Below, piece after piece: positions 1 to 61,427 of a DNA stretch of 61,427 nt (its first letter is position 1; each line of letters opens with the position of its first letter). Source of the stretch: a virus; IMG/VR virus record IMGVR_UViG_3300045988_166584. One strand, 5' to 3'. The notes beneath the pieces were generated by a model. That model ran no database searches, was not told the DNA's origin, and saw nothing but the letters and a program-made list of their open reading frames with translations. Made by a program: the position numbers and the translations under genes.

Positions 1-79
1 AAGTTCCCCCGGAACTTAGGCTAATAACAGGAGATATTATGGTAAAAATGCATAAACTGACCAAGGGTGGACAAACCAT
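1..79 (+). repeat. Left arm of a 79-bp perfect inverted repeat (IR-L)
   Basis: Exact reverse complement of 5923-6001. It contains the palindrome AAGTTCC-CCC-GGAACTT (1-17), an AGGAG RBS and codons 1-14 of fibre A. Confidence 0.95.
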
Positions 80-119
80 TTATCCAGCTACCATTTATGA
101 CGCAGTGGTCAACCCCAAG
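1..119. repeat. Terminal direct overlap, identical to 61309-61427; circular closure of a 61,308-bp unit
   Basis: Read directly. The first 119 nt (aagttcccccggaactt...gtcaaccccaag) recur verbatim as the last 119 nt of the window. Confidence 0.95.
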
Positions 120-2147
120 ACACGAAAGAGTCTGACTACGGAAATTTCCGAATTAGAAAGTTCCTTAAACGGCGGCGATACCGGATATATCAATCTCAAT
201 ATCCATTCATGGGTAACAGGCCAGTGGACGGGAGAAGGATCATCATTGACTCATAATGATAACTCTTCTTATAAACGTAATACCGAGGTGAGTACTTTGA
301 TTAAAAGTGGTGCTATTTTAACAATGTATGAAGCTTCCGGAAAACAAGTGAAAATGAATGATTATGGCATAACATTCAAATTCAGGGGTTCCGCAAAAAA
401 CAAGGCGGAATGGAGCTGGTATGATTCCGGTAATGGTATTCTGATTGGAAATACTGATGCCGTTGAGATTTATATGACAGTTGAAACATCCAATGTGGAG
501 TTTTTGAACGGGTTTGTGATTAAGGGGGCTTACGTGAAAGGAGCCGAGGATAAAATCAGTGAACTGACAGAAAGTGTGGAGTCTTTGGAACAGTCAACAA
601 CCGACAATATAGAACACATTTTTAATATTGACGAATCGGTTAACGGTGGTAATGTTGGACGCATATATATTAATGAGGATGATCTGGTTACCGGACGCTG
701 GACAGGTGAGGGTAAGAATCTGAAAGCAGATTCAATGGAAGGATATTTGCGCACTAAAAATTTGTATGACATAACTTTGAAAGCCGGTGACTTGATTTCT
801 GTATATGACAAGGCTGGAAAACAAGTAAAAGCCAACAGTCTCGGACTGAATATGAAGTTCAAAAACTCAACTAATACATCATCCATCATCTCCTATCAGG
901 ACAGCGGTACTTATTACAAACTCACTGAGGATGCGATGCAAATGGCATTTTTTGGCACTTCGGAGGCAGTTGAGAAGATTACCGGTTACTATTTCAAGGG
1001 ATTTCGGATTAAAGGATTTGACGAAAAAATCAGTGATGTCAATGAGTCTATCCATAAGCATATTAATGATGTAAAAATCACTGATTTTTATCATTCTCTT
1101 AAGATACTTTTCATTGGTTCTTCCTTTGGGGTTGACACGATTAATTACGTTGGAGATATAGCGCATAGTTATAATTTTAATATTGTTATCGGCAACCTTT
1201 ATGTTGGCGCTTCTGGAATTAAGGATTATATAACATTTTACGAATCCGACCGCAAAATATCCTACTATAAGTGGAATTTGAATGCCATTGCCTGGGAGAA
1301 TGGCACCAGTACGGTAAAAGAAGCCTTGTCCGATGAAGCGTGGGATTTTGTGGTAATCCAGAACGGAGCATATCAATCCGCAGATGAGTCAACCTATTGG
1401 GATCAGGACGAGAAAGGGAATATTACCAAGAACTATGTGAATCTGTTTGCTGACATCATTGATAGATGTTGCCTGTTCTCGCATCCTGTAATCTGTTTCA
1501 ACATGACATGGGCGTACAGCGTATATCATACGCTTTCATCATCGCAAGGTTCGAAGGACAAGTGGCTGAGTTTCGGCATTAATCAAAAACAGAGGCAGCT
1601 GGGTATGTATACGGAATTGTGTCGCTTGGCTCAAAAGGTATTGCAACATTGCCCGGAAGTAAAATTCGTCATCCCTTCCGGAACAGCCGTACAAAATGCC
1701 AGAGGCACGTCTTTAAGGACCGACACGACCATACAGGGAGTTGTGTCTCAATCCAATCCGGAAACGGGCACTACTGTAACAACCGTGGTCCCAACCATAG
1801 AAGAGGCTGAATCAATGACTGACTTGAATCAGGCTGCGGTAGATTTTCCATTTATGGCCGGTAAGGATAATAATTTTATGAACTGGCATTATGGTACAGA
1901 TTTGAGCAGGGACTGTCTGCACATGACAGAAGGGATCGGAAGATATCTTGTAGGAGGAGCCTTATGGCAGATGATTGGTTATAAACTTAGTCGCTTAAAC
2001 TTTACAGGGAATACATACCGGACGACTAAGGAAGACAAAACGAATTACAGAATCATAGCGGTTACTGACAGAAGAGCTGATATCGCTCAAAAATGTGTGA
2101 TTGCCGCATTGGATAACCCGTATGGGGTTTCAGACATTATGGAATAA
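39..2147 (+). CDS. Tail fibre / receptor-binding protein A with a C-terminal SGNH-type (DUF4886-like) esterase domain
   Basis: 702-aa ORF. The first ~40 aa are almost identical to ORF 3336-5963. It has two internal tandem ~150-aa repeats (NGGDTGYINL... and NGGNVGRIYI...). The C-terminal half has SGNH-like blocks: ILFIGSSFGVDT and RDCLHMT (D-x-x-H). Confidence 0.7.
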   Translation: MVKMHKLTKGGQTIYPATIYDAVVNPKTRKSLTTEISELESSLNGGDTGYINLNIHSWVTGQWTGEGSSLTHNDNSSYKRNTEVSTLIKSGAILTMYEASGKQVKMNDYGITFKFRGSAKNKAEWSWYDSGNGILIGNTDAVEIYMTVETSNVEFLNGFVIKGAYVKGAEDKISELTESVESLEQSTTDNIEHIFNIDESVNGGNVGRIYINEDDLVTGRWTGEGKNLKADSMEGYLRTKNLYDITLKAGDLISVYDKAGKQVKANSLGLNMKFKNSTNTSSIISYQDSGTYYKLTEDAMQMAFFGTSEAVEKITGYYFKGFRIKGFDEKISDVNESIHKHINDVKITDFYHSLKILFIGSSFGVDTINYVGDIAHSYNFNIVIGNLYVGASGIKDYITFYESDRKISYYKWNLNAIAWENGTSTVKEALSDEAWDFVVIQNGAYQSADESTYWDQDEKGNITKNYVNLFADIIDRCCLFSHPVICFNMTWAYSVYHTLSSSQGSKDKWLSFGINQKQRQLGMYTELCRLAQKVLQHCPEVKFVIPSGTAVQNARGTSLRTDTTIQGVVSQSNPETGTTVTTVVPTIEEAESMTDLNQAAVDFPFMAGKDNNFMNWHYGTDLSRDCLHMTEGIGRYLVGGALWQMIGYKLSRLNFTGNTYRTTKEDKTNYRIIAVTDRRADIAQKCVIAALDNPYGVSDIME

Positions 2148-2368
2148 TATACTTATGATACGAGAATTAATCACCAAAATAATGAACCATCTGTCCGTAG
2201 AAGTGCATCCGGATGCAGAATGGTTCTAGAATGTTAAAGGGTGCACTCTTCAAGAGAGTCATCCTTTAAATAGTCATTGCTTTTTAAAAGCATTTATGCC
2301 AATAGATATAATTTTATGATCATATTTCATTATTTATTATATGCTTTATTAATTTTCAAATAAAGATG

Positions 2369-2376
2369 TACTTTTG
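2369..2376 (+). promoter_or_regulatory. Bacteroides-type -7 promoter box TACTTTTG for the DUF2971 gene
   Basis: Exact match to TAnnTTTG, 64 nt upstream of the ATG at 2440. Confidence 0.5.
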
Positions 2377-2439
2377 TATCTCAAAACTTCTTTTAGAAAA
2401 GAGGGTAAATATAGTTATAAATTAATATATAATGATAAT

Positions 2440-3234
2440 ATGAAATCAGATCAACAACATACAGACCGAAGCCGAACAAAGAATTCCGTTCTTTACAAGT
2501 ATCTTGATATTGAAGGAGCAAAAATGATGCTTTCAAATAGAACTCTCCAGTTTACTAATGCGATGCAATTCAACGATCCTTTCGACTGTGATCCCAATTT
2601 AATAGACTTCTCTAAAGTACCTTATGAAAGGTGTAAAACATGGACATCGGATATTATTGAATCGCTTGCATTTGACCAATATAGAAAGAATCGGGAGGAC
2701 GTTTGGGTATGCTGCTTGTCAAAAGTCTTTAATTCGTTATTGATGTGGGCTTATTATAATAATCATAGAGGAGTTTGTATCGGCTTGAATATGGAGAAAG
2801 TGGCTAAATATTTCGATGCATCACTTGGACAGATAGTTGATAAACATGCTCATGAAGTCCAATATCGTGATATTATTGAAAAACCGGATTACTTCCAAAA
2901 CGAAGAAGATTTCTTTCATTATCAAATGTGCACAAAAGCTAAAGTCTGGGAACATGAACAAGAAGCACGTATGTTTATTTTCAATCCTTTTCCATGGATT
3001 ATGTTACCTGACCCAAATAATAAAAGTGATCTAGTAGACTGGAAAGAGGTAAGAGCTTTTCCTAGAATTGGAGGAGAATGTTTTGAATCCATATATTTTG
3101 GGGTAAACATTAACGAAAAAGAAAGTGGATTAATCAAGATTGCTAAAAAACTAAATCCTGATATAAAAGTGTATCAAATGGAAAAAAACACGAATGCCTT
3201 TAAATTAGATGCAATCCATATAAATGATGAATAA
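2440..3234 (+). CDS. DUF2971-family protein (paralogue 1 of 3)
   Basis: N-terminal signature VLYKYLDIEGAKMMLSNRTLQFTNAMQFNDPFDCD. The ORF-track start (2374, TTG) overlaps the promoter box, so the first in-frame ATG at 2440 is preferred. Confidence 0.65.
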   Translation: MKSDQQHTDRSRTKNSVLYKYLDIEGAKMMLSNRTLQFTNAMQFNDPFDCDPNLIDFSKVPYERCKTWTSDIIESLAFDQYRKNREDVWVCCLSKVFNSLLMWAYYNNHRGVCIGLNMEKVAKYFDASLGQIVDKHAHEVQYRDIIEKPDYFQNEEDFFHYQMCTKAKVWEHEQEARMFIFNPFPWIMLPDPNNKSDLVDWKEVRAFPRIGGECFESIYFGVNINEKESGLIKIAKKLNPDIKVYQMEKNTNAFKLDAIHINDE

Positions 3235-3274
3235 TAAGTATAGTCTTCCACTTTTTGTCGTTTAAGTTGTTACC

Positions 3275-3308
3275 AACGGACTAACAGGATTTAATCTGCT
3301 AGTCCGTT
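3275..3308. terminator. Bidirectional hairpin terminator between convergent genes
   Basis: Perfect 9-bp stem aacggacta / tagtccgtt with a 16-nt loop, lying between stop 3234 (+) and stop 3336 (-). Confidence 0.5.
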
Positions 3309-3335
3309 CTTACAGCTTTCCGAGTTACTCTATTG

Positions 3336-5963
3336 TTATGGTAGATAATAATCCCCGGTTTCTATTCTTTCTCCCTCCACATAACCAAGTTCAAGCAAAG
3401 TATTCCACATTTTAGCAGCCCAAATATAGGATAATAAATTATTCTGATGAATTTTATCACTGCCGGGCCAAAAGAGTGTTTCATAATCCGATGCTGTATA
3501 TTGACCTTCTATAATACCCAACGCTTGTCCATCATAAACTGCTTGTCCTTGAGTATAAGCGCGAAGATTGATATATCTTGCACCAAAACATTTATTAGCT
3601 TGATAGACTAGCTGATTAGTTGTAAGGGACAAGGGCGTAGAACAGACAATATACTTCTCAGAAAAATTATTAGCCGATGAACTGACCATATTAGCCCAAT
3701 CTTCTTCTGACTCGTATCCATAATTCTGACCTGTAAACCATATATGAGGATAATCCTTGTCATCATACAATGCAGCGTCAAAAAACACATTGCCTACACC
3801 TATTTTTGTTTCTCTTCCTTCTTCCAACCTTGTAAATTCATACAATAAAGAGGTGGCTAAGCTGTCAAAATAAATTTTTCCTTGTTTTATAGGCAGCAGC
3901 TCACTGCACTTGAATAATTCAGAGTAATGATATTGTCCCTTACTATCTATATAGCCATCTCTTGTTGCATTAGTTTTAATGTCCACCGTATCTTCGTTTA
4001 TTGTAATATGTGGTTCTCCAACATTTGGATTATTTATTGTGAATGTATATTTTGTCGCAGTAGATGGAATTGAATGGGTGCCAGTCTCGGATAGACTTTT
4101 TATAAATGTGCCATTCTCTGTATAAAATGCTATACCAACAGCGTCAATGGCTTGCTTTGCCAAATTTCCTCTTATACCATTAATAACTACCTGTACGTTT
4201 TGCCCATCTGATATAGCAACATAAGGTGTGTCGTGATAAATTCCGTCACTTTTTATCCATGCGCTTTCTAAAGCACAAATAACAGGGCCTTTGGCTGGTA
4301 TAGTAAACTCACCTTTAACCCTTATACCTATACCTCCTGCCCTTGTTAAATTGCCAATAGTTTTTTCGCCACCTTGGCATCTTTGAATTAATTCATATCC
4401 TGTAAATTTAAATATATTATTAAGTTGTTTTATTATCAATGCACTATTATTACCACACAGTGAATCTCCTACTATAACAACTCTTTTAGGCTTAGGCTTT
4501 TCAGAAGAAATTCCTGCTTTATAAACAATGATACTTGGTTCTCCAACAGCAATAAATTCATTATCTGAAGTAGATTTTGTCTGTAATATAAGTTCTAATT
4601 TTGTATATTGAGAATAATCTGATGTGTTGATAGTTACTGGTCCTGTTCCGTTTGTTAATTCATAAATTACATTATCATCTCCATACAGTATAAAAGCTGA
4701 CAACCTATTTGTATTATTAGACAGACTACCATTATTAGATAGTCCTTTAATAGTAACTGTATCATAATTAGATATATCTAATTTATCTGTGCTCCATAAT
4801 TTTTGTATTGAATTATAACCTTGAGTTGTTCCGTTCGGTTGATTTGCCCCCGTAAGCCATCTTCTTTTATTCCAAGTAAAAGAATTAAATATATCTATAT
4901 TATCTGCTCCAGAAATTAAATAATTAATTTTTTCTATTTCTGTGGTATTAAATTCAACAGAATCAGATAAATTATTAAAATCTTCTCTTGAAGCTACAGA
5001 ACTATCCATTATGACTATAATACTTGAATCATTTTTTGGAATAAATTCATCATCTGAAGTTGATTCACATTGTAAAATTAATTCCAGCTTGGTATATTGG
5101 GAATAGTCTGATGTATTAATAATAGTTTCACCACTTGCATCTCTAATTCCTTTAACAAGGGTATTATCACCATAAATACATATACCATTTAATGCAGATG
5201 CACTTGTGCTTATGGATGAGCCATCTAATAATCCATCGCAAATAATACTATCATATTCTGAAATGTCAATCCTTGCATACCAAATTTTTTGAACAGCATT
5301 ATATCCCAACTCCCCGCCATTAGGTTGATTTGTTCCTGTTACCCATCTTTTTTTATTCCAAGTAAGGACACCTATGACATCTTTCTCCAACCCTTCTATT
5401 TTATTTATAGAAGATTGAATAGATATAAGTTCTTCAGGCTTAACTACTTTAGCTTTGCTGTTGGCAATAACAGAAGGAATTATAGAATTATCTTGTTTTG
5501 CTTGAATAATGATGTTAATATTGCTTCTGTCGGAATATTTATCCATATTAATAACCGCAGAACTACCCCTCAAATATTCTATTTGTTCGCTACCACTATA
5601 AATACTAATTGAAGGGAAAATATCAGAAACGTCTACTTTTTCTGATAGTCCTGACATTTTTAGAGTATCGTAATATCCTACATCTGTCAATTTGGTATGC
5701 TTATAATTTTGTTTTTGAATACTATTACCCGCAGACGAATTTGTTTCCCAATCCCATGTGCCATCTATCCATACTGTATTTTCTGTTATAAGATCTTTAT
5801 CTATAGAGCCTTCTATTTGTGTCTTTAAATAAATTTCCTCATTTTCTAACTCTGAAAGTTCCGTAGTCAGACTTTTTCGTGTATTGGGGTTGACCACCGC
5901 ATCATAGATGGTAGCCGGGAATATGGTTTGTCCACCCTTGGTCAGTTTATGCATTTTTACCAT
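3336..5963 (-). CDS. Tail fibre / receptor-binding protein B with a GDSL/SGNH esterase domain
   Basis: 875-aa ORF sharing the N-terminus MVKMHKLTKGGQTI. It has two tandem ~160-aa repeats (WNKKRWVTGTNQPNG... and WNKRRWLTGANQPNG...), the GDS block VVIVGDSLCGN and a C-terminal GSDKIHQ (D-x-x-H). Confidence 0.7.
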   Translation of the reverse strand: MVKMHKLTKGGQTIFPATIYDAVVNPNTRKSLTTELSELENEEIYLKTQIEGSIDKDLITENTVWIDGTWDWETNSSAGNSIQKQNYKHTKLTDVGYYDTLKMSGLSEKVDVSDIFPSISIYSGSEQIEYLRGSSAVINMDKYSDRSNINIIIQAKQDNSIIPSVIANSKAKVVKPEELISIQSSINKIEGLEKDVIGVLTWNKKRWVTGTNQPNGGELGYNAVQKIWYARIDISEYDSIICDGLLDGSSISTSASALNGICIYGDNTLVKGIRDASGETIINTSDYSQYTKLELILQCESTSDDEFIPKNDSSIIVIMDSSVASREDFNNLSDSVEFNTTEIEKINYLISGADNIDIFNSFTWNKRRWLTGANQPNGTTQGYNSIQKLWSTDKLDISNYDTVTIKGLSNNGSLSNNTNRLSAFILYGDDNVIYELTNGTGPVTINTSDYSQYTKLELILQTKSTSDNEFIAVGEPSIIVYKAGISSEKPKPKRVVIVGDSLCGNNSALIIKQLNNIFKFTGYELIQRCQGGEKTIGNLTRAGGIGIRVKGEFTIPAKGPVICALESAWIKSDGIYHDTPYVAISDGQNVQVVINGIRGNLAKQAIDAVGIAFYTENGTFIKSLSETGTHSIPSTATKYTFTINNPNVGEPHITINEDTVDIKTNATRDGYIDSKGQYHYSELFKCSELLPIKQGKIYFDSLATSLLYEFTRLEEGRETKIGVGNVFFDAALYDDKDYPHIWFTGQNYGYESEEDWANMVSSSANNFSEKYIVCSTPLSLTTNQLVYQANKCFGARYINLRAYTQGQAVYDGQALGIIEGQYTASDYETLFWPGSDKIHQNNLLSYIWAAKMWNTLLELGYVEGERIETGDYYLP

Positions 5964-6001
5964 AATATCTCCTGTTATTAGCCTAAGTTCCGGGGGAACT
6001 T
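5923..6001 (-). repeat. Right arm of the 79-bp perfect inverted repeat (IR-R)
   Basis: Exact reverse complement of 1-79. It contains the same palindrome (5985-6001), the RBS and codons 1-14 of fibre B. Confidence 0.95.
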
Positions 6002-6046
6002 AAGCTATCATTATTTTATGTAACTATTTATTTAACTATTAAATCA

Positions 6047-6502
6047 TTATTTCTCTTCCGGTGGCAGAGGAGGTACAAAATCACTCAGTACATCATCATA
6101 CTCCCTCTCTGACAGAGGGACGCTCTGCACCGCATTGTATGCGGCATAATCCGGATAGGAAATGATCTCCGCCGTGCTCTCATCCGTCTTTCCGGCAACG
6201 AGGATAACACCTGTATTCTCCACCGATACAAGATTGCAGATGCCATCGGCAAAATCAGCATCGGAAAGATAGTATTCGCGTTTGACCGACAGAGCACCGG
6301 GACGTAGTCCATGCCTGTCAAAAATGACCAACAGACCACCATCATCAAGCCTGTGGCAGTTCTTGTACCCGTGCCCGTCAAACTCCGCAACGACACACCC
6401 CGACAGGACTGTGCGGTAAGTAAACCGGAAGGGAGTATTTATATCTCCATTCAGGCTCTTCTCTATGATTTTAAAATCGGACTGATAATTAATTCTTATC
6501 AT
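6047..6502 (-). CDS. Hypothetical virion/tail-associated protein
   Basis: 151-aa ORF in line with the virion operon, directly upstream of fibre B. No recognisable motif. Confidence 0.5.
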   Translation of the reverse strand: MIRINYQSDFKIIEKSLNGDINTPFRFTYRTVLSGCVVAEFDGHGYKNCHRLDDGGLLVIFDRHGLRPGALSVKREYYLSDADFADGICNLVSVENTGVILVAGKTDESTAEIISYPDYAAYNAVQSVPLSEREYDDVLSDFVPPLPPEEK

Positions 6503-6507
6503 AACTC

Positions 6508-6846
6508 TTATAATATTGATGTTACATCGTCTATCTCCTCGGCTGTCAGGTATCCGTTCAAGTCAACACTTCCGCCACCTCCTGTCATGCCTGTAGGACT
6601 CCATTTCCCCTTTATCTTGCATTCATATATAGGGCCCGGTATGGTATCCCCCACAATAGCCCAGTCACCCACAACAGGAGATGGAACAGCCTCTTCCAGC
6701 AATTTAAGAGTAGAAAATAATCCCTTGTTGCGGATACCGTTCTGCTTGACCTTTTCTAGTTCGGTAGAAGTCTTACTAAAGTTGTTGTTAAGACGGTCTG
6801 CCGCCTCACTCCAAGTACCTGTCTTATTGATCGAATTCAGTTCCAT
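6508..6846 (-). CDS. Hypothetical virion/tail-associated protein
   Basis: 112-aa ORF tightly packed between 6848-9157 and 6047-6502. Confidence 0.5.
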   Translation of the reverse strand: MELNSINKTGTWSEAADRLNNNFSKTSTELEKVKQNGIRNKGLFSTLKLLEEAVPSPVVGDWAIVGDTIPGPIYECKIKGKWSPTGMTGGGGSVDLNGYLTAEEIDDVTSIL

Positions 6847-6847
6847 A

Positions 6848-9157
6848 TCACTTCTTTACTTTTAAAGTCCCGTTTGTCACGACTCCTTCTACTGTCTCAT
6901 ATTCCACATATACCTGACCTGACGAAACATCATCTTTCCCCGGCCAATTACTGCAATCAATATTGGCCACATGCTTATACACATTCACCCCGTTGTATAT
7001 CGGTTTCATCCCGACCAGCAGCATTTCGCCGTTGGAACCATAAAAGGATACGTTATTGGGATTAAGAATGATATCCGTATTTTCTACATAATTCTGTATT
7101 CTGATACGTTCCGGATATACAGTCGTTTCTAGTATCAATTGGTCCCCTGCATATTTCCGCAAAATCAAATCACCATATTCCCATCCGTCCGATGATGTGT
7201 CGAACCTTAATATCAAGGTGGCATGTCCTTCAGTCGTGTACATTTCAAGAGTATTTTTATCCGGATCAATGACAATGCGTTTCCCGTCAACAGATGTTTC
7301 TACTTTTCCGCGGAAAAATCCGCCCAAGGCTTCAACCACACCGCGGAACTTACCACCCAAGGCATAAATATAGCCACGCAGGAACGTATCGCCACCATGA
7401 GTGGCAACGAAGTTCGCCATATTCGCCCATTCTTCATCGGTGGGTTGATAATTCGGATCATTACGAAACCTCATCACGGTCAATATAGCCTGTTGTAACG
7501 TGCCACCTGCCCAAAATGCCACATCATCATCGTCATTGTATATGCCGCTAACTCCGGCTGTGACCTTCTGCATCTTGCCATCCTTGTAGTTGCCTAACTG
7601 GATCATATTGGCCAATATCAAACCGCCAAGGATGTCCACAGAACCATCCTTAATCGCGCTGGCGATATAATTGATTGACTGAAAACCGGCCATGGACTTG
7701 TCGTTATCAAGAATTGAAGGCTTCCAATCGGTGGCGATGGTCCCACGCTCTAGCTGAAGATCACAAACGGTTGCGGTACCACTGATAAGAAATATACCAC
7801 TGCCATTGAAGGTGATCTTATGGGTATATCTCTGATAAGAGGATGTGAGAGGTTGAGAAACACTGAAAGAACCGCACGAAACAGACACAGACGTACCCTT
7901 TGCTTTATAACTGATAACATAACTTTCTCCTTTAATCAATGATACGGACTGGGACAAACTACCGATTGCAGCAGAGTACCCGGAGCCGGCATCACTGTCC
8001 GCAGATACGGTAGCCACTCCCGTCCAATATTCCAGTTGCTTGCTAAAAAGTTCGGTATCCGCCGATAGCTCGGTAGCGGCAGACAGGTCCTCTGTCTCAT
8101 AATCTCCCGTAAACCCGGAATTACGCAACAGATTGACACTTCCGACAGCCGCATTGTCTATCGCATCCTTGGCCTCTTGGGCAAGATCAGCCGCCGCCTG
8201 TATCTCATCCGGCAGACCTTCCATATTACGCCATCCGGTGGAACCCTGCTCGATATGGAACATACCCTTGATATCAACACCGCCTTTTTGTGTATAACGG
8301 ATGTAAGTGCTCTCATCCTTGGCACCGATATAGGCATCACCATACACATTGATATAGGCGTGTCCGGTGGACTTGTCAAAGCCCAGCCCGATGACTTCTT
8401 TCCCGGCAAGGGCGAAAGAATTGATGCCTTGGTAAAAAATAATGGAAGGCGAAGTTTCATTAACAGAAGAAAGGATTATAGCTGCCTGACGAGTGATGTC
8501 CGTCAAGTGTCCCAAGCCAATAATATCATCACCGGCAACCGGGATATCACTGTCCTTGTCGGCATTGGTTTTGCTCAAGTCAATATAGTCAGATCCTACA
8601 CCTGTCACCTCACGCCAGTAGTAGCGGTTGGATACATTGTGAGATGTTCCTTCTTTAATGTTAAATTCTTGGGCTAATGCTAATGTACCGACTGTAAATT
8701 CGTTATTGATTGTAATACCATCGACTTCCGATAAGAAGAAACAGCGGTAGCTCTCATCAAGTTCCTCCACACGGACACACTTCATTCCGGCTGGAGATAA
8801 GATCTGCTCACCACCAACATGCGTCTTCTTTTTCACTTCAAGTTCATCAAAGACAGCCTTAATCTTCACATAAAGCCGGTCAACAACGGCTTGAGAGGTA
8901 CCATCTTCCAGTACAGTAATTCCACTACCGTTCTTACCAATCAAAAGACCTTTCAAAAAAGTGATCAGCTCATTAGCGATATCTTCTTTATCTTTACGAA
9001 GGAAGTATTTGGTGAGCTTTTCTAAATCGGAATTATCCATGTTTTCTAGAATCCCGATAAATATGCGCCCAATTCTTTCAGCTGTATTCTCTCCTTCTGC
9101 AGATGCGTTTCTTACTTGAAGAGCCAGTTTCTTTAATATGTCAACCGAATCGCTCAT
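6848..9157 (-). CDS. Large tail / host-specificity protein with a carbohydrate-binding-like module
   Basis: 769-aa ORF. The segment NLLRNSGFTGDYE...LQLERGTIATDWKPS resembles the jelly-roll sugar-binding modules common in phage fibre proteins. Position is consistent with a distal tail role. Confidence 0.5.
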   Translation of the reverse strand: MSDSVDILKKLALQVRNASAEGENTAERIGRIFIGILENMDNSDLEKLTKYFLRKDKEDIANELITFLKGLLIGKNGSGITVLEDGTSQAVVDRLYVKIKAVFDELEVKKKTHVGGEQILSPAGMKCVRVEELDESYRCFFLSEVDGITINNEFTVGTLALAQEFNIKEGTSHNVSNRYYWREVTGVGSDYIDLSKTNADKDSDIPVAGDDIIGLGHLTDITRQAAIILSSVNETSPSIIFYQGINSFALAGKEVIGLGFDKSTGHAYINVYGDAYIGAKDESTYIRYTQKGGVDIKGMFHIEQGSTGWRNMEGLPDEIQAAADLAQEAKDAIDNAAVGSVNLLRNSGFTGDYETEDLSAATELSADTELFSKQLEYWTGVATVSADSDAGSGYSAAIGSLSQSVSLIKGESYVISYKAKGTSVSVSCGSFSVSQPLTSSYQRYTHKITFNGSGIFLISGTATVCDLQLERGTIATDWKPSILDNDKSMAGFQSINYIASAIKDGSVDILGGLILANMIQLGNYKDGKMQKVTAGVSGIYNDDDDVAFWAGGTLQQAILTVMRFRNDPNYQPTDEEWANMANFVATHGGDTFLRGYIYALGGKFRGVVEALGGFFRGKVETSVDGKRIVIDPDKNTLEMYTTEGHATLILRFDTSSDGWEYGDLILRKYAGDQLILETTVYPERIRIQNYVENTDIILNPNNVSFYGSNGEMLLVGMKPIYNGVNVYKHVANIDCSNWPGKDDVSSGQVYVEYETVEGVVTNGTLKVKK

Positions 9158-9663
9158 TCTCCTATTACACGAAAAACAGTTCTATTAGATTTTAATTTCC
9201 CTCCACCGTTATAAAGTGGCATGTTACATTCTTTGAGGTAGAGTACGCACTCTTTTAAATAACGATCTGCAATGTTGCATGCATCATTATATACCATCAT
9301 CTTCTCCTTGAATTCCGTATGATTGCTATACTCACCTTCCTTGTTTACGAAGCCAAAACGGGATACATTCCCATCTCCATTTTTGACAATACAGGCATAG
9401 GTATAGTATGCCAATGCTATACGGAGCCCGGTGAAAAGTTTCTTTTCCTTGCATTTGGTTTCGTAAGTACCACCGTCAAGTAATAATGCGTATTTATCCG
9501 GATTCGTTTTTACATCAAGGAACAGTTCGTCTCCTAACGCTGATTTGATGTAGATATTCTCCGACTCACGGATATAGGTTTCTATCTTGTCAGGATCGAG
9601 ATGTACAGACATTCCGCGAGATAAAGCTGACACTTCATCTGTTGTTATTAGATATTGCTGCAT
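9154..9663 (-). CDS. Hypothetical structural protein
   Basis: 169-aa ORF with overlapping start and stop codons with its neighbours, suggesting translational coupling. Confidence 0.5.
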   Translation of the reverse strand: MQQYLITTDEVSALSRGMSVHLDPDKIETYIRESENIYIKSALGDELFLDVKTNPDKYALLLDGGTYETKCKEKKLFTGLRIALAYYTYACIVKNGDGNVSRFGFVNKEGEYSNHTEFKEKMMVYNDACNIADRYLKECVLYLKECNMPLYNGGGKLKSNRTVFRVIGE

Positions 9664-10822
9664 TTCTTATATACTTTAATGGTTCGACACTGAAATCTCC
9701 TGAAGGATTGGCTACTTCGTGCCAATAGCTGAACACACGACTTAGCGTGCGTTCTATAAGACGTTGTTGTTTGCTGACGATAGAGTTATAGTATTCGAAG
9801 GCATCTTCCAAAATATCGCCTGAGAATCCGACTTTACCAATACGGATGCAATACCATGGCTCTTGGCCATAAGCTGAATAAATACGTTCAACCACACTTG
9901 CGTCAGTAACGGTAAATTCTTTGTCGTAATTTTGTGAGTTCAGATTTATTATTTCAGGTTTTTCCTCATCGCTTTCTAAAGTAACTTCCATAATCTTTCC
10001 TGCATTCGTATCACCTTGCAACTGGATGAGTGTATTTGAGAAACTGTCGTCATCGTCTGTATCTTTCACTTCGTTGCCTTCTTCGTCAAAGGTTATGTTC
10101 GATCCCTTTTTGGTGAATACCATAGCGCCAGGGAAGAAATTATTTCGTACATTTCTGTACTTGACATTGGACAGCCCTTCATCGGTACTCATTTCTGTAG
10201 CCACCCGGTCACCTTTCCCGACAGGATAAGTATTTTTTCCGGCCATTGACACCCATAGGATTTGACCTTTGTAGTATTCAATGCCTCCGGCAGCTTCTAT
10301 TTGAGCTAGTATCACATCTTTTTTGGGGTTAAAAACGTCTATGTAGTCGATGTTTTCTTTCTTGACCTGCAGAGCTTTCCCTTTACGTGTCTTCTTTCCG
10401 CTCCAGTCTGGATGTACTGCTATTTTTGCCACATAACCGTTTTCATCTTCTTCCGTCAGACGGCAATTTTCAAACGGTACGTGCTGCATCTCCACTATCT
10501 CACAGAAAACATTGTAGTTAACATGGATTGCTATTCCATTGAGTTCGGACATGTCTTTACATAGTAACATGTGTACATCATCCAATGTGTCACCTTTTCG
10601 ATTGACCACATATTTGGAAAACGCAACCTCACGGAATCCGTTTCCTTCGATAAAGTCAGCGAAACGGTCTGAGCATTCAGATGCAGTAGAGCTTGCAGCA
10701 ATGATATTCTTTAATGTCTGTGGATATAGGTTGTCCTGTCCGTAGGCTTGAATTCCTAGATTTTGTAAATAGCTGGTATCAATGCGGTTACTGCTTTTCT
10801 TTTTTAGATCTCTTACTCTCAT
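9635..10822 (-). CDS. Putative portal protein
   Basis: 395-aa ORF with an acidic tract. The QGDTNAGKIMEV segment resembles the NAGK motif of HK97-type portals (from memory). It is the only portal-like candidate in the genome. Confidence 0.5.
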   Translation of the reverse strand: MRVRDLKKKSSNRIDTSYLQNLGIQAYGQDNLYPQTLKNIIAASSTASECSDRFADFIEGNGFREVAFSKYVVNRKGDTLDDVHMLLCKDMSELNGIAIHVNYNVFCEIVEMQHVPFENCRLTEEDENGYVAKIAVHPDWSGKKTRKGKALQVKKENIDYIDVFNPKKDVILAQIEAAGGIEYYKGQILWVSMAGKNTYPVGKGDRVATEMSTDEGLSNVKYRNVRNNFFPGAMVFTKKGSNITFDEEGNEVKDTDDDDSFSNTLIQLQGDTNAGKIMEVTLESDEEKPEIINLNSQNYDKEFTVTDASVVERIYSAYGQEPWYCIRIGKVGFSGDILEDAFEYYNSIVSKQQRLIERTLSRVFSYWHEVANPSGDFSVEPLKYIRNAAISNNNR

Positions 10823-10855
10823 GTTCGTGAGGTTTACGTCCGTCCTTTATATCTT

Positions 10856-11440
10856 TTAGTCAACTTTACCTTCGCCTTTTCCATTCATTGCGTTCATAAT
10901 CTCAATGGCCTTGCTTAGATGCAGATTCAGAGCTTTTTTACTGATCTTCTTGCCATTGATTTGGAAATCTTTCAACGTGTCAGCCACGGATTCTTCAGAA
11001 ACTCCGTCTTGCAATGATTCTACCATTGAATCAAGCAGGTTTTGATTGTATCCACATTTGTTAACACGTTCTTTCCAGTCCGTAGGTACATGGGCGAAAT
11101 AAATTTCACCTTTCGGATTTTTGGCAAGGTACTTTTCAGCAACTTCATCAGTGAGGTTGTCATTAGTGTACATTTTATTGCTTCCGAACTCCGGTTGAAG
11201 CAGGACACCATTTTTTAATCTATAATTACATTTTTCTTTCATACGGTTATTCTTTTTGATGTAAACAGTCATTTCGATTACAGCATCGCGATAGCAGTCG
11301 TTACATGATGTCTTGGTGAATTCTTTTCCTAACACTTCCTTGTACAATCTTTCTATCTCCGATTTATCAGAAGAGGAGTAGGAGGGAAGACCTCCTAGCT
11401 CCTTTAATTTATCAACCACTTCTTCTAACTCCATAATCAT
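10856..11440 (-). CDS. Hypothetical protein in the head module
   Basis: 194-aa ORF in the virion operon with no recognisable motif. Confidence 0.45.
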   Translation of the reverse strand: MIMELEEVVDKLKELGGLPSYSSSDKSEIERLYKEVLGKEFTKTSCNDCYRDAVIEMTVYIKKNNRMKEKCNYRLKNGVLLQPEFGSNKMYTNDNLTDEVAEKYLAKNPKGEIYFAHVPTDWKERVNKCGYNQNLLDSMVESLQDGVSEESVADTLKDFQINGKKISKKALNLHLSKAIEIMNAMNGKGEGKVD

Positions 11441-12045
11441 TCAGTTGATTTTGTCAGTGTTTCAACAAGCGTTTTTGTCGCATCGTAAGATGTTTTGTAC
11501 AAGAATAATGCTGATTTGGGAACCTTGGTTTCTTGCAAAGAGATATTCCATCCCCCTTCCGTTTCTTCGGAATACTTGTCATTGCCGATCTCTGCGGCTT
11601 TCAAACCTTGGTAGTAACCGTAAACCTGAAAAGCTGAATCTCCCGGATTCTCGCTTTTATTTAACCCTTTAGCTTTATTCTCCAATACAACGACAAAATC
11701 ACCGTTAGCAAGCCCATCAATAATGTCATTGCATACATCGGGGTCATTTGCTAATACAACCATGTTCACTGTGTTAGTGAACGTGTTACGATAGGTTCCT
11801 GTTGCCAAGGCTGTATTGGTACCTGTAAAAGGGGTTGCACCGAATACCTGTACCTTGTAACCTTTTTTACCTGTTTTCAGTGCAAGAGTTTCGATCACAT
11901 TCTTACGGGTTGCGTTGAATGTAACCGCACCGAAATCCACGTCTGCGCGATTCATTATCACACCTTCCTGTTCCAATCCGGGAACGATAGGATCATCGCA
12001 TGATGGTGCGATGTCCTTCTTGATTGTTATATCACATATTGCCAT
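11437..12045 (-). CDS. Putative virion structural protein
   Basis: 202-aa ORF immediately downstream of the capsid gene. It is Gly/Thr/Asn-rich and looks beta-rich. Confidence 0.45.
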   Translation of the reverse strand: MAICDITIKKDIAPSCDDPIVPGLEQEGVIMNRADVDFGAVTFNATRKNVIETLALKTGKKGYKVQVFGATPFTGTNTALATGTYRNTFTNTVNMVVLANDPDVCNDIIDGLANGDFVVVLENKAKGLNKSENPGDSAFQVYGYYQGLKAAEIGNDKYSEETEGGWNISLQETKVPKSALFLYKTSYDATKTLVETLTKSTE

Positions 12046-12060
12046 ATTTGCTCTTTTTCG

Positions 12061-13128
12061 TTAGTATGCTACCTGTACCAACTCATCTTCGCCAATCATG
12101 GAACCTAATTTTCCTGTTGAATAAATGTAGTTCTTGCGGGCTTTCTTATCAAACCAGATATCCAAGTCCGACATCGGTTCGGTGCCCTCACATCCATACA
12201 TCAAGTTCTCAGGAGAACATAAAACAGCACGATGCGGTAAGTTAAGTTTGGTTTTGTTGTTCTGATAGGCTTGAATAAATCTATCCCAAATGGAACATTT
12301 AACGATGGTTGTTCCATCGTATTTGCTGACCTCTACACCGTCAAATACAACTTCCCAGGGCATGATTACCTTGTACTTTTCTTTCATATCGTGAGTCAGA
12401 GCATCGCACATTGACTTGGTGGCGAAAATTGCGCATCCGTCTTTTTGGAAAATCCGGCTGTCGGCATCTTGCAACATCGCATCGAATATTGATGTGGCAA
12501 TGCCTGTTTCTTTCATCTTTGATTTTTGTAATGCATATGATTCTTCTGCGTTGGCTGCAATTTCAGTGTGCTGTCCGGTATTGTTGGTACAGATGGCAAA
12601 CAGACGTTTGAAAAAACCGTCACATGTTTTAAATAGTTCGATGTTTACTCCGTCAGTGATTTGACCACCTCCAGTGACAGACGCTGCTGATTTATCTCCA
12701 AACCATGTAAAACGCCACATCATTTTCATCATAGCTTCAGACAGCTTCGGCAGTACAATACCGTCCATATATTCGGTCGATGTCAGGTCTCCTATATTTG
12801 TTCCCGTTTTAAGGCAGTACTTGGCAATGGTGTTTTCCAAGTCTGTATAGCACATTTCCAAAGGAATTTGCCAATCCCCGATTTCCCATTCCTTTTGGGC
12901 GGCAGCGATAGCCACTTTTTTATATTCAGGGTCGCATCCGGAGCCGGCTACTCCGATATCTTCCATTTCACCGATAAAACCTGCTTTTTTACCGTTAGTC
13001 ACATTGGGCATAAACGTCATAAAACGCTCCATGTCCTCGTTTTGAAAGACTGTTAACTGAATAAGGTCTTTCAAGTCTTTTACAGCCTGATTATCAGGTG
13101 TAAGTTTGTCAAAATCTAAAATAGGCAT
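12061..13128 (-). CDS. Putative major capsid protein
   Basis: 355-aa ORF directly after the prohead protease/scaffold gene. The call rests on size and synteny. Confidence 0.55.
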   Translation of the reverse strand: MPILDFDKLTPDNQAVKDLKDLIQLTVFQNEDMERFMTFMPNVTNGKKAGFIGEMEDIGVAGSGCDPEYKKVAIAAAQKEWEIGDWQIPLEMCYTDLENTIAKYCLKTGTNIGDLTSTEYMDGIVLPKLSEAMMKMMWRFTWFGDKSAASVTGGGQITDGVNIELFKTCDGFFKRLFAICTNNTGQHTEIAANAEESYALQKSKMKETGIATSIFDAMLQDADSRIFQKDGCAIFATKSMCDALTHDMKEKYKVIMPWEVVFDGVEVSKYDGTTIVKCSIWDRFIQAYQNNKTKLNLPHRAVLCSPENLMYGCEGTEPMSDLDIWFDKKARKNYIYSTGKLGSMIGEDELVQVAY

Positions 13129-13142
13129 TTCCCCTCCTTTTA

Positions 13143-14273
13143 TTACTTGTTGTTTCTTTTTTCTCTTTCTTCACGAAGTTTTCTCTGAATAGGCGTTTCA
13201 TTTTCTTCTACTCCTTTTATACCCTTGTTGAACGTTTGGGTACGAGCTGACACTTTATAAGTACTACAATGTTTTGCCAGCCAGTTTTCGCCCCCGGCCA
13301 TACGGACTGCGTTCAGAATCTTGTTGTCCTCAATGGTACGGGCATTCGTCTTTAGAGAAGCATTCTCAGTTTCCAACTCTTCTATACGGGCTTTTAAAGC
13401 TTTCACTTCATCCTCTTCCAATTCATCAGGATCTTTAATTTCTGTAATAACGCCATCTGTCACAATGATAGTCTTTCCGTCAGGCATGACATGTTCGCCA
13501 TCGGGACTTGCTGTATCTCCTACTTGGGGTTCACCTTCATCTCTTTCCACGGTAAGCGTGTTACCTTCGGCATTTGTCAATTCCATAGATACGACCTGTA
13601 CGTCTTCAATTTTTTGATAGCCGCATTTGGCCAGCAGCCTGTCTATGATAGTCTGCTTCACTGTTACTTCTTTTTCTTTGTTCATTTTTTTGTTATTAAA
13701 TGTGTAAGTTCTCCCTTTGGCAGTTGTAGGCATAAGAACGGTCGTGATAAAACCTAATTGTTTGGCTGTTTCACCACCAAACCAACCGGCTTTATTCATT
13801 TGGGCTTCGATAACTGAGGCTTCCGATCCTGTGCGTTCTACATACAAAGCTAGCATCTTGTTTTTTTCACTCTCCAAGTTTGATTTTATTGATTCTAGGG
13901 TTTCAAGATCAAGGTCTCCATCGTATGAAGCCATATAAGGCTTGTGAATAAGAAACTTTGCATGTGGATAAGCAAAACGTCTTTCTTTTGCAGCGGCCAA
14001 TAATATCACGGTTGCCATGGATGCACATCGTCCTACTGCAGTACAGCTGATTTGCTTTCCTGAAGCACGTAAGGCGTCATAAATGGCATACCCTTCAACG
14101 GCATCACCACCGCATGAATGTATCTCAATATCAATAACGTGGTCATTCGGATCTATCCAAGATAGGAAATTTTGAATATCGGGAAAAGACAATCCCTCTT
14201 CACCAGTTAGATACCAATTTTCCATTTTGTCTTTATCCGCAACAATATCTTTGTTGATGTATAATTTCGCCAT
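13143..14273 (-). CDS. ClpP-like prohead protease with a C-terminal scaffold-like coiled coil
   Basis: ClpP/S14 motifs HSCGGDAVEGYAIYDAL, GRCASMATVILLAA (Ser) and FLIHKP (His), followed by an acidic coiled-coil tail. The preferred start is ATG 14273 (MAKLYINKD), which has a -7 box 18 nt upstream. The track start at 14348 lies upstream of that promoter. Confidence 0.75.
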   Translation of the reverse strand: MAKLYINKDIVADKDKMENWYLTGEEGLSFPDIQNFLSWIDPNDHVIDIEIHSCGGDAVEGYAIYDALRASGKQISCTAVGRCASMATVILLAAAKERRFAYPHAKFLIHKPYMASYDGDLDLETLESIKSNLESEKNKMLALYVERTGSEASVIEAQMNKAGWFGGETAKQLGFITTVLMPTTAKGRTYTFNNKKMNKEKEVTVKQTIIDRLLAKCGYQKIEDVQVVSMELTNAEGNTLTVERDEGEPQVGDTASPDGEHVMPDGKTIIVTDGVITEIKDPDELEEDEVKALKARIEELETENASLKTNARTIEDNKILNAVRMAGGENWLAKHCSTYKVSARTQTFNKGIKGVEENETPIQRKLREEREKRNNK

Positions 14274-14291
14274 ATATAATCTATTTTGAAG

Positions 14292-14299
14292 CAAAGGTA
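14292..14299 (-). promoter_or_regulatory. -7 promoter box TACCTTTG of the second late operon
   Basis: Exact TAnnTTTG on the minus strand, 18 nt upstream of ATG 14273. Confidence 0.55.
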
Positions 14300-14340
14300 A
14301 AAAACGGTATATGGCTATAAGAATTTCAGAACACAATAGC

Positions 14341-14359
14341 ACTGACACGCTTTGTCAGT
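14341..14359 (-). promoter_or_regulatory. Inverted-repeat element ACTGACA-N5-TGTCAGT (copy 1)
   Basis: Perfect 7-bp arms, ending exactly 41 nt upstream of the -7 box at 14292-14299. A near-identical element with the same spacing is at 25662-25680. Confidence 0.6.
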
Positions 14360-14394
14360 AAAAAAATAAGGGGAAGAATAATCTTCCCCCTTAT
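14360..14394 (-). terminator. Rho-independent terminator ending the first late operon
   Basis: On the minus strand, a 12-bp G/C-cored stem (ATAAGGGGGAAGA...TCTTCCCCTTAT) is followed by T7. It overlaps the stop of ORF 14391-14627. Confidence 0.7.
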
Positions 14395-14627
14395 TGAATT
14401 GAAACGTCAACGGACAACCTGTCAATGACTCTATAGATGGTCCTTTCTGAAATGCTGTATTCATTTGCCAGGTACTGCATGATATATGCCTTTTTATGAC
14501 CTTCAGCCGTAAGACGGGTGTAGTCTTTATACATTTCTAGGTATTTAATATCTGATGCATCTAATGACATTTCAGACATTATCCTAAGAGTGTTCCTGTT
14601 TATATATAATAGTTCGTATGCTTTCAT
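14391..14627 (-). CDS. Small HTH DNA-binding protein (Mor / sigma-70 region-4-like); candidate late activator
   Basis: 78 aa with the C-terminal HTH-like segment EYSISERTIYRVIDRL. It is the last gene before the terminator and the hairpin-bearing promoter. Confidence 0.5.
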   Translation of the reverse strand: MKAYELLYINRNTLRIMSEMSLDASDIKYLEMYKDYTRLTAEGHKKAYIMQYLANEYSISERTIYRVIDRLSVDVSIQ

Positions 14628-17266
14628 AAACTACCGCTTTCTTCTATGTATTTAATTCTATTCGCAACTGAAGTAAACTCTTCTACAGAAACGACAGGGG
14701 CAGGAGCCATCATCATTCCTTTGGCGACTGCTCTGGCCAGCATATCTTCGCCTAAAGTTTGATTATTCGTTGCTGTTACATTAATAGGTACACCTCCACC
14801 CATCATATTGAAGGATGATAGGATAGGGGCGAACATGGACGTAGCTTTGGCAGTTATAACGGATTCTCCATTCGACAATTGTGCCGGAATACTGTCGCTC
14901 GTTCCTGTCCCCGGTCCTGTAACCAAACCACCTTCTGCAAATTTAGCACTTTTTACTATCTTAACAGCATTTGCAATGTTAGAAAGGATTGTTGCAATAC
15001 CTGATGCCATTGTAGCTATACCAAGAATACCTTTCCCTGATTCAGCGGATACCATTTTTGCGATCGCCTTACCTGAATTGATGGCGATCTCTGCCAAAGC
15101 CAACATTTTGCTTGCCATAGCAAATCCTCTGTCAGACTCCCCAATTTGTTCTGTGAGAGCTACAAGGCCATTTGTCACCTGTTCCATTGCTTCATATTTA
15201 GTTTGTTCTATTTCAATCTCCTTATCGCTCAGTTCTTTTTTGGATTCCAGATAAGCATTCTGTGCTTCCAGCTTGCGAAGATTGAATGCTTCTATACTTT
15301 CACCTTCCATTTGCTGCAGGCTATCGAGCTCGGCTTTCTTTTGTTCCATCCTTATACGAAGAATTTCCTCTTCGTTATCATATGCTTGTGCGATTTCCGT
15401 TTCAAAGCGTATGCGCATGGCTTCCTGTTGCTTGTTGATAATATCCTGCTCATGAACTGTTGCCAGTTCGTCTATCTTGGTATTGTACTTTGCTTTAATG
15501 GCCAGTTTCATTTCTTCGGTTTGTTCTGTGCTGGTAAGTTCCGCCTCTTGTTGTGCTTGTAATTGTTGTATCTTTAACTGATACTCCTGCTCGCTGCCTT
15601 CCTTGACCGATTCCAATTGCAGGGATATCATTTTTAAACGGTTCTCCAGTTCTTTTTTCAGCTCCTCATCGGACAACTTGCTAAGCTCCATAGATTTTTG
15701 TTGTTCCAAAGCCTTTATTTTGGCGTTGATGGCTTCACGAGCCTTAGCGGTAAGGTTCTCTTCTTGCTTTAAACTGATTTGCAAATCCTCAATCTGCCGG
15801 GAATAGTTCAATTCAATCTCTTTCCGTGCTTGTTCTCTCTTGTCTTTCACTAAGGCAAGCATAGCATCTTCTGCTGCCCTTACTGCTTCCAGTTCTGTTT
15901 GCTTTGCTTCCTTTGCTTTGTCTGCACCTTCCTGGCGGATAGAGTTTAGGGTGTTTTGCTGCTCTGTCTGACGGCCGTAACTATCTTCCATTAGCTCCTG
16001 AAGTTCGTTGAATTGGTCACGGAACACTTTAAGGTCTTCTATCGTACTATCTGATAATCCAAGTTTTCCTATTACTTCATCGGCTGTAATATCACCAGCT
16101 TTAATCTGCTCCATCAACTTGCGTACTTCATTGTTCATCTCGGTAAATCCAAGGGTGTTAGCCAGTCTTGCTTCTGCTAGTTCTGTCTGTACGGCAAGGT
16201 CCTTCTTCTCAATTTCCGCAGCTTTTTCCGCAGCTTTAATACGTTCCTGTGTGGATAGGGTTTGGTCATCTGCAGCTTTTTTCAGCTTCTCAATTTCAGC
16301 TCGGTTAGAGGCACGTGACATGGACAGCATGACTTCCCTCTTGTCTATCTCATTCAAGACTTCTGCCAGCTTCCACGCCTGTTTGGTTTCATTGACTATT
16401 TCATCACCGATACCAGCGAATATGGATTTGGCATCATTCCCCGCCTGTTTGAAGTTCCCGGTAAACAGATTCACTAAAGCACTTCCCAACTTGCCTGCCC
16501 GGTCTATTAAGACATTTACAGTGGCACCCAGAGCCCCCATTATTTTATTGGCTGCTTCCACGCCCTTCTGTGTTTTGGTGAACCATGATACCAAAGATCC
16601 TAAAGCTACAATTAATACTCCAATACCAGTTCCAAGTAGAGCAACTTTCAACAGTTTCAAAACTCTAATCCAGCCGGTTGTGGTGGTCGAAACAGTAAGC
16701 ATTTCTGTTTTTACTCCAGACAAATAATTTCTTACTCCACCCAAGGAGGTCACCATTACATTTATCTGCTGCACGAACGGGATATTGGCATTGGCGGCTT
16801 CCATTATAGCTTCCTTGTAATTGCCAACATTTCGGTAATACCGCTGTGTCTCTTCTTCAGCGCCCTTTAGAGCATCAGTAACCTCATTAATCTTATTTTT
16901 CAATTCTGTGCCGCTAGCACCTTTACGTTCCGCTTCGGATAAAGCATCGTATTCAGCCGTTAGGTTTGACAGTTTGGCACGGAGAGAAACAAGGCTGTTT
17001 TCTTGTGCCTTCTCCTGCTTGAGCTGATTTTGCATTGTTTTCGTTATAACACGTATCGAATCATTACAGTCGTTGATATAGGCTTTAGATGCCGCCATTT
17101 CTTCATTGTACTGCTGCCTTTTTATGTCTCCAGCCTTTAACTGTTCCTTCAGTTTCGCCTCTGCTTCTTTGGCTTTGTCGATTTTTGTCTGATACTCGGC
17201 TATAGCTTTGATAGCCTCATTATAATTCACTTTGATATCAAGTATCTTTTCTACTTTGTCTGCCAT
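14624..17266 (-). CDS. Tail tape measure protein
   Basis: 880 aa with long coiled coils, central hydrophobic segments (LLGTGIGVLIVALGSLVSWF) and a Gly-rich C-terminus. Confidence 0.8.
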   Translation of the reverse strand: MADKVEKILDIKVNYNEAIKAIAEYQTKIDKAKEAEAKLKEQLKAGDIKRQQYNEEMAASKAYINDCNDSIRVITKTMQNQLKQEKAQENSLVSLRAKLSNLTAEYDALSEAERKGASGTELKNKINEVTDALKGAEEETQRYYRNVGNYKEAIMEAANANIPFVQQINVMVTSLGGVRNYLSGVKTEMLTVSTTTTGWIRVLKLLKVALLGTGIGVLIVALGSLVSWFTKTQKGVEAANKIMGALGATVNVLIDRAGKLGSALVNLFTGNFKQAGNDAKSIFAGIGDEIVNETKQAWKLAEVLNEIDKREVMLSMSRASNRAEIEKLKKAADDQTLSTQERIKAAEKAAEIEKKDLAVQTELAEARLANTLGFTEMNNEVRKLMEQIKAGDITADEVIGKLGLSDSTIEDLKVFRDQFNELQELMEDSYGRQTEQQNTLNSIRQEGADKAKEAKQTELEAVRAAEDAMLALVKDKREQARKEIELNYSRQIEDLQISLKQEENLTAKAREAINAKIKALEQQKSMELSKLSDEELKKELENRLKMISLQLESVKEGSEQEYQLKIQQLQAQQEAELTSTEQTEEMKLAIKAKYNTKIDELATVHEQDIINKQQEAMRIRFETEIAQAYDNEEEILRIRMEQKKAELDSLQQMEGESIEAFNLRKLEAQNAYLESKKELSDKEIEIEQTKYEAMEQVTNGLVALTEQIGESDRGFAMASKMLALAEIAINSGKAIAKMVSAESGKGILGIATMASGIATILSNIANAVKIVKSAKFAEGGLVTGPGTGTSDSIPAQLSNGESVITAKATSMFAPILSSFNMMGGGVPINVTATNNQTLGEDMLARAVAKGMMMAPAPVVSVEEFTSVANRIKYIEESGSL

Positions 17267-17270
17267 AATT

Positions 17271-19199
17271 TTAGATGTCTAATTGTAATAATTCGACATT
17301 TGCTATTCCTGTATTTTCTGCTGTAACGGATAGAATTGCATAATATTTTCCATATTGGGCCAGATATGCTGGAGTAGTCATATCTAAGTCTCTCAAGTCT
17401 TTTTCTGTTATTTCTATTTTTTCTTTAATGATTTTGGGAGTATACACTGCATTTTGAAAGCTTGTGTAGAATCTTTTTATGATATCCGTGAACGACAATT
17501 GTGTGAAGGTTCCATTTGATAGACCTCCATTGTTTTCCTCGAGAAGTATTCTTGGTTGAACTTTTTGCAGTTCAGCCTTTCCCTCTCCGTCATATTTGTA
17601 CAATCGTATGAATGCTGTAATTCCTCTCATGTCGCATCCTGCAAATTTCAACTCTGCCATTTCTCTAGACTTCTCTAATGAGCTGATCAAGCAAGTAATT
17701 TCTCCACTGTAGTTGCCTTTTACCGTATCATCGTCTTTGTATTTAAGTATATTTCTTTGTGCAAAGCCATCGATAGTGAATTTCATTTCTTTAGGCTTGT
17801 TGGCCATATACGATGCTATTACCCGTCTAGTCCAATTGTACGCTTGTTCTTTTTTCTTTATGATATCATCGACAGACATAAATCTTATAATGTTCGTGCC
17901 TTCAATAGGATATGCAAATACGCCTAGCATGGTAGATATTGCTTTAATAAAATCAAGCTGTGTCATATCTGGCAAATTTGGTATAATGGGGTAATGACCA
18001 TTCCCGTTAAGAATACTTTCGTCTGGTTGCTTGGGCGATACAAGGCTGTTTTCCATTCTTAGATTTATGATTCCATCTACACCGTTTGATACGTCTGCAA
18101 TAAATCCGATATTTGTGAATCCAAACCGGATATCTGTACCTTTGTTTACTGAGTCAGACTCTACACCTTCGAACTCAAACGTAATATTGTAAGAGTTTCC
18201 TCCATTGCTTATTATATCCGTATATCCTATGTTGAATATTTCATTGTTCTCTCCGTTCTCAATATAATAAGCTATCATGGCTGCATTGCTGGGATAGAAA
18301 GAAGTTAAAGTATGTATTGATACTTTGCCTGAAGCATTGAGCTTTATGGAGTTTCCTTTTGTCTTTATTCCACTAATGAATGTGCCTTCGCTTAGCGAGC
18401 TTTTATTTACCGTTCCATAATATGATGAATATTCTTTGTTTTCGAAGTAAAGTTCAATAGGCCCGGTTCCTTGGTTAAGGTAATATTTTGCATTCAACCA
18501 CAGTTCATTCTTTTGAGAGAATTCCAACCCGTCATTTCTTGTCAGCAATGGGATAAACAGCTTGTTCAAGACTGCTTGCTGTTCACTTGGAAAAATGAAT
18601 ATCACATCATTATCAAGTGATATATGTTCTAAAATCCATGTTGCTTTAACTGCCGGATGATAGGGTAAGTCTTTATCGGCTGAACGTATATTGTAATTTA
18701 CTTTTGGGAAAAAGAAATCTCCATGACTATCATATTGGCTTACGTTCTTTCCGCTATTCCATTCGATGTAATAATCAGGAAATGGATCATTCCCTTGGCT
18801 TTCATAATGCCAACGTTCTTTTAAATCTTGCAGTTTTTTTTCTTCATTGGCAATACTTGAAAATTGTGTTGCGTTTCCCCATATTAATGCGGTTTCAAAC
18901 ACATCAGACGTGCCTATCAAGTATATTTTTGCCCCTTTGATAATTTCTACTCCGTTTCTTATGTATCTAGCGTCAAGGTAAAATGAAGCAACGGAATATT
19001 GGCAGGATGGCAGGTCTGCGTGAAGAAATGCAGACTGATTCCTCACTGTGTTTGGAAGTTTAATAGTGTAGCTTGTGTTACTTACAATTTTGCCTATATC
19101 GGTGAATATATTATTCTTGTATTTTAATGTGATATTGGTGCTGTCGTCCATATCTACTAATTTGTTGTTGGCACCGACATATAATAATTCATTTCTCAT
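17271..19199 (-). CDS. Tail/baseplate structural protein
   Basis: 642-aa ORF adjacent to the tape measure gene. No catalytic motif seen. Confidence 0.5.
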   Translation of the reverse strand: MRNELLYVGANNKLVDMDDSTNITLKYKNNIFTDIGKIVSNTSYTIKLPNTVRNQSAFLHADLPSCQYSVASFYLDARYIRNGVEIIKGAKIYLIGTSDVFETALIWGNATQFSSIANEEKKLQDLKERWHYESQGNDPFPDYYIEWNSGKNVSQYDSHGDFFFPKVNYNIRSADKDLPYHPAVKATWILEHISLDNDVIFIFPSEQQAVLNKLFIPLLTRNDGLEFSQKNELWLNAKYYLNQGTGPIELYFENKEYSSYYGTVNKSSLSEGTFISGIKTKGNSIKLNASGKVSIHTLTSFYPSNAAMIAYYIENGENNEIFNIGYTDIISNGGNSYNITFEFEGVESDSVNKGTDIRFGFTNIGFIADVSNGVDGIINLRMENSLVSPKQPDESILNGNGHYPIIPNLPDMTQLDFIKAISTMLGVFAYPIEGTNIIRFMSVDDIIKKKEQAYNWTRRVIASYMANKPKEMKFTIDGFAQRNILKYKDDDTVKGNYSGEITCLISSLEKSREMAELKFAGCDMRGITAFIRLYKYDGEGKAELQKVQPRILLEENNGGLSNGTFTQLSFTDIIKRFYTSFQNAVYTPKIIKEKIEITEKDLRDLDMTTPAYLAQYGKYYAILSVTAENTGIANVELLQLDI

Positions 19200-20287
19200 A
19201 AGCTCTGCACGTTAGTTTCAGGTAATATAATGTTCGCTTCAAAGTCTTGCAGTGATACCCGCTGTTTGACGAAATTTCCCACAGACACATTTACGGCCAT
19301 CCATCTGGCGTTACCGTTATCATCATAGCCCATGAACATATCAACAACAGGAGATGTGGCCATTTGGTAAAGGAAGTCATAAGTTATGCTGTCTATTAAT
19401 GGAGCGCATACGGGAAGTGTCGTTTCTTCCATTTTCCTTTGCTTTCGTCCGCTACCTCCATGGTATCCGTTCTTGTAACTGTAATCCTGCATATTGTTTC
19501 TGATGAACTCTCCGTCATTGGATACCTGCGAAGTCTCGTTTCCTTGCATGAATAGCCAGTAACACCACATTCCATGGCGGTTGATCCATCTCAAGTATAT
19601 TCCACAGTCTGAATTGTCAACCTTACAAGTGATCTTTGTGGCCATATTGAGCAGCCCTCGGAAGGTGAAATCAAAGGTGTGGTCAAAAACAGATGCTGCC
19701 GTATTACTTCCAGGTAGATAAAATTCCACCCTGTCTGAAGCATCTATTCCAGCAAGAATGATATTCCATGCATTTTGTCCTGATAATGCGATAGGGGAGC
19801 TTTCGGAACCATCTATAGTTACTTTTACATTCCCTGATGTTGCAGAGTATAAGCCTACAGAGAATGGGTAGTTTTTGAACCATGTCAGCACTCGGCTTCC
19901 ATTATACTGCTCTCCAACCTTACTGGCTCCCCACAATATGAATACGTTGAACTGGAAGCTGTTTTCAAGTGTTCCTGATTCGTTATACATATCAAGCTCT
20001 ATGCTAAACAGACGTCCTAACTTACTATCTTCGGCGTGAGTTGACTTGTAATCGACTTCTCTGTATTCGTCAAAATAGCTCTGCGTATAGAATGATAGGT
20101 CAAAGAAGCAGGAACCACCGAACGTCGCTCTGTTCTCTCTGTCTGATGTGGCTGTGGTGGTGTCCGTTACCGTTGCAGTAACAGATTGATAGTTTCCGCC
20201 AAGGATATTTATTATCACAGGATTAAAGCAGAATCCTATTTGGTCAGGATATTCAATTGTTGTATTATCTATCGTATGTGTTCTCAT
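19196..20287 (-). CDS. Tail structural protein
   Basis: 363-aa ORF, translationally coupled (ATGA-type overlap) with 17271-19199. Confidence 0.45.
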   Translation of the reverse strand: MRTHTIDNTTIEYPDQIGFCFNPVIINILGGNYQSVTATVTDTTTATSDRENRATFGGSCFFDLSFYTQSYFDEYREVDYKSTHAEDSKLGRLFSIELDMYNESGTLENSFQFNVFILWGASKVGEQYNGSRVLTWFKNYPFSVGLYSATSGNVKVTIDGSESSPIALSGQNAWNIILAGIDASDRVEFYLPGSNTAASVFDHTFDFTFRGLLNMATKITCKVDNSDCGIYLRWINRHGMWCYWLFMQGNETSQVSNDGEFIRNNMQDYSYKNGYHGGSGRKQRKMEETTLPVCAPLIDSITYDFLYQMATSPVVDMFMGYDDNGNARWMAVNVSVGNFVKQRVSLQDFEANIILPETNVQSL

Positions 20288-20753
20288 TGTCGAAATTCAG
20301 ATTTATATGTTCAACTTCTGTTTCATATATAGCCGATACCCTGCTAGCTATATTGTCCACGGTATTTTCTAGATCACGGGAATAGATTTCCTCATGTTTT
20401 CTGTTTCGGTATAGTTCCGTTCCTTCCTTGGCTATCTTTCTAGCGACAAGGTAGGCGAAGGAATCGGGCTTCTTTACTTGTATACCCTTATCTTCCACCC
20501 ATTGGCGGATAATCTTGTAAAATCCTTTCGGAACTTTCCCTGGCCCACGTCCGGTTTCTAGTACCGCGAATGCCTGCCTGCCCCACAAAACGCCTCCGTC
20601 CTCCGACATTTCTACTTTCAGACTGCCCTTTGTCCTTCCACTGGCTACTTGTCCGGCTGCTTCATGGTTGGCTATAATTCGCTTGCGTAACGCTTCCAGC
20701 TCTTCACCTATTATTCTTAGGGTTCCGGCTTTAGTTTCTGCTGCCATATACAA
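20265..20753 (-). CDS. Hypothetical structural/assembly protein
   Basis: 162-aa ORF in the late operon. Confidence 0.45.
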   Translation of the reverse strand: MYMAAETKAGTLRIIGEELEALRKRIIANHEAAGQVASGRTKGSLKVEMSEDGGVLWGRQAFAVLETGRGPGKVPKGFYKIIRQWVEDKGIQVKKPDSFAYLVARKIAKEGTELYRNRKHEEIYSRDLENTVDNIASRVSAIYETEVEHINLNFDNENTYDR

Positions 20754-21195
20754 TCTCTTTCACGCTCTTGTTGCAAATAACAGTACCCATTATCTCTTCT
20801 AACTTAAGTTGGATAACTATTCCGGTTACATTAACATCCAGCTTGTCATAGAAAACAGAATAAGGGATATCTCCTGATATTTCTTTGAACATCCCACTCC
20901 TGTTCAATAGCAATATGAATTCTTTGGCTTTATTCTTGCATCCTTCTATCACTGCATCATTTTCTGTGCCATCAAAATCGAACTTGGTTTTATCCATGAA
21001 TGCCATCATACAGTTAGGGCAGTCTCTTAACTGCTGTCTGCCTAGATTAAAAGTTCCGCTTACAGGAAGGAGATTAAGCACTGCCGGAAATTTAATCTTG
21101 TCCAGTCTTATATTGGCTGTTTGCCAGTTGTCAAAAAGGTAACTTACACCCTCCATGGAGTCTACTATCTTTTTAATTTTTTGCTCTACCGTCAT
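20731..21195 (-). CDS. Hypothetical structural/assembly protein
   Basis: 154-aa ORF in the late operon. Confidence 0.45.
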   Translation of the reverse strand: MTVEQKIKKIVDSMEGVSYLFDNWQTANIRLDKIKFPAVLNLLPVSGTFNLGRQQLRDCPNCMMAFMDKTKFDFDGTENDAVIEGCKNKAKEFILLLNRSGMFKEISGDIPYSVFYDKLDVNVTGIVIQLKLEEIMGTVICNKSVKEIVYGSRN

Positions 21196-21728
21196 TTCTT
21201 CTTACTTAATATGTTTCTTAATCTACGTTCGAATCTTACTCTTTTGGCGTCCATGTCAAGACATTTATATACTCTGACCCATGGCACGCTGTCTACTTCT
21301 GCATGATCAGTGATACCCATGCGCTGCGCATAGTAATCAATCATGCCGAAAGGTCCAAAATTTAGCAATTCGGATCCTGCTTGCTTCTCTTCGGGTGTGG
21401 GTGGTACATTAGTCGACGCGAATAGTTTATTTATTCGTTCAACTTCTTTGGCCACCCATTGTACGAATCCCAGTACATCGCTAGCTGGAAGTTGGGATAT
21501 ATAACGTTTACTCAGCCCCATCAGTACAGTACAGGGAACGAACAATATATCGTGTTCTGTTTCGATGGATTGCAGTTGCATCAGTTCTCCCATATTTATG
21601 TCGTTTAGGGTATCTGGTGTCTTATACTGCCCTAGTTGATAAGGTTTTCTCAGTTCATCCAACTTGGTTCTAATGACCTCGGGTTCGGTGGCAATGCTGC
21701 TTATTGTCAAAAATTCTTTTACTGTCAT
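21192..21728 (-). CDS. Hypothetical protein downstream of terminase
   Basis: 178-aa ORF overlapping the terL stop by 4 nt. Confidence 0.45.
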   Translation of the reverse strand: MTVKEFLTISSIATEPEVIRTKLDELRKPYQLGQYKTPDTLNDINMGELMQLQSIETEHDILFVPCTVLMGLSKRYISQLPASDVLGFVQWVAKEVERINKLFASTNVPPTPEEKQAGSELLNFGPFGMIDYYAQRMGITDHAEVDSVPWVRVYKCLDMDAKRVRFERRLRNILSKKK

Positions 21729-23041
21729 ATCTTTCCTATTTTTGCTTTTGGTCGTTTTGGTGTTGGTTTGATACGGAATATCATTGCCATTATCAGCATA
21801 TCAAGGTAATCTGTGGAATGACCTAATATTTCTTTCATTTTTTCTTTGCTGATTATTCCTTTCTTCCGTGTGTCTGCATCAATATGTGCTTGTTTGAGAA
21901 CTGACAATTCTTCAATGATCCGTTCTCGCTGTGCTTCCGTGCATACAATACGAAGCAATCGATTGTTAATCATATCAGCCAGTTTGAAGGCACACTCTGA
22001 TTTCAAATTGTCAAATTCAGGATTAATAGGTCGTGCTCCTCCATGAAACTCCTTGATACCGTTCAGATAGCTTTCAAGATAGTTCCCCAATCCGTCAGAG
22101 TCCGCAATCATCTTACTACGAGGAATTGAGCATTCTATCATCATCCGCTTCAGGTCTGTTTCAATGGATTTTCCAGTACTGTATTCCTGATCCAGTTTGA
22201 TAAAACACACATTCCCTTTCCAATGACCGGCGATAAATCTGTCTCGTCCCTTCATTGCAAGGTCTGCAGAACCGGTAGATTCACCTGCAGGAGCAATGAA
22301 CTCATTCGTGAACAAGTCACAGATAGCGTCGTAGTTACACAGGGTAGTCGGGTCATTATCATACTCCCAATTGCCGAAATATAGGCGTTCCTTTGTTACC
22401 CGGTCTTTTGTGTTTCGAAGACTTTCGATGTAGTCTTCTGTTGCCCAAGGATTATCCTGCACCAAAGCCTGGATAAATGCATAAGGAGCTTGTAATTTGT
22501 CTTCTTTCCAGAGCTTGTAGAATTCACGGTATAGCCAGTTTTTCTTCGGGTTGCAGGTGATAAGTATCTTTCCGGGTACATGATATACATCGTTCATGTG
22601 GCGGCCGATACGGGTTTTCAAGACTTCGAAGGCAAGGTAGTGCACTTCACCAGCTTCCTCTATCCATCCTCCTGTATATTCCTTAGACCCCAATCGTTCA
22701 TACATCGGATCTTTCACCGGATAATACGTCAAGTCAATATAAACGATTTCACTTCCGTTGTCGAAGGCTATCCCTTCATTTGTTGTCTTGTATGCCGTGA
22801 AGCTGTGAGAAGATGCTACCTTATTGAAGGTCACGGTAACGGACTCACGGCTATCCTTCAAATTATTTCGGCCAACAAACCAGCGAGTACCGGGAAGATA
22901 GTAGGCACATTGCATCAGCCATTCACAGCCTAGCCATGATTTACCACCACCTCCGGCACCACCATACAATAAAAATTTCGTTTTGCTGTCACGAAGAAAA
23001 TTGTATGCCAATCGCTGTTTTAAGTTAACCTTTTGCTCCAT
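21725..23041 (-). CDS. terL: Terminase large subunit
   Basis: 438 aa with Walker A LLYGGAGGGGKSW and a C-terminal nuclease-like region, immediately after the small subunit. Confidence 0.8.
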   Translation of the reverse strand: MEQKVNLKQRLAYNFLRDSKTKFLLYGGAGGGGKSWLGCEWLMQCAYYLPGTRWFVGRNNLKDSRESVTVTFNKVASSHSFTAYKTTNEGIAFDNGSEIVYIDLTYYPVKDPMYERLGSKEYTGGWIEEAGEVHYLAFEVLKTRIGRHMNDVYHVPGKILITCNPKKNWLYREFYKLWKEDKLQAPYAFIQALVQDNPWATEDYIESLRNTKDRVTKERLYFGNWEYDNDPTTLCNYDAICDLFTNEFIAPAGESTGSADLAMKGRDRFIAGHWKGNVCFIKLDQEYSTGKSIETDLKRMMIECSIPRSKMIADSDGLGNYLESYLNGIKEFHGGARPINPEFDNLKSECAFKLADMINNRLLRIVCTEAQRERIIEELSVLKQAHIDADTRKKGIISKEKMKEILGHSTDYLDMLIMAMIFRIKPTPKRPKAKIGKI

Positions 23042-23042
23042 A

Positions 23043-23585
23043 TCACTTCAATCTGTCAGCTTCGGGAGTATAGGGAAGAAAGTCAAATCCGTTGAAGGGT
23101 TTGCCTTGTGTTGTATGATCCACTTCCTGTTTGTCGGACAACCCTAGCTTTCGGGCTATAATGTTTGCATTGAAAGCGCCAACACAGGCTCCTTCAAATT
23201 GTTGAGTCTCGATGGTTTCTTCCACCCGCGCGATGACGTGCAAAAAATCTTCATCATTTTTTTTCATGCATTCACTTCTGAAGCTACTCCACCAACGTGA
23301 TGAAGTACCTAGATAGATACATAATCCGGTGAGAGAGTAGGGGCGCTGTGTAGGTGAAACTTCTTGTTGTGTTTGCTGTTCATTAACAGTTTCTGTTCTT
23401 TTACCTTTTTTGCGTCTAACAGGCATGGTACGTTGTATAGCCTTTCTTGTTGTCCATGGGTTTTCATCACACCATTGGAAATATTCGCACGCCGCCTCCC
23501 ATAACGCTTCAGGCGTGGCGAAGAGTTTATCCCTGCCATGCTTGCTGCGTAACATCCAAAACTGATTTCCTTTAGGTGCTGCCAT
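23043..23585 (-). CDS. terS: Terminase small subunit
   Basis: 180 aa. The N-terminus MAAPKGNQFWMLRSKHGRDKLFATPEALWEAACEYFQWCDENPW is typical of Bacteroidetes phage small terminases. Confidence 0.7.
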   Translation of the reverse strand: MAAPKGNQFWMLRSKHGRDKLFATPEALWEAACEYFQWCDENPWTTRKAIQRTMPVRRKKGKRTETVNEQQTQQEVSPTQRPYSLTGLCIYLGTSSRWWSSFRSECMKKNDEDFLHVIARVEETIETQQFEGACVGAFNANIIARKLGLSDKQEVDHTTQGKPFNGFDFLPYTPEADRLK

Positions 23586-23588
23586 TGT

Positions 23589-25010
23589 TTATAGTGTTTT
23601 AAAGATTGGTATAATTTCTTTGTCCAAATCCCATTTGCGATTATTGGGAAGAGGAAGTGTGAATTCATATTGCAACGCTTTCAGATAATCACTCTTACTT
23701 GCGCTCCTTCCGTTGGTTGATGCTACTTGAAATGACGAACCTCTTAACTCTTTTTCTGGGCTTATCTTCATTCCTTTATCGAATATGTTAAAATCCTTTC
23801 CGATGTAAGCTGTGTTTAATCTGACGATGTCAGCTGTGGAATGATAATGCTGGAAGTACCATTCACCAAAACGGAAGTTGGCTGTGAAGTTCTTTGCGTC
23901 AAGAAATACGGCTTTAGAACGATGGTCGTGTGTTTCCTTGCGTTCAGATGATTTCTGGGCGAACAGCAGCGGAATGCCAGACCAGAATATCATTCCTCCG
24001 GGCTTGCATAATGCTGATAACGAAAGTAAGACATTCTTTTCATCCTCTTCTGAGTTCACAGAGTTCAACACGCTATCGCACACAACCATATCGTACAGCC
24101 CGTAGTCCGACAAGGTCTTGCATATGGAAGCACAGTCTTGCCTGATTTCCTTTTCATCAATGATGTCCGCTCCATCTTTGCGGTGGAAGAATTCAATGGC
24201 GTCAATGAGATAGCCTTTTTTCTTCAGTATGGTTGCGTAATCCTTTTGTCCGGCACCGAAATCGAGTATGCGCATATCCTTGGTGATGTATGGTATAACC
24301 TGCGTTTCATACAACGTTGAATGGCTACGCTTGCTTGGAACCCCGTTCTTTTGCCGTAGCCGTGCCCTTTGGGCAAAAGACTGTATATAGGTCTTTCGTT
24401 CCAGATGGGAATACTCGAACACTCCATATTCCTTAGAGAAGTATTTGAGCGCGATTTCTTCTTTCCCTTCTGGAAGGACATATACAAGTAGGTCCATACC
24501 TAATAGTTTTACCGTTTTGGCATATACTGTTGAGATGATCACTTTCCCGGTATGGTCACATACGGCATTTGCAAACTGGCCGTAACGGAGAATCATTTTC
24601 GTAAGGTCAACAACACGTGAGTTGTTTCCTCCTTTGGAAAGAATGGAGATATCTTTGTTGGATACAGTATAAAATCCTTCTGTTCCTTTAGGAAGACTTA
24701 CATTGATTTCTGGTTGGATTTCCGACAACTCACATTCCGCATAGTTGTGAAGTTGGTTGAACCTTACTTCATCGGTGGAGTTTACACCGTCAAGAATAAA
24801 GGCTGGAACATGGGTATACCCAAGCAGCTTCATTGTCTTTGTACGTTGGTGTCCTGCCATGATACGTTTATCCGATTGACGTATGATGATCGGTTTGATA
24901 ATGCCTAATTCCTTGATGGATTTTTTTAAATCTTCTTGTGCTTCATTAGTGAGCAGGCGTGGGTTATATTCTGCCGGGTTCAATATTGATATGTCTATGT
25001 ATTCCATCAT
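23589..25010 (-). CDS. ParB-like N-terminal domain fused to a SAM-dependent methyltransferase
   Basis: The ParB/Srx motif region is NPAEYNPRLL...IMAGHQRTKT. The methyltransferase motif I is MRILDFGAGQKDY, followed by VVCDSVLNSV. Confidence 0.7.
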   Translation of the reverse strand: MMEYIDISILNPAEYNPRLLTNEAQEDLKKSIKELGIIKPIIIRQSDKRIMAGHQRTKTMKLLGYTHVPAFILDGVNSTDEVRFNQLHNYAECELSEIQPEINVSLPKGTEGFYTVSNKDISILSKGGNNSRVVDLTKMILRYGQFANAVCDHTGKVIISTVYAKTVKLLGMDLLVYVLPEGKEEIALKYFSKEYGVFEYSHLERKTYIQSFAQRARLRQKNGVPSKRSHSTLYETQVIPYITKDMRILDFGAGQKDYATILKKKGYLIDAIEFFHRKDGADIIDEKEIRQDCASICKTLSDYGLYDMVVCDSVLNSVNSEEDEKNVLLSLSALCKPGGMIFWSGIPLLFAQKSSERKETHDHRSKAVFLDAKNFTANFRFGEWYFQHYHSTADIVRLNTAYIGKDFNIFDKGMKISPEKELRGSSFQVASTNGRSASKSDYLKALQYEFTLPLPNNRKWDLDKEIIPIFKTL

Positions 25011-25597
25011 AAGCCAAGTAGATTATTAACAAAACCAACCATTACACCGTTCTCATCCAAATATTCAGAAGCCCGTGCTTTCAGTGCTTCCAGTTCGCTT
25101 TCACTGACTGGAATCTTATACCCCTCAAATACTAAATATTTGATATGAGCTCCGGCTTCATAGTTTGCGTTCTTGAGTACATTATGACTGTCTTCTATAT
25201 CTTCTGAAAAATCTGTCGGATCAGGAAAGCTGATGCCTTCCATACCCCAATTAAGCAACTCGTTACAATCCCAGTCAAACAACTTGGTTATGTCCCATTG
25301 TCCGTTGTTAACGTTATCACGTATGATTAGCTCACGTTCCCTTTCCTCCGTCAGGTTGGGAATAAGAACGGTCGGTACTTGTTGCATACCTAGCGATATA
25401 CAGGCATCATACCTTTGGTTTCCGGCTATAATGATCAATTCGCCAGTACGGTCTGACAGGATGATCGGTCGGGCTTCGAAATAATCCGGATTGTTTCGGA
25501 TTGACTCTTTAAGTTTGTCTAGCTGTTCATCCGAAATAGTTCTTGGATTGTTTTCCAGTTTCTTCAGTTCCTCTAGTTTTCTGTAAATAATTTCCAT
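25007..25597 (-). CDS. ParB-like nuclease-domain protein
   Basis: 196 aa with ENNPRTISDEQLDKLKESI and IIIAGNQRYDA. Confidence 0.65.
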   Translation of the reverse strand: MEIIYRKLEELKKLENNPRTISDEQLDKLKESIRNNPDYFEARPIILSDRTGELIIIAGNQRYDACISLGMQQVPTVLIPNLTEERERELIIRDNVNNGQWDITKLFDWDCNELLNWGMEGISFPDPTDFSEDIEDSHNVLKNANYEAGAHIKYLVFEGYKIPVSESELEALKARASEYLDENGVMVGFVNNLLGL

Positions 25598-25612
25598 AAT
25601 TGCTTTTTTTGC

Positions 25613-25620
25613 GTTACAGA
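25613..25620 (-). promoter_or_regulatory. Near-consensus -7 box TACCTTCG of the first late operon
   Basis: One mismatch to TAnnTTTG, 15 nt upstream of ATG 25597. It has the same TACCTT core as 14292-14299. Confidence 0.45.
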
Positions 25621-25661
25621 AACGAAGGTACTTAATAAGGGAGCTAAGGGGAAAAATGAGG

Positions 25662-25680
25662 AAAACAAAGTACTGACACG
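25662..25680 (-). promoter_or_regulatory. Inverted-repeat element ACTGACA-N5-TGTCAAT (copy 2)
   Basis: One arm mismatch. The arms extend to 25656-25686 (caaagtactgaca / tgtcaatactttg). The element ends exactly 41 nt upstream of the -7 box at 25613-25620. Confidence 0.6.
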
Positions 25681-25913
25681 GCTTGTCAATACTTTGTTAT
25701 GTGTGTTATAATTCCTTTGTTGATATCAATGCCGAATTGCTGGTAAGATAAAGAATTACAGGAAAGTATTTCACTGGTAACCTGTAAAGTCTTGCATTCT
25801 TCTTTGATGAACGTTAATATGAAAAGTGGGAAAGATAGATAATGCTTTTTGCAGATTTTTGGAACGGAGTAGAAACGTGACTTTACTTGTTTTCGTTTTC
25901 ATTTCCATTGTAG

Positions 25914-26213
25914 CTATCCTCTGATAATCACATATCTTCCGGCGGCTATTTCACTTCTATACTCGACAGAATAGCCCTTGTCTATAAATGCTCTTATGAC
26001 ATTATCGTGCGCCAACTCCGAAATTTGGTGTCTGTCTTTAGCGTCACTTCCAGTATTTTTTGCCCAACAATGAGGCCAGTTATTTCCCCATCCTACGCCA
26101 TAATGAAAGTAAACACATTCACCTTTCTCTTTGATTTCCGAGAGGATGAAAGATGCAAGTGCGTCTTCCTCGGATTTTCTTCTATTTGATTTTGGTATTT
26201 CTATTGTCAACAT
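25914..26213 (-). CDS. Hypothetical early protein
   Basis: 99-aa ORF, last in the minus-strand array of small genes. Confidence 0.5.
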   Translation of the reverse strand: MLTIEIPKSNRRKSEEDALASFILSEIKEKGECVYFHYGVGWGNNWPHCWAKNTGSDAKDRHQISELAHDNVIRAFIDKGYSVEYRSEIAAGRYVIIRG

Positions 26214-26428
26214 ACTGATTTATTTTTAGCGTCCAACCATTTATCCCGTCTTTCTCTACACGCCTCTAAGGTAGGTGCACAACAAGCAAACAGTTCGCCA
26301 CTTTCAGTGCGATAGTCATATTGGTACATTCTTACTCTCTTACCTTTCAATTTGGTAGTGTAAGTGCAATAGTTTTCTTTACCGGGTTGACATACGCTGC
26401 AACCTCTTTCGTCGTTAATTGAGTTCAT
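26207..26428 (-). CDS. Small Cys-rich hypothetical protein
   Basis: 73 aa with CSVC...C and CC...C cysteine pairs. Confidence 0.5.
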   Translation of the reverse strand: MNSINDERGCSVCQPGKENYCTYTTKLKGKRVRMYQYDYRTESGELFACCAPTLEACRERRDKWLDAKNKSVC

Positions 26429-26437
26429 AATTATTTA

Positions 26438-26725
26438 TCAATACTTACTTAGTAATTTGTAAAACATTCGCCTTTTCTCTATGTATTTAAGACCATTTCG
26501 TCTAAGACCTCGCTTTGATTTTGATACAGTCATTTGGCAACCTGCAACGCCAACGTAGATGCAATTTGAATGATGCCTTTTGGCTTCTTTGAAAGCCCAC
26601 CAAATCGCTTCACGACAATATCTATAGCTATCATTTTGAACCCCCTCGTATCCTCTACTCAAAATGAAGTGGCCTATTTCATTTGCTTCTTCTTCTGAAT
26701 AGCATATTGTGAATATATTATTCAT
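26438..26725 (-). CDS. Hypothetical early protein
   Basis: 95-aa ORF in the packed array. Confidence 0.5.
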   Translation of the reverse strand: MNNIFTICYSEEEANEIGHFILSRGYEGVQNDSYRYCREAIWWAFKEAKRHHSNCIYVGVAGCQMTVSKSKRGLRRNGLKYIEKRRMFYKLLSKY

Positions 26726-27077
26726 CCTTTCTTTGCTTTACTTGTTCAACCAAAAACTTTTTAAAATCATTCTTGTACTGGCTGTGAATGATTTTATACT
26801 GATGGGATAGGTTAGGCAATTGTTTATAACCTTTGCTATACAAGAATTTGGCTACTAATTCAATCTTTTCACGGTTACTGAAACCTCTGTCCTTACACAT
26901 GTTAGTTATACAGACATTTGCCTTGCTGGTAGGCTTCTTTTCAACTGGTGGCATGTATTCATGTCTGCCATAAGCAAGCGTTCTTGGATAGCCAACCGCT
27001 TCACCTAAATACTCACCTGTGATGCAATCAAATTCACCACTAATTAAACTATCTGCTATTTCACCCATAATAATCAA
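26718..27077 (-). CDS. Hypothetical early protein
   Basis: 119-aa ORF overlapping its downstream neighbour by 8 nt. Confidence 0.5.
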   Translation of the reverse strand: MIIMGEIADSLISGEFDCITGEYLGEAVGYPRTLAYGRHEYMPPVEKKPTSKANVCITNMCKDRGFSNREKIELVAKFLYSKGYKQLPNLSHQYKIIHSQYKNDFKKFLVEQVKQRKDE

Positions 27078-27080
27078 TAT

Positions 27081-27278
27081 TTAATGTTTCACATTCAATC
27101 TTTCTTCACTCGTATAAGCCACTACAAGCCCAGTTTCATCATGCTGTATGGTGATGTACTTTTCACCCCTCTCTATGGTGGTAAAGTCGTACATAGAACA
27201 TAACTTACCCAATACTTTGCCCAGTTGCTTCATCAATGGGGATTCGGGACTGATAACTAAAACTAAATCCGCTTTCAT
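27081..27278 (-). CDS. Hypothetical small protein
   Basis: 65-aa ORF in the array. Confidence 0.4.
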   Translation of the reverse strand: MKADLVLVISPESPLMKQLGKVLGKLCSMYDFTTIERGEKYITIQHDETGLVVAYTSEERLNVKH

Positions 27279-27320
27279 AATCGTGCGTATTGTGGTAGCC
27301 CGAAGGCTACCGAATTAAAC

Positions 27321-27521
27321 TTAGAATTTCTCTATTTTGAGGTTATCATTAATGATAAACATACGTCCACATTCTAAAACAACGTGAGTATCTGTGATTC
27401 TTTTCACTACTCTTACTACATCATCGTGCGATATGCGTGGCGTACCGTCTGAATGACGACCATTAGACAAATCACCTGATACTCTATATCTCAAACCTAC
27501 TGTAACTTCATTTACGTTCAT
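27321..27521 (-). CDS. Hypothetical small protein
   Basis: 66-aa ORF in the array. Confidence 0.4.
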   Translation of the reverse strand: MNVNEVTVGLRYRVSGDLSNGRHSDGTPRISHDDVVRVVKRITDTHVVLECGRMFIINDNLKIEKF

Positions 27522-27545
27522 AATCTTCTATATTACCGGATTAAA

Positions 27546-27746
27546 CTATTCAATTTCTATATCTATAATTTGCAGAATGTTATCTGTAATCATGCTATTA
27601 ACACTAAGCTGGGCTGACTTTATGCCGTTGGCAACCATCCATCTTTTTGCTCGGTTGATAGCCGACTGCTTACTACTACCATCGGGTATCAATGCGCCTA
27701 AATCATTGTAATCGCTATCTAACAACTCAAAGTAATATCGCTTCAT
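27546..27746 (-). CDS. Hypothetical small protein
   Basis: 66-aa ORF in the array. Confidence 0.4.
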   Translation of the reverse strand: MKRYYFELLDSDYNDLGALIPDGSSKQSAINRAKRWMVANGIKSAQLSVNSMITDNILQIIDIEIE

Positions 27747-27788
27747 AATCTTCTACATTGCGCAGGGCGAAAGCCCTGCTGGTTAAAC

Positions 27789-27977
27789 TTATGCTATATT
27801 CAGTCTATTATTTCTCATTGCATTCAGTTCTGCTGCCATCTTGTTAGCAGCTTCTTCTGTATCTTCTAAAGAAGCCATGCTCATATCATAGCCATCTATT
27901 ACCATATAATAACCTCTTACCTTCTTTACGTAGAACTCATTTGCCTTATGCTGCTTCATGTAACTTGTTGCTTTCAT
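27789..27977 (-). CDS. Hypothetical small protein
   Basis: 62-aa ORF in the array. Confidence 0.4.
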   Translation of the reverse strand: MKATSYMKQHKANEFYVKKVRGYYMVIDGYDMSMASLEDTEEAANKMAAELNAMRNNRLNIA

Positions 27978-28001
27978 TGCTTTATATCTTTTAATTGTTA
28001 C

Positions 28002-28163
28002 TTATACTTCTTTATAACCTCTTGCATTCAACCATGCGATTGCGCCTTTGAGCGTCTTGAAACGCTTGCTGCTTTCTACCGCTGTGCAAGCTGAATAGTT
28101 CTTTTCGTCATGAATGAACAATGCACCTTCGTTCTCACCTTTCTTATAACTGATAATATTCAT
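28002..28163 (-). CDS. Hypothetical small protein (53 aa, below the ORF-track cutoff)
   Basis: Hand-translated as MNIISYKKGENEGALFIHDEKNYSACTAVESSKRFKTLKGAIAWLNARGYKEV. It is the first gene downstream of the minus-strand -7 box at 28206-28213. Confidence 0.4.
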   Translation of the reverse strand: MNIISYKKGENEGALFIHDEKNYSACTAVESSKRFKTLKGAIAWLNARGYKEV

Positions 28164-28205
28164 ATCTTCTATCTTTTAATTGTTATTACTTCGTTTCTAA
28201 TGATG

Positions 28206-28213
28206 CAAAGATA
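28206..28213 (-). promoter_or_regulatory. -7 box TATCTTTG driving the 28163-25914 gene array
   Basis: Exact TAnnTTTG on the minus strand (plus strand reads caaagata), 42 nt upstream of ATG 28163. Confidence 0.5.
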
Positions 28214-28297
28214 GTATCATTTATAATACAAAATACTATTTATGCGTTAATAAATCATAAAATAGAGTATTATTTATAATACATACTAATAAATAAG

Positions 28298-28305
28298 TAT
28301 TTTTG
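28298..28305 (+). promoter_or_regulatory. -7 box TATTTTTG for the plus-strand island; predicts a leaderless mRNA
   Basis: Exact TAnnTTTG ending 4 nt before ATG 28310. Confidence 0.5.
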
Positions 28306-28309
28306 CATC

Positions 28310-28534
28310 ATGGAAGCAAAAGGAGTAATACATTTGGAAATAAAGGCGACTGGGCTACACAGATACTTCGGTTCGCCATCGGCTATGTATGATAACTATA
28401 CAAGTCAAGAACTCGGAATTGCCCGACAGTCACTTCTGAACTACTGGCAAAAGACGGAGGAACCTTATGAAAATGCTGTTTGCATAATCAGGAAGGGAGA
28501 ATTAGAACGTAAAAAAAAGACAAAAATAGAATAA
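28310..28534 (+). CDS. Small HTH-like protein (NUMOD1-like pattern)
   Basis: 74 aa with the segment YFGSPSAMYDNYTSQELGIARQSLLNYWQK. Its stop overlaps the start of the next gene (TAATG). Confidence 0.5.
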   Translation: MEAKGVIHLEIKATGLHRYFGSPSAMYDNYTSQELGIARQSLLNYWQKTEEPYENAVCIIRKGELERKKKTKIE

Positions 28535-29508
28535 TGAAAGTTTATAAATATAGAGCCAACTTATTTAATGAGAAAGAGAAAAGGAGAAGAGATACCGAAT
28601 CCTTACTAAAAAATGAATTTTATGCTGCAAAATTTAAAGAATTGAATGACCCATTTGAATGTTCTTTTGATTTACAGATGAAAGATTCTGATAAAACGAC
28701 TTTCTATAATTCTATTAACCCACTTGATGTTGGCATATATTCTTTGGGGATGCTGCAACAAGAAGAATTATTTCCGTCTCATGAATTAATGTGGGCACAT
28801 TATGCAAATTCACATAAAGGTTTTTGTATTGAGTATGATTTAGATAAGATGTTACAAAGTTCTTATCCCGACTTTGATATTAGAAACAAAATAACAGTAA
28901 TTTATCAGCCAAATATGCCAACTATTGTAAAAGAAGACTTTAATGATATTTTTGGCATCCAAAAAAAAGTATTTGGTACAAAATCATTGGCATGGGAATA
29001 TGAAAATGAGATTAGGTTAGTATTTCTTGAATCAGGAATAAAACACTATTCCCAAGAAATTGTTACAGGTATTTATTTTGGCTTAAATATTGGTTTAGAA
29101 GAACGGAATTTAATCATAAACAAACTAAAAAGAAAAAACATAAAATTCTACCAAATAAATAGAACAAACAACTCATATAAATTATCATGTAGCGAGTTAA
29201 ATGAGAGTGATATATATAATTATCAAATTATTAGTCAATCAAGTAATATGATTGTTGACAATTACAATGTTTTGTATTTAGGGGTTAATAAAGATAAAAT
29301 TACAATGCAGAATTTTGTGAACGAATTTCGCAGAGGAAAATATAAACCAACAAATATCACTATTTATGATGATTTACGAGTAGAGAAATGCATAAATAAA
29401 TGGTCTTCACAAACGACAGAAGAAGAAAAGCAGATATTAGCAAAGCATTGGATTACATATGCACCATTCGATATTGCTCCAATTATTTGGATGTATCCCG
29501 AAAGCTAA
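28534..29508 (+). CDS. DUF2971-family protein (paralogue 2 of 3)
   Basis: 324 aa with the N-terminal signature KVYKYRAN...LLKNEFYAAKFKELNDPFECSF. Confidence 0.65.
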   Translation: MKVYKYRANLFNEKEKRRRDTESLLKNEFYAAKFKELNDPFECSFDLQMKDSDKTTFYNSINPLDVGIYSLGMLQQEELFPSHELMWAHYANSHKGFCIEYDLDKMLQSSYPDFDIRNKITVIYQPNMPTIVKEDFNDIFGIQKKVFGTKSLAWEYENEIRLVFLESGIKHYSQEIVTGIYFGLNIGLEERNLIINKLKRKNIKFYQINRTNNSYKLSCSELNESDIYNYQIISQSSNMIVDNYNVLYLGVNKDKITMQNFVNEFRRGKYKPTNITIYDDLRVEKCINKWSSQTTEEEKQILAKHWITYAPFDIAPIIWMYPES

Positions 29509-29531
29509 AGCCGGAGCACTAAACTCCGGCT
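29509..29531. terminator. Bidirectional hairpin between convergent genes
   Basis: 8-bp stem agccggag / ctccggct with a 7-nt loop, lying between stop 29508 (+) and stop 29534 (-). Confidence 0.5.
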
Positions 29532-29533
29532 CA

Positions 29534-29971
29534 TTAATTGATTAGCCCTTTGAATTTCAACCGATTTACGATTTCGGTGTAAAGATACTCTATATCTCCA
29601 CTGAAATCCCCATAGTTCTGATACAGAAATACGACATCAGCACAATTGTCGGAAATTGTACTCTTGGACTGAATCCCCAATACTCTTGACATCTCCTCAC
29701 GTAGCCCTGCTGTCATTTTCCCACCGGCAAGCGAACTTGGAGAAAACAGGTACAGGATAATGAAGATGAACTTCTTCCGCTGGGTAACACTATCAATACA
29801 AGGGGGAAGACTTCTGCTATTCAATAGCTCAACGAAGATTTTATAGATATCCCTAATAAGGCTTTTATCTCTCAAAATCGGTGAAGCTAAGGTATTTTCT
29901 TCTTCTGAAAGTTCTGATTTCTCAATTCTAATCTTTTTAAGGCGAATTATTTTGTTAAAATCCAGTTCCAT
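29534..29971 (-). CDS. Hypothetical protein
   Basis: 145-aa ORF with no recognisable motif. Confidence 0.5.
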   Translation of the reverse strand: MELDFNKIIRLKKIRIEKSELSEEENTLASPILRDKSLIRDIYKIFVELLNSRSLPPCIDSVTQRKKFIFIILYLFSPSSLAGGKMTAGLREEMSRVLGIQSKSTISDNCADVVFLYQNYGDFSGDIEYLYTEIVNRLKFKGLIN

Positions 29972-30061
29972 AACACGATTATTTTAAAAGTAAATAGTAT
30001 ATTTGCATCATAATCGTGTAAGGAAGAGCTGATTCATGGTCGTGCGTGGGTTGGCTCTTTT

Positions 30062-30244
30062 TCATTCTTCCCCATTCGTGCTGACGAATGGTTTCTTTTC
30101 CAAATCATAGCAGGTGATATATACCCGTTTCCCATTAACATCACATAGAGCAAGGGCATATCCTTTCTCCAGTATTTTAACCGGCTGATTGTCGCAATAG
30201 ACAGTACTTCCAACCGGAACTCTTATAAAATGACGTACTATCAT
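30062..30244 (-). CDS. Hypothetical small protein
   Basis: 60-aa ORF. Confidence 0.35.
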   Translation of the reverse strand: MIVRHFIRVPVGSTVYCDNQPVKILEKGYALALCDVNGKRVYITCYDLEKKPFVSTNGEE

Positions 30245-30338
30245 TTGATTATCTTTAGCTTGTTATACCAGCGTGAAGAAAAAGGGAACCATCCGATTAA
30301 GAATGATTCCCCGAAAATGGTTACTTTGTATAGTTTGC

Positions 30339-30578
30339 TCATGGATTTTTCTTTTTAAGTATTTCAACACATTTTTTTATCCCATCATCGAAACCCTGTT
30401 TATAGCATCTAGTATATTCCCCTATAATATATATCGTCATTGACAGAAAAAATAGAAGGATACCTACAGGCTTATACCAACCGGGAAGTGATATAGAAAA
30501 CGGCTTAAATGTAATTGTGAGATCTCCAACCCATAATAGGGCGATAATACATATAATTGTAAGTAATATTGTTTTCAT
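30339..30578 (-). CDS. Small membrane protein (2 predicted TM segments)
   Basis: 79 aa with the hydrophobic stretches ILLTIICIIALLWVG and VGILLFFLSMTIYIIG. Confidence 0.5.
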   Translation of the reverse strand: MKTILLTIICIIALLWVGDLTITFKPFSISLPGWYKPVGILLFFLSMTIYIIGEYTRCYKQGFDDGIKKCVEILKKKNP

Positions 30579-30772
30579 CGCTTATCATGTTTTTTAAAAT
30601 GTTCGTCAAGAATAAGTTTGGATAGCTTGTACACCAATACAATCATACATGCTATCATTACAAATACTAAGACAATTCTAACTAACAAGAACTGATCAAT
30701 AGCCCAAAGTAGAGAAAAATATACGGGTAAAGACAGTGCAGCTATAATGCCGGATATTATTTTATTCTTCAT
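30575..30772 (-). CDS. Small membrane protein (2 predicted TM segments)
   Basis: 65 aa with IISGIIAALSLPVYFSLLWAI and VLVFVMIACMIVLVY. Confidence 0.5.
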   Translation of the reverse strand: MKNKIISGIIAALSLPVYFSLLWAIDQFLLVRIVLVFVMIACMIVLVYKLSKLILDEHFKKHDKR

Positions 30773-31176
30773 TACTTACTTCCTTTCAATAATTCCGGGT
30801 TATCAAAAACGTTTCCTATCACTTCGCATCTATCGCTGACATACCACAATGGGGTAAAGCCACATGCCTTGTTCCTGTAGCAGAACACTCCTTTATGAAA
30901 TAGTACTTCAACTGTAAATTGGTAGGAACTTTCGCTTTCATGAATCAGTATTAGATCATGTTCGAAGATGCTATTACCGTTCTTATCGGTTATTTCGCTG
31001 AACTGACAAACTGTTTCAGGAAAAACTACATAAGTCGTCTTTTGTGGAACAGGTTCTGCATCTTCAACGAGTGTAATAGTTGGGTAGTATCTTGGATATG
31101 TTGTCAAAGATCCTTCTATCCACTGTCCTGTTTCAAATTCTTTCCCTCTGAATTTTATTTCACGTTTCATAATCAA
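30772..31176 (-). CDS. YopX-like protein
   Basis: The N-terminus KREIKFRGKEFETGQWIEGSL and the C-terminal VIGNVFDNPELL are typical of the YopX family. Confidence 0.65.
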   Translation of the reverse strand: MIMKREIKFRGKEFETGQWIEGSLTTYPRYYPTITLVEDAEPVPQKTTYVVFPETVCQFSEITDKNGNSIFEHDLILIHESESSYQFTVEVLFHKGVFCYRNKACGFTPLWYVSDRCEVIGNVFDNPELLKGSK

Positions 31177-31742
31177 TATCTTTTTCCGTTCAACATAGGT
31201 CTTAATTCATTGTATCTCATCTTCTGTTCAATGAACCACTCAATATCTATTCCTTTCCAAAGACAGTATTGCCATACATCAAGAATCACTCCTTTAACCG
31301 ACCTTGTAGATTCGGATATAATTGTTCCGGTGCAAATATCAAAAACTATCTCTGCAAATGTGTGTTCTTGGAAAAAGTCTGAAACGTCATTGAGTTCATC
31401 CACATTATCCAACGTATCTTGCAAATCCCAGCCGCGCAGCCCAGCAAGGTCAAGACAGCGTATCACAACATCAGCTAATTCTTCCTCCACCGTTCCTTTG
31501 ATATATTTTTCAAAACAATACTTGAAATTGACATCATCGTGCGGTTCTTCATCTTCATAAGAACTCTTGAAAGATTCCCTGTCGGCACGTTTCCCTTTTC
31601 GGTCCGCTTCCACAGCTTCCATAAGCTCGGAAATGACAAGGCAAAGGCAGTGTTCGTTACTCAGCTCCTTATCATGGAAACCGTGCTCGCAAGCGTTCTT
31701 ATAAGCACGGTCTCGCCATTTATTCAAATTAATATCATTCAT
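31173..31742 (-). CDS. MazG-like nucleotide pyrophosphohydrolase
   Basis: Helical EXXE-type motifs VISELMEAVEADRKG and EEELADVVIRCLDLA. Confidence 0.6.
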   Translation of the reverse strand: MNDINLNKWRDRAYKNACEHGFHDKELSNEHCLCLVISELMEAVEADRKGKRADRESFKSSYEDEEPHDDVNFKYCFEKYIKGTVEEELADVVIRCLDLAGLRGWDLQDTLDNVDELNDVSDFFQEHTFAEIVFDICTGTIISESTRSVKGVILDVWQYCLWKGIDIEWFIEQKMRYNELRPMLNGKRY

Positions 31743-32136
31743 TGTCTATTTTTTTATAATCCTTACATCCATTACGATAAAAACCACTATCATATAAATC
31801 ACTGTAACCATGGCTCATTTTAAACCGAAGAGGATGGTTTAGTGCACAAAGATCACTATAGTGCCGTTTAGCTGATTCTTCAATCACTTTTTCCATATCA
31901 TCATCTAAAACATTTTCGTCTGGTTTAAAATTCTTGCATGTATCACAGTAACGGATAGGTTTACGTTCTCCTTTTTTCCCTGAAGGTTTTTTTAACCCTT
32001 TTAGCCAACAGCTTTCGTCTTTGATAGGGCAACATCTACAGTAATCATCAATTTCGTAAAATTGACAGTAGCCATCACAGAACCATTCTCGAAACTCTGT
32101 AAGCATTTTCTCTTTTATAAATTCTTCCTTCTTCAT
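31735..32136 (-). CDS. Cys-rich hypothetical protein
   Basis: 133 aa with CDGYC, CRCC and CDTC clusters. Confidence 0.5.
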   Translation of the reverse strand: MKKEEFIKEKMLTEFREWFCDGYCQFYEIDDYCRCCPIKDESCWLKGLKKPSGKKGERKPIRYCDTCKNFKPDENVLDDDMEKVIEESAKRHYSDLCALNHPLRFKMSHGYSDLYDSGFYRNGCKDYKKIDNE

Positions 32137-32395
32137 CCTTGATTATTTTCCCAATCTTGCCAGCTTCCTCATACCGTTCCTCTTTTATCAACTGTCTTTG
32201 CAACTCTGAGAGCTGGTTAAGAAAAACAATATCGTTACGATCTGACACATGACGAACATATCTTTCTATTTCATCCAGCTTATTCTCCATGCGTCTGTGC
32301 CACTTGCTTACCAAGATTAAGGTAAACATCAAAGCATAAGCATTTAATGAGACAATGATAAATTTAAATATTACTTCTGCTGTTTCCATAATCAT
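32075..32395 (-). CDS. Hypothetical membrane-anchored protein
   Basis: 106 aa with an N-terminal TM segment (FKFIIVSLNAYALMFTLILV). The 3' end overlaps 31735-32136 by 62 nt, so one of the two boundaries is uncertain. Confidence 0.4.
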   Translation of the reverse strand: MIMETAEVIFKFIIVSLNAYALMFTLILVSKWHRRMENKLDEIERYVRHVSDRNDIVFLNQLSELQRQLIKEERYEEAGKIGKIIKDEEGRIYKRENAYRVSRMVL

Positions 32396-32461
32396 ATAAG
32401 TTTTAACGCTTCTTGTATTCCGGCTTCAAGTGCTTCATCTGTTCAATTGACAATACTTTTT

Positions 32462-32671
32462 TCATTCCTTTTCCTCCTCTGTTTTAATATCCGTTACTTT
32501 GCCACGACTGATAAAACACTGACCTATTCCCAAATCTAGTATGGCACAATAGTTATCATCTAAAATATTACAGCATTCCCGGGATAAGGAACATTCATTA
32601 CAAAATCCTTCTGATGATTCATGCAGCACTCCATCTATTATAATTCCGTTATTTATTTCCATACCGTTCAT
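32462..32671 (-). CDS. Small Cys-rich protein
   Basis: 69 aa containing CNECSLSRECCNILDDNYC. Confidence 0.4.
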   Translation of the reverse strand: MNGMEINNGIIIDGVLHESSEGFCNECSLSRECCNILDDNYCAILDLGIGQCFISRGKVTDIKTEEEKE

Positions 32672-32883
32672 TCATTAGAAGTTACACCCAAGCACAATAC
32701 TTTGTCAGAAACGCCTATATCGTCAAATTCCAGAGTTAAATACTCTGTATCGTAAGGGTAAGGGTATCTGCAATTTTTCAATTCTTCATCCGTCAATCTG
32801 CGTCTAATACGCATTTCTATTTCGTAATCATCGGAAAGATTCTCAATTATTTTTCTAAGTTGTCCTACGTTCTTTATTTCCAT
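32668..32883 (-). CDS. Hypothetical small protein
   Basis: 71-aa ORF with coupled stop/start codons. Confidence 0.4.
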   Translation of the reverse strand: MEIKNVGQLRKIIENLSDDYEIEMRIRRRLTDEELKNCRYPYPYDTEYLTLEFDDIGVSDKVLCLGVTSNE

Positions 32884-33082
32884 ATTGTCTAATTAATTTA
32901 ATTGCTAATAGAGGGTCTTTATCTCCTATTTGATTGATTAGCTTTGTAAATTTGTCCACTCTACCATAGTGTCTAACGCAAATAGCATTTGCCTTCATCG
33001 AGCGTCCTAATCCGTATAAATACTCCATGCGTGCATTTCTACGGATATTCTTCATTATCTTTTTTGCTTGTCTTAATTTCAT
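32855..33082 (-). CDS. Hypothetical small basic protein
   Basis: 75-aa ORF. Confidence 0.4.
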   Translation of the reverse strand: MKLRQAKKIMKNIRRNARMEYLYGLGRSMKANAICVRHYGRVDKFTKLINQIGDKDPLLAIKLIRQYGNKERRTT

Positions 33083-33167
33083 ATCTTAATCTTTCTCTTT
33101 AATCCGTTCAATATCTGACTTATGCTTATAAATTGCTATTTTCTTCATTTCTGATTTGTTTTGAAGA

Positions 33168-33395
33168 TTATTTAGAATATTGTTGTTCTTTTGTACACGT
33201 ATTTGTCCCAAAACTCCCTATCGGGCAGTCATCACAGTAAAAAGTAATACTTCTGTAGTCTGCATTACTTCCACATGGATGCTCGGTAAGCTCCATAACT
33301 TTATCATTTAAAAGTCGTACATTCTCTTCGAGTTCATTCACCTTATTAATAGGTGTTAGAGCTTTATATTCTTGTTCTGTTAATATGTATTGCAT
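33168..33395 (-). CDS. Small Cys-rich protein
   Basis: 75 aa containing HPCGS...YCDDCPIGSFGTNTC. Confidence 0.4.
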   Translation of the reverse strand: MQYILTEQEYKALTPINKVNELEENVRLLNDKVMELTEHPCGSNADYRSITFYCDDCPIGSFGTNTCTKEQQYSK

Positions 33396-33595
33396 AATTT
33401 ATTCCTTTTTTTCTTGATTTTGAATTTTTTATTCATTTCTTTTTCCGCAGCTTTAACACCTTTTTTGAACCCCTCCACAAAGCTGTCAAAACAAGCTCTA
33501 TGGATCTCCAAAGTACACCTTTTCATAATCGGACATACAGAACATTTTTGGCTAAGTCCGGCTGATTTCTTGGCTATTTTCGTTACGTTTTTCAT
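33380..33595 (-). CDS. Small Cys-rich basic protein
   Basis: 71 aa containing CSVCPIMKRC. Confidence 0.4.
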   Translation of the reverse strand: MKNVTKIAKKSAGLSQKCSVCPIMKRCTLEIHRACFDSFVEGFKKGVKAAEKEMNKKFKIKKKRNKLCNTY

Positions 33596-33607
33596 TGGAT
33601 TTTTAAA

Positions 33608-33925
33608 TTAATTATTACGATTTCTTTCCGCTGCGACTTCACTCATACACATCTTGCACCAGGAGGTGAGACATCGGTATTCCTTATCCCCACATCTGAC
33701 AGTCCTGTTATAGAACCGGTGGAGCGGAAGGGAACGTCCGCAATGCGGACAAACCTTTCTTCCGGCTTCCGTACCGGCAACCGTCTTGGCTTTACGGTGT
33801 ACAAGCGTACATCCCCTGCATTCATCCAGTCTGCCTTTGTATTTCCGGCATTTGTGCAGGGAGATGCGCCCGCATGGAGCGAATTTCTCGCAGTCGAATC
33901 TGGGTTCTGTATGATAGATGTTCAT
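33608..33925 (-). CDS. Cys-rich zinc-ribbon-like protein
   Basis: 105 aa with multiple CxxC-type pairs (CRGC, CPHC, CKMC). Its stop is coupled to the upstream gene. Confidence 0.5.
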   Translation of the reverse strand: MNIYHTEPRFDCEKFAPCGRISLHKCRKYKGRLDECRGCTLVHRKAKTVAGTEAGRKVCPHCGRSLPLHRFYNRTVRCGDKEYRCLTSWCKMCMSEVAAERNRNN

Positions 33926-36438
33926 ACGGCACTGTCCATCAAATCAAACAATGTGGGTGCGCTAACTTCCATCTCCGCCTCATACAGATATGAAAGACTG
34001 TCTTTCCAATAGTCATAATTTAGTTCAGTAGATAATCCCTTACGTTTCAGTCTGATGGCACAATAAGGTACTGTGCCGATACCTCCGAAGGGGTCAAACA
34101 CCAACTCACCCTTGTTTGAATACCGTTCAATCAGTCTTTCAACGATATCGAGCTGTAAAGGGCAGATGTGGTTCTGCCGTTTCTTCTGTGACTGCTTGGT
34201 ATTGAGCGTGCGCATACGGGTGACATCATCCCATATCCAATCTTTCTTGCTTACAGGGTCAACGGCCATAAATGTTTTAGGCAGCTTTCCGTATATTTCC
34301 AATTCTTCAGCGAATGATACATGTTCCTCGTAGTTATATATATGTTCACGTTCGTAGTTCCTGAACAGATGGCGTATCTTATCTATTCCGGCTCCTTTCA
34401 TGTCCTCATAGCTCAATAGAGAGTTACCAGAAGATTTCCAACTTGCATGGGCATCTATCTGCCAACGGGCAAGCGAGTATTCACTCTTATTCTTTGTCAC
34501 CGGCAAATCAGCATAGGCTCGTGAGGTATCAGAAGGCAACTTTCGGAAGAGAAGAACATATTCCGGGCAACCGATACCCATCTTTGAACCGTCCTTGCAC
34601 ATCTCTGTATATCCAAGCCGATAAGTCTGGTTGTTCTCCCTCACCACATCCGTATCCACTGTAATACGCCCCATGTAGCGGAACCCGTGCTTCAGATAAT
34701 GGAACACTGTCATTTCGCTGAACGGGTCGATGGTGGGCATACCGTCACCCGTAACGTTGCCGAACAGTACACGGTCCTTTACATGGATGCAGGCCAACCG
34801 GCCGGGCTTTAAAATACGCATAAGCTCCGGGGTGAGATAGTCCATCTGCTCAAAGAACTTGCCGTTGTCTTCATTATGCCCGAAATCATTATAGGTAGGC
34901 GTATATTCGTAGTGGTTGGAGAACGGAATACTGGTTACAATCAGGTCTACTGAATTATCTTCCATCTTCTGACATTCAAGTACATTGTCATTATTGATAG
35001 CTTTCCACAGTTTGCCGGACTTCTCTTCCCGACTGGCGAACATCCAGCGCATCATCTTTTCCTCTGCCTGCAAGCCGAACAAACCGTTCTCACGAACTAT
35101 ATCGGTCATTCTGGCTACCATCTGGCGGTGTTGCGCCCACTTCTGCATGAAGCTCTTGTATATCTCTCCCTCACTTTCCGCATAGACCAGATAGAGGTCA
35201 ACCGGATGCTGCTGCATGAAACGGTAGATACGGGCTATTGCCTGAAACTTGTCGTTGAAACGGTAGTCAATGAACATGATTGCCTTGTGGCAGTGGTACT
35301 GGAAGTTCAGACCCTCACCAAGCATTTCAGGTTTGGCGGCCAGATATTTCAGACGGCCATCCTTGAAGTCCGCTATCACCCTGTCGGCTTCCTCATCATC
35401 CTGCGAGCCGTACACAGCCTTACATCCGGGAATTGCCTTGCAGAGTGCCTCACGTTCAGCCTCCAAGTCGTGCCATAAAAGGAAATGATCATCCTTGTTT
35501 TCGGAACGGTTGATTATTTCCACCACACGGGCTATTTTCTCAGTCATGTTGTCCCGGCGTTCCTTTGCAGCATCAGCCAGACCGAGAGCAGCCTCACGGA
35601 ACATTTTCACCTGCCCGTCACGGTCGGTGCCGGCAGTGGAGTTGTCCACACTCACAACTTCTTCATGTACCCGTAACTCCGGTAACTCATATCCTGTATC
35701 GGGATAACCGAGATCAGATGGCTTTGTAAGAAATAATGCCCATGTACTGACCCATAACCAGAATTCCTTTTCCTTGTGGGGATAGAGGGTAAGATTGTTC
35801 GCCTTCGTGCTGTCACGCTGGAAGAACCTTGTAAGTGCCTGCCCGGTATCCATCACTCCAAGGTAGCCGGCATAGTGTATCAGCTCCTTGTATCTGTTGG
35901 GTGACGGTGTGGCAGTGGCAACAAACCTGTACGGAACTTCTGCAAACATAGGAAGAAACTCCTGATAGGTCTTGGTTCCGAATCCACGTAACACGCTCGC
36001 TTCATCCAATGAGGTAACGGTAAAGTAAGAAGGTTCTATTCTTACTCCGTCCTCGCCGTCACGGACACGCTCATAGTTTGTCACCATGATATTGGTCGGA
36101 CATTGCTTCACCTCCTGCATAGTACGTACATAGGTCACTTTCATGCCCAGATGCTTTTCGGCCTGTGTCAGGAACTCCACTACTACACGCTTGGGGCAAA
36201 CTATCAACCCTTTGCCTCCTGTGCGGTTCAGGATTACCCGCAGTATCTCCAACTGGGTTACGGTCTTCTGCATACCGAAGCTGGAGAATATCGCCCTGCA
36301 ACCGCCGGAAACAGCCCAACGTACTGTATCTTTCACATGGGGATATAAGTACGGGGTAAGTTCATCAGCCTTAACTTCAAATCCTGTCTGATGGCTGATT
36401 GCCATCTTGTCTTTCAAAAATTCTATATAATCTTTCAT
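33922..36438 (-). CDS. SF2 helicase-like N-terminal domain fused to a beta-class N6/N4 DNA methyltransferase
   Basis: 838 aa. Helicase motifs are GMQKT and TSLDEAS. The methyltransferase motif IV-like DLIVTSIPFSNHYEY precedes the motif I-like VFDPFGGIGTVPYCA. Confidence 0.7.
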   Translation of the reverse strand: MKDYIEFLKDKMAISHQTGFEVKADELTPYLYPHVKDTVRWAVSGGCRAIFSSFGMQKTVTQLEILRVILNRTGGKGLIVCPKRVVVEFLTQAEKHLGMKVTYVRTMQEVKQCPTNIMVTNYERVRDGEDGVRIEPSYFTVTSLDEASVLRGFGTKTYQEFLPMFAEVPYRFVATATPSPNRYKELIHYAGYLGVMDTGQALTRFFQRDSTKANNLTLYPHKEKEFWLWVSTWALFLTKPSDLGYPDTGYELPELRVHEEVVSVDNSTAGTDRDGQVKMFREAALGLADAAKERRDNMTEKIARVVEIINRSENKDDHFLLWHDLEAEREALCKAIPGCKAVYGSQDDEEADRVIADFKDGRLKYLAAKPEMLGEGLNFQYHCHKAIMFIDYRFNDKFQAIARIYRFMQQHPVDLYLVYAESEGEIYKSFMQKWAQHRQMVARMTDIVRENGLFGLQAEEKMMRWMFASREEKSGKLWKAINNDNVLECQKMEDNSVDLIVTSIPFSNHYEYTPTYNDFGHNEDNGKFFEQMDYLTPELMRILKPGRLACIHVKDRVLFGNVTGDGMPTIDPFSEMTVFHYLKHGFRYMGRITVDTDVVRENNQTYRLGYTEMCKDGSKMGIGCPEYVLLFRKLPSDTSRAYADLPVTKNKSEYSLARWQIDAHASWKSSGNSLLSYEDMKGAGIDKIRHLFRNYEREHIYNYEEHVSFAEELEIYGKLPKTFMAVDPVSKKDWIWDDVTRMRTLNTKQSQKKRQNHICPLQLDIVERLIERYSNKGELVFDPFGGIGTVPYCAIRLKRKGLSTELNYDYWKDSLSYLYEAEMEVSAPTLFDLMDSAV

Positions 36439-37787
36439 TATGCTATTCTTTTTTTGATTAAACTCATGTTCTTCTCCACCAGCCGGATAATGCGGTCATG
36501 ATACTCTGATGTTCCGTTGCATACGGCTCTTGACTGTACTATCTGAAAAGATTTAAGATTCACTTCGATGGTTTCCACATGTTTTTCTCCGACTATGGCT
36601 GTCATGATCAGGCATTCACTGCGTCTGTAATACCTGTTGGCGTATACACAATGGTGCATGGCTTTGCCCTCCTTGTAGAACTGGGTTACGCTTTCAAGCG
36701 GACGGATGATTATGCCGTCGCCTTTGATTTTCATGCCGAAGAATCTTTCCATCCGGTTGTAGAATGATGCTATATCCTCCTTGAGCTGCTTTTCTTTTTG
36801 GATAGCCTTTATTCTGTCCCTTTCCCTTCTTTGCCTTGCCTCAATTTCATTTTTCTTTCTTAGTAATCTGTTGTGCTCGGCTTTTAAATTTTTGGGACAT
36901 ACGTATTTGGCGTTATGCAGATCCTTGTGGAAATAGGACAGCAGGCTTATATAGTCATTCCACATACTTGCATCTCTGATTATATAACGGTTACGGTTGC
37001 AGATGTTGAAAGACGGTTTATATCGGAGTTGGTAATAGCCCGTTTTGTACATGTGCTTCAACATATCCGTCTGCCCGATCTTGATACATAATTCCGCATC
37101 ATTGCCACCTTTCAGAAGGTCTCGTACAAGTTTTGAGGGGGGTACATCGGGGAACCGTTTCCCGATTCCCCGCTTTCTCAATTCCGGGAGCAGTTTCTTT
37201 CTTGGATATATCCATCCCCATATCGCATATAGGTCTCCACGATAATTCCAACTGTAACTGCCGTATTCACCCTTTATGCTCAGTGGTTCCGAATATATCC
37301 ATCCGCTGCTTCCCATATTCATCGGTTTTGCCATGATGGTGCGTTTCCCCTCGACGGTGATCCATTCCTGGACCACTTCAAAGAAAGTATAGTGAATATA
37401 ATCCTGTCTGCTGTTCAAATCAAAATTCCTTTTTCTGGCGTACTTGCAGCATAGTATATGTCTTATGATCTGGAACTCTCCGGCGGTCTGTAAGATGGAC
37501 ATGTACTTTTCTTCCTCGACTTTTCGTTTCCGGCTGACCTTTACGTCCAGTTTGTGGTGGCAGTACGGGCATTCGGTCGTATCACCGAGCAGGGTGGTTC
37601 CCAGCTCGCTATTGCTTGTGTCTATCCATGTTCCGCCGCACTCGGAACACCATAGCTCATCCTTGCACCTATATGCTTCGTGGGTGAATATATGTTCTTT
37701 CGCCCATTCTTTTTGTACTTCGGTAACGGCGGACAGTTTGCCGCTTAGTCCGGTTACACGTTTCTCAAGTTTCGTTCTCGGTTTCAT
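36438..37787 (-). CDS. PcfJ-like protein
   Basis: 449 aa with an N-terminal zinc-ribbon (CSECGG...CPYCHH) and a C-terminal EGKAMHHCVYANRYY. It is paired with a PcfK-like gene upstream. Family assignment is from memory. Confidence 0.55.
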   Translation of the reverse strand: MKPRTKLEKRVTGLSGKLSAVTEVQKEWAKEHIFTHEAYRCKDELWCSECGGTWIDTSNSELGTTLLGDTTECPYCHHKLDVKVSRKRKVEEEKYMSILQTAGEFQIIRHILCCKYARKRNFDLNSRQDYIHYTFFEVVQEWITVEGKRTIMAKPMNMGSSGWIYSEPLSIKGEYGSYSWNYRGDLYAIWGWIYPRKKLLPELRKRGIGKRFPDVPPSKLVRDLLKGGNDAELCIKIGQTDMLKHMYKTGYYQLRYKPSFNICNRNRYIIRDASMWNDYISLLSYFHKDLHNAKYVCPKNLKAEHNRLLRKKNEIEARQRRERDRIKAIQKEKQLKEDIASFYNRMERFFGMKIKGDGIIIRPLESVTQFYKEGKAMHHCVYANRYYRRSECLIMTAIVGEKHVETIEVNLKSFQIVQSRAVCNGTSEYHDRIIRLVEKNMSLIKKRIA

Positions 37788-37789
37788 GA

Positions 37790-38209
37790 TTAGAACAGGC
37801 TCATTTGTTGGACATTATCATCTGCTTTCTTTCGGACGTTTTTCTTCCTGAGTGTCTGGTATTGTTCTTCCGCTAGCCGTGCGATTGCTTTGTCACGTGC
37901 CGCTTTCTTATCTTCTTCGGTGAGTTCCACAGGTTTGGCGGAGGATGATACGGACGTTTTCTCTCCGGCAGGCAGCCGGTTTATTTTGATATCGTCCTCA
38001 TCATAGTAGTGCACTGCCATCCCGTAGACCTCCTCGTCTGAAATCGCTATGGCGTTACCACGCTTCCTGGCTTCACCCATGATATAACTACAGCATTCAT
38101 CAATACTTTTCTTCTCATTCGCATATTTGGGGGCGAACAGTGAATCTTCTTCCGCCCGTTTGTCCAGATAGGCTTTGATTGCCTGTTTGAAACTTTCATT
38201 ACTTGCCAT
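37790..38209 (-). CDS. PcfK-like protein
   Basis: 139 aa with the pattern FKQAIKAYLDKRAEEDSLFAPKY...CCSYIMGEARKRG...VYGMAVHYYDEDD, typical of PcfK-like proteins of Bacteroides mobile elements (from memory). Confidence 0.6.
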   Translation of the reverse strand: MASNESFKQAIKAYLDKRAEEDSLFAPKYANEKKSIDECCSYIMGEARKRGNAIAISDEEVYGMAVHYYDEDDIKINRLPAGEKTSVSSSAKPVELTEEDKKAARDKAIARLAEEQYQTLRKKNVRKKADDNVQQMSLF

Positions 38210-38240
38210 GGTTACTTAATTTTGAAGTGGTTGATAATAT

Positions 38241-39068
38241 TTATTTGTGATTGATTCTGATGTTATACTCGCATAAGAATTTTCCTATATCGTCGCTTGC
38301 TATATTGGGAGGTGGTGCATTATCTCCGTATATAGCCCGTATTGCATCCTCATTTCCCCCGTATGCCTTCCAATAGGTGTAGGCAGTATGGTTGTTGGGA
38401 ACGTTAGGAAAAAGTTCTGTGAAGGCGCTGAAATCGTTTTTAGCCTTTTTTTTGAGCTCCTGAATGTTTTTTACTCCCTCAATCATGGCGCACGCTGCAT
38501 CTTCTATCCGGGTGAAACCTTTTTGGGATTGTTTCATGGCGGTTTCATTGGACAGTTTGACGTGCTCGTCTCTTCTATCCCTGCAAAAGTCCGATAGGGC
38601 TACCATAATGGACTGGTTGTTTATCCTGTTTCCCCAGACGAACTGTCCACGGCTCCCGTTTTTAAGATGTGTGAAGAATATGCAAAGCTCGGCCAGATTG
38701 AGAAAATAATAGCTGGCCAATATGCTTAGCGCCGTTTCGGCAAGTTGTTGAGGTGCGATATCAATGTCTGCGTATCGGAGGATTGATTGCAGGTGCTCTG
38801 TGATAATCCTGACTGATGTGGCGTTGCCGAAGACAGCATTGATGTCCGCAAGGGTGGGAATACCCTCAATCCTGATTGCTTGTGCTAATGTCAGGTTACA
38901 ATTCAGCTGGGCTTGCGTGCCGGACCAGTTGTCAACCAATTGGGAGGCTGTTGATCCATTTCTCAAGATCTGCTGGAGCGGTGTCAGTGTCTCCGGCTTT
39001 TTCCTGGATTGGGGTATCTGTCCTGGGGACATTATCACAGTGATCTGTTTTTGAAGTCTTGTTTCCAT
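38241..39068 (-). CDS. Hypothetical replication-module protein
   Basis: 275-aa ORF. Its 5' 137 nt overlap the 3' end of 38932-39696 in another frame. Confidence 0.5.
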   Translation of the reverse strand: METRLQKQITVIMSPGQIPQSRKKPETLTPLQQILRNGSTASQLVDNWSGTQAQLNCNLTLAQAIRIEGIPTLADINAVFGNATSVRIITEHLQSILRYADIDIAPQQLAETALSILASYYFLNLAELCIFFTHLKNGSRGQFVWGNRINNQSIMVALSDFCRDRRDEHVKLSNETAMKQSQKGFTRIEDAACAMIEGVKNIQELKKKAKNDFSAFTELFPNVPNNHTAYTYWKAYGGNEDAIRAIYGDNAPPPNIASDDIGKFLCEYNIRINHK

Positions 39069-39696
39069 TTTGAAGTCTTTTTTCGATTATCCAAAGGTTG
39101 GCCCGGCTGTCCCATCGTTCAATTTTAGCCCCGTTGGTGTTTTTCCAGCTTAGCGCATCGAAGTGGTAGAAGAATATCTCTGCCTGCTGCTCCCAGTCCG
39201 GGAGCTTGTCACGGAAGTAATCTTTCACCTGTTCCAGGGTAGGGGCTATAAATTCGGTTTTTGGTTTTGAAGGCTTCTTTTTAGGTTTTTCCTGCTCGGG
39301 CTTAAATAACTCGCTAGAGTTATTATTATCTTTACTCTTAAGTCTTATATTAATGTTAGCCTTTTTACTTAAAGGTTTACTTAAGTCATTACTTAAGAGT
39401 TTACTTAAGGGTTTACTTAAATCATTTAAGTAATAAACGGGCGATTTCGCATTTTTCTTACCTGACTCAAACTGTAGTAAACCTTTTTGCTGTAATCTGT
39501 TCCTGACTTCAATTACGGTTGGTTCTGATATACCGGTTGCGAGGACGATTCGTCTGTTGGGACACTCAAACGGATTCTCCCAACCCCGACTATTGCACTC
39601 GTTCAAAAGGAAGAAGTACAAATAAACTTCGTTCGAGGAAAATGCTACACTCTGATGTGTCTTCCAAAATTGGTTTACGTAATCTATATAAGTCAT
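38932..39696 (-). CDS. Putative replication initiator / DnaD-like wHTH protein containing iterons
   Basis: The preferred start is ATG 39696 (MTYIDYVNQFW), which overlaps the VRR-NUC stop as ATGA. The wHTH-like segment is RRIVLATGISEPTVIEVRNRLQQKGLL, and there is a central LSKx repeat linker. Confidence 0.55.
   Translation of the reverse strand: MTYIDYVNQFWKTHQSVAFSSNEVYLYFFLLNECNSRGWENPFECPNRRIVLATGISEPTVIEVRNRLQQKGLLQFESGKKNAKSPVYYLNDLSKPLSKLLSNDLSKPLSKKANINIRLKSKDNNNSSELFKPEQEKPKKKPSKPKTEFIAPTLEQVKDYFRDKLPDWEQQAEIFFYHFDALSWKNTNGAKIERWDSRANLWIIEKRLQNGNKTSKTDHCDNVPRTDTPIQEKAGDTDTAPADLEKWINSLPIG
39365..39424. repeat. Five tandem 12-bp repeats (TTACTTAAGnnn); candidate origin iterons
   Basis: The core ttacttaa starts at 39365, 39377, 39389, 39401 and 39413. 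A degenerate copy lies at 39331-39342. Confidence 0.8.
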
Positions 39697-40055
39697 TGTA
39701 GGTAAGAATTTACTTCGTTTATAAACTCCTGTAGTGAATGGCAGATAACATACTTGTTTTGGTATCTCTCTGCTTCTGTCTGCCACGTTCGTTGGTGCTC
39801 GCTCTGTGTACCCTTCGGTGTCTTCATCTCTATGCAGAGGGAGGCCCATCCCTTTTTGGGTATGAGCAAAATCAAGTCTGCCACACCTCTCACTGCTCCT
39901 TCATACTTCATCCGTGCTCCTGTCTTGGCATCACGTTTGCCACCGTTGGGCACTGCAAAAAGCATACGAGCCAGTTTGGGATATTGTAATCGGAACCATA
40001 CCAAACAATCATGTTGTATTTGGCTTTCTGATAATGGTGTTGTCTGTTTTCTCAT
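39693..40055 (-). CDS. VRR-NUC domain nuclease
   Basis: 120 aa with GVADLILLIP...LCIEMKTPKGTQSEHQ (D...E-x-K). Confidence 0.7.
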   Translation of the reverse strand: MRKQTTPLSESQIQHDCLVWFRLQYPKLARMLFAVPNGGKRDAKTGARMKYEGAVRGVADLILLIPKKGWASLCIEMKTPKGTQSEHQRTWQTEAERYQNKYVICHSLQEFINEVNSYLQ

Positions 40056-41746
40056 ATTCTTCCGTTGAATAGGTTCATTGCCATATCTACCACATTCTCC
40101 TTAACCACATCATCCGTCCCTGTCACTCCGTTGGCTATTCCTTTTTTGGTCTGAATGACATCATACATATATTTGTCGATAGTATCCTTTCCAAGATAGT
40201 AGTAACAGTTTACGTTGTTCTTCTGTCCGTTCCGATGTGCTCGGTCTTCTGCCTGCTCACAATCGGAGAAAGTCCATGGGAACTCGATAAACGCCACACG
40301 GCTGGAAGCTGTCAATGTAAGACCTGTACCTCCTGATTTGTAGTTAAGGATGATCAGCTTGCAAGAAGGGTCGTTTTGGAAGCGGTCTACCGCTGTCTGT
40401 TTTTGAGTAGCATTGTCTTCGCCTGTAACGGTGACAGCTTCAGGGAATATCTTCTTTAATTCCTGTACTACTTCTTTCAGGTAAGCAAAGACTATCAGTT
40501 TCTCACCTCCGTCAATCACGTCATGGATGAATTCGGAAAAGACTTTGATTTTTCCCCTGGCTGATATGGCTTTCAATATTCCCATTTTCACCATTACTTC
40601 GCCTCTTAATGCCTTGGCCACCTTTTCATCGTCCGCATTCTTGTAAGTTCGGAGATACTGTATCAGGTCGGCTTCCGCTTTGTCGTATTCTTTGCGATTG
40701 GATATGTCCACCTCTATATATTGGCGTGACTTGTCCGGCAACTGAGTGAGTACCTTGGCCTTTTCGCGCCGGAAGAAGCAGGTCGATGATAACCTCCAGT
40801 TCAGTTCTTTCACATTGCTTGACTGTTTAGGTCCATCGCAGAACCTCTCTACGAAATACTTGTATCCTCCGAAATCCTCTAATCGTCCCATTATCTTGAG
40901 TTGTTGTATAAGGTCTGTATTGTTGTTCACTACTGGGGTTCCCGTCAGTTCCAAGATATATTCTTTGCCTTTACATATTCCTTCTACGAACTTGGATTGC
41001 TGGGTCTTGGTGGATTTGCACTTGTGTGATTCGTCAATGACTACGGATTTGAATAACGATATTCGCGGGTCAAACTCAATGGATTTCATGGTAAACCGTG
41101 CATCCTCCTTTACTTTAAGTACAAAAAACTTTTTCAGTGATTCATAATTTGTTATGAATATGTTGCAGCATTTAGTCTCAAAGAAACGGTGCCAACTGGC
41201 TTTATTGCGATCATCCAGAATCATGGCATTTTTTCCGGCAAATTTCTTAAATTCACGTTGCCAGTTTATTTTCAATGCGGCCGGACAAATGACAAGGCAC
41301 GGATACGCTTTTGCTATCGTAACCGTGCCTATTGCCTGTAATGTCTTTCCCAGTCCCGGTTGGTCCCCGAATATGCACCGCTTGTGCTGTAGCGCATAAG
41401 CGATGCCTTCTTTCTGATATTCGTACGGTTCTAACAGCAATCCGTGTGGAACCGTAAGTTTTGGAAGGTCGGGAATAGTATAGTCATTATACTCTCTTGT
41501 TGTCACTTTGTGCTGTACCCGGCTGCATATCCTTGTCTGTACCGCCCAATCTGCCATCATCCTCACGTATTCCTTATCTTGTAGAGAAACCTTCCAAGCT
41601 TTTTCGTCAGCGATATAGGCTGCCCGGATATTCTGTTTTACACTTGGAATCCGTTTGACCAGCTCCACTAATCTTGGATGATATGGGAAGGCTAGTTTGA
41701 AGCAGTTGGGGGTAGTAGTTACGCAAAATGGGGACGGCGGTATCAT
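40052..41746 (-). CDS. SNF2-family helicase
   Basis: Motifs GDQPGLGKT (I), VIDESHKCK (II), LTGTPVVNN (III) and QAEDRAHRNGQ (VI). Confidence 0.85.
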   Translation of the reverse strand: MIPPSPFCVTTTPNCFKLAFPYHPRLVELVKRIPSVKQNIRAAYIADEKAWKVSLQDKEYVRMMADWAVQTRICSRVQHKVTTREYNDYTIPDLPKLTVPHGLLLEPYEYQKEGIAYALQHKRCIFGDQPGLGKTLQAIGTVTIAKAYPCLVICPAALKINWQREFKKFAGKNAMILDDRNKASWHRFFETKCCNIFITNYESLKKFFVLKVKEDARFTMKSIEFDPRISLFKSVVIDESHKCKSTKTQQSKFVEGICKGKEYILELTGTPVVNNNTDLIQQLKIMGRLEDFGGYKYFVERFCDGPKQSSNVKELNWRLSSTCFFRREKAKVLTQLPDKSRQYIEVDISNRKEYDKAEADLIQYLRTYKNADDEKVAKALRGEVMVKMGILKAISARGKIKVFSEFIHDVIDGGEKLIVFAYLKEVVQELKKIFPEAVTVTGEDNATQKQTAVDRFQNDPSCKLIILNYKSGGTGLTLTASSRVAFIEFPWTFSDCEQAEDRAHRNGQKNNVNCYYYLGKDTIDKYMYDVIQTKKGIANGVTGTDDVVKENVVDMAMNLFNGRI

Positions 41747-42387
41747 GATGCAAGTTGTTTGACTTTACGTGGTTTACGTGATTTAATTTTCTTTCCGTTC
41801 ATTATTATGTCAACCCCTGCATCATTCATAGCCTGCTGGAATTCCGCAACCTCTTGATTGAAGTCTGTACCGGCTTCTGGAATGGCGTCCGGTTGTACGT
41901 CTGCGTTCGCCGTGTCTTCCTCAAACGGAAGTTCCTGTTGTACAATTCGCCATTTTTTGTTGAACAGATACTCTTTGACTTCGAACTCACAGGATTGGAT
42001 TTCCTGCTCCAACTCGAAGGCATTGATATACGATTCATTCTCATTATTGAACATGGTGAACGGAGCGCATAGGTTCAGAACTTTTCCTGTTTTGAGAAAA
42101 CGTTTGGCTACCAGAGTAACCCCTTCATTATCTCCATCTCCGCCAATGGAATATCCTGTAACGTCAAGCACCTGTCCTATGATATCAGGCACTTCATCTA
42201 CTGATTCTATACCGTCCACTTCTTTCTGTTCTGTAAGCAAAGCGGCGTGGGGATTCAGCTTGCTGAACGCATTGATAAGGTCTGATGTTACCAGGTTCTT
42301 GCCTTCTACGGTGGTTGTACCATTCTCATCCTTGTAGGTGGCCACCAAGGTACTGTCCTTGGTGATTTTAGCTTTTATGATCTTCAT
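41743..42387 (-). CDS. Hypothetical recombination-module protein
   Basis: 214-aa ORF with an acidic centre and a basic C-terminal tail. Confidence 0.45.
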   Translation of the reverse strand: MKIIKAKITKDSTLVATYKDENGTTTVEGKNLVTSDLINAFSKLNPHAALLTEQKEVDGIESVDEVPDIIGQVLDVTGYSIGGDGDNEGVTLVAKRFLKTGKVLNLCAPFTMFNNENESYINAFELEQEIQSCEFEVKEYLFNKKWRIVQQELPFEEDTANADVQPDAIPEAGTDFNQEVAEFQQAMNDAGVDIIMNGKKIKSRKPRKVKQLAS

Positions 42388-42812
42388 TATCTTCTATATT
42401 TATATTCGTTGACAAATTCGTTATAATAACGGTCTTCCGGAAGGGGAAGTGTTATTCCCAGTTCCGTGGCTGCATCTGCTTTGACCTTATTTAAAAAGTC
42501 CGTCATTTGCAGTGTGTTCAGTTTCGATGTGCTTCCGGCTATGACTGTTTCTTTTCCTTTGATAATGGTTGTCCTTCGTAGATATAGGTTGCAGTAATAA
42601 TCGTGTACGTCCTGTTTGTCCGTTCCTGTTTCCTGTTCGATACAGGTAAACCAAAGCCACATCAGGGCGTTTTGACTTAATGTGCGCGGCTCTGTGTAAC
42701 GTTCGATAATTAACCTGTAACGACCGTTACGGAGCTGCGAGCACATGAAATCAAAGGACTTGTTCAGTGTTACCACACCTTTTTCTTTTATAAGGATAGC
42801 TTCTTGTGCCAT
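42387..42812 (-). CDS. NinB/Orf-like recombination mediator
   Basis: RTLSQNALMWLWF matches the RSLDQNRKLWA core of lambda NinB. Confidence 0.6.
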   Translation of the reverse strand: MAQEAILIKEKGVVTLNKSFDFMCSQLRNGRYRLIIERYTEPRTLSQNALMWLWFTCIEQETGTDKQDVHDYYCNLYLRRTTIIKGKETVIAGSTSKLNTLQMTDFLNKVKADAATELGITLPLPEDRYYNEFVNEYKYRR

Positions 42813-43630
42813 TATTCCAGTCCGAAAATCTTCTTGTCCGTGATAGATTCTCTATTAGCTTCCAAAAACTCTATGAAATGTTCTACGTGTGCCGTGAGCA
42901 GTTTCACTGTCTGTTCGTGATTGTAAGTATAATATTCCGGATATTGCGTACCACTGATAAGCGGTGTGCGGCTGGTACCGCCTTTCAGCGCATAAGCCGT
43001 AAACTCAAATGCCTTTATGTTTTCCATCTGACCGGAAGCAATTAGGCAATAAGGGTAGACATGGCGCTGCCACCCGTGGGCGTATTTGCCGAACTCGTAT
43101 TTAGATGTGGATTTTATGTCATAAACAACATCCTTTCGGAGTTCGTCGATAAATCCGTATAACTCCACATTTCCGTACTGGGTAGGAAGAATGGCGGATA
43201 CATAGACCTGACTTAATGAGCCTTTGAAATACTCTGCCTGTTCTATACACCATTGTCTGTCGAAAAGGAAATGCCGTGCAGGTGCGATATCCGTTGCGGG
43301 GAAAGCTACTTGTATAGTATTGGTTTCCTTATCGCCAATGATGGAGTAGGGGGAACGCTCTGTCGGCACGTGATTTTCGCAATGGACATAGCAGTCAATG
43401 ATAGCATTGAAGGCTGTTCCCTTGTCGGCTGCTTCACTCTCAAACGGTACACGGTTGATAGCATCCAGAAGGTCTTGTTTCAGGCTCTCTTCGATTTCTT
43501 CCGGAGAGCGTTTATACTCTCCGGTTTCATTATCAATGTTCCAGAAGTTTTCCACTTCTTCATCAGCTCTCAGATACTTGTCGAATTTGTCAAGTAATGA
43601 GGGATAGATTCTATAACTAGGCTGCTTCAT
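42812..43630 (-). CDS. PD-(D/E)XK (RecB/Cas4-like) exonuclease
   Basis: 272 aa with GFIDEL...VVYDIKST (D...D-x-K), next to an AAA_24-type ATPase. Confidence 0.6.
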   Translation of the reverse strand: MKQPSYRIYPSLLDKFDKYLRADEEVENFWNIDNETGEYKRSPEEIEESLKQDLLDAINRVPFESEAADKGTAFNAIIDCYVHCENHVPTERSPYSIIGDKETNTIQVAFPATDIAPARHFLFDRQWCIEQAEYFKGSLSQVYVSAILPTQYGNVELYGFIDELRKDVVYDIKSTSKYEFGKYAHGWQRHVYPYCLIASGQMENIKAFEFTAYALKGGTSRTPLISGTQYPEYYTYNHEQTVKLLTAHVEHFIEFLEANRESITDKKIFGLE

Positions 43631-45584
43631 ATATTTTTTTTACTTTGTCGAATTTCAACCCTAATTCCTTGCATCTTTTATTCAGTAGCATACCTGCTTG
43701 TAATTTGCTGTCGAAGATATGCTGCAGGCTCTCCAGTGATTGTTTCACTTCGTTGGCCGTGTCCGCATCCGCTACCATGGCTATCTGTTCCTTGATAACT
43801 TCCATAAGACCTTCATATTCGGAGGACAGTTCTGCCTGTTTTTCCTGATAGGTCTGATAAGTGTTTACAATCTTTGTCATAAAGTCGTTCGGTCCGGTGA
43901 TTGTACCTTCTGCATTAATGATAACTGGTATCTTTATGCGTGCCGGAAGATTGCAGGTATTCTTACCGTAGAATTTCTCGCACGGATCAAAAGAGATGGT
44001 TCTGTCCTTACCTATGGCTTCCATATAGCCTACAAGATCAAGCTCTTTAATCAGGTCACCAGCAGAAGAACCTCCGATTTCAGGGCGTATCTGTTTGTCC
44101 TCTCCGTTCTTTTCCTCGCGTTCATGGGCTACGAATATTACTGATTTACCCATTAGTGTGACTTGATTTACGAAGTTGATGAACATGTTCTTTCGTACTC
44201 CGTATCCTTGCAGGGACAGTGTGCCGTCCGCTTTCTTCATTTTGGGATTGTTCTTCATTATATATTTATCCATGAAGGATAACATTTTTCCTGCCGTATC
44301 AATAACGATGGTCTTGTATTCGGCAATTTCTCCGCTCGTAAGAACTTCATCCACCTCTTCCCATTTGGAAATTTGCACGGTGTCTACACGGTGGGCTGCA
44401 TTCACACGGTGAACGCCACCGTCAAAATCAAGCAATAACGGTTTGGGTGAACTTAAAGCAAGTGTAGTGTTGTGAGTTACTATATAATCGTCAGTGACAT
44501 ACAATTCATCCTCATTAGATACCTTAATGCAGACACATTCACAATCTTCTACACGGGTCACATCTACTATATATCTAGATATAGTAGTTTTACTCCATTC
44601 AGAAGCTTTTCTTTCAAGACTGAAAGGGCATTCTTTGATTTTCACGCTAACACGGTATTCGTCCCCCTTATCTTCTCTTTCGTATACATGTACATTAGCT
44701 ATACCACCTAAAGAGTTAACAAGCTCCACCACATCATAAGCAAGATTCTTACTTGCAGTAGAAAAACAAACTCTATTTTTTATTGCACATCCATCTGTGT
44801 CCATAAGGCCGCGAAGCAAAGATATACGTTGTTGATGGCTTCCTAATTTGTAACAATCAGGGATAAATTTCTCTGTAGAATGGACGTTCAATCCTAACCG
44901 CTTTATTCTCTGAATATATCCTTCCCCATTGCCTGAAAGAATTATGCCGTATTGAGGGCATTGCGGTGCATCATTCTTACTCAAGGAATAGCCGTTCGGA
45001 AGCAGTCGTTCTACGTTGCTGGCTATTTGTGAATCTACATCAGGATTTGAGAATATTGCTACATTCCCCGTCAGAGAACCATCGCCGATTAAAACCCCAA
45101 GAATATACGGGTCAACATCATAACTCTTTTCAGTATATTCCATAGCATCTACTACCGGAATCTCAAAGCGTGGGATAGGTTTTCTTGTAGAAAGCTGTCT
45201 TGATGGAGACAAGGAGCAAGAGATACCCTTCGACATCATCTCTTTAAGGGTCATGTTTCTAAATCCTGCTTTACGGCTATTGCCAGTACTTGAACGAACA
45301 TTCCATATATGTTCTTCATCGCAATAAGTTATGGCTCCGTCATTTGTCATGACTCTGTACACAGGTCTTACTCCTTGAGGATAAACACCCAATACTTTCT
45401 GTTCTTTACCGTCACATCCCATCAGGGTGTCTCCTACAGATATATCGGATAACTTCTTATATCCTTCCGGTGTCAGAACGCTGCAATACAAAGGTTGAGC
45501 CTTTCCCATACCTGGTTGTCCGTAGATTAATGCCGACAGGGCATTCTTAACTGTCAGTTCGTTAGGTTTTTTGATAAGTCCCAT
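43617..45584 (-). CDS. AAA_24 / Sak4-like ATPase interrupted by an intein in the Walker A loop
   Basis: The exteins read LIYGQPGMGK | TTLALSSPKPLLLDFDGG, which rejoin to GQPGMGKTT. The preferred start is ATG 45584 rather than the track's TTG at 45590. Confidence 0.75.
   Translation of the reverse strand: MGLIKKPNELTVKNALSALIYGQPGMGKAQPLYCSVLTPEGYKKLSDISVGDTLMGCDGKEQKVLGVYPQGVRPVYRVMTNDGAITYCDEEHIWNVRSSTGNSRKAGFRNMTLKEMMSKGISCSLSPSRQLSTRKPIPRFEIPVVDAMEYTEKSYDVDPYILGVLIGDGSLTGNVAIFSNPDVDSQIASNVERLLPNGYSLSKNDAPQCPQYGIILSGNGEGYIQRIKRLGLNVHSTEKFIPDCYKLGSHQQRISLLRGLMDTDGCAIKNRVCFSTASKNLAYDVVELVNSLGGIANVHVYEREDKGDEYRVSVKIKECPFSLERKASEWSKTTISRYIVDVTRVEDCECVCIKVSNEDELYVTDDYIVTHNTTLALSSPKPLLLDFDGGVHRVNAAHRVDTVQISKWEEVDEVLTSGEIAEYKTIVIDTAGKMLSFMDKYIMKNNPKMKKADGTLSLQGYGVRKNMFINFVNQVTLMGKSVIFVAHEREEKNGEDKQIRPEIGGSSAGDLIKELDLVGYMEAIGKDRTISFDPCEKFYGKNTCNLPARIKIPVIINAEGTITGPNDFMTKIVNTYQTYQEKQAELSSEYEGLMEVIKEQIAMVADADTANEVKQSLESLQHIFDSKLQAGMLLNKRCKELGLKFDKVKKIYEAA
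44469..45500 (-). mobile_element. Intein with a LAGLIDADG homing-endonuclease domain
   Basis: The N-terminal block is (AQPLY)CSVLTPEGYKKLSDISVGD. The LAGLIDADG blocks are LGVLIGDGSL and LRGLMDTDGC. The C-terminal block is YIVTHN followed by a +1 Thr. Confidence 0.8.
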
Positions 45585-45617
45585 AATCAATAATTTTTAG
45601 TGGTTAATAAATGAGTT

Positions 45618-45658
45618 AAAAAAAATAGTTCCCGGATAGTCGGCCAGGACACACCGGG
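45618..45658 (-). terminator. Rho-independent-type terminator ending the tRNA-like transcription unit
   Basis: On the minus strand, a CCCGG...CCGGG stem with an inner GTC/GAC helix is followed by AACTA and T8. Confidence 0.55.
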
Positions 45659-45826
45659 ATAAATAAGGATATAGAATATAACATATAAAGAGGGCTCTCA
45701 CCTCACGCTGTCCTTTCCAGCGGCTTTGGGTTAAATTATTATCTAACAAATTGCTCTCTGCTTCACTGCCTTGAAGTCTCTAACATGGCTACGTTTAAAG
45801 GGTGTACGGCTCCCTCTCTTTGGGTG
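45659..45826 (-). ncRNA. Candidate structured RNA downstream of the tRNA-like gene
   Basis: There is no ORF. Structure includes a long-range pairing AGAGGG (about 45812) with CCCTCT (about 45692), plus hairpins CTTCA-N6-TGAAG and CGCTG-GAAAGGA-CAGCG. Confidence 0.4.
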
Positions 45827-45936
45827 TGGGTAATACAGGATTCGAACCTGTATCTGTATTCCTCCTGAAAACAATCACAAACCGTCTGAACGTAAAGAAA
45901 AAAGTGAATACCGCTTTTCCATTAAGCTAATTACCC
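45827..45936 (-). tRNA. tRNA-like gene with 46 nt in place of the 7-nt anticodon loop
   Basis: Hand-folded on the minus strand: acceptor GGGTAAT/ATTACCC, U8 A9, D arm GCTT-AATGGAA-AAGC, anticodon stem GTATT/AATAC, variable loop AGAT, T arm ACAGG-TTCGAAT-CCTGT, discriminator A. There is no encoded CCA and no clean anticodon hairpin. Confidence 0.6.
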
Positions 45937-45943
45937 GTGTGGC

Positions 45944-46243
45944 TTATGCCACTTTCTTTTTTAATTTTCTAGGCTTCCTTGGCATTTTGACCTGTGCATA
46001 ACGCAGGACATCACTGGCATTGCAGAACCATTTCCCGTTTTGTGCGCATGTAGGCTTGTCGGAACGTATTTTGTTTTCTTCGATCAGTCTGATAAGCCTT
46101 CCTATGCCTCCAACTATTTTGGCCGCTTCTCTTTTACCGAATGTATGAGTGTCCATGATGGCTAGGATGTCTGCTAGCCGTGCTTCTGCCGTTCCATCAA
46201 ATAAGATGGATGTCCGTAGTTGGTTGTTAACTGTATAGTTCAT
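45944..46243 (-). CDS. Hypothetical DNA-binding-like protein
   Basis: 99 aa with a basic C-terminal tail (PRKPRKLKKKVA). Its stop lies 8 nt upstream of the tRNA-like gene. Confidence 0.5.
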   Translation of the reverse strand: MNYTVNNQLRTSILFDGTAEARLADILAIMDTHTFGKREAAKIVGGIGRLIRLIEENKIRSDKPTCAQNGKWFCNASDVLRYAQVKMPRKPRKLKKKVA

Positions 46244-46607
46244 AATCTGAATCTGTTTTTGTTCGTCTTGTTCTTGATACTTGGGTGGTTCTTGTCTTTG
46301 CTCTGCTGCATTGTTTCATGTCGGGATGAAAATCCAATGCGGCAATGACAAGGAACAGGATGGAGAAGAATAGCTCAAGCCCGTGTTTACGTATCTCTTT
46401 TATATCGAAGTTGATCTTCATGCGCTCACAGAACATGTATAATACAAGCTCGGTATCTTTGGAAATACCCAGCTTTTTGTATATATCCCGCTTCTGTGCT
46501 TTGATGGTCCATTCCGAGCGTTGCAGACTGTCGGCTACTTCCTTGTCGGCTAAACCCTTGCAATATTGTTCGGCGACAAGATGCTCGCGCTCTGATAGCG
46601 TAATCAT
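46227..46607 (-). CDS. LuxR/GerE-type HTH regulator with a C-terminal TM segment
   Basis: The GerE-like region is LSEREHLVAEQYCKGLADKEVADSLQRSEWTIKAQKRDIYKKLG, followed by the hydrophobic stretch LELFFSILFLVIAAL. Confidence 0.6.
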   Translation of the reverse strand: MITLSEREHLVAEQYCKGLADKEVADSLQRSEWTIKAQKRDIYKKLGISKDTELVLYMFCERMKINFDIKEIRKHGLELFFSILFLVIAALDFHPDMKQCSRAKTRTTQVSRTRRTKTDSDYELYS

Positions 46608-46810
46608 GACACACGCTGGATTTTGAACTCTCCGCGCTTGCGGTCAACCTCTCCTGTTCGTTTCCAATCGGCATTTTCTACACACATCTCCAATCTTAGT
46701 CTGGAAATGGTTGTGTTGACGGAAGATATCGCACGCACAGGGAACACAACGATATCACCTACCTTCATCGCTCTCAATGTGGCCGCCCAATTTTCTGTTA
46801 CTTTTACCAT
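46604..46810 (-). CDS. Hypothetical small protein
   Basis: 68-aa ORF with coupled start/stop codons. Confidence 0.45.
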   Translation of the reverse strand: MVKVTENWAATLRAMKVGDIVVFPVRAISSVNTTISRLRLEMCVENADWKRTGEVDRKRGEFKIQRVS

Positions 46811-46811
46811 A

Positions 46812-47006
46812 TTACTTCAATTTAGCGAGTTTAACGATGTTGTCTAGAGCATTAATGCTGCTTTCGTGTCGTGCCTGTAGGCGGGTGAACGAATCGAGCC
46901 ACATGTCGCTCTGTTCCTTGACTTCTTTAAGGTCTTGTTCCAGTTCTTGTACACGTCTTACAAGGTCTTCGTGTGTCATGCTTTGTAATTCTTCTACTGT
47001 TGTCAT
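46812..47006 (-). CDS. Small coiled-coil protein
   Basis: The preferred start is ATG 47006 (MTTVEELQSM). The track's TTG at 47039 would overlap the upstream small ORF. Confidence 0.45.
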   Translation of the reverse strand: MTTVEELQSMTHEDLVRRVQELEQDLKEVKEQSDMWLDSFTRLQARHESSINALDNIVKLAKLK

Positions 47007-47010
47007 AGCT

Positions 47011-47169
47011 TTATTTTTTTTGATTTTCAATATTGTCAAGTTCGTTGCTTATCACTAGTAGTGTGGCGGTGAATGATGCTGCCGCCACCCAAAACCATGC
47101 GTCCATGTTCTGCATGGTAAGAAGGAGCACTAGAAAGGATGCTCCACAGATGGAAATCATTGTTTTCAT
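47011..47169 (-). CDS. Small membrane peptide (52 aa, below the ORF-track cutoff)
   Basis: Hand-translated as MKTMISICGASFLVLLLTMQNMDAWFWVAAASFTATLLVISNELDNIENQKK. It starts directly after the stop of 47170-48129. Confidence 0.45.
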   Translation of the reverse strand: MKTMISICGASFLVLLLTMQNMDAWFWVAAASFTATLLVISNELDNIENQKK

Positions 47170-48129
47170 TTATAAGTATATAGATCTTGCAAAATCATTC
47201 TTTGCTATTTTATCATACCAATAATCCTCTTCATTTTCATCATAGGATTGGGGCTCTATTGTCACGTTCCTTTTAATCTTGTCTTTGTGACTTATTACAT
47301 CATCCAGTGCTCTAATTGCTTTCCTCAACATTTCCGCATTGGAAATCCTTCTACGCTTCATGAGTTTCATTAGATAGTACATCTCTCTTTCACCTTTGAT
47401 CTCAACTAATAATGCCCTGTTGTTAGGATTTGCCGTAAAAGGATATGCTGGCTGTTTTATCAGTCTATAAAGGCTGAACACTTTTCCTATCATGGAGTCG
47501 TCCAAAGCTCTTTCTTTTTTCGAAACACAAGACGCTCTCAGCGCAATCCTTATCAAATCACATACATTCATACCGTTTTGGTTCGCGTAACTATTTATCA
47601 TTTGGTATATTTCTTCCGGGATAACAGTTTGTAACCTAACGGATATGTCATACTTTGCTTTGGGATTTTTCATATATGCTATCCTTTTGCACATTCTGTC
47701 CAACAGTCTGTCAGGAGCATTATAGAAAGCTGTAACTGCATGGTAATATATTTCGTTTCTGAACCGATAACCACTCTTGCTCATGTTGAGGGAAACGGCG
47801 TTTTTCAAGTCTACAGGTATTGCCCCGATAGAATAATATACATACTTATTAGGGGTATTGTATTCTTTACCATATTTCCAGACTTTCATTGCAATACTTT
47901 CACAAGGTTTTCCGCATATATGAGCGATGTAATTAGATAATAGGTAGCACATTATTTCAACTCTGTAGGCTTTGTTGCGGTATAAAGAGAATTTTAACAT
48001 GATTTTTTCTCTTTCTTCTTTTGTCATGTAAAGAGTCAGACATGAAATTTGATTTTCCTTTCCGCCCTTCCAGCCTTTCGGCATTATCGAAAGGTTGATT
48101 TCTTTGTTTAATCTAATTAGGTTTCTCAT
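47170..48129 (-). CDS. Protein built from repeated ribbon-helix-helix-like modules
   Basis: 319 aa with at least three RHH-like units, for example ISVRLQTVIPEEIYQMINSYANQNGMNVCDLIRIALRA and LLVEIKGEREMYYLMKLMKRRRISNAEMLRKAIRAL. Confidence 0.5.
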   Translation of the reverse strand: MRNLIRLNKEINLSIMPKGWKGGKENQISCLTLYMTKEEREKIMLKFSLYRNKAYRVEIMCYLLSNYIAHICGKPCESIAMKVWKYGKEYNTPNKYVYYSIGAIPVDLKNAVSLNMSKSGYRFRNEIYYHAVTAFYNAPDRLLDRMCKRIAYMKNPKAKYDISVRLQTVIPEEIYQMINSYANQNGMNVCDLIRIALRASCVSKKERALDDSMIGKVFSLYRLIKQPAYPFTANPNNRALLVEIKGEREMYYLMKLMKRRRISNAEMLRKAIRALDDVISHKDKIKRNVTIEPQSYDENEEDYWYDKIAKNDFARSIYL

Positions 48130-48508
48130 AAGTAGATATTATTAGTTTGTGCCCCGATAACCTCTCTCTGGTCTTCCCACCGGAGTTGTCAGCTACTGTT
48201 CTTCACTGCATAACCGTTCGGGGCATGATTGCCCTTTTTATTTTACCCTTACACGCTTGGCGCCCTTTGCCGCTTGTTCACTCAGGAATATTGCGTATTG
48301 CATTGTACCTTTCTCAGTACGCAAACGGCAGCTTTCAGTTACCTCCGGGACTGCACCCGTAACCCTACTCAAGTCTGCTTCTGCTGTCACCAGTTCCGAG
48401 TCTTTCGGGATGTGTTGTTGCGGAGTGTCGCTTCTCCTGTTTGTTATGGTCAAACTCCATTTAGTAGCGGTAATCCCATCAAAAGGTAGGCTCGCTGGCC
48501 GTTACCGC
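48130..48508 (-). ncRNA. Candidate structured non-coding RNA or long structured leader
   Basis: About 380 nt, visibly more G+C-rich than its flanks. Short ORFs are open in several frames on both strands, which is typical of non-coding G+C-rich sequence. Many helices are present, including AGCGGTAA/TTACCGCT, TTGCGTA/TACGCAA and TGCCCCGA/TCGGGGCA. Confidence 0.4.
48221..48244 (+). terminator. Plus-strand hairpin with a T-tract, antisense to the leader of 47170-48129
   Basis: GGGCA-tgat-TGCCC is followed by TTTTTATTTT. Its left arm also belongs to the alternative long-range helix 48150-48157 / 48218-48225. Confidence 0.4.
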
Positions 48509-48793
48509 TTAATCTCCGCAGTACTGGGAGCCTAAATATCCACGGCTGTTGGAGTTGTAGCAGTCTGACCATTCGGCTTTGAAAGTGACTTTTTCTGCTT
48601 TGACCGGAGTGAACACTTTGTTATTTCTTTCTTCCTGTTGTCTTGCCAGCTCTTCTTGCATTGTAACATTCAGTTTTGCCAGTTTCCATGTTGATTTCAG
48701 AACTTCACCGAAGGTCTTGCCTTGTTTCTTGCCTACATACTTGTAAGTTCTGTGGGCATCTCTCATAATCTGTCGTAAATCGAATCTTTTCAT
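48509..48793 (-). CDS. Hypothetical protein, first gene of the leftward early operon
   Basis: 94-aa ORF, 86 nt downstream of the minus-strand -7 box at 48880-48887. Confidence 0.55.
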   Translation of the reverse strand: MKRFDLRQIMRDAHRTYKYVGKKQGKTFGEVLKSTWKLAKLNVTMQEELARQQEERNNKVFTPVKAEKVTFKAEWSDCYNSNSRGYLGSQYCGD

Positions 48794-48852
48794 TGTCTTA
48801 CCTCTTTTTAGTTATTACTTTTATTTGGTTATCTCACTCAAACTTGCTTTCT

Positions 48853-48902
48853 TTGTTTATTGTTTGTTGTTTGATGCTGCAAAGATAAAGAATTTATCTT
48901 TA
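48853..48902. promoter_or_regulatory. Divergent switch promoters with heptad repeats and a palindromic operator
   Basis: There are three TTGTTT(A/G) heptads at 48853-48873, a minus-strand box TATCTTTG at 48880-48887, the palindrome AGATAAA-gaa-TTTATCT at 48883-48899, and a plus-strand near-consensus box TATCTTTA at 48895-48902. Confidence 0.5.
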
Positions 48903-48953
48903 TAAAGTCTTTATTCAGCAAATTAATTCTTTATATTAACTTTATTTTACTTT

Positions 48954-49262
48954 ATGACAGGAAACGAGGTTCGCTCCATATTATTAGAAAATGGATTTGT
49001 ATTAGCAGAAGTGGCTGACAAACTTGGTATCACAGCCCAAACGCTTAATAGTAGGTTAAATGCTAAAAATTTTAAGAATGAATATCTAACTGAATTATCG
49101 AATATCCTTAACGTGTCGTTTGAAACAAAACCTGTTCAGGATATAGATAATCTCATGTCTTTAATTGAAAGTCAAAAGCAGATGCTTGAGAGTCAGCAGC
49201 GAACAATTGAAAATCTTTCACGCACCATAGATACTCTTTCAAAAACTTTGCAACATCAATAA
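48954..49262 (+). CDS. Cro/XRE-like HTH protein with a C-terminal coiled coil
   Basis: 102 aa. The HTH region is LAEVADKLGITAQTLNSRLNAKN, and heptad-like repeats follow. Confidence 0.6.
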   Translation: MTGNEVRSILLENGFVLAEVADKLGITAQTLNSRLNAKNFKNEYLTELSNILNVSFETKPVQDIDNLMSLIESQKQMLESQQRTIENLSRTIDTLSKTLQHQ

Positions 49263-49342
49263 ATCAAAGAACACAGAGTTTACCTCTTTTTAGTTAGTCA
49301 ATATTTTTGCACTTCCGAACTATTTTTCGTTCCTTTGTGCTG

Positions 49343-49444
49343 TTGTTTATTGTTTGATGTTGCAAAGATACTAACTGTTTGTATTAATGCAAACTTTTGC
49401 TTATAAAAAGTTAGTTTATTTACAACATTTAACTAACAGTTAGT
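49343..49444. promoter_or_regulatory. Second switch region: heptads, -7 box and ACTAAC/GTTAGT operator half-sites
   Basis: TTGTTTATTGTTTGAT lies at 49343-49358 and a minus-strand box TATCTTTG at 49363-49370. Half-sites are ACTAAC at 49370-49375 and GTTAGT at 49410-49415. The perfect palindrome ACTAAC-A-GTTAGT lies at 49432-49444, 10 nt before the repressor ATG. Confidence 0.5.
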
Positions 49445-49454
49445 ATATATCGAT

Positions 49455-50156
49455 ATGAAACCTTGGGAACGCATACAAAAAATAATGGATGAAGAAGGAC
49501 TTAATAAAAATTCCTTCAGTAAGGCTATTGGCATTTCAAATAATGTCACTATAACCCGTATTATCAATGAAAAACGCTCTCCGTCAAGGAGTACATGTGA
49601 AAAAATAGTTTCCGCCTTTCCTAAATATAATCTTGCATGGATACTAACTGGAGAAGGAAGTATGCTAACTGATATAACTTCTTATGATGAAGCATCTCCG
49701 ATTGACGAGCCAATCATACTACGTGTACCACTCGTGAGTCAATACGCGCAAGCAGGATACCTCTGCGGATACGCGGATGCAGCATACATGGCAACTTTGC
49801 CTACTATACCATATATAGTAGACCATGAAGCGCAAGGACACTACGTTGCCTTTGAGGTGAAAGGAGACAGTATGAATGACGGGACAGAGGATGCCATTTT
49901 GGAAGGTGACCGCCTGCTGTGTCGGGAAATTATGCCGCATCTATGGGCAGATAGCAAACTGCATATCAGAAAATGGGATTTCGTTATCGTACATACTGAA
50001 GGAATACTGGTGAAGCGTATCATTGATCATAATGTGGAAAACCATACCATCACAATACACTCACTGAACTCAATGTACCTGGATAAAGTCATCAGCCTTT
50101 CTGACGTGAAGCAGATATTCAATGTTATAGAATTACAAAGACCAAGAAGACGATGA
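49455..50156 (+). CDS. CI/LexA-type repressor (XRE HTH plus S24 peptidase)
   Basis: The HTH is FSKAIGISNNVTITRIINEKRSPS. The S24 catalytic motifs are EVKGDSMNDG (Ser) and ILVKRI (Lys). Confidence 0.85.
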   Translation: MKPWERIQKIMDEEGLNKNSFSKAIGISNNVTITRIINEKRSPSRSTCEKIVSAFPKYNLAWILTGEGSMLTDITSYDEASPIDEPIILRVPLVSQYAQAGYLCGYADAAYMATLPTIPYIVDHEAQGHYVAFEVKGDSMNDGTEDAILEGDRLLCREIMPHLWADSKLHIRKWDFVIVHTEGILVKRIIDHNVENHTITIHSLNSMYLDKVISLSDVKQIFNVIELQRPRRR

Positions 50157-51001
50157 GTTTATTCAACATATTCAGCCAAAAGAAAGCTATAAAAGAAGAA
50201 CTTGTTTCCCAAAAGGAATACTACACATCGGAGGAAATTGAGGCTATCGCTTGTAAGGGCTTCAGAGACAAATGGCAAATCGGAATAAGAGATAACCCTA
50301 ATTTGTTTCCTGTTATGTTTGAATGGCGTACGATAGGAGAATATAAAAGCATTTTGTGTTTTAAGAGTTTTAGAACAGAAGAATTGAATTACGCTCCTGT
50401 CTTCACTAGTTTTGATGACAGCCTAAAGGAATTTTTCCATGAAGACGGAAAGTCAGACCCGGTTTCTTTAAAAACAACTTTTTTTGGATATGTTATATTG
50501 AAATATCCTGTTGAAAAGTGTGCGGTTCGTATTTTGGCTCCCATATATAATGAGATGTACAAAAGAAACCATAAACCTGTTGAGGATTTTTCTGATATTC
50601 TTGAAATAGACTTTTCTCCTGAAGCTATATTGAATCACGAACAGGAAGTTGAACGTATGGCAAATGAAGCAAAGGCTAAAAGAGAACGTGAAGAAATTGA
50701 AGCTATAAAAGAAAAACTCCTTAAAAAGAAACGTAAAGAGCAGTTAGAAAAAATGGCTTTACGTGAACTAATGGATGAGGGTATTTTATTCCCAGAAGCT
50801 GGGAAACGACCACCTATACCAAAAGATGTCGTAGATGCAGTTTGGAGAAGGGATGGAGGAAGATGTGTTTATTGCGGTTCTACTGAAAACCTGCAGCTTG
50901 ACCATATTATTCCCTTTTCCAAAGGTGGTGCGACTACAGTGGAGAATCTTCAATTATTATGCCAAAAATGTAATTTACAAAAATCAAATAAAATAGGATA
51001 A
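50153..51001 (+). CDS. HNH endonuclease with an unknown N-terminal domain and a central coiled coil
   Basis: The HNH region is CVYCGSTENLQLDHIIPFSKGGATTVENLQLLCQKCNLQKSNK. Its start overlaps the repressor stop (ATGA). Confidence 0.8.
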   Translation: MSLFNIFSQKKAIKEELVSQKEYYTSEEIEAIACKGFRDKWQIGIRDNPNLFPVMFEWRTIGEYKSILCFKSFRTEELNYAPVFTSFDDSLKEFFHEDGKSDPVSLKTTFFGYVILKYPVEKCAVRILAPIYNEMYKRNHKPVEDFSDILEIDFSPEAILNHEQEVERMANEAKAKREREEIEAIKEKLLKKKRKEQLEKMALRELMDEGILFPEAGKRPPIPKDVVDAVWRRDGGRCVYCGSTENLQLDHIIPFSKGGATTVENLQLLCQKCNLQKSNKIG

Positions 51002-51180
51002 TGATGAAAGAATATATAGCTATATTTGAATATAATGGAGAAATACAGAATCTAGAATTTGTGTCTAATTCAAACTCTCAAGAAAAACTAAATTCTGAAG
51101 CAAGAATGTATGTAAATGACTATCTTCTAACAAAATATGGAACTGTTACATATCATTTTATAAGAGTTATTCCTAAATAA
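51001..51180 (+). CDS. Hypothetical small protein (59 aa, below the ORF-track cutoff)
   Basis: Hand-translated as MMKEYIAIFEYNGEIQNLEFVSNSNSQEKLNSEARMYVNDYLLTKYGTVTYHFIRVIPK. Its ATG overlaps the HNH stop (TAATG). Confidence 0.45.
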   Translation: MMKEYIAIFEYNGEIQNLEFVSNSNSQEKLNSEARMYVNDYLLTKYGTVTYHFIRVIPK

Positions 51181-51216
51181 GAACCATTTTAAACACAATG
51201 TTTATATAAGCTAAAG

Positions 51217-51786
51217 ATGAAAGTCAATATTAAAGTTAGAGATAATTATAAAAGCTATTGCTCCTTAATAGATGAAGAGAAAATTTTGTTAAATAACAAA
51301 ATCGTTCTTGACGAAAAGAAAAATAGCAGACCGGATTATAAAGAAAAAAATACTCCTACTTATAGCGATGTCTTACCAAATGATATAATTTTTACCATAC
51401 AACAAAAAGAAACTGAAGAAAAAGATTTTAAATTCATTTTACGCTGTGTTCCTTTTTGTGAAAGACCTTTTTTTAGATATGATTCTACGGGACCTTCTCA
51501 TAGGAATTCCAATTTGCCTATTCCTATAGAGGAACAACAAGTTCCAACTCCTCATTTTCATCGGTTCGTAGCTGATGGAAAGGAGATAGCTTACAAGACA
51601 AAGGTGCTGTTGGATGAAAAGCAATCAAAAGTTTTGGAAGATATTTCTATGTGTGTTTTGCATTTTATGCAGGAGGCCAATATAAAATTTGAAAATTTTG
51701 ATTTAATTTCGACCCCAGGTGTTCTTCCTTTTAAAATGGAAGAAAATATTGATCCTTTAGAAAATGTACAATTTGATATTGAATAA
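51217..51786 (+). CDS. Hypothetical protein
   Basis: 189-aa ORF with conserved-looking His/Cys patches (CVPFCERPFFRYDSTGPSHRN and PTPHFHRF). No family recognised. Confidence 0.55.
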   Translation: MKVNIKVRDNYKSYCSLIDEEKILLNNKIVLDEKKNSRPDYKEKNTPTYSDVLPNDIIFTIQQKETEEKDFKFILRCVPFCERPFFRYDSTGPSHRNSNLPIPIEEQQVPTPHFHRFVADGKEIAYKTKVLLDEKQSKVLEDISMCVLHFMQEANIKFENFDLISTPGVLPFKMEENIDPLENVQFDIE

Positions 51787-51788
51787 TC

Positions 51789-52592
51789 ATGGAAGATATA
51801 ATAAAGATTATAATAGCGTCATTTAGTTCTTTGTGGAAAGTGAAAAAATATGGAAAGACCATAGAAATAATAACGCCTTTCTTTACCACAAATGATTGCT
51901 TTGTTTCTGTTTTTCTAACAGAAAGAGAGGGCTATTACATTATTACTGATGGTGGTTGGATTAGTGAAAATTACTATAATAATTTTTTCGATAGTGATGA
52001 TGAGTCTTATTTAAGACTGTTCACTTATTATAAGGAACAATATTCTATACGTGAGACGGAATCAAACAATAAAATTTATTATTATAAAACTACAATGAAA
52101 AAAGAATTAGTACCAAATTTGGTTCTTGAGGTGTCTAATTTTATTTCAACCGTGGTAAGTTCTTCTTTTATAAAATTTCAAGATGATAAGGATAAGGATT
52201 TGCAAAAGAGATTCCGTACGCAGGTGAGTAACTTTCTTACAGCTGGGTTTGATAAGAAGGAATTGTCGTTTAATGGGTTTATTGATGAGAGGTATAAGGA
52301 TATAAAATTTAATGCTGTTGTTAAAAGAAGTGATAGATTTACATTGTTTAATTACGTAACTGGTACTACTGAATTTTATTTTCGTGGTAGTATTGGACGT
52401 TCTAATATGAATTTCCAGTTAATAAATAGGACAATGCTAAAAAAGCAGATACATAGGCGTGTGACGGTTGTGAATGATCAAGCTTCAGGATATAAAATTG
52501 AAAAATTGAAACAATATCTTGACTTGATATCGGATGAAGCGGAGTCTGTAGTCGTTAATTGGACTAATAGAAAAAAACTATTAGAATTATAA
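51789..52592 (+). CDS. Hypothetical protein (possibly DUF1828/DUF1829-like)
   Basis: 267-aa ORF starting 2 nt after the previous stop. The segment IITPFFTTNDCFVSVFLTEREGYYIITDGGW recalls DUF1828, but this is a low-certainty recollection. Confidence 0.55.
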   Translation: MEDIIKIIIASFSSLWKVKKYGKTIEIITPFFTTNDCFVSVFLTEREGYYIITDGGWISENYYNNFFDSDDESYLRLFTYYKEQYSIRETESNNKIYYYKTTMKKELVPNLVLEVSNFISTVVSSSFIKFQDDKDKDLQKRFRTQVSNFLTAGFDKKELSFNGFIDERYKDIKFNAVVKRSDRFTLFNYVTGTTEFYFRGSIGRSNMNFQLINRTMLKKQIHRRVTVVNDQASGYKIEKLKQYLDLISDEAESVVVNWTNRKKLLEL

Positions 52593-52619
52593 TGGGATGA
52601 TGATTGTTTAATACGAAAA

Positions 52620-52720
52620 AACGTTAGACAATGTAATAATGAAGTCGGTGATACTAGTGTGGGGAGCTTTAGCTTTTATGCCAAGAATGCAATCTACAAA
52701 GATCAAATAAAATAGGATAA
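52620..52720 (+). pseudogene. Remnant of a second HNH gene 3' end
   Basis: 52676-52720 matches 50957-51001 at 41 of 45 positions and ends in the same ...SNKIG stop. Upstream similarity (GDTSVGSFSF against GATTVENLQL) is broken by a frameshift and an in-frame TAG at 52670-52672. Confidence 0.65.
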
Positions 52721-52739
52721 ACTTATAATTAAATTTAAG

Positions 52740-53510
52740 ATGAAAATACATCATTATACTTCTATTGAAACATTAGAAATGATTCTTAAGAACAAAAGTA
52801 TAAAGTTTAATCGTTTGGATCAAGTGGATGATAAAGCAGAATATAAATATGACTCAACGGTTTATGATACGAATATAAAATTAGGTAAATATACTTTTGT
52901 GAGTTGTTGGACTAAGTCGGAAATGGAAAATATTGATTTATGGAATCGATACGGGAAAGGGAATAAAGGTGTAAGGATAAGTTTGGATGAGGATATGTTT
53001 GAAACTTACGATGTGGGAACTGTTAATAGATCATTTTATAATAATAGGGAATATTGTTTTGAAAATTTTGTAGTCAGTTCTTATATTAATAAAGTCGGTC
53101 TTGTTGATGTGAAATATGAACAAAATATTGAGCTATATTATAAAGAAGCTATCAAATGCTTTGATCAAGGAGTTGCGTTTAAACATGATAATATTGGCAT
53201 TTATAAGAAAAGGGAATGGGGATTACAGAATGAAAGCCGTTTCATTATTCATGCACAACCGTTTGAACCGGCTTTAATGAGCAATCATCCTTTGAGCTTT
53301 CCGTTGGCTCTTGGTACTGCTTATAGAAATGGAATGGAGCTGAGTAGAACAGCCCTTTATATTCCATTAAAGCAGGAAGTTTTAGAGCATTTAGAAATAA
53401 CAATGGGACCTGGAACAACTGATGAAGATCGGAAAAAGGTTGAAAAGATATTGAAAGATTGTAATATTAAAGCAGAAATCAAAGATAGTGCATTAAAGGG
53501 GGATTTATAA
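52740..53510 (+). CDS. DUF2971-family protein (paralogue 3 of 3)
   Basis: 256 aa with the N-terminal signature KIHHYTSIETLEMILKNKSIKFNRLDQVDDKAEY. Confidence 0.65.
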   Translation: MKIHHYTSIETLEMILKNKSIKFNRLDQVDDKAEYKYDSTVYDTNIKLGKYTFVSCWTKSEMENIDLWNRYGKGNKGVRISLDEDMFETYDVGTVNRSFYNNREYCFENFVVSSYINKVGLVDVKYEQNIELYYKEAIKCFDQGVAFKHDNIGIYKKREWGLQNESRFIIHAQPFEPALMSNHPLSFPLALGTAYRNGMELSRTALYIPLKQEVLEHLEITMGPGTTDEDRKKVEKILKDCNIKAEIKDSALKGDL

Positions 53511-53527
53511 TATGACTATTCTGGAAA

Positions 53528-53677
53528 ATGTTAGATTATGCTTGGCTAGGTATAGTAGTTCAGTTTATTGACGAAAACAAGAAAGATGTGAAACACGTTA
53601 TTGAAAGCCTTGATGATATTTATAACTATGAGGATGAATTCTTTAAGGCGATCGATATGTACGAACATAAGGAATAG
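53528..53677 (+). CDS. Possible small acidic protein (49 aa)
   Basis: Hand-translated as MLDYAWLGIVVQFIDENKKDVKHVIESLDDIYNYEDEFFKAIDMYEHKE. Support is weak. Confidence 0.3.
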   Translation: MLDYAWLGIVVQFIDENKKDVKHVIESLDDIYNYEDEFFKAIDMYEHKE

Positions 53678-53769
53678 GATAAAAGTTCTAGAAGATTAAT
53701 TAAAAATAATTGCAGCATTAGCAAATGTATTGTTAGTGCTGCAATGTGAACATTGGAGTTTTATTATAT

Positions 53770-54030
53770 ATGATTCAAAGCATATATGACTGTTCATGTC
53801 AGTGGAAAAATCAAAAACACTGTAGGCTTTCACCTTCATGCAAAGGGTGGGGATGCCGATTTCTGTCTACGCCCATTGAAGAGATTCCAGCAACAATCCA
53901 GGAGAAAGCAAAGCTCTTTTCCAGAGTGTATCGGGAAGCGAAGCAAAAGGGAGTGCTGGAATGCCCGCACTACCGATCAATTTTCATAGATGAGGTGCTG
54001 GCCAATTTGCCGAAGGGTGAAGTGTGTTAA
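53770..54030 (+). CDS. Small Cys-rich hypothetical protein
   Basis: The preferred start is ATG 53770 (MIQSIYDCSCQW) rather than the track's GTG at 53746. Confidence 0.4.
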   Translation: MIQSIYDCSCQWKNQKHCRLSPSCKGWGCRFLSTPIEEIPATIQEKAKLFSRVYREAKQKGVLECPHYRSIFIDEVLANLPKGEVC

Positions 54031-54047
54031 ATAAATGGTTTATGTTA

Positions 54048-54076
54048 TTGTTTATTGTTTGATTTTCGTATATTTG
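54048..54076 (+). promoter_or_regulatory. Promoter: heptad element TTGTTTATTGTTTGAT plus the -7 box TATATTTG
   Basis: An exact TAnnTTTG lies at 54069-54076, 18 nt before ATG 54095. The 16-mer at 54048-54063 is identical to 49343-49358. Confidence 0.55.
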
Positions 54077-54094
54077 CAATAAATCTTAATTTGA

Positions 54095-54337
54095 ATGGGA
54101 AGTTGGAGTGAACAACAGGAAGTAAAGAAAGAAGTCAAGGAAAAGGACAAGGTAAGACGGGAAAAACTTGCCGGGTTGTTTTTTGATTTAGCAAAACTTT
54201 CATTTGCCGGACTTGTTGTAGGTGGAATAGTTTCCATGAAGCCTGATGTAGATATAACCCTTGACATATACAGGGTTATTATAGGTGGAATCTCTACCAT
54301 CATTTTTATTAGAATAGGAAATACAATTTTAAAATAA
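54095..54337 (+). CDS. Small membrane protein (2 TM); superinfection-exclusion candidate
   Basis: 80 aa with a charged N-terminus followed by LAGLFFDLAKLSFAGLVVGGIV and VIIGGISTIIFIRIG. Confidence 0.55.
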   Translation: MGSWSEQQEVKKEVKEKDKVRREKLAGLFFDLAKLSFAGLVVGGIVSMKPDVDITLDIYRVIIGGISTIIFIRIGNTILK

Positions 54338-54345
54338 AGTGGATT

Positions 54346-54450
54346 ATGGACATGTTAAGTTTAGTATATACAATAAGTGCTGTTGTAGGTGGTGGATTTT
54401 TGGTGTGGCTTAACACAAAATCCGGGAAAAAATGGCTCGCAAATCTATAG
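54346..54450 (+). CDS. Small hydrophobic peptide (34 aa)
   Basis: Hand-translated as MDMLSLVYTISAVVGGGFLVWLNTKSGKKWLANL. It starts 8 nt after the previous stop. Confidence 0.35.
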   Translation: MDMLSLVYTISAVVGGGFLVWLNTKSGKKWLANL

Positions 54451-54693
54451 TGTACTTTTCATTGGAAATTGAGGGTATTATGGACGCATTAGGTTTTAGT
54501 CTGGCAACAAAAAGTGGTTGGCTGGTCTGTGCTCTCTGATGCCTTACAATTTTGGTTAATGTATGAAAAGGAAATCCCTTGAATGTTTATGGTCGTTCAA
54601 TTATAGTAGTGAGTTGAGCGGCTTTTTAGTATTTGGACGTTAGAACAGGGAAAATAATGAATAAAATAAAATAGAAAATCAAGATGATTTTTA

Positions 54694-54705
54694 CTAAAAC
54701 GAATC
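54694..54705 (+). repeat. 12-bp direct repeat CTAAAACGAATC (copy 1), candidate integrase arm site
   Basis: Identical 12-mer at 54927-54938. The two copies flank the tRNA-like 3' fragment. Confidence 0.5.
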
Positions 54706-54786
54706 TTGGAGGATTTTGAATGGATAGATAACCTTCTGCTTGTCAGTATAGTAAGCGCAGATCAGAATTCATACTGGCAGTCTAAA

Positions 54787-54815
54787 GGTGGCGAGTTCGA
54801 GTCTCGCATGCTCCA
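54787..54815 (+). other. tRNA 3'-end fragment (T arm plus acceptor 3' strand); probable attP core
   Basis: GCGAG-TTCGAGT-CTCGC is followed by ATGCTCC-A. No matching 5' acceptor, D arm or anticodon arm lies upstream. It is located 134 nt upstream of the integrase gene. Confidence 0.6.
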
Positions 54816-54926
54816 CATTACAAGCCTCTCTGTTTCAGAGGGGTTTGTGTTTTCTTAAGCTTCTCCAGCTTTCGTTTTTGGATAAAAAAAAGACAGTTTG
54901 TGCCACTTTTGGCAAAAAGAACTTGT

Positions 54927-54938
54927 CTAAAACGAATC
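54927..54938 (+). repeat. 12-bp direct repeat CTAAAACGAATC (copy 2)
   Basis: Identical to 54694-54705 and lies 10 nt upstream of the integrase ATG. Confidence 0.5.
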
Positions 54939-54948
54939 CAGAACAATT

Positions 54949-56124
54949 ATGACAACTCTTAAAGCCGCCGTTGTTCCGGCCAAGGTGCTGAAAAACGGCA
55001 AACACAGAATTCGTATCGCAATTGGTCATAAACAGGAAACAAGATACATCGTTACCCGATTTGAAATAGATAATACTGCTAATTTTAAAGGAGGGCAGGT
55101 GGTAGGTGTTCCTGATGCCGCACATGTCAATGCTAAATTACGTGGAATACTTAATTCATATCAGGATGCCTTGGATAAGATAAACACATCATCCTATACT
55201 TGTACCCAACTTGTCGAATACTTGTCCTCGGTAAAGCAGGGAGCCATCTCTTATAGTGTCGCTTCGGCTGACTATATGCAGAATTTGATTAAAGAGGGGA
55301 GAAGGACCACTGCCTCCTTATATCAAAGGGCGAGTGATTACTTCATTGAGTTTGTCAAATATGATATAATGCTTGATGGAATTACTCCCCGGACCATAAA
55401 GGACTTTGATATTTATCTAAAGAATGTCCGAAGGCTGGCTCCTGTTACTTGTGGTATGCACATGGCACATTTGAAGGCAATAATCAATCAAGCAATAAGG
55501 GATAAGAAGGTATCATATGACACGCATCCTTTTGAATATTATGAAAGACCAGCAGGAATGCCCAAAGAGCGTGATATCTCGGTAGCTGACGTAAAGAAGA
55601 TAAGGGATGCGGAGATAAAAGAGAAGTCTCAGCGTGTTGCCAGGGATGTGTTCATGCTTTCGTATTATCTAGGAGGTATCAATCTGATGGACTTGATGCA
55701 ATACAATTTCAAAGATGCGAAAATTATGGAATATGTACGTGAAAAATCCAAAAACACAAAGAAAGGTGATATGAAGATTAGCTTCACTATTCCTGAGGAA
55801 GCAAAACCGATTATCAAAAGATGGATGGGACGTAATGGAAAGCTTGATTTTGGTTATAAATATTCTTATCCTAATTTTCGTAACTATGTAACAAAAGAAA
55901 TTATAAGGTTAGGGGAGAGGCTGGAGGTAGAATCGCATGTCGTATATTATTCAGCCCGGAAATCCTTTGTCCAACATGGTTTTGAACTGGGTATACCATT
56001 GGAAACTTTGGAATATTGTATAGGCCAAAGCATGAAATCCAATAGACCGATCTTTAATTATGTCAGAATTATGAGAAAACATGCTGATGAAGCCATAAGA
56101 AAGATTTTAGATAATCTAAAGTGA
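54949..56124 (+). CDS. int: Tyrosine site-specific integrase (Bacteroides type)
   Basis: 391 aa. The N-terminal arm-binding-like region is LKAAVVPAKVLKNGKHRIRIAIGHKQETRYI. The C-terminal catalytic region is YYSARKSFVQHGFELG...NYVRIM. Confidence 0.85.
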   Translation: MTTLKAAVVPAKVLKNGKHRIRIAIGHKQETRYIVTRFEIDNTANFKGGQVVGVPDAAHVNAKLRGILNSYQDALDKINTSSYTCTQLVEYLSSVKQGAISYSVASADYMQNLIKEGRRTTASLYQRASDYFIEFVKYDIMLDGITPRTIKDFDIYLKNVRRLAPVTCGMHMAHLKAIINQAIRDKKVSYDTHPFEYYERPAGMPKERDISVADVKKIRDAEIKEKSQRVARDVFMLSYYLGGINLMDLMQYNFKDAKIMEYVREKSKNTKKGDMKISFTIPEEAKPIIKRWMGRNGKLDFGYKYSYPNFRNYVTKEIIRLGERLEVESHVVYYSARKSFVQHGFELGIPLETLEYCIGQSMKSNRPIFNYVRIMRKHADEAIRKILDNLK

Positions 56125-56325
56125 GGATTCAAGAACTAGAGCGATTGCTTCGGCAGTCGCTTCCTCTTTTTCTTTCTCTATCTCCGAGTTTAGCCGTTCT
56201 ATCAAATCCACATTTCCTGTGACAATCGTTTTTGTGCCCTCAGAGGAAGAAATTGTAAGTTCATAGTGTCCATAGCCTATAAACTTTTTAGATAGTTGAT
56301 GAGTAGTTGGGGCTAATTTTGACAT
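56116..56325 (-). CDS. Hypothetical small protein convergent with the integrase
   Basis: The preferred internal start is ATG 56325 (MSKLAPTTHQLSKKF...). The N-terminal 55 aa of the track ORF look non-coding. Confidence 0.35.
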   Translation of the reverse strand: MSKLAPTTHQLSKKFIGYGHYELTISSSEGTKTIVTGNVDLIERLNSEIEKEKEEATAEAIALVLESSL

Positions 56326-56647
56326 ATGCAATTGCGTTAGTCTGCGGAAAAAGAAAACGGTTCCGCTTTCCCGTTGCGTTACATTCCGTAATCGAAACAG
56401 TGGGTACATTAATACTCCACACGGGGGTCGGAACCGTATTATGAAGAAGCTACAGGCAATAAAAATCGTCTGTAGCTCAATACGAGACAACGCCTCGATT
56501 ACTTCAAAATGTAACGCAATGCAAAGATGGGTATTTTATATGACTTTACAAAAAACAAAATAGGAAAATTCAAGTAAAGCATAGGGGTGAGGATTATAAA
56601 AGGGTAGGGAAGGCAGCTTATTAGGTTGCCTTCTTTAATCTATAATA

Positions 56648-57148
56648 CTATTTTAATAGAGATATTATCTCATTAGGAGTACAAATTATATGGTCTGCAT
56701 CTGATCCTAACAATGACTCTTCATTAGCACTTCCCCATAAACAAGCAACACTTTCAATTCCTGCTTTATTTGAGGCTATTACATCACTAACCTCATCCCC
56801 AAAAGAAATAACATCTTCCGCACTTAACCCTAATCGAGTCAATGCTAAATTCATTCCTTCCGAGTTTGGCTTTTGCAATTTAACATCATGATAAGCAACA
56901 ACTGTATCAAAAGGTATATTGAAGTGATTTAACACTTTCTTTACATAACCAGAAGGAGCTTTACTCACAATTCCAACTTTTAAATTATTATCTCTTATAA
57001 ATTCAAATACTTTATCATAAGCTTCATATAATATAAATTTTGGAATCAGTGAATAAACTATACTCCAATTGTGGGCACTTCTATACGGCTTAGCAACATT
57101 TGAGTCTACTAAAGTTTGATCAAGATCAAAAATTATACCTTTCTTCAT
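56648..57148 (-). CDS. HAD-superfamily phosphatase
   Basis: Motif I is IIFDLDQTLVDS, motif II is GIVSKAP and motif IV is FGDEVSDV. Confidence 0.75.
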   Translation of the reverse strand: MKKGIIFDLDQTLVDSNVAKPYRSAHNWSIVYSLIPKFILYEAYDKVFEFIRDNNLKVGIVSKAPSGYVKKVLNHFNIPFDTVVAYHDVKLQKPNSEGMNLALTRLGLSAEDVISFGDEVSDVIASNKAGIESVACLWGSANEESLLGSDADHIICTPNEIISLLK

Positions 57149-57159
57149 AAATATACATA

Positions 57160-58149
57160 TTAGAATAATAGTTGTGATTCATAATCATGTTTATACTGGA
57201 GCTGTTTTCCTGACTGTAAGAATTCGTACAATATATTCGCTTCACGTAATTGAAGAGCTCCTTTTCTGATTAAATAACTATTTCCACAAACATTTTCCAT
57301 TTCATTCACACGTTGATCTTTATAAAAGACTGCTGCTAAAATTTTATTATTATCAATGGTCGTTTGGACAGCGTGCATTGTGCCACCCTTTATCCCAGTT
57401 TGAATTACAATTGTAGCAATAGCTAACCCCGCTTGTAATCTATCTCTTTCTACGAAATTCGTTTTAAAAGCAGGAGAGTCATAAAAATACTCGGATAGTA
57501 GCACTCCCCCTTTTTCTACTATTTCTATAGCAATGTTTTTATGTACCTTTGGAGAAATAGTATGAAGACCATGGGCTAATATAGCTGTAGTTGTTCCATT
57601 TTTTACAGATAAAGCTGCTTTATGAGCAATAGTATCACATCCTAATGCTAAGCCACTAACAATATTAAATCCTTTCTCTGCAAAATATTCTCCATAATAT
57701 TGCCCTGCTTCTTCACCTTCTATTGTAGGGTGTCTTGTTCCAATTATTGCAATTGATTTCTTATTATTAATACTATTAATATCACCTTTATAATTAAGTA
57801 TTATTGGAGCCACATCTTTAAATCTATTATTACTATATGATTTCAGCACTTTAAGTTGTATCGGAAACAAATTATCATATTGAGAAATAATATGTACACC
57901 ATTATTTAAAGATTTATCTAAAACTCTTTGAGCTTCATCAATAGCTTTCTGACAAAGTTCTAGGGTAAATTCTTTGTTTAATCTTATATAATGAGTTTTT
58001 ATACATTCCCGTATATATGATGTAATGTCATTATCAGAAAACAAGTTACGTTCTATCATAGCTTTAGCTACTAACTCCACATTCTTAGGACCAAAACCTG
58101 GCAAATGTTTCAGCTTAATAATTAATTCCGTTTCTTTAGATACACTCAT
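57160..58149 (-). CDS. DprA/Smf-like (SLOG Rossmann) protein
   Basis: The N-terminal SAM/HhH-like segment is LKHLPGFGPKNVELV. The core reads IAIIGTRHPT...VSGLALGCDTIAHKAAL...TTAILAHGL...TGIKGGTMHA. Confidence 0.75.
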   Translation of the reverse strand: MSVSKETELIIKLKHLPGFGPKNVELVAKAMIERNLFSDNDITSYIRECIKTHYIRLNKEFTLELCQKAIDEAQRVLDKSLNNGVHIISQYDNLFPIQLKVLKSYSNNRFKDVAPIILNYKGDINSINNKKSIAIIGTRHPTIEGEEAGQYYGEYFAEKGFNIVSGLALGCDTIAHKAALSVKNGTTTAILAHGLHTISPKVHKNIAIEIVEKGGVLLSEYFYDSPAFKTNFVERDRLQAGLAIATIVIQTGIKGGTMHAVQTTIDNNKILAAVFYKDQRVNEMENVCGNSYLIRKGALQLREANILYEFLQSGKQLQYKHDYESQLLF

Positions 58150-58355
58150 AACAATTATAAATTTTCGTTAGCATGTTCATCATGACTTGTTCTTGCAATA
58201 CAAAATAAATAAAAAATTATTTTGGGCCACACCTTCTTTAATGTTTTTATTATTTCTGCAACAGTTGTACATATTGTTATATCATTAACTATTAAGATTT
58301 TTTTTGTTTAAGTTATAAGTACGATTATTTATTTTAATACATCATTTACTTCAGC

Positions 58356-58727
58356 CTATCTTTCTGCTAATGATAAGAAATGCATAGGTTTAGTTTCCCT
58401 CTTCTTATGAAGCAATTGTGGTAAATATTTTACTCCAGTTTCATCAGCAATTGCTTTGGCTAAACTTCTTATAGGCGCATTTTTTCGAGGTATAGTTTCT
58501 TCATGTCCCATCATTCTTATAACATAATCAAATTGTAATCCCTCAATATGTAAGGCCTTAACACATTCATTTATTATATCCTGACTTACTTCTTTTTTAC
58601 ATACAGATACCTTTTTGCTCCAATCTGTCAGGGATTGATTTCTAGGTATATAATATACAATATGATATGCATCTTTCAATCCCGCTTTTATATATTGCCA
58701 ATCATCAGATAAATATTTTAATTTCAT
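58356..58727 (-). CDS. ComF-like N-terminal fragment lacking the PRTase domain (truncated paralogue or accessory subunit)
   Basis: 123 aa. The ending ...LLHKKRETKPMHFLSLAER matches the ComF-type segment that normally precedes the PRPP-binding domain. About 200 nt of AT-rich non-coding DNA follows. Confidence 0.45.
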   Translation of the reverse strand: MKLKYLSDDWQYIKAGLKDAYHIVYYIPRNQSLTDWSKKVSVCKKEVSQDIINECVKALHIEGLQFDYVIRMMGHEETIPRKNAPIRSLAKAIADETGVKYLPQLLHKKRETKPMHFLSLAER

Positions 58728-58730
58728 ACA

Positions 58731-59342
58731 CTACTCTCTTGTTGTTTTTGCTAAAAAAATACCTATGACACTCTTAGCGCCTGTTTCTAAAAGTTTAGCA
58801 GCCACTTGTTTAAAGGAGCCCCCAGATGTTATAACATCATCAAACAGTAATACATTTTTACCTTTATATTGTTCGGAATTCAGTATTAAATATGGTATCA
58901 CATTTTTATTACTGGTACCTTTTGTTTCTTCATGCTCAATTGCAGAAAGGTAATTAAAACCGTTTTCAATATTTAAAGCTTTAGCTACTATTTTACAAAA
59001 ATACTCAAAACGCTTATTTGTCTTTTCCGGTTTTGAAGCAGGTATTATCATTAAACAGGTGTTTTCAAGATTAACGCCCTCTTTTTTAATACTTTCCACT
59101 ATTATGTTAGCAGCATATTCAATAATAGCTTTATGTCCATCTTTAAAATCATATATAAAATTACGAACAGTCTTTATATTAATATCTACATCATTTCCTA
59201 TACCAGACAAAGGGTAATAATCATGAATTACATAGTACTTACATTCTTTAAAAGCCATGCTTCTTTCTTTTTTCATTCGAACTAAATATGAATCACGATG
59301 ACGGAATTCTTTAATTTTCTTATCATATTTAAGAGTATACAT
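58731..59342 (-). CDS. Phosphoribosyltransferase-domain protein (ComF-like)
   Basis: The PRPP-binding loop is KNVLLFDDVITSGGSF, preceded by LMIIPASKPEK. Confidence 0.7.
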   Translation of the reverse strand: MYTLKYDKKIKEFRHRDSYLVRMKKERSMAFKECKYYVIHDYYPLSGIGNDVDINIKTVRNFIYDFKDGHKAIIEYAANIIVESIKKEGVNLENTCLMIIPASKPEKTNKRFEYFCKIVAKALNIENGFNYLSAIEHEETKGTSNKNVIPYLILNSEQYKGKNVLLFDDVITSGGSFKQVAAKLLETGAKSVIGIFLAKTTRE

Positions 59343-59576
59343 AGCACTTTTTCTGTTTTAAAGGTTAATACTTTGTAAAAGTAGCAATAAATAAATTAAT
59401 ATTGTCATAATAATTAAATGTTAGATAACATAAAAAGTCCCGACCGCTACCAGTCAAGGCTCAAATTTATCAATGATGATTTTTATTACAAACTTGCCGC
59501 TAATGAGAAAGGTTGTGGAATTAAGGATGAAAAGCCCCGACTTTCGCAAGCCGGAGCATCTAAATTTAAAGTTTTT

Positions 59577-60074
59577 CTATTTGCTCCGCTTGATTATAAA
59601 TACTACAACCAGCAAAACAGCTATTCCAACACACATCCAACCTATTTGTTCCGGTAATGTGGATTCCTTATTGTCTTTTATTTCTTCTGACCGGCTTTTC
59701 TCATGGTTCTGAGAAGACAACTCCTTGTCAGCATCCACTTTCATACTATCCTGTATTTCTACATTTGTTTCCTCCTTCTTCCTGAGGTCACCTTTTATCT
59801 GCCCGTCAGCAAGTAACGGACGTTTACCTGTCAGACTGTCAACCGGCTTCCGGGTATCATAAACACGGAAATCAATCACATAACTGCCTTCAGTAGCAAT
59901 GAGGGTTGATAAAGAGGTATGAGAACCTTCCACCACATGAACAGATTCAGATATGCTGTCAGTACTGACAACTTTCCTTTCTTTCATTACAGCCTTATGC
60001 GAGCTGCCACAGGCAAACAGCAGGAACAGACACATAAAGGGAGCCAGCAATATATGCCGGCTTACCCAGTTCAT
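59577..60074 (-). CDS. Lipoprotein with a C-terminal TM anchor (unimolecular-spanin-like)
   Basis: The preferred start is ATG 60074 (MNWVSRHILLAPFMCLFLLFA-C-GSS, which contains a lipobox). The C-terminus WMCVGIAVLLVVVFII is hydrophobic. The gene is the last in the lysis cassette. Confidence 0.5.
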   Translation of the reverse strand: MNWVSRHILLAPFMCLFLLFACGSSHKAVMKERKVVSTDSISESVHVVEGSHTSLSTLIATEGSYVIDFRVYDTRKPVDSLTGKRPLLADGQIKGDLRKKEETNVEIQDSMKVDADKELSSQNHEKSRSEEIKDNKESTLPEQIGWMCVGIAVLLVVVFIIKRSK

Positions 60075-60078
60075 AACC

Positions 60079-60597
60079 TTAGCCAACATAAGAGATATCA
60101 TTTATACGGTTCATCCAGCCCCGTTTGAACTTGTTATTTGCAGGGCGCTTCCGGCATATATCCTCGATGAAATCAAACCGTGCAATCTTGATCTGATCAA
60201 ACAGTTCACGTGGATTACGGGAATTGACTGCGGCAAGTGTCTTAGACCCGACAATGCCATCAGGAATCACGCCAAGCAAATCCTGCGGTATTTTGATACC
60301 GTGCACTCCGCTTGCCCAGATCCAATCGACAAGGATATCAGCTATGGATTGGGATTTAATTTCGTCAGCTTTCCACCTGTCCCAATACATGGTTTTCAAA
60401 ATCTCCGTCCATTCCTCTTTCGTGATGTTTTTCAATCTTTCAACCGTAGGCTTGGGATAGCCTTTCTTTCGGCAATACGCTTCATAAGTTCCAATGGTCA
60501 CACCCATATTGGTAGCCCCTCCTAAATCGTCCGGGTCATTTACAAAACCGCCTTCCCACTTCAGGATAAACGGTGCAAGTTTTTTCACATCAGCCAT
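60079..60597 (-). CDS. Endolysin (GH108 lysozyme-like plus PG_binding_3)
   Basis: [24 protein letters not shown] is the GH108 signature. The C-terminal half is a peptidoglycan-binding-like region. Confidence 0.8.
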
Positions 60598-60982
60598 TTT
60601 TCTTTTCCTCCTTATCTTTAATTAATGTAGTCCTGCGTGGTGGAATACGACGACCGCATTCGCTGTCAGGCCTGTCACAACGGTTATGCTCGGCATCTTT
60701 CAATTGCAGTTCCAGCTCGTGGCACTTATGAATCCATGCCAGCTTATCAGACTGTTCATTACGAAGCTCAACGTATAACGCATCAATCTTGGCGTCACGC
60801 TGGGCGATGCGTTCTTCCAGCCAGTCAACCTGCTTACGCTCGTTCTCATCCTCCATCGAATCGGCGGACGCATCCTCTTTCCGTGCGTTAGTCTTGCGGT
60901 TCACCCAGAACGTGACACCCCAGCGGACAGCCTCCAATCCTCCGAAAGCCCCGATTATAGCCAACCAGTCGTTTAATTCCAT
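60590..60982 (-). CDS. Membrane-anchored coiled-coil lysis protein (holin or i-spanin-like)
   Basis: 130 aa with an N-terminal TM segment ([22 protein letters not shown]), a coiled coil and a basic tail. It overlaps the endolysin start. Confidence 0.5.
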
Positions 60983-61021
60983 TTCGTCTATTGTTTATCT
61001 GAATTATAAAAATACACACCT

Positions 61022-61029
61022 CAAAGATA
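61022..61029 (-). promoter_or_regulatory. -7 box TATCTTTG for the lysis cassette
   Basis: Exact TAnnTTTG on the minus strand, 39 nt upstream of ATG 60982. Confidence 0.5.
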
Positions 61030-61148
61030 TCCCTATCCGTTTGCATCATCGCTGCCAAAGCCCCGAAATCCATTGCCATGATATGACAATAAAAAAAGAG
61101 CCTGCTACGGAATTTAATCCGCAACAAGCTCTTGGTCTTACACATCTG

Positions 61149-61156
61149 CAAAGATA
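61149..61156 (-). promoter_or_regulatory. Second upstream -7 box TATCTTTG
   Basis: Exact TAnnTTTG on the minus strand, in tandem with 61022-61029. Confidence 0.4.
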
Positions 61157-61308
61157 AAAACTCACATTCCTGTTTCAAACTTTTTCACCTAAAAATATAG
61201 TAGAAATAGATACATGGTAGAAAGTGGGTAGAATCCTAAGAAAAATATCTTTTGTTCTACCCTATTTTTTGAACAGAACTTATCTGATTCATTTTCAATG
61301 CTGTTTCC

Positions 61309-61427
61309 AAGTTCCCCCGGAACTTAGGCTAATAACAGGAGATATTATGGTAAAAATGCATAAACTGACCAAGGGTGGACAAACCATTTATCCAGCTACC
61401 ATTTATGACGCAGTGGTCAACCCCAAG
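61309..61427. repeat. Second copy of the terminal overlap (same as 1-119)
   Basis: Verbatim repeat of 1-119. It restarts the fibre A gene (ATG at 61347) and is cut off by the window end. Confidence 0.95.

Follow-up and report, generated by a model that had tools for sequence, protein, structure and literature searches.

A cassette of four minus-strand genes in a Bacteroides temperate phage is, judged by its protein matches, a variant of the Shosta (ShosTA) system in which the two enzyme domains of the toxin are encoded as separate genes. The system is thus of a known kind, and it is the arrangement of its genes that is less familiar. By homology, this split-layout toxin–antitoxin system probably acts in anti-phage defence by abortive infection. 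The cassette lies in a window of 61,427 nucleotides, by which we mean the whole stretch of DNA that was analysed, and has the following features.

54949-56124, integrase (PHROG integrase, 2.2e-17), on one flank of the cassette
56609..56633, minus strand, 3' hairpin GAAGGCAAC...GCTGCCTTC, directly past the HAD stop codon
56648..57148, minus strand, HAD phosphatase encoded on its own, 166 aa, catalytic motifs complete, counterpart of the N-terminal HAD domain of fused ShosT proteins
57160..58149, minus strand, ShosA-like antitoxin candidate, 329 aa, DprA fold
58164..58727, minus strand, PRTase-2 pseudogene, of which the first 123 codons are open (58356-58727)
58731..59342, minus strand, PRTase-1, ShosT-like toxin candidate, 203 aa, a standalone phosphoribosyltransferase (PRTase) of ComF/ShosT fold with an intact PRPP loop
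59376..59383, minus strand, promoter-like box TACTTTTA, 34-41 nt upstream of the ATG
59418..59431, no strand assigned, conserved dyad ATGTTATCTAACAT, upstream of the promoter-like box
59439..59458, minus strand, second hairpin, 8-bp stem followed by a T-run
59534..59557, minus strand, terminator-like hairpin, 10-bp stem with 6 G-C pairs followed by TTTT
60079-60597, GH108 endolysin, on the other flank of the cassette

The sequence-only reading had described four minus-strand genes in an AT-rich island between the integrase and the lysis genes, and the ORFs, their position and the AT-richness are confirmed. The four ORFs (58731-59342, 58356-58727, 57160-58149 and 56648-57148, encoding 203, 123, 329 and 166 aa) are correctly placed, the integrase and the endolysin lie on either side, and the GC content of the cassette is 29.9% against 39.3% for the window, a value as low as which is found in only 0.7% of equal-sized windows. 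The genes for the candidate toxin and antitoxin share the minus strand within 2.7 kb, and only the PRTase-2 pseudogene separates PRTase-1 from the ShosA gene. Similarity to phage loci of B. ovatus is confined to positions 59393-56611 and hairpins flank the unit on both sides, pointing to a discrete, self-contained and horizontally exchanged mobile unit of 2.8 kb (~56611-59393). When the cassette was compared by blastn with 50,697 phage records, no match was found.

By its profile matches and motifs, PRTase-1 is a PRTase of the ShosT family, and its catalytic loop is intact. It contains a Pribosyltran domain (1.9e-9) and matches the PADLOC ShosT profile PDLC03962 at 8.5e-20, and the narrower E. 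coli-type ShosT model PDLC03012 gave no match to it. The PRPP-loop motif LLFDDVITSGGS occupies residues 165-176, and D168 and D169, which align with D331 and D332, the aspartate pair that E. coli ShosT needs in order to be toxic, are invariant in 21 homologues. The best fold match of the predicted model (pLDDT 90) is H. pylori ComF (7p0h), followed by ShosT (8zvd, 8zvb and 8zvc at ranks 2, 7 and 10), making the earlier description of a ComF-like PRTase with an intact PRPP loop a fair one. In sequence, PRTase-1 resembles E. coli ShosT only weakly (a match of no more than 46 residues, at 2e-4; hhalign probability 90% over 51 columns), and phmmer against the PDB found nothing at E<=0.01. PRTase-1 aligns to residues 348-387 of the fused HAD/PRTase ShosT of the Pseudomonas phage PfAC02a, and a domain search of its 203 aa detected no HAD domain.

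The 329-aa protein, correctly recognized before as a full DprA/Smf-like protein (DNA_processg_A, 8.5e-48), belongs to the ShosA family and retains both ssDNA-binding arginines. It matches the PADLOC ShosA profile at 4e-60 (201.6 bits), and its closest sequences in the PDB are those of ShosA itself (8zva and 9vzo, 1.3e-21). R139 in the GTR motif and R235 in the FVERDR motif align with R139 and R234, the essential ssDNA-binding arginines of E. coli ShosA, an alignment that presumes a 5-residue numbering offset in chain 8zva. The position of a third E. coli residue, R261, is occupied by glutamine, and an R261E substitution in E. coli ShosA gives no phenotype (PMC11961720, PMC12961424).

The standalone HAD protein (HAD_2, 6e-22) carries the DLDQT and GDEVSD motifs reported from the sequence, and 58 homologues share its residues D8, D10, T12, K93, G117, D118 and D122 without exception. 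The predicted model (pLDDT 97.5) has a Rossmannoid fold with a TM score of ~0.8 to many HAD-IA structures, including the BT2127 pyrophosphatase. The matches of the fold search were generic HAD-IA phosphatases (BT2127 ranked 20th), and no ShosT chain, 8zvd included, stood in the top 50; ShosT was likewise not among the phmmer matches in the PDB, and hhalign to the E. coli ShosT N-domain is weak (29% probability). The protein does, though, align to residues 1-144 of the fused PfAC02a ShosT (34% identity, E 2e-19). The sequence-only reading took the phosphatase for an extension of the system. Because characterised ShosT already has a built-in N-terminal HAD-fold pyrophosphatase domain (PMC11961720) and the window HAD aligns to that of PfAC02a ShosT, it is a ShosT domain encoded by a gene of its own and not an addition. 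Its best family matches are PpaX- and PGP-type small-molecule phosphatases, with secondary matches to polynucleotide 3'-phosphatase families (PNK3P 1.1e-6, TIGR01664 5.4e-10, PNKP chains 7e-5), and its cap is much reduced. Sequence does not reveal its substrate, pyrophosphatase activity being only one option.

The 123-aa ORF had been interpreted as a paralogue that ends where the PRTase domain should begin, and as an extra ComF-like subunit. Comparison with relatives that have an intact 192-aa second PRTase shows instead that it is the front of a pseudogene. Its frame runs on through three in-frame stops (TAG, TAA and TAA) to position 58164, and the C-terminus of a PRTase (ILIVNDITICTT...) can still be recognized in it. 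Relative to the intact homologues there are five inactivating lesions: Q124>stop (CAG>TAG), deletions of 1, 2 and 3 nt, and a GAT>AAT change that converts the DD of the PRPP loop to ND and destroys the loop. The 206-nt 'gap' that follows the ORF is therefore a pseudogene remnant and not intergenic DNA. Recoding of the three stops was considered and rejected, as the 1- and 2-nt deletions fall between them and catalytic residues are lost; that all three stops share a frame is a coincidence of compensating indels. An assembly error was also rejected, as an independent metagenome contig that is 99.3% identical carries the same lesions. PRTase-2 was identified through its intact homologues rather than profiles: Pfam and PADLOC profile scans of the read-through product gave no matches, and BLASTP against PRTase-1 shows weak paralogy only (E 0.002-0.01). 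The 123 open codons have a dN/dS of 0.14 against the homologous locus L001, a value that is uninformative because most of the divergence (dS 0.64) probably predates inactivation.

Together, the ShosT (8.5e-20) and ShosA (4e-60) matches identify the cassette as a candidate Shosta system, an assignment made from matches to individual HMMs. The PADLOC Shosta models also match the experimentally studied proteins of the E. coli P2 hotspot. A DprA-like plus PRTase anti-phage pair in P2/P4 hot spots, brought up in the sequence-only reading, is real: it is ShosTA/Shosta, described by Rousset et al. 2022 (PMC9122126), and the window proteins match its profiles. The E. coli system (APEC O1, P2-like phage hotspot; 8ZVB-8ZVD, 8ZVA, 9VZO) shares with the window a PRTase toxin that has the DD pair in its PRPP loop, an antitoxin that is DprA-like and binds ssDNA, the presence of a HAD-fold hydrolase, and carriage by a temperate phage near one genome end. 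However, it consists of two genes, with the hydrolase fused to the PRTase N-terminus (424 aa), whereas the window has four (PRTase, PRTase-2 pseudogene, ShosA and a separate HAD downstream) and shows low sequence similarity; in addition, the E. coli ShosT N-domain has lost the GDxxxD motif that the window HAD retains. The fused-hydrolase architecture of characterised ShosT is not found in the window, which represents an architectural variant. A second comparison is offered by the prophage-borne system of the Pseudomonas filamentous phage PfAC02a (OR790968), which encodes the closest ShosA relative in the phage database (36.6% identity over 89%) and a ShosT with a HAD domain that is 34% identical to the window HAD and has canonical motifs, but which combines HAD and a single PRTase in one 478-aa polypeptide in the order [HAD-PRTase]-ShosA. 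A description of a split-HAD or multi-PRTase Shosta was not found in the literature searched, the coverage of which is incomplete and gives no proof of novelty.

Other systems resemble the cassette in part. PsyrTA (RqlHI) likewise pairs a DprA-like antitoxin with a PRTase-containing toxin and gives secondary matches (PsyrT 1.3e-10, PsyrA 1.3e-29), but PsyrT is long, with a RecQ-like helicase region before the PRTase, whereas the window PRTases are ~200 aa and have no helicase; the PsyrT model has 689 positions, of which PRTase-1 matches 493-686 only, and the helicase domain was not found. Some Bacteroidales relatives with PRTases of 380-905 aa (A-H-Plong) may be closer to the PsyrTA type. Type III-A retrons also use a PRTase as an abortive-infection effector (weak match PRTase_III-A, 1.2e-5), but neither a reverse transcriptase nor msr/msd RNA was found near the cassette. 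The folds of the competence proteins ComFC and DprA are shared as well, ComF 7p0h being the top match of PRTase-1 and DprA structures matching ShosA, but competence loci show no association with a HAD phosphatase, and the context in the window is that of a prophage or defence island. Neither protein reaches the NCBIfam equivalog cut-offs for competence proteins (ComF TIGR00201, 35.1 against 233.6; DprA TIGR00732, 145.4 against 191.2).

The PRTase, ShosA and HAD triad is co-conserved across phyla. In scans of one genome per species, 62 species had a strong HAD-family match encoded as a separate gene; a ShosA-like gene was adjacent in 60 of these loci and a PRTase in 51, with two or three PRTases in 10, and generic HAD loci taken for comparison had essentially no such neighbours. 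The HAD gene nearly always directly follows shosA, with one to three PRTases of about 190 to 905 aa located upstream or downstream. The four-gene cassette occurs in prophages of B. ovatus and B. intestinalis, and three-gene forms are present in Mucilaginibacter and others, extending to many bacterial phyla and to archaea, so that it is not specifically the Bacteroidales variant that had been suggested. Homologues lie in defence islands beside MmeI and Mrr, an Eco57I-helicase giant and SocA_Panacea, and relatives are carried on a Hymenobacter plasmid and a Segatella copri extrachromosomal element. The cassette is present in some and absent from other otherwise related phages, and PRTase-1 has been exchanged for an allele of 44.5% identity beside copies of PRTase-2, ShosA and HAD that are still 94-98% identical. 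Compared with a relative of 91% identity, the three intact, full-length genes have dN/dS values of 0.13-0.27, which indicates purifying selection.

In published work, ShosT is a toxin that depends on PRPP and upsets purine metabolism, and ShosA is an antitoxin that binds ssDNA and RecA (PMC11961720, PMC12961424). The earlier suggestion of chemistry on a nucleotide-derived signal finds no support. E. coli homologues protect 10^6-fold against T7 (PMC11961720) and also protect against lambda (PMC9122126). By extension from the E. coli work, PRTase-1 would use PRPP to disturb purine and nucleotide metabolism, leading to replication stress and cell death, and the HAD protein may assist through hydrolysis of pyrophosphate or of some similar phosphate ester. 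ShosA would bind ssDNA and RecA and neutralise the damage without binding the toxin. An infecting phage that stops host expression or floods the cell with ssDNA would cause the unstable or titrated ShosA to fail and the cell to die before the invader matures, and we propose that a lysogen would therefore be protected from other phages. Two observations sit less well with this reading. The HAD gene is almost always joined to shosA and not to the PRTase, which fits poorly with a pure toxin helper, and the related locus L019 has a PRTase-1 gene with neither ShosA nor HAD nearby, which is odd for an obligate toxin.

The HAD protein might alternatively belong with ShosA in an antitoxin or repair arm, where it would act either on the toxic product of the PRTase, by dephosphorylating it, or on DNA ends, by removing 3'-phosphates in the course of RecA-mediated repair, leaving the PRTases as interchangeable toxin cartridges around a conserved ShosA-HAD core. 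This is consistent with the near-universal order of ShosA then HAD beside PRTases that vary in place, number and length, with the exchange of the PRTase-1 allele alone, with a ShosA-HAD fusion in one genome (L034) and with the minimal cap and secondary polynucleotide 3'-phosphatase matches; moreover, a PPase-site mutant of E. coli ShosT is only marginally less toxic (PMC11961720). We nevertheless consider it unlikely, as the fusion partner of HAD is the PRTase in E. coli, Pseudomonas and Aquibacillus, the E. coli domain is a pyrophosphatase in vitro (PMC11961720), the best family matches are to small-molecule phosphatases, and a biochemical role cannot be assigned from gene order alone. An equally doubtful generalization is that the ancestral and widespread Shosta has three components, in which a core of ShosA and a canonical HAD is accompanied by one to three PRTase cartridges and the HAD works with the antitoxin, rendering the PRTase product harmless or preparing DNA ends for RecA-mediated repair, rather than as a toxin-driving pyrophosphatase. 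If true, E. coli ShosT, a fusion in which the HAD motifs have degenerated, would represent a derived exception, and the coupling model in the literature would have to be revised.

It is rather improbable that the cassette serves mainly as a prophage addiction or stabilisation module, with a stable toxin and decaying antitoxin killing segregants and any anti-phage effect incidental. ShosTA was first defined as a toxin–antitoxin pair with, in E. coli, an intrinsically unstable ShosA (PMC11961720), the cassette adjoins the integrase at the prophage end, and relatives reside on the plasmid and extrachromosomal element noted above; but the E. coli homologues protect against T7 and lambda, and many homologues are in chromosomal defence islands beside restriction systems. 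Addiction and defence are compatible and not exclusive, and the toxin–antitoxin logic of the proposed defence system may also stabilise the prophage.

With one toxin gene out of two inactivated in this lineage, a partial decay of the cassette is possible. That it is as a whole a decaying remnant without current function is very improbable: PRTase-2 has its five lesions and PRTase-1 is truncated or orphaned in the related contigs L019 and P0018, but the other three genes are full length, keep their catalytic motifs and have low dN/dS, and the identical configuration recurs at 99.3% identity in an independent metagenome. A role in the phage's own DNA metabolism or in competence (ComF and DprA in uptake or recombination, PRTase and phosphatase in salvage or base modification) is suggested by homologue database names that include ComF, DprA/Smf and phosphoribosyltransferase and by the DprA-like proteins of some phages, but is scarcely credible given scores far under the equivalog cut-offs beside 201.6 bits for ShosA, a location outside the replication module with its own hairpin boundaries, variable presence among related phages, and occurrence of the triad in non-phage defence islands and archaea.

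On the preferred ShosTA reading, Bacteroides prophage genes otherwise labelled ComF, DprA and HAD hydrolase would form a defence or toxin–antitoxin system, and for temperate phages of gut Bacteroidales it would be an exchangeable moron, a point that bears on phage therapy and on how phages and hosts interact in the gut. The E. coli model, with two genes and a fused toxin, would be one arrangement among several, raising the questions of what the HAD substrate is, why toxins are duplicated, allele-swapped and inactivated, and whether one ShosA covers several toxins.

Non-coding elements border the cassette on both sides; an Rfam scan of the window found a tRNA only. The terminator-like hairpin reported after the lysis genes is present, its 10-bp stem (59557-59534) and T-run lying directly past the stop codon of the last lysis-region ORF, where it would insulate the cassette from late transcription. 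The second hairpin (59439-59458) has a counterpart at the aligned position in related loci. The dyad at 59418-59431 is a possible operator; at the aligned place L001 has ATGTTTATAAACAT, which is palindromic too. The near-consensus promoter box reported earlier is plausible, though on other evidence than that given for it: TACTTTTA has one mismatch to the Bacteroides -7 consensus TAnnTTTG, exact copies of which occur in the window at chance frequency (64 found, 64.9 expected), and a sigma-70 scan is also at chance level. Every related leader nevertheless has an equivalent box where the alignment places it, and in L001, L005 and L006 this box is an exact TAnnTTTG, so that a promoter, while not significant from TACTTTTA alone, is plausible from conservation of its position across lineages. 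The 3' hairpin (56609-56633) has a weak T-run, but relatives retain its stem, in which a single C-G pair has changed to T-A by compensation, and the conserved cassette has its 3' end here.

The cassette (about 56611-59393, minus strand, ~2.8 kb) encodes a ShosTA system, a type already known, in a variant layout: the toxin is split and there are twin phosphoribosyltransferases (PRTases), one of which is dead here. The four minus-strand open reading frames (ORFs) described in the sequence-only reading are all present, with an integrase on one flank and lysis genes on the other:

58731-59342, minus: PRTase-1, 203 aa (Pfam Pribosyltran, 1.9e-9)
58356-58727, minus: gene 2, 123 aa, without a family match
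57160-58149, minus: ShosA-like, 329 aa (DNA_processg_A, 8.5e-48)
56648-57148, minus: HAD phosphatase, 166 aa (HAD_2, 6e-22)
54949-56124, plus: Bacteroides-type tyrosine integrase, one flank of the cassette
60079-60597: GH108 endolysin in the lysis region, the other flank
59557-59534: strong terminator-like hairpin between lysis genes and cassette
59458-59439: second hairpin between lysis genes and cassette

The GC content of the cassette is 29.9%, against 39.3% for the window, and only 0.7% of equal-sized stretches are equally AT-rich. Phage genes elsewhere in the window encode a tape measure, helicases and a methyltransferase.

The DprA-like and PRTase anti-phage pair mentioned in the earlier reading exists: it is a P2 hotspot system that protects against T7 and lambda (Rousset et al. 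2022, PMC9122126) and was named ShosTA by Millman et al. PADLOC profiles identify PRTase-1 as ShosT (8.5e-20) and the DprA-like protein as ShosA (4e-60), with weaker matches of window proteins to the related PsyrT and PsyrA. Among solved structures, the DprA-like protein is closest in sequence to ShosA (8ZVA and 9VZO, ~1e-21), and the top fold match of the PRTase-1 AlphaFold model (pLDDT 90.1) is H. pylori ComF, followed by ShosT (8ZVD, 8ZVB and 8ZVC). D168/D169 in the PRPP loop of PRTase-1 align with D331/D332 of E. coli ShosT, mutation of which abolishes toxicity (PMC11961720; PMC12961424), and R139 and R235 of the window ShosA align with the two arginines that ShosA requires both to bind ssDNA and to act as an antitoxin. 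By homology, then, the core of the cassette is ShosTA. If it works like the E. coli system (PMC11961720, PMC12961424), PRTase-1 would be a PRPP-dependent toxin and ShosA an antitoxin that binds ssDNA and RecA and acts without binding the toxin; infection would deplete or titrate ShosA, releasing the toxin.

The phosphatase, previously read as an extension of the system, is instead a split domain that aligns to the N-terminal part of fused ShosT. A Pseudomonas Pf phage record carries, adjoining ShosA, a 478-aa protein annotated as a fused 'HAD family hydrolase/PRTase (ShosT)'. The window HAD matches its residues 1-144 (34% identity, E 2e-19) and PRTase-1 matches its PRPP-loop region (E 8e-11), indicating that what are two separate genes in the window form a single two-domain protein elsewhere. 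The N-terminal HAD-fold domain of E. coli ShosT can be superimposed on BT2127, a HAD-family pyrophosphatase from B. thetaiotaomicron (PMC11961720). The window HAD model (pLDDT 97.5) has a canonical HAD-IA fold with TM ~0.8 to many phosphatases, including BT2127, and all its catalytic motifs are invariant across 58 homologues. No ShosT chain occurs among its top 50 fold matches, and hhalign to the E. coli ShosT N-domain is weak (29% probability, E 6e-4); that domain has GRSQED where the window HAD family has GDxxxD.

The least certain part of the mechanism is what the HAD does. Candidate substrates are PPi or a phosphomonoester, between which sequence alone does not tell. In the published view, a HAD-type pyrophosphatase pulls the PRTase reaction forward (PMC11961720). 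A function in the antitoxin or repair arm is nonetheless conceivable, given that the HAD almost always adjoins ShosA, is fused to it in one case, has a reduced cap and shows secondary similarity to polynucleotide 3'-phosphatases.

Gene 2, taken earlier for a 123-aa paralogue, is the front of a pseudogene. Its frame extends across three stops (TAG, TAA, TAA) as far as 58164, and a PRTase C terminus can still be read in it. Compared with the intact 192-aa counterpart of relatives, it carries CAG>TAG, 1-nt and 2-nt deletions that jointly restore the frame, a 3-nt deletion within the PRPP loop and GAT>AAT, changing the loop from DDITTTCTT to NDIT-ICTT. Sequence error is ruled out because an independent, 99.3% identical metagenome contig (L018) carries identical lesions, which points to a circulating lineage. 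Intact PRTase-2 matches the PsyrT and ShosT profiles at ~1e-8, has an invariant DD, although the usual loop glycine is absent from the family, and is the sole PRTase of a three-gene system in some genomes (L020 and several scanned loci). On these features it is predicted to be a ShosT-type protein with a function of its own.

The same four genes directly follow the lysis cassette in B. ovatus prophages and adjoin a related GH108 endolysin in B. intestinalis; Mucilaginibacter has PRTase-ShosA-HAD, and B. thetaiotaomicron ShosA-HAD-806-aa PRTase-235-aa PRTase. Co-occurrence of the families, proposed earlier as a check, was scanned with the HAD family, the component outside the known ShosTA definition, as query (one genome per species, 80 loci, neighbours scored with local HMMs). 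A ShosA-like gene adjoins 60 of 62 strong HAD matches, the two exceptions lying at contig ends; 51 have a ShosT-like PRTase and 10 have two or three PRTases. Among the 18 weak, generic matches, for which multiple PRTases were not counted, 2 have an adjacent ShosA-like gene and 1 a ShosT-like PRTase, and these few neighbours stem from genuine family members that were matched only in part. Architectures (P, PRTase; A, ShosA; H, HAD) include P-A-H (17), A-H-long P (9), P-P-A-H (6) and P-P-P-A-H (2), plus one HAD-PRTase fusion and one ShosA-HAD fusion, a single 490-aa ORF in a Dysgonomonas MAG (L034:4032-5501). In Segatella copri and S. sinensis (L049 and L053), one of the two loci being on an extrachromosomal replicon, three ShosT-like PRTase genes precede ShosA-HAD. 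Hosts span Bacteroidota, Bacillota, Spirochaetota, Desulfobacterota, Gammaproteobacteria, Chloroflexota and several archaeal orders. The archaeal ShosA-HAD loci, with or without PRTase (L058, L059, L062, L074 and L084; Methanosarcinales, ANME-1/Methanophagales and Methanomassiliicoccales MAGs), encode HADs 36-43% identical to the Bacteroides phage protein. MmeI, Mrr, an Eco57I-helicase giant and SocA_Panacea neighbour related loci elsewhere. We found no description of the split-toxin, twin-PRTase layout in the searchable literature. The cassette itself would not surprise a defence-system specialist, but comparison across genomes poses concrete questions about ShosTA that can be tested.

Homology to the B. 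ovatus phage loci is limited to 59393-56611 (91% identity) between unrelated flanks, which marks the cassette as a discrete, mosaic mobile unit. Three features mark its boundaries. A TAnnTTT[G/A] box occupies one aligned position of the leader in all lineages. Between the second hairpin and this promoter-like box lies a conserved dyad, ATGTTATCTAACAT (59418-59431), aligned with ATGTTTATAAACAT in the B. ovatus loci; palindromy is thus kept despite the change in sequence, suggesting an operator. The cassette 3' hairpin shows one compensatory stem change among relatives. Between two B. ovatus prophage loci (L001 and L006), PRTase-1 is only 44.5% identical, compared with 94% for PRTase-2, 98% for ShosA and 95% for HAD, with the breakpoint within the first ~13 codons of gene 2. 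This pattern identifies allelic replacement of the first PRTase alone, exchanged between lineages. The intact cassette genes are under purifying selection (dN/dS 0.13-0.27).

An orphan PRTase-1 gene (L019:4595-5209, ENA contig NODE_1462; PRTase 89% identical) has the same 51-nt leader and no ShosA or HAD within 11 kb, and is a 'toxin' without its antitoxin. Its homology to the window ends 11 nt before the end of the gene, followed by CTn-like genes (RteC, HTH_17). Another PRTase-1 copy (P0018), 99% identical, is broken after about residue 118.

Across the integrase from the cassette lies a second, equally extreme AT-rich island (about 50000-54000, GC 0.29-0.35; plus-strand ORFs 49455-53510), which may carry additional accessory or defence genes. 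A 657-aa ORF (43617-45590, minus) matches a terminase-large-subunit PHROG at residues 6-392 and a Sak4-like ssDNA-annealing PHROG at residues 375-652, an odd pairing that may reflect common P-loop similarity. Rfam calls a tRNA over 110 nt at 45826-45936 (minus; 53.9 bits), where ARAGORN finds none at default settings and, with introns allowed, a tRNA-Pro(AGG) whose anticodon loop contains a 37-nt insertion, an uncommon feature among phage and bacterial tRNAs.
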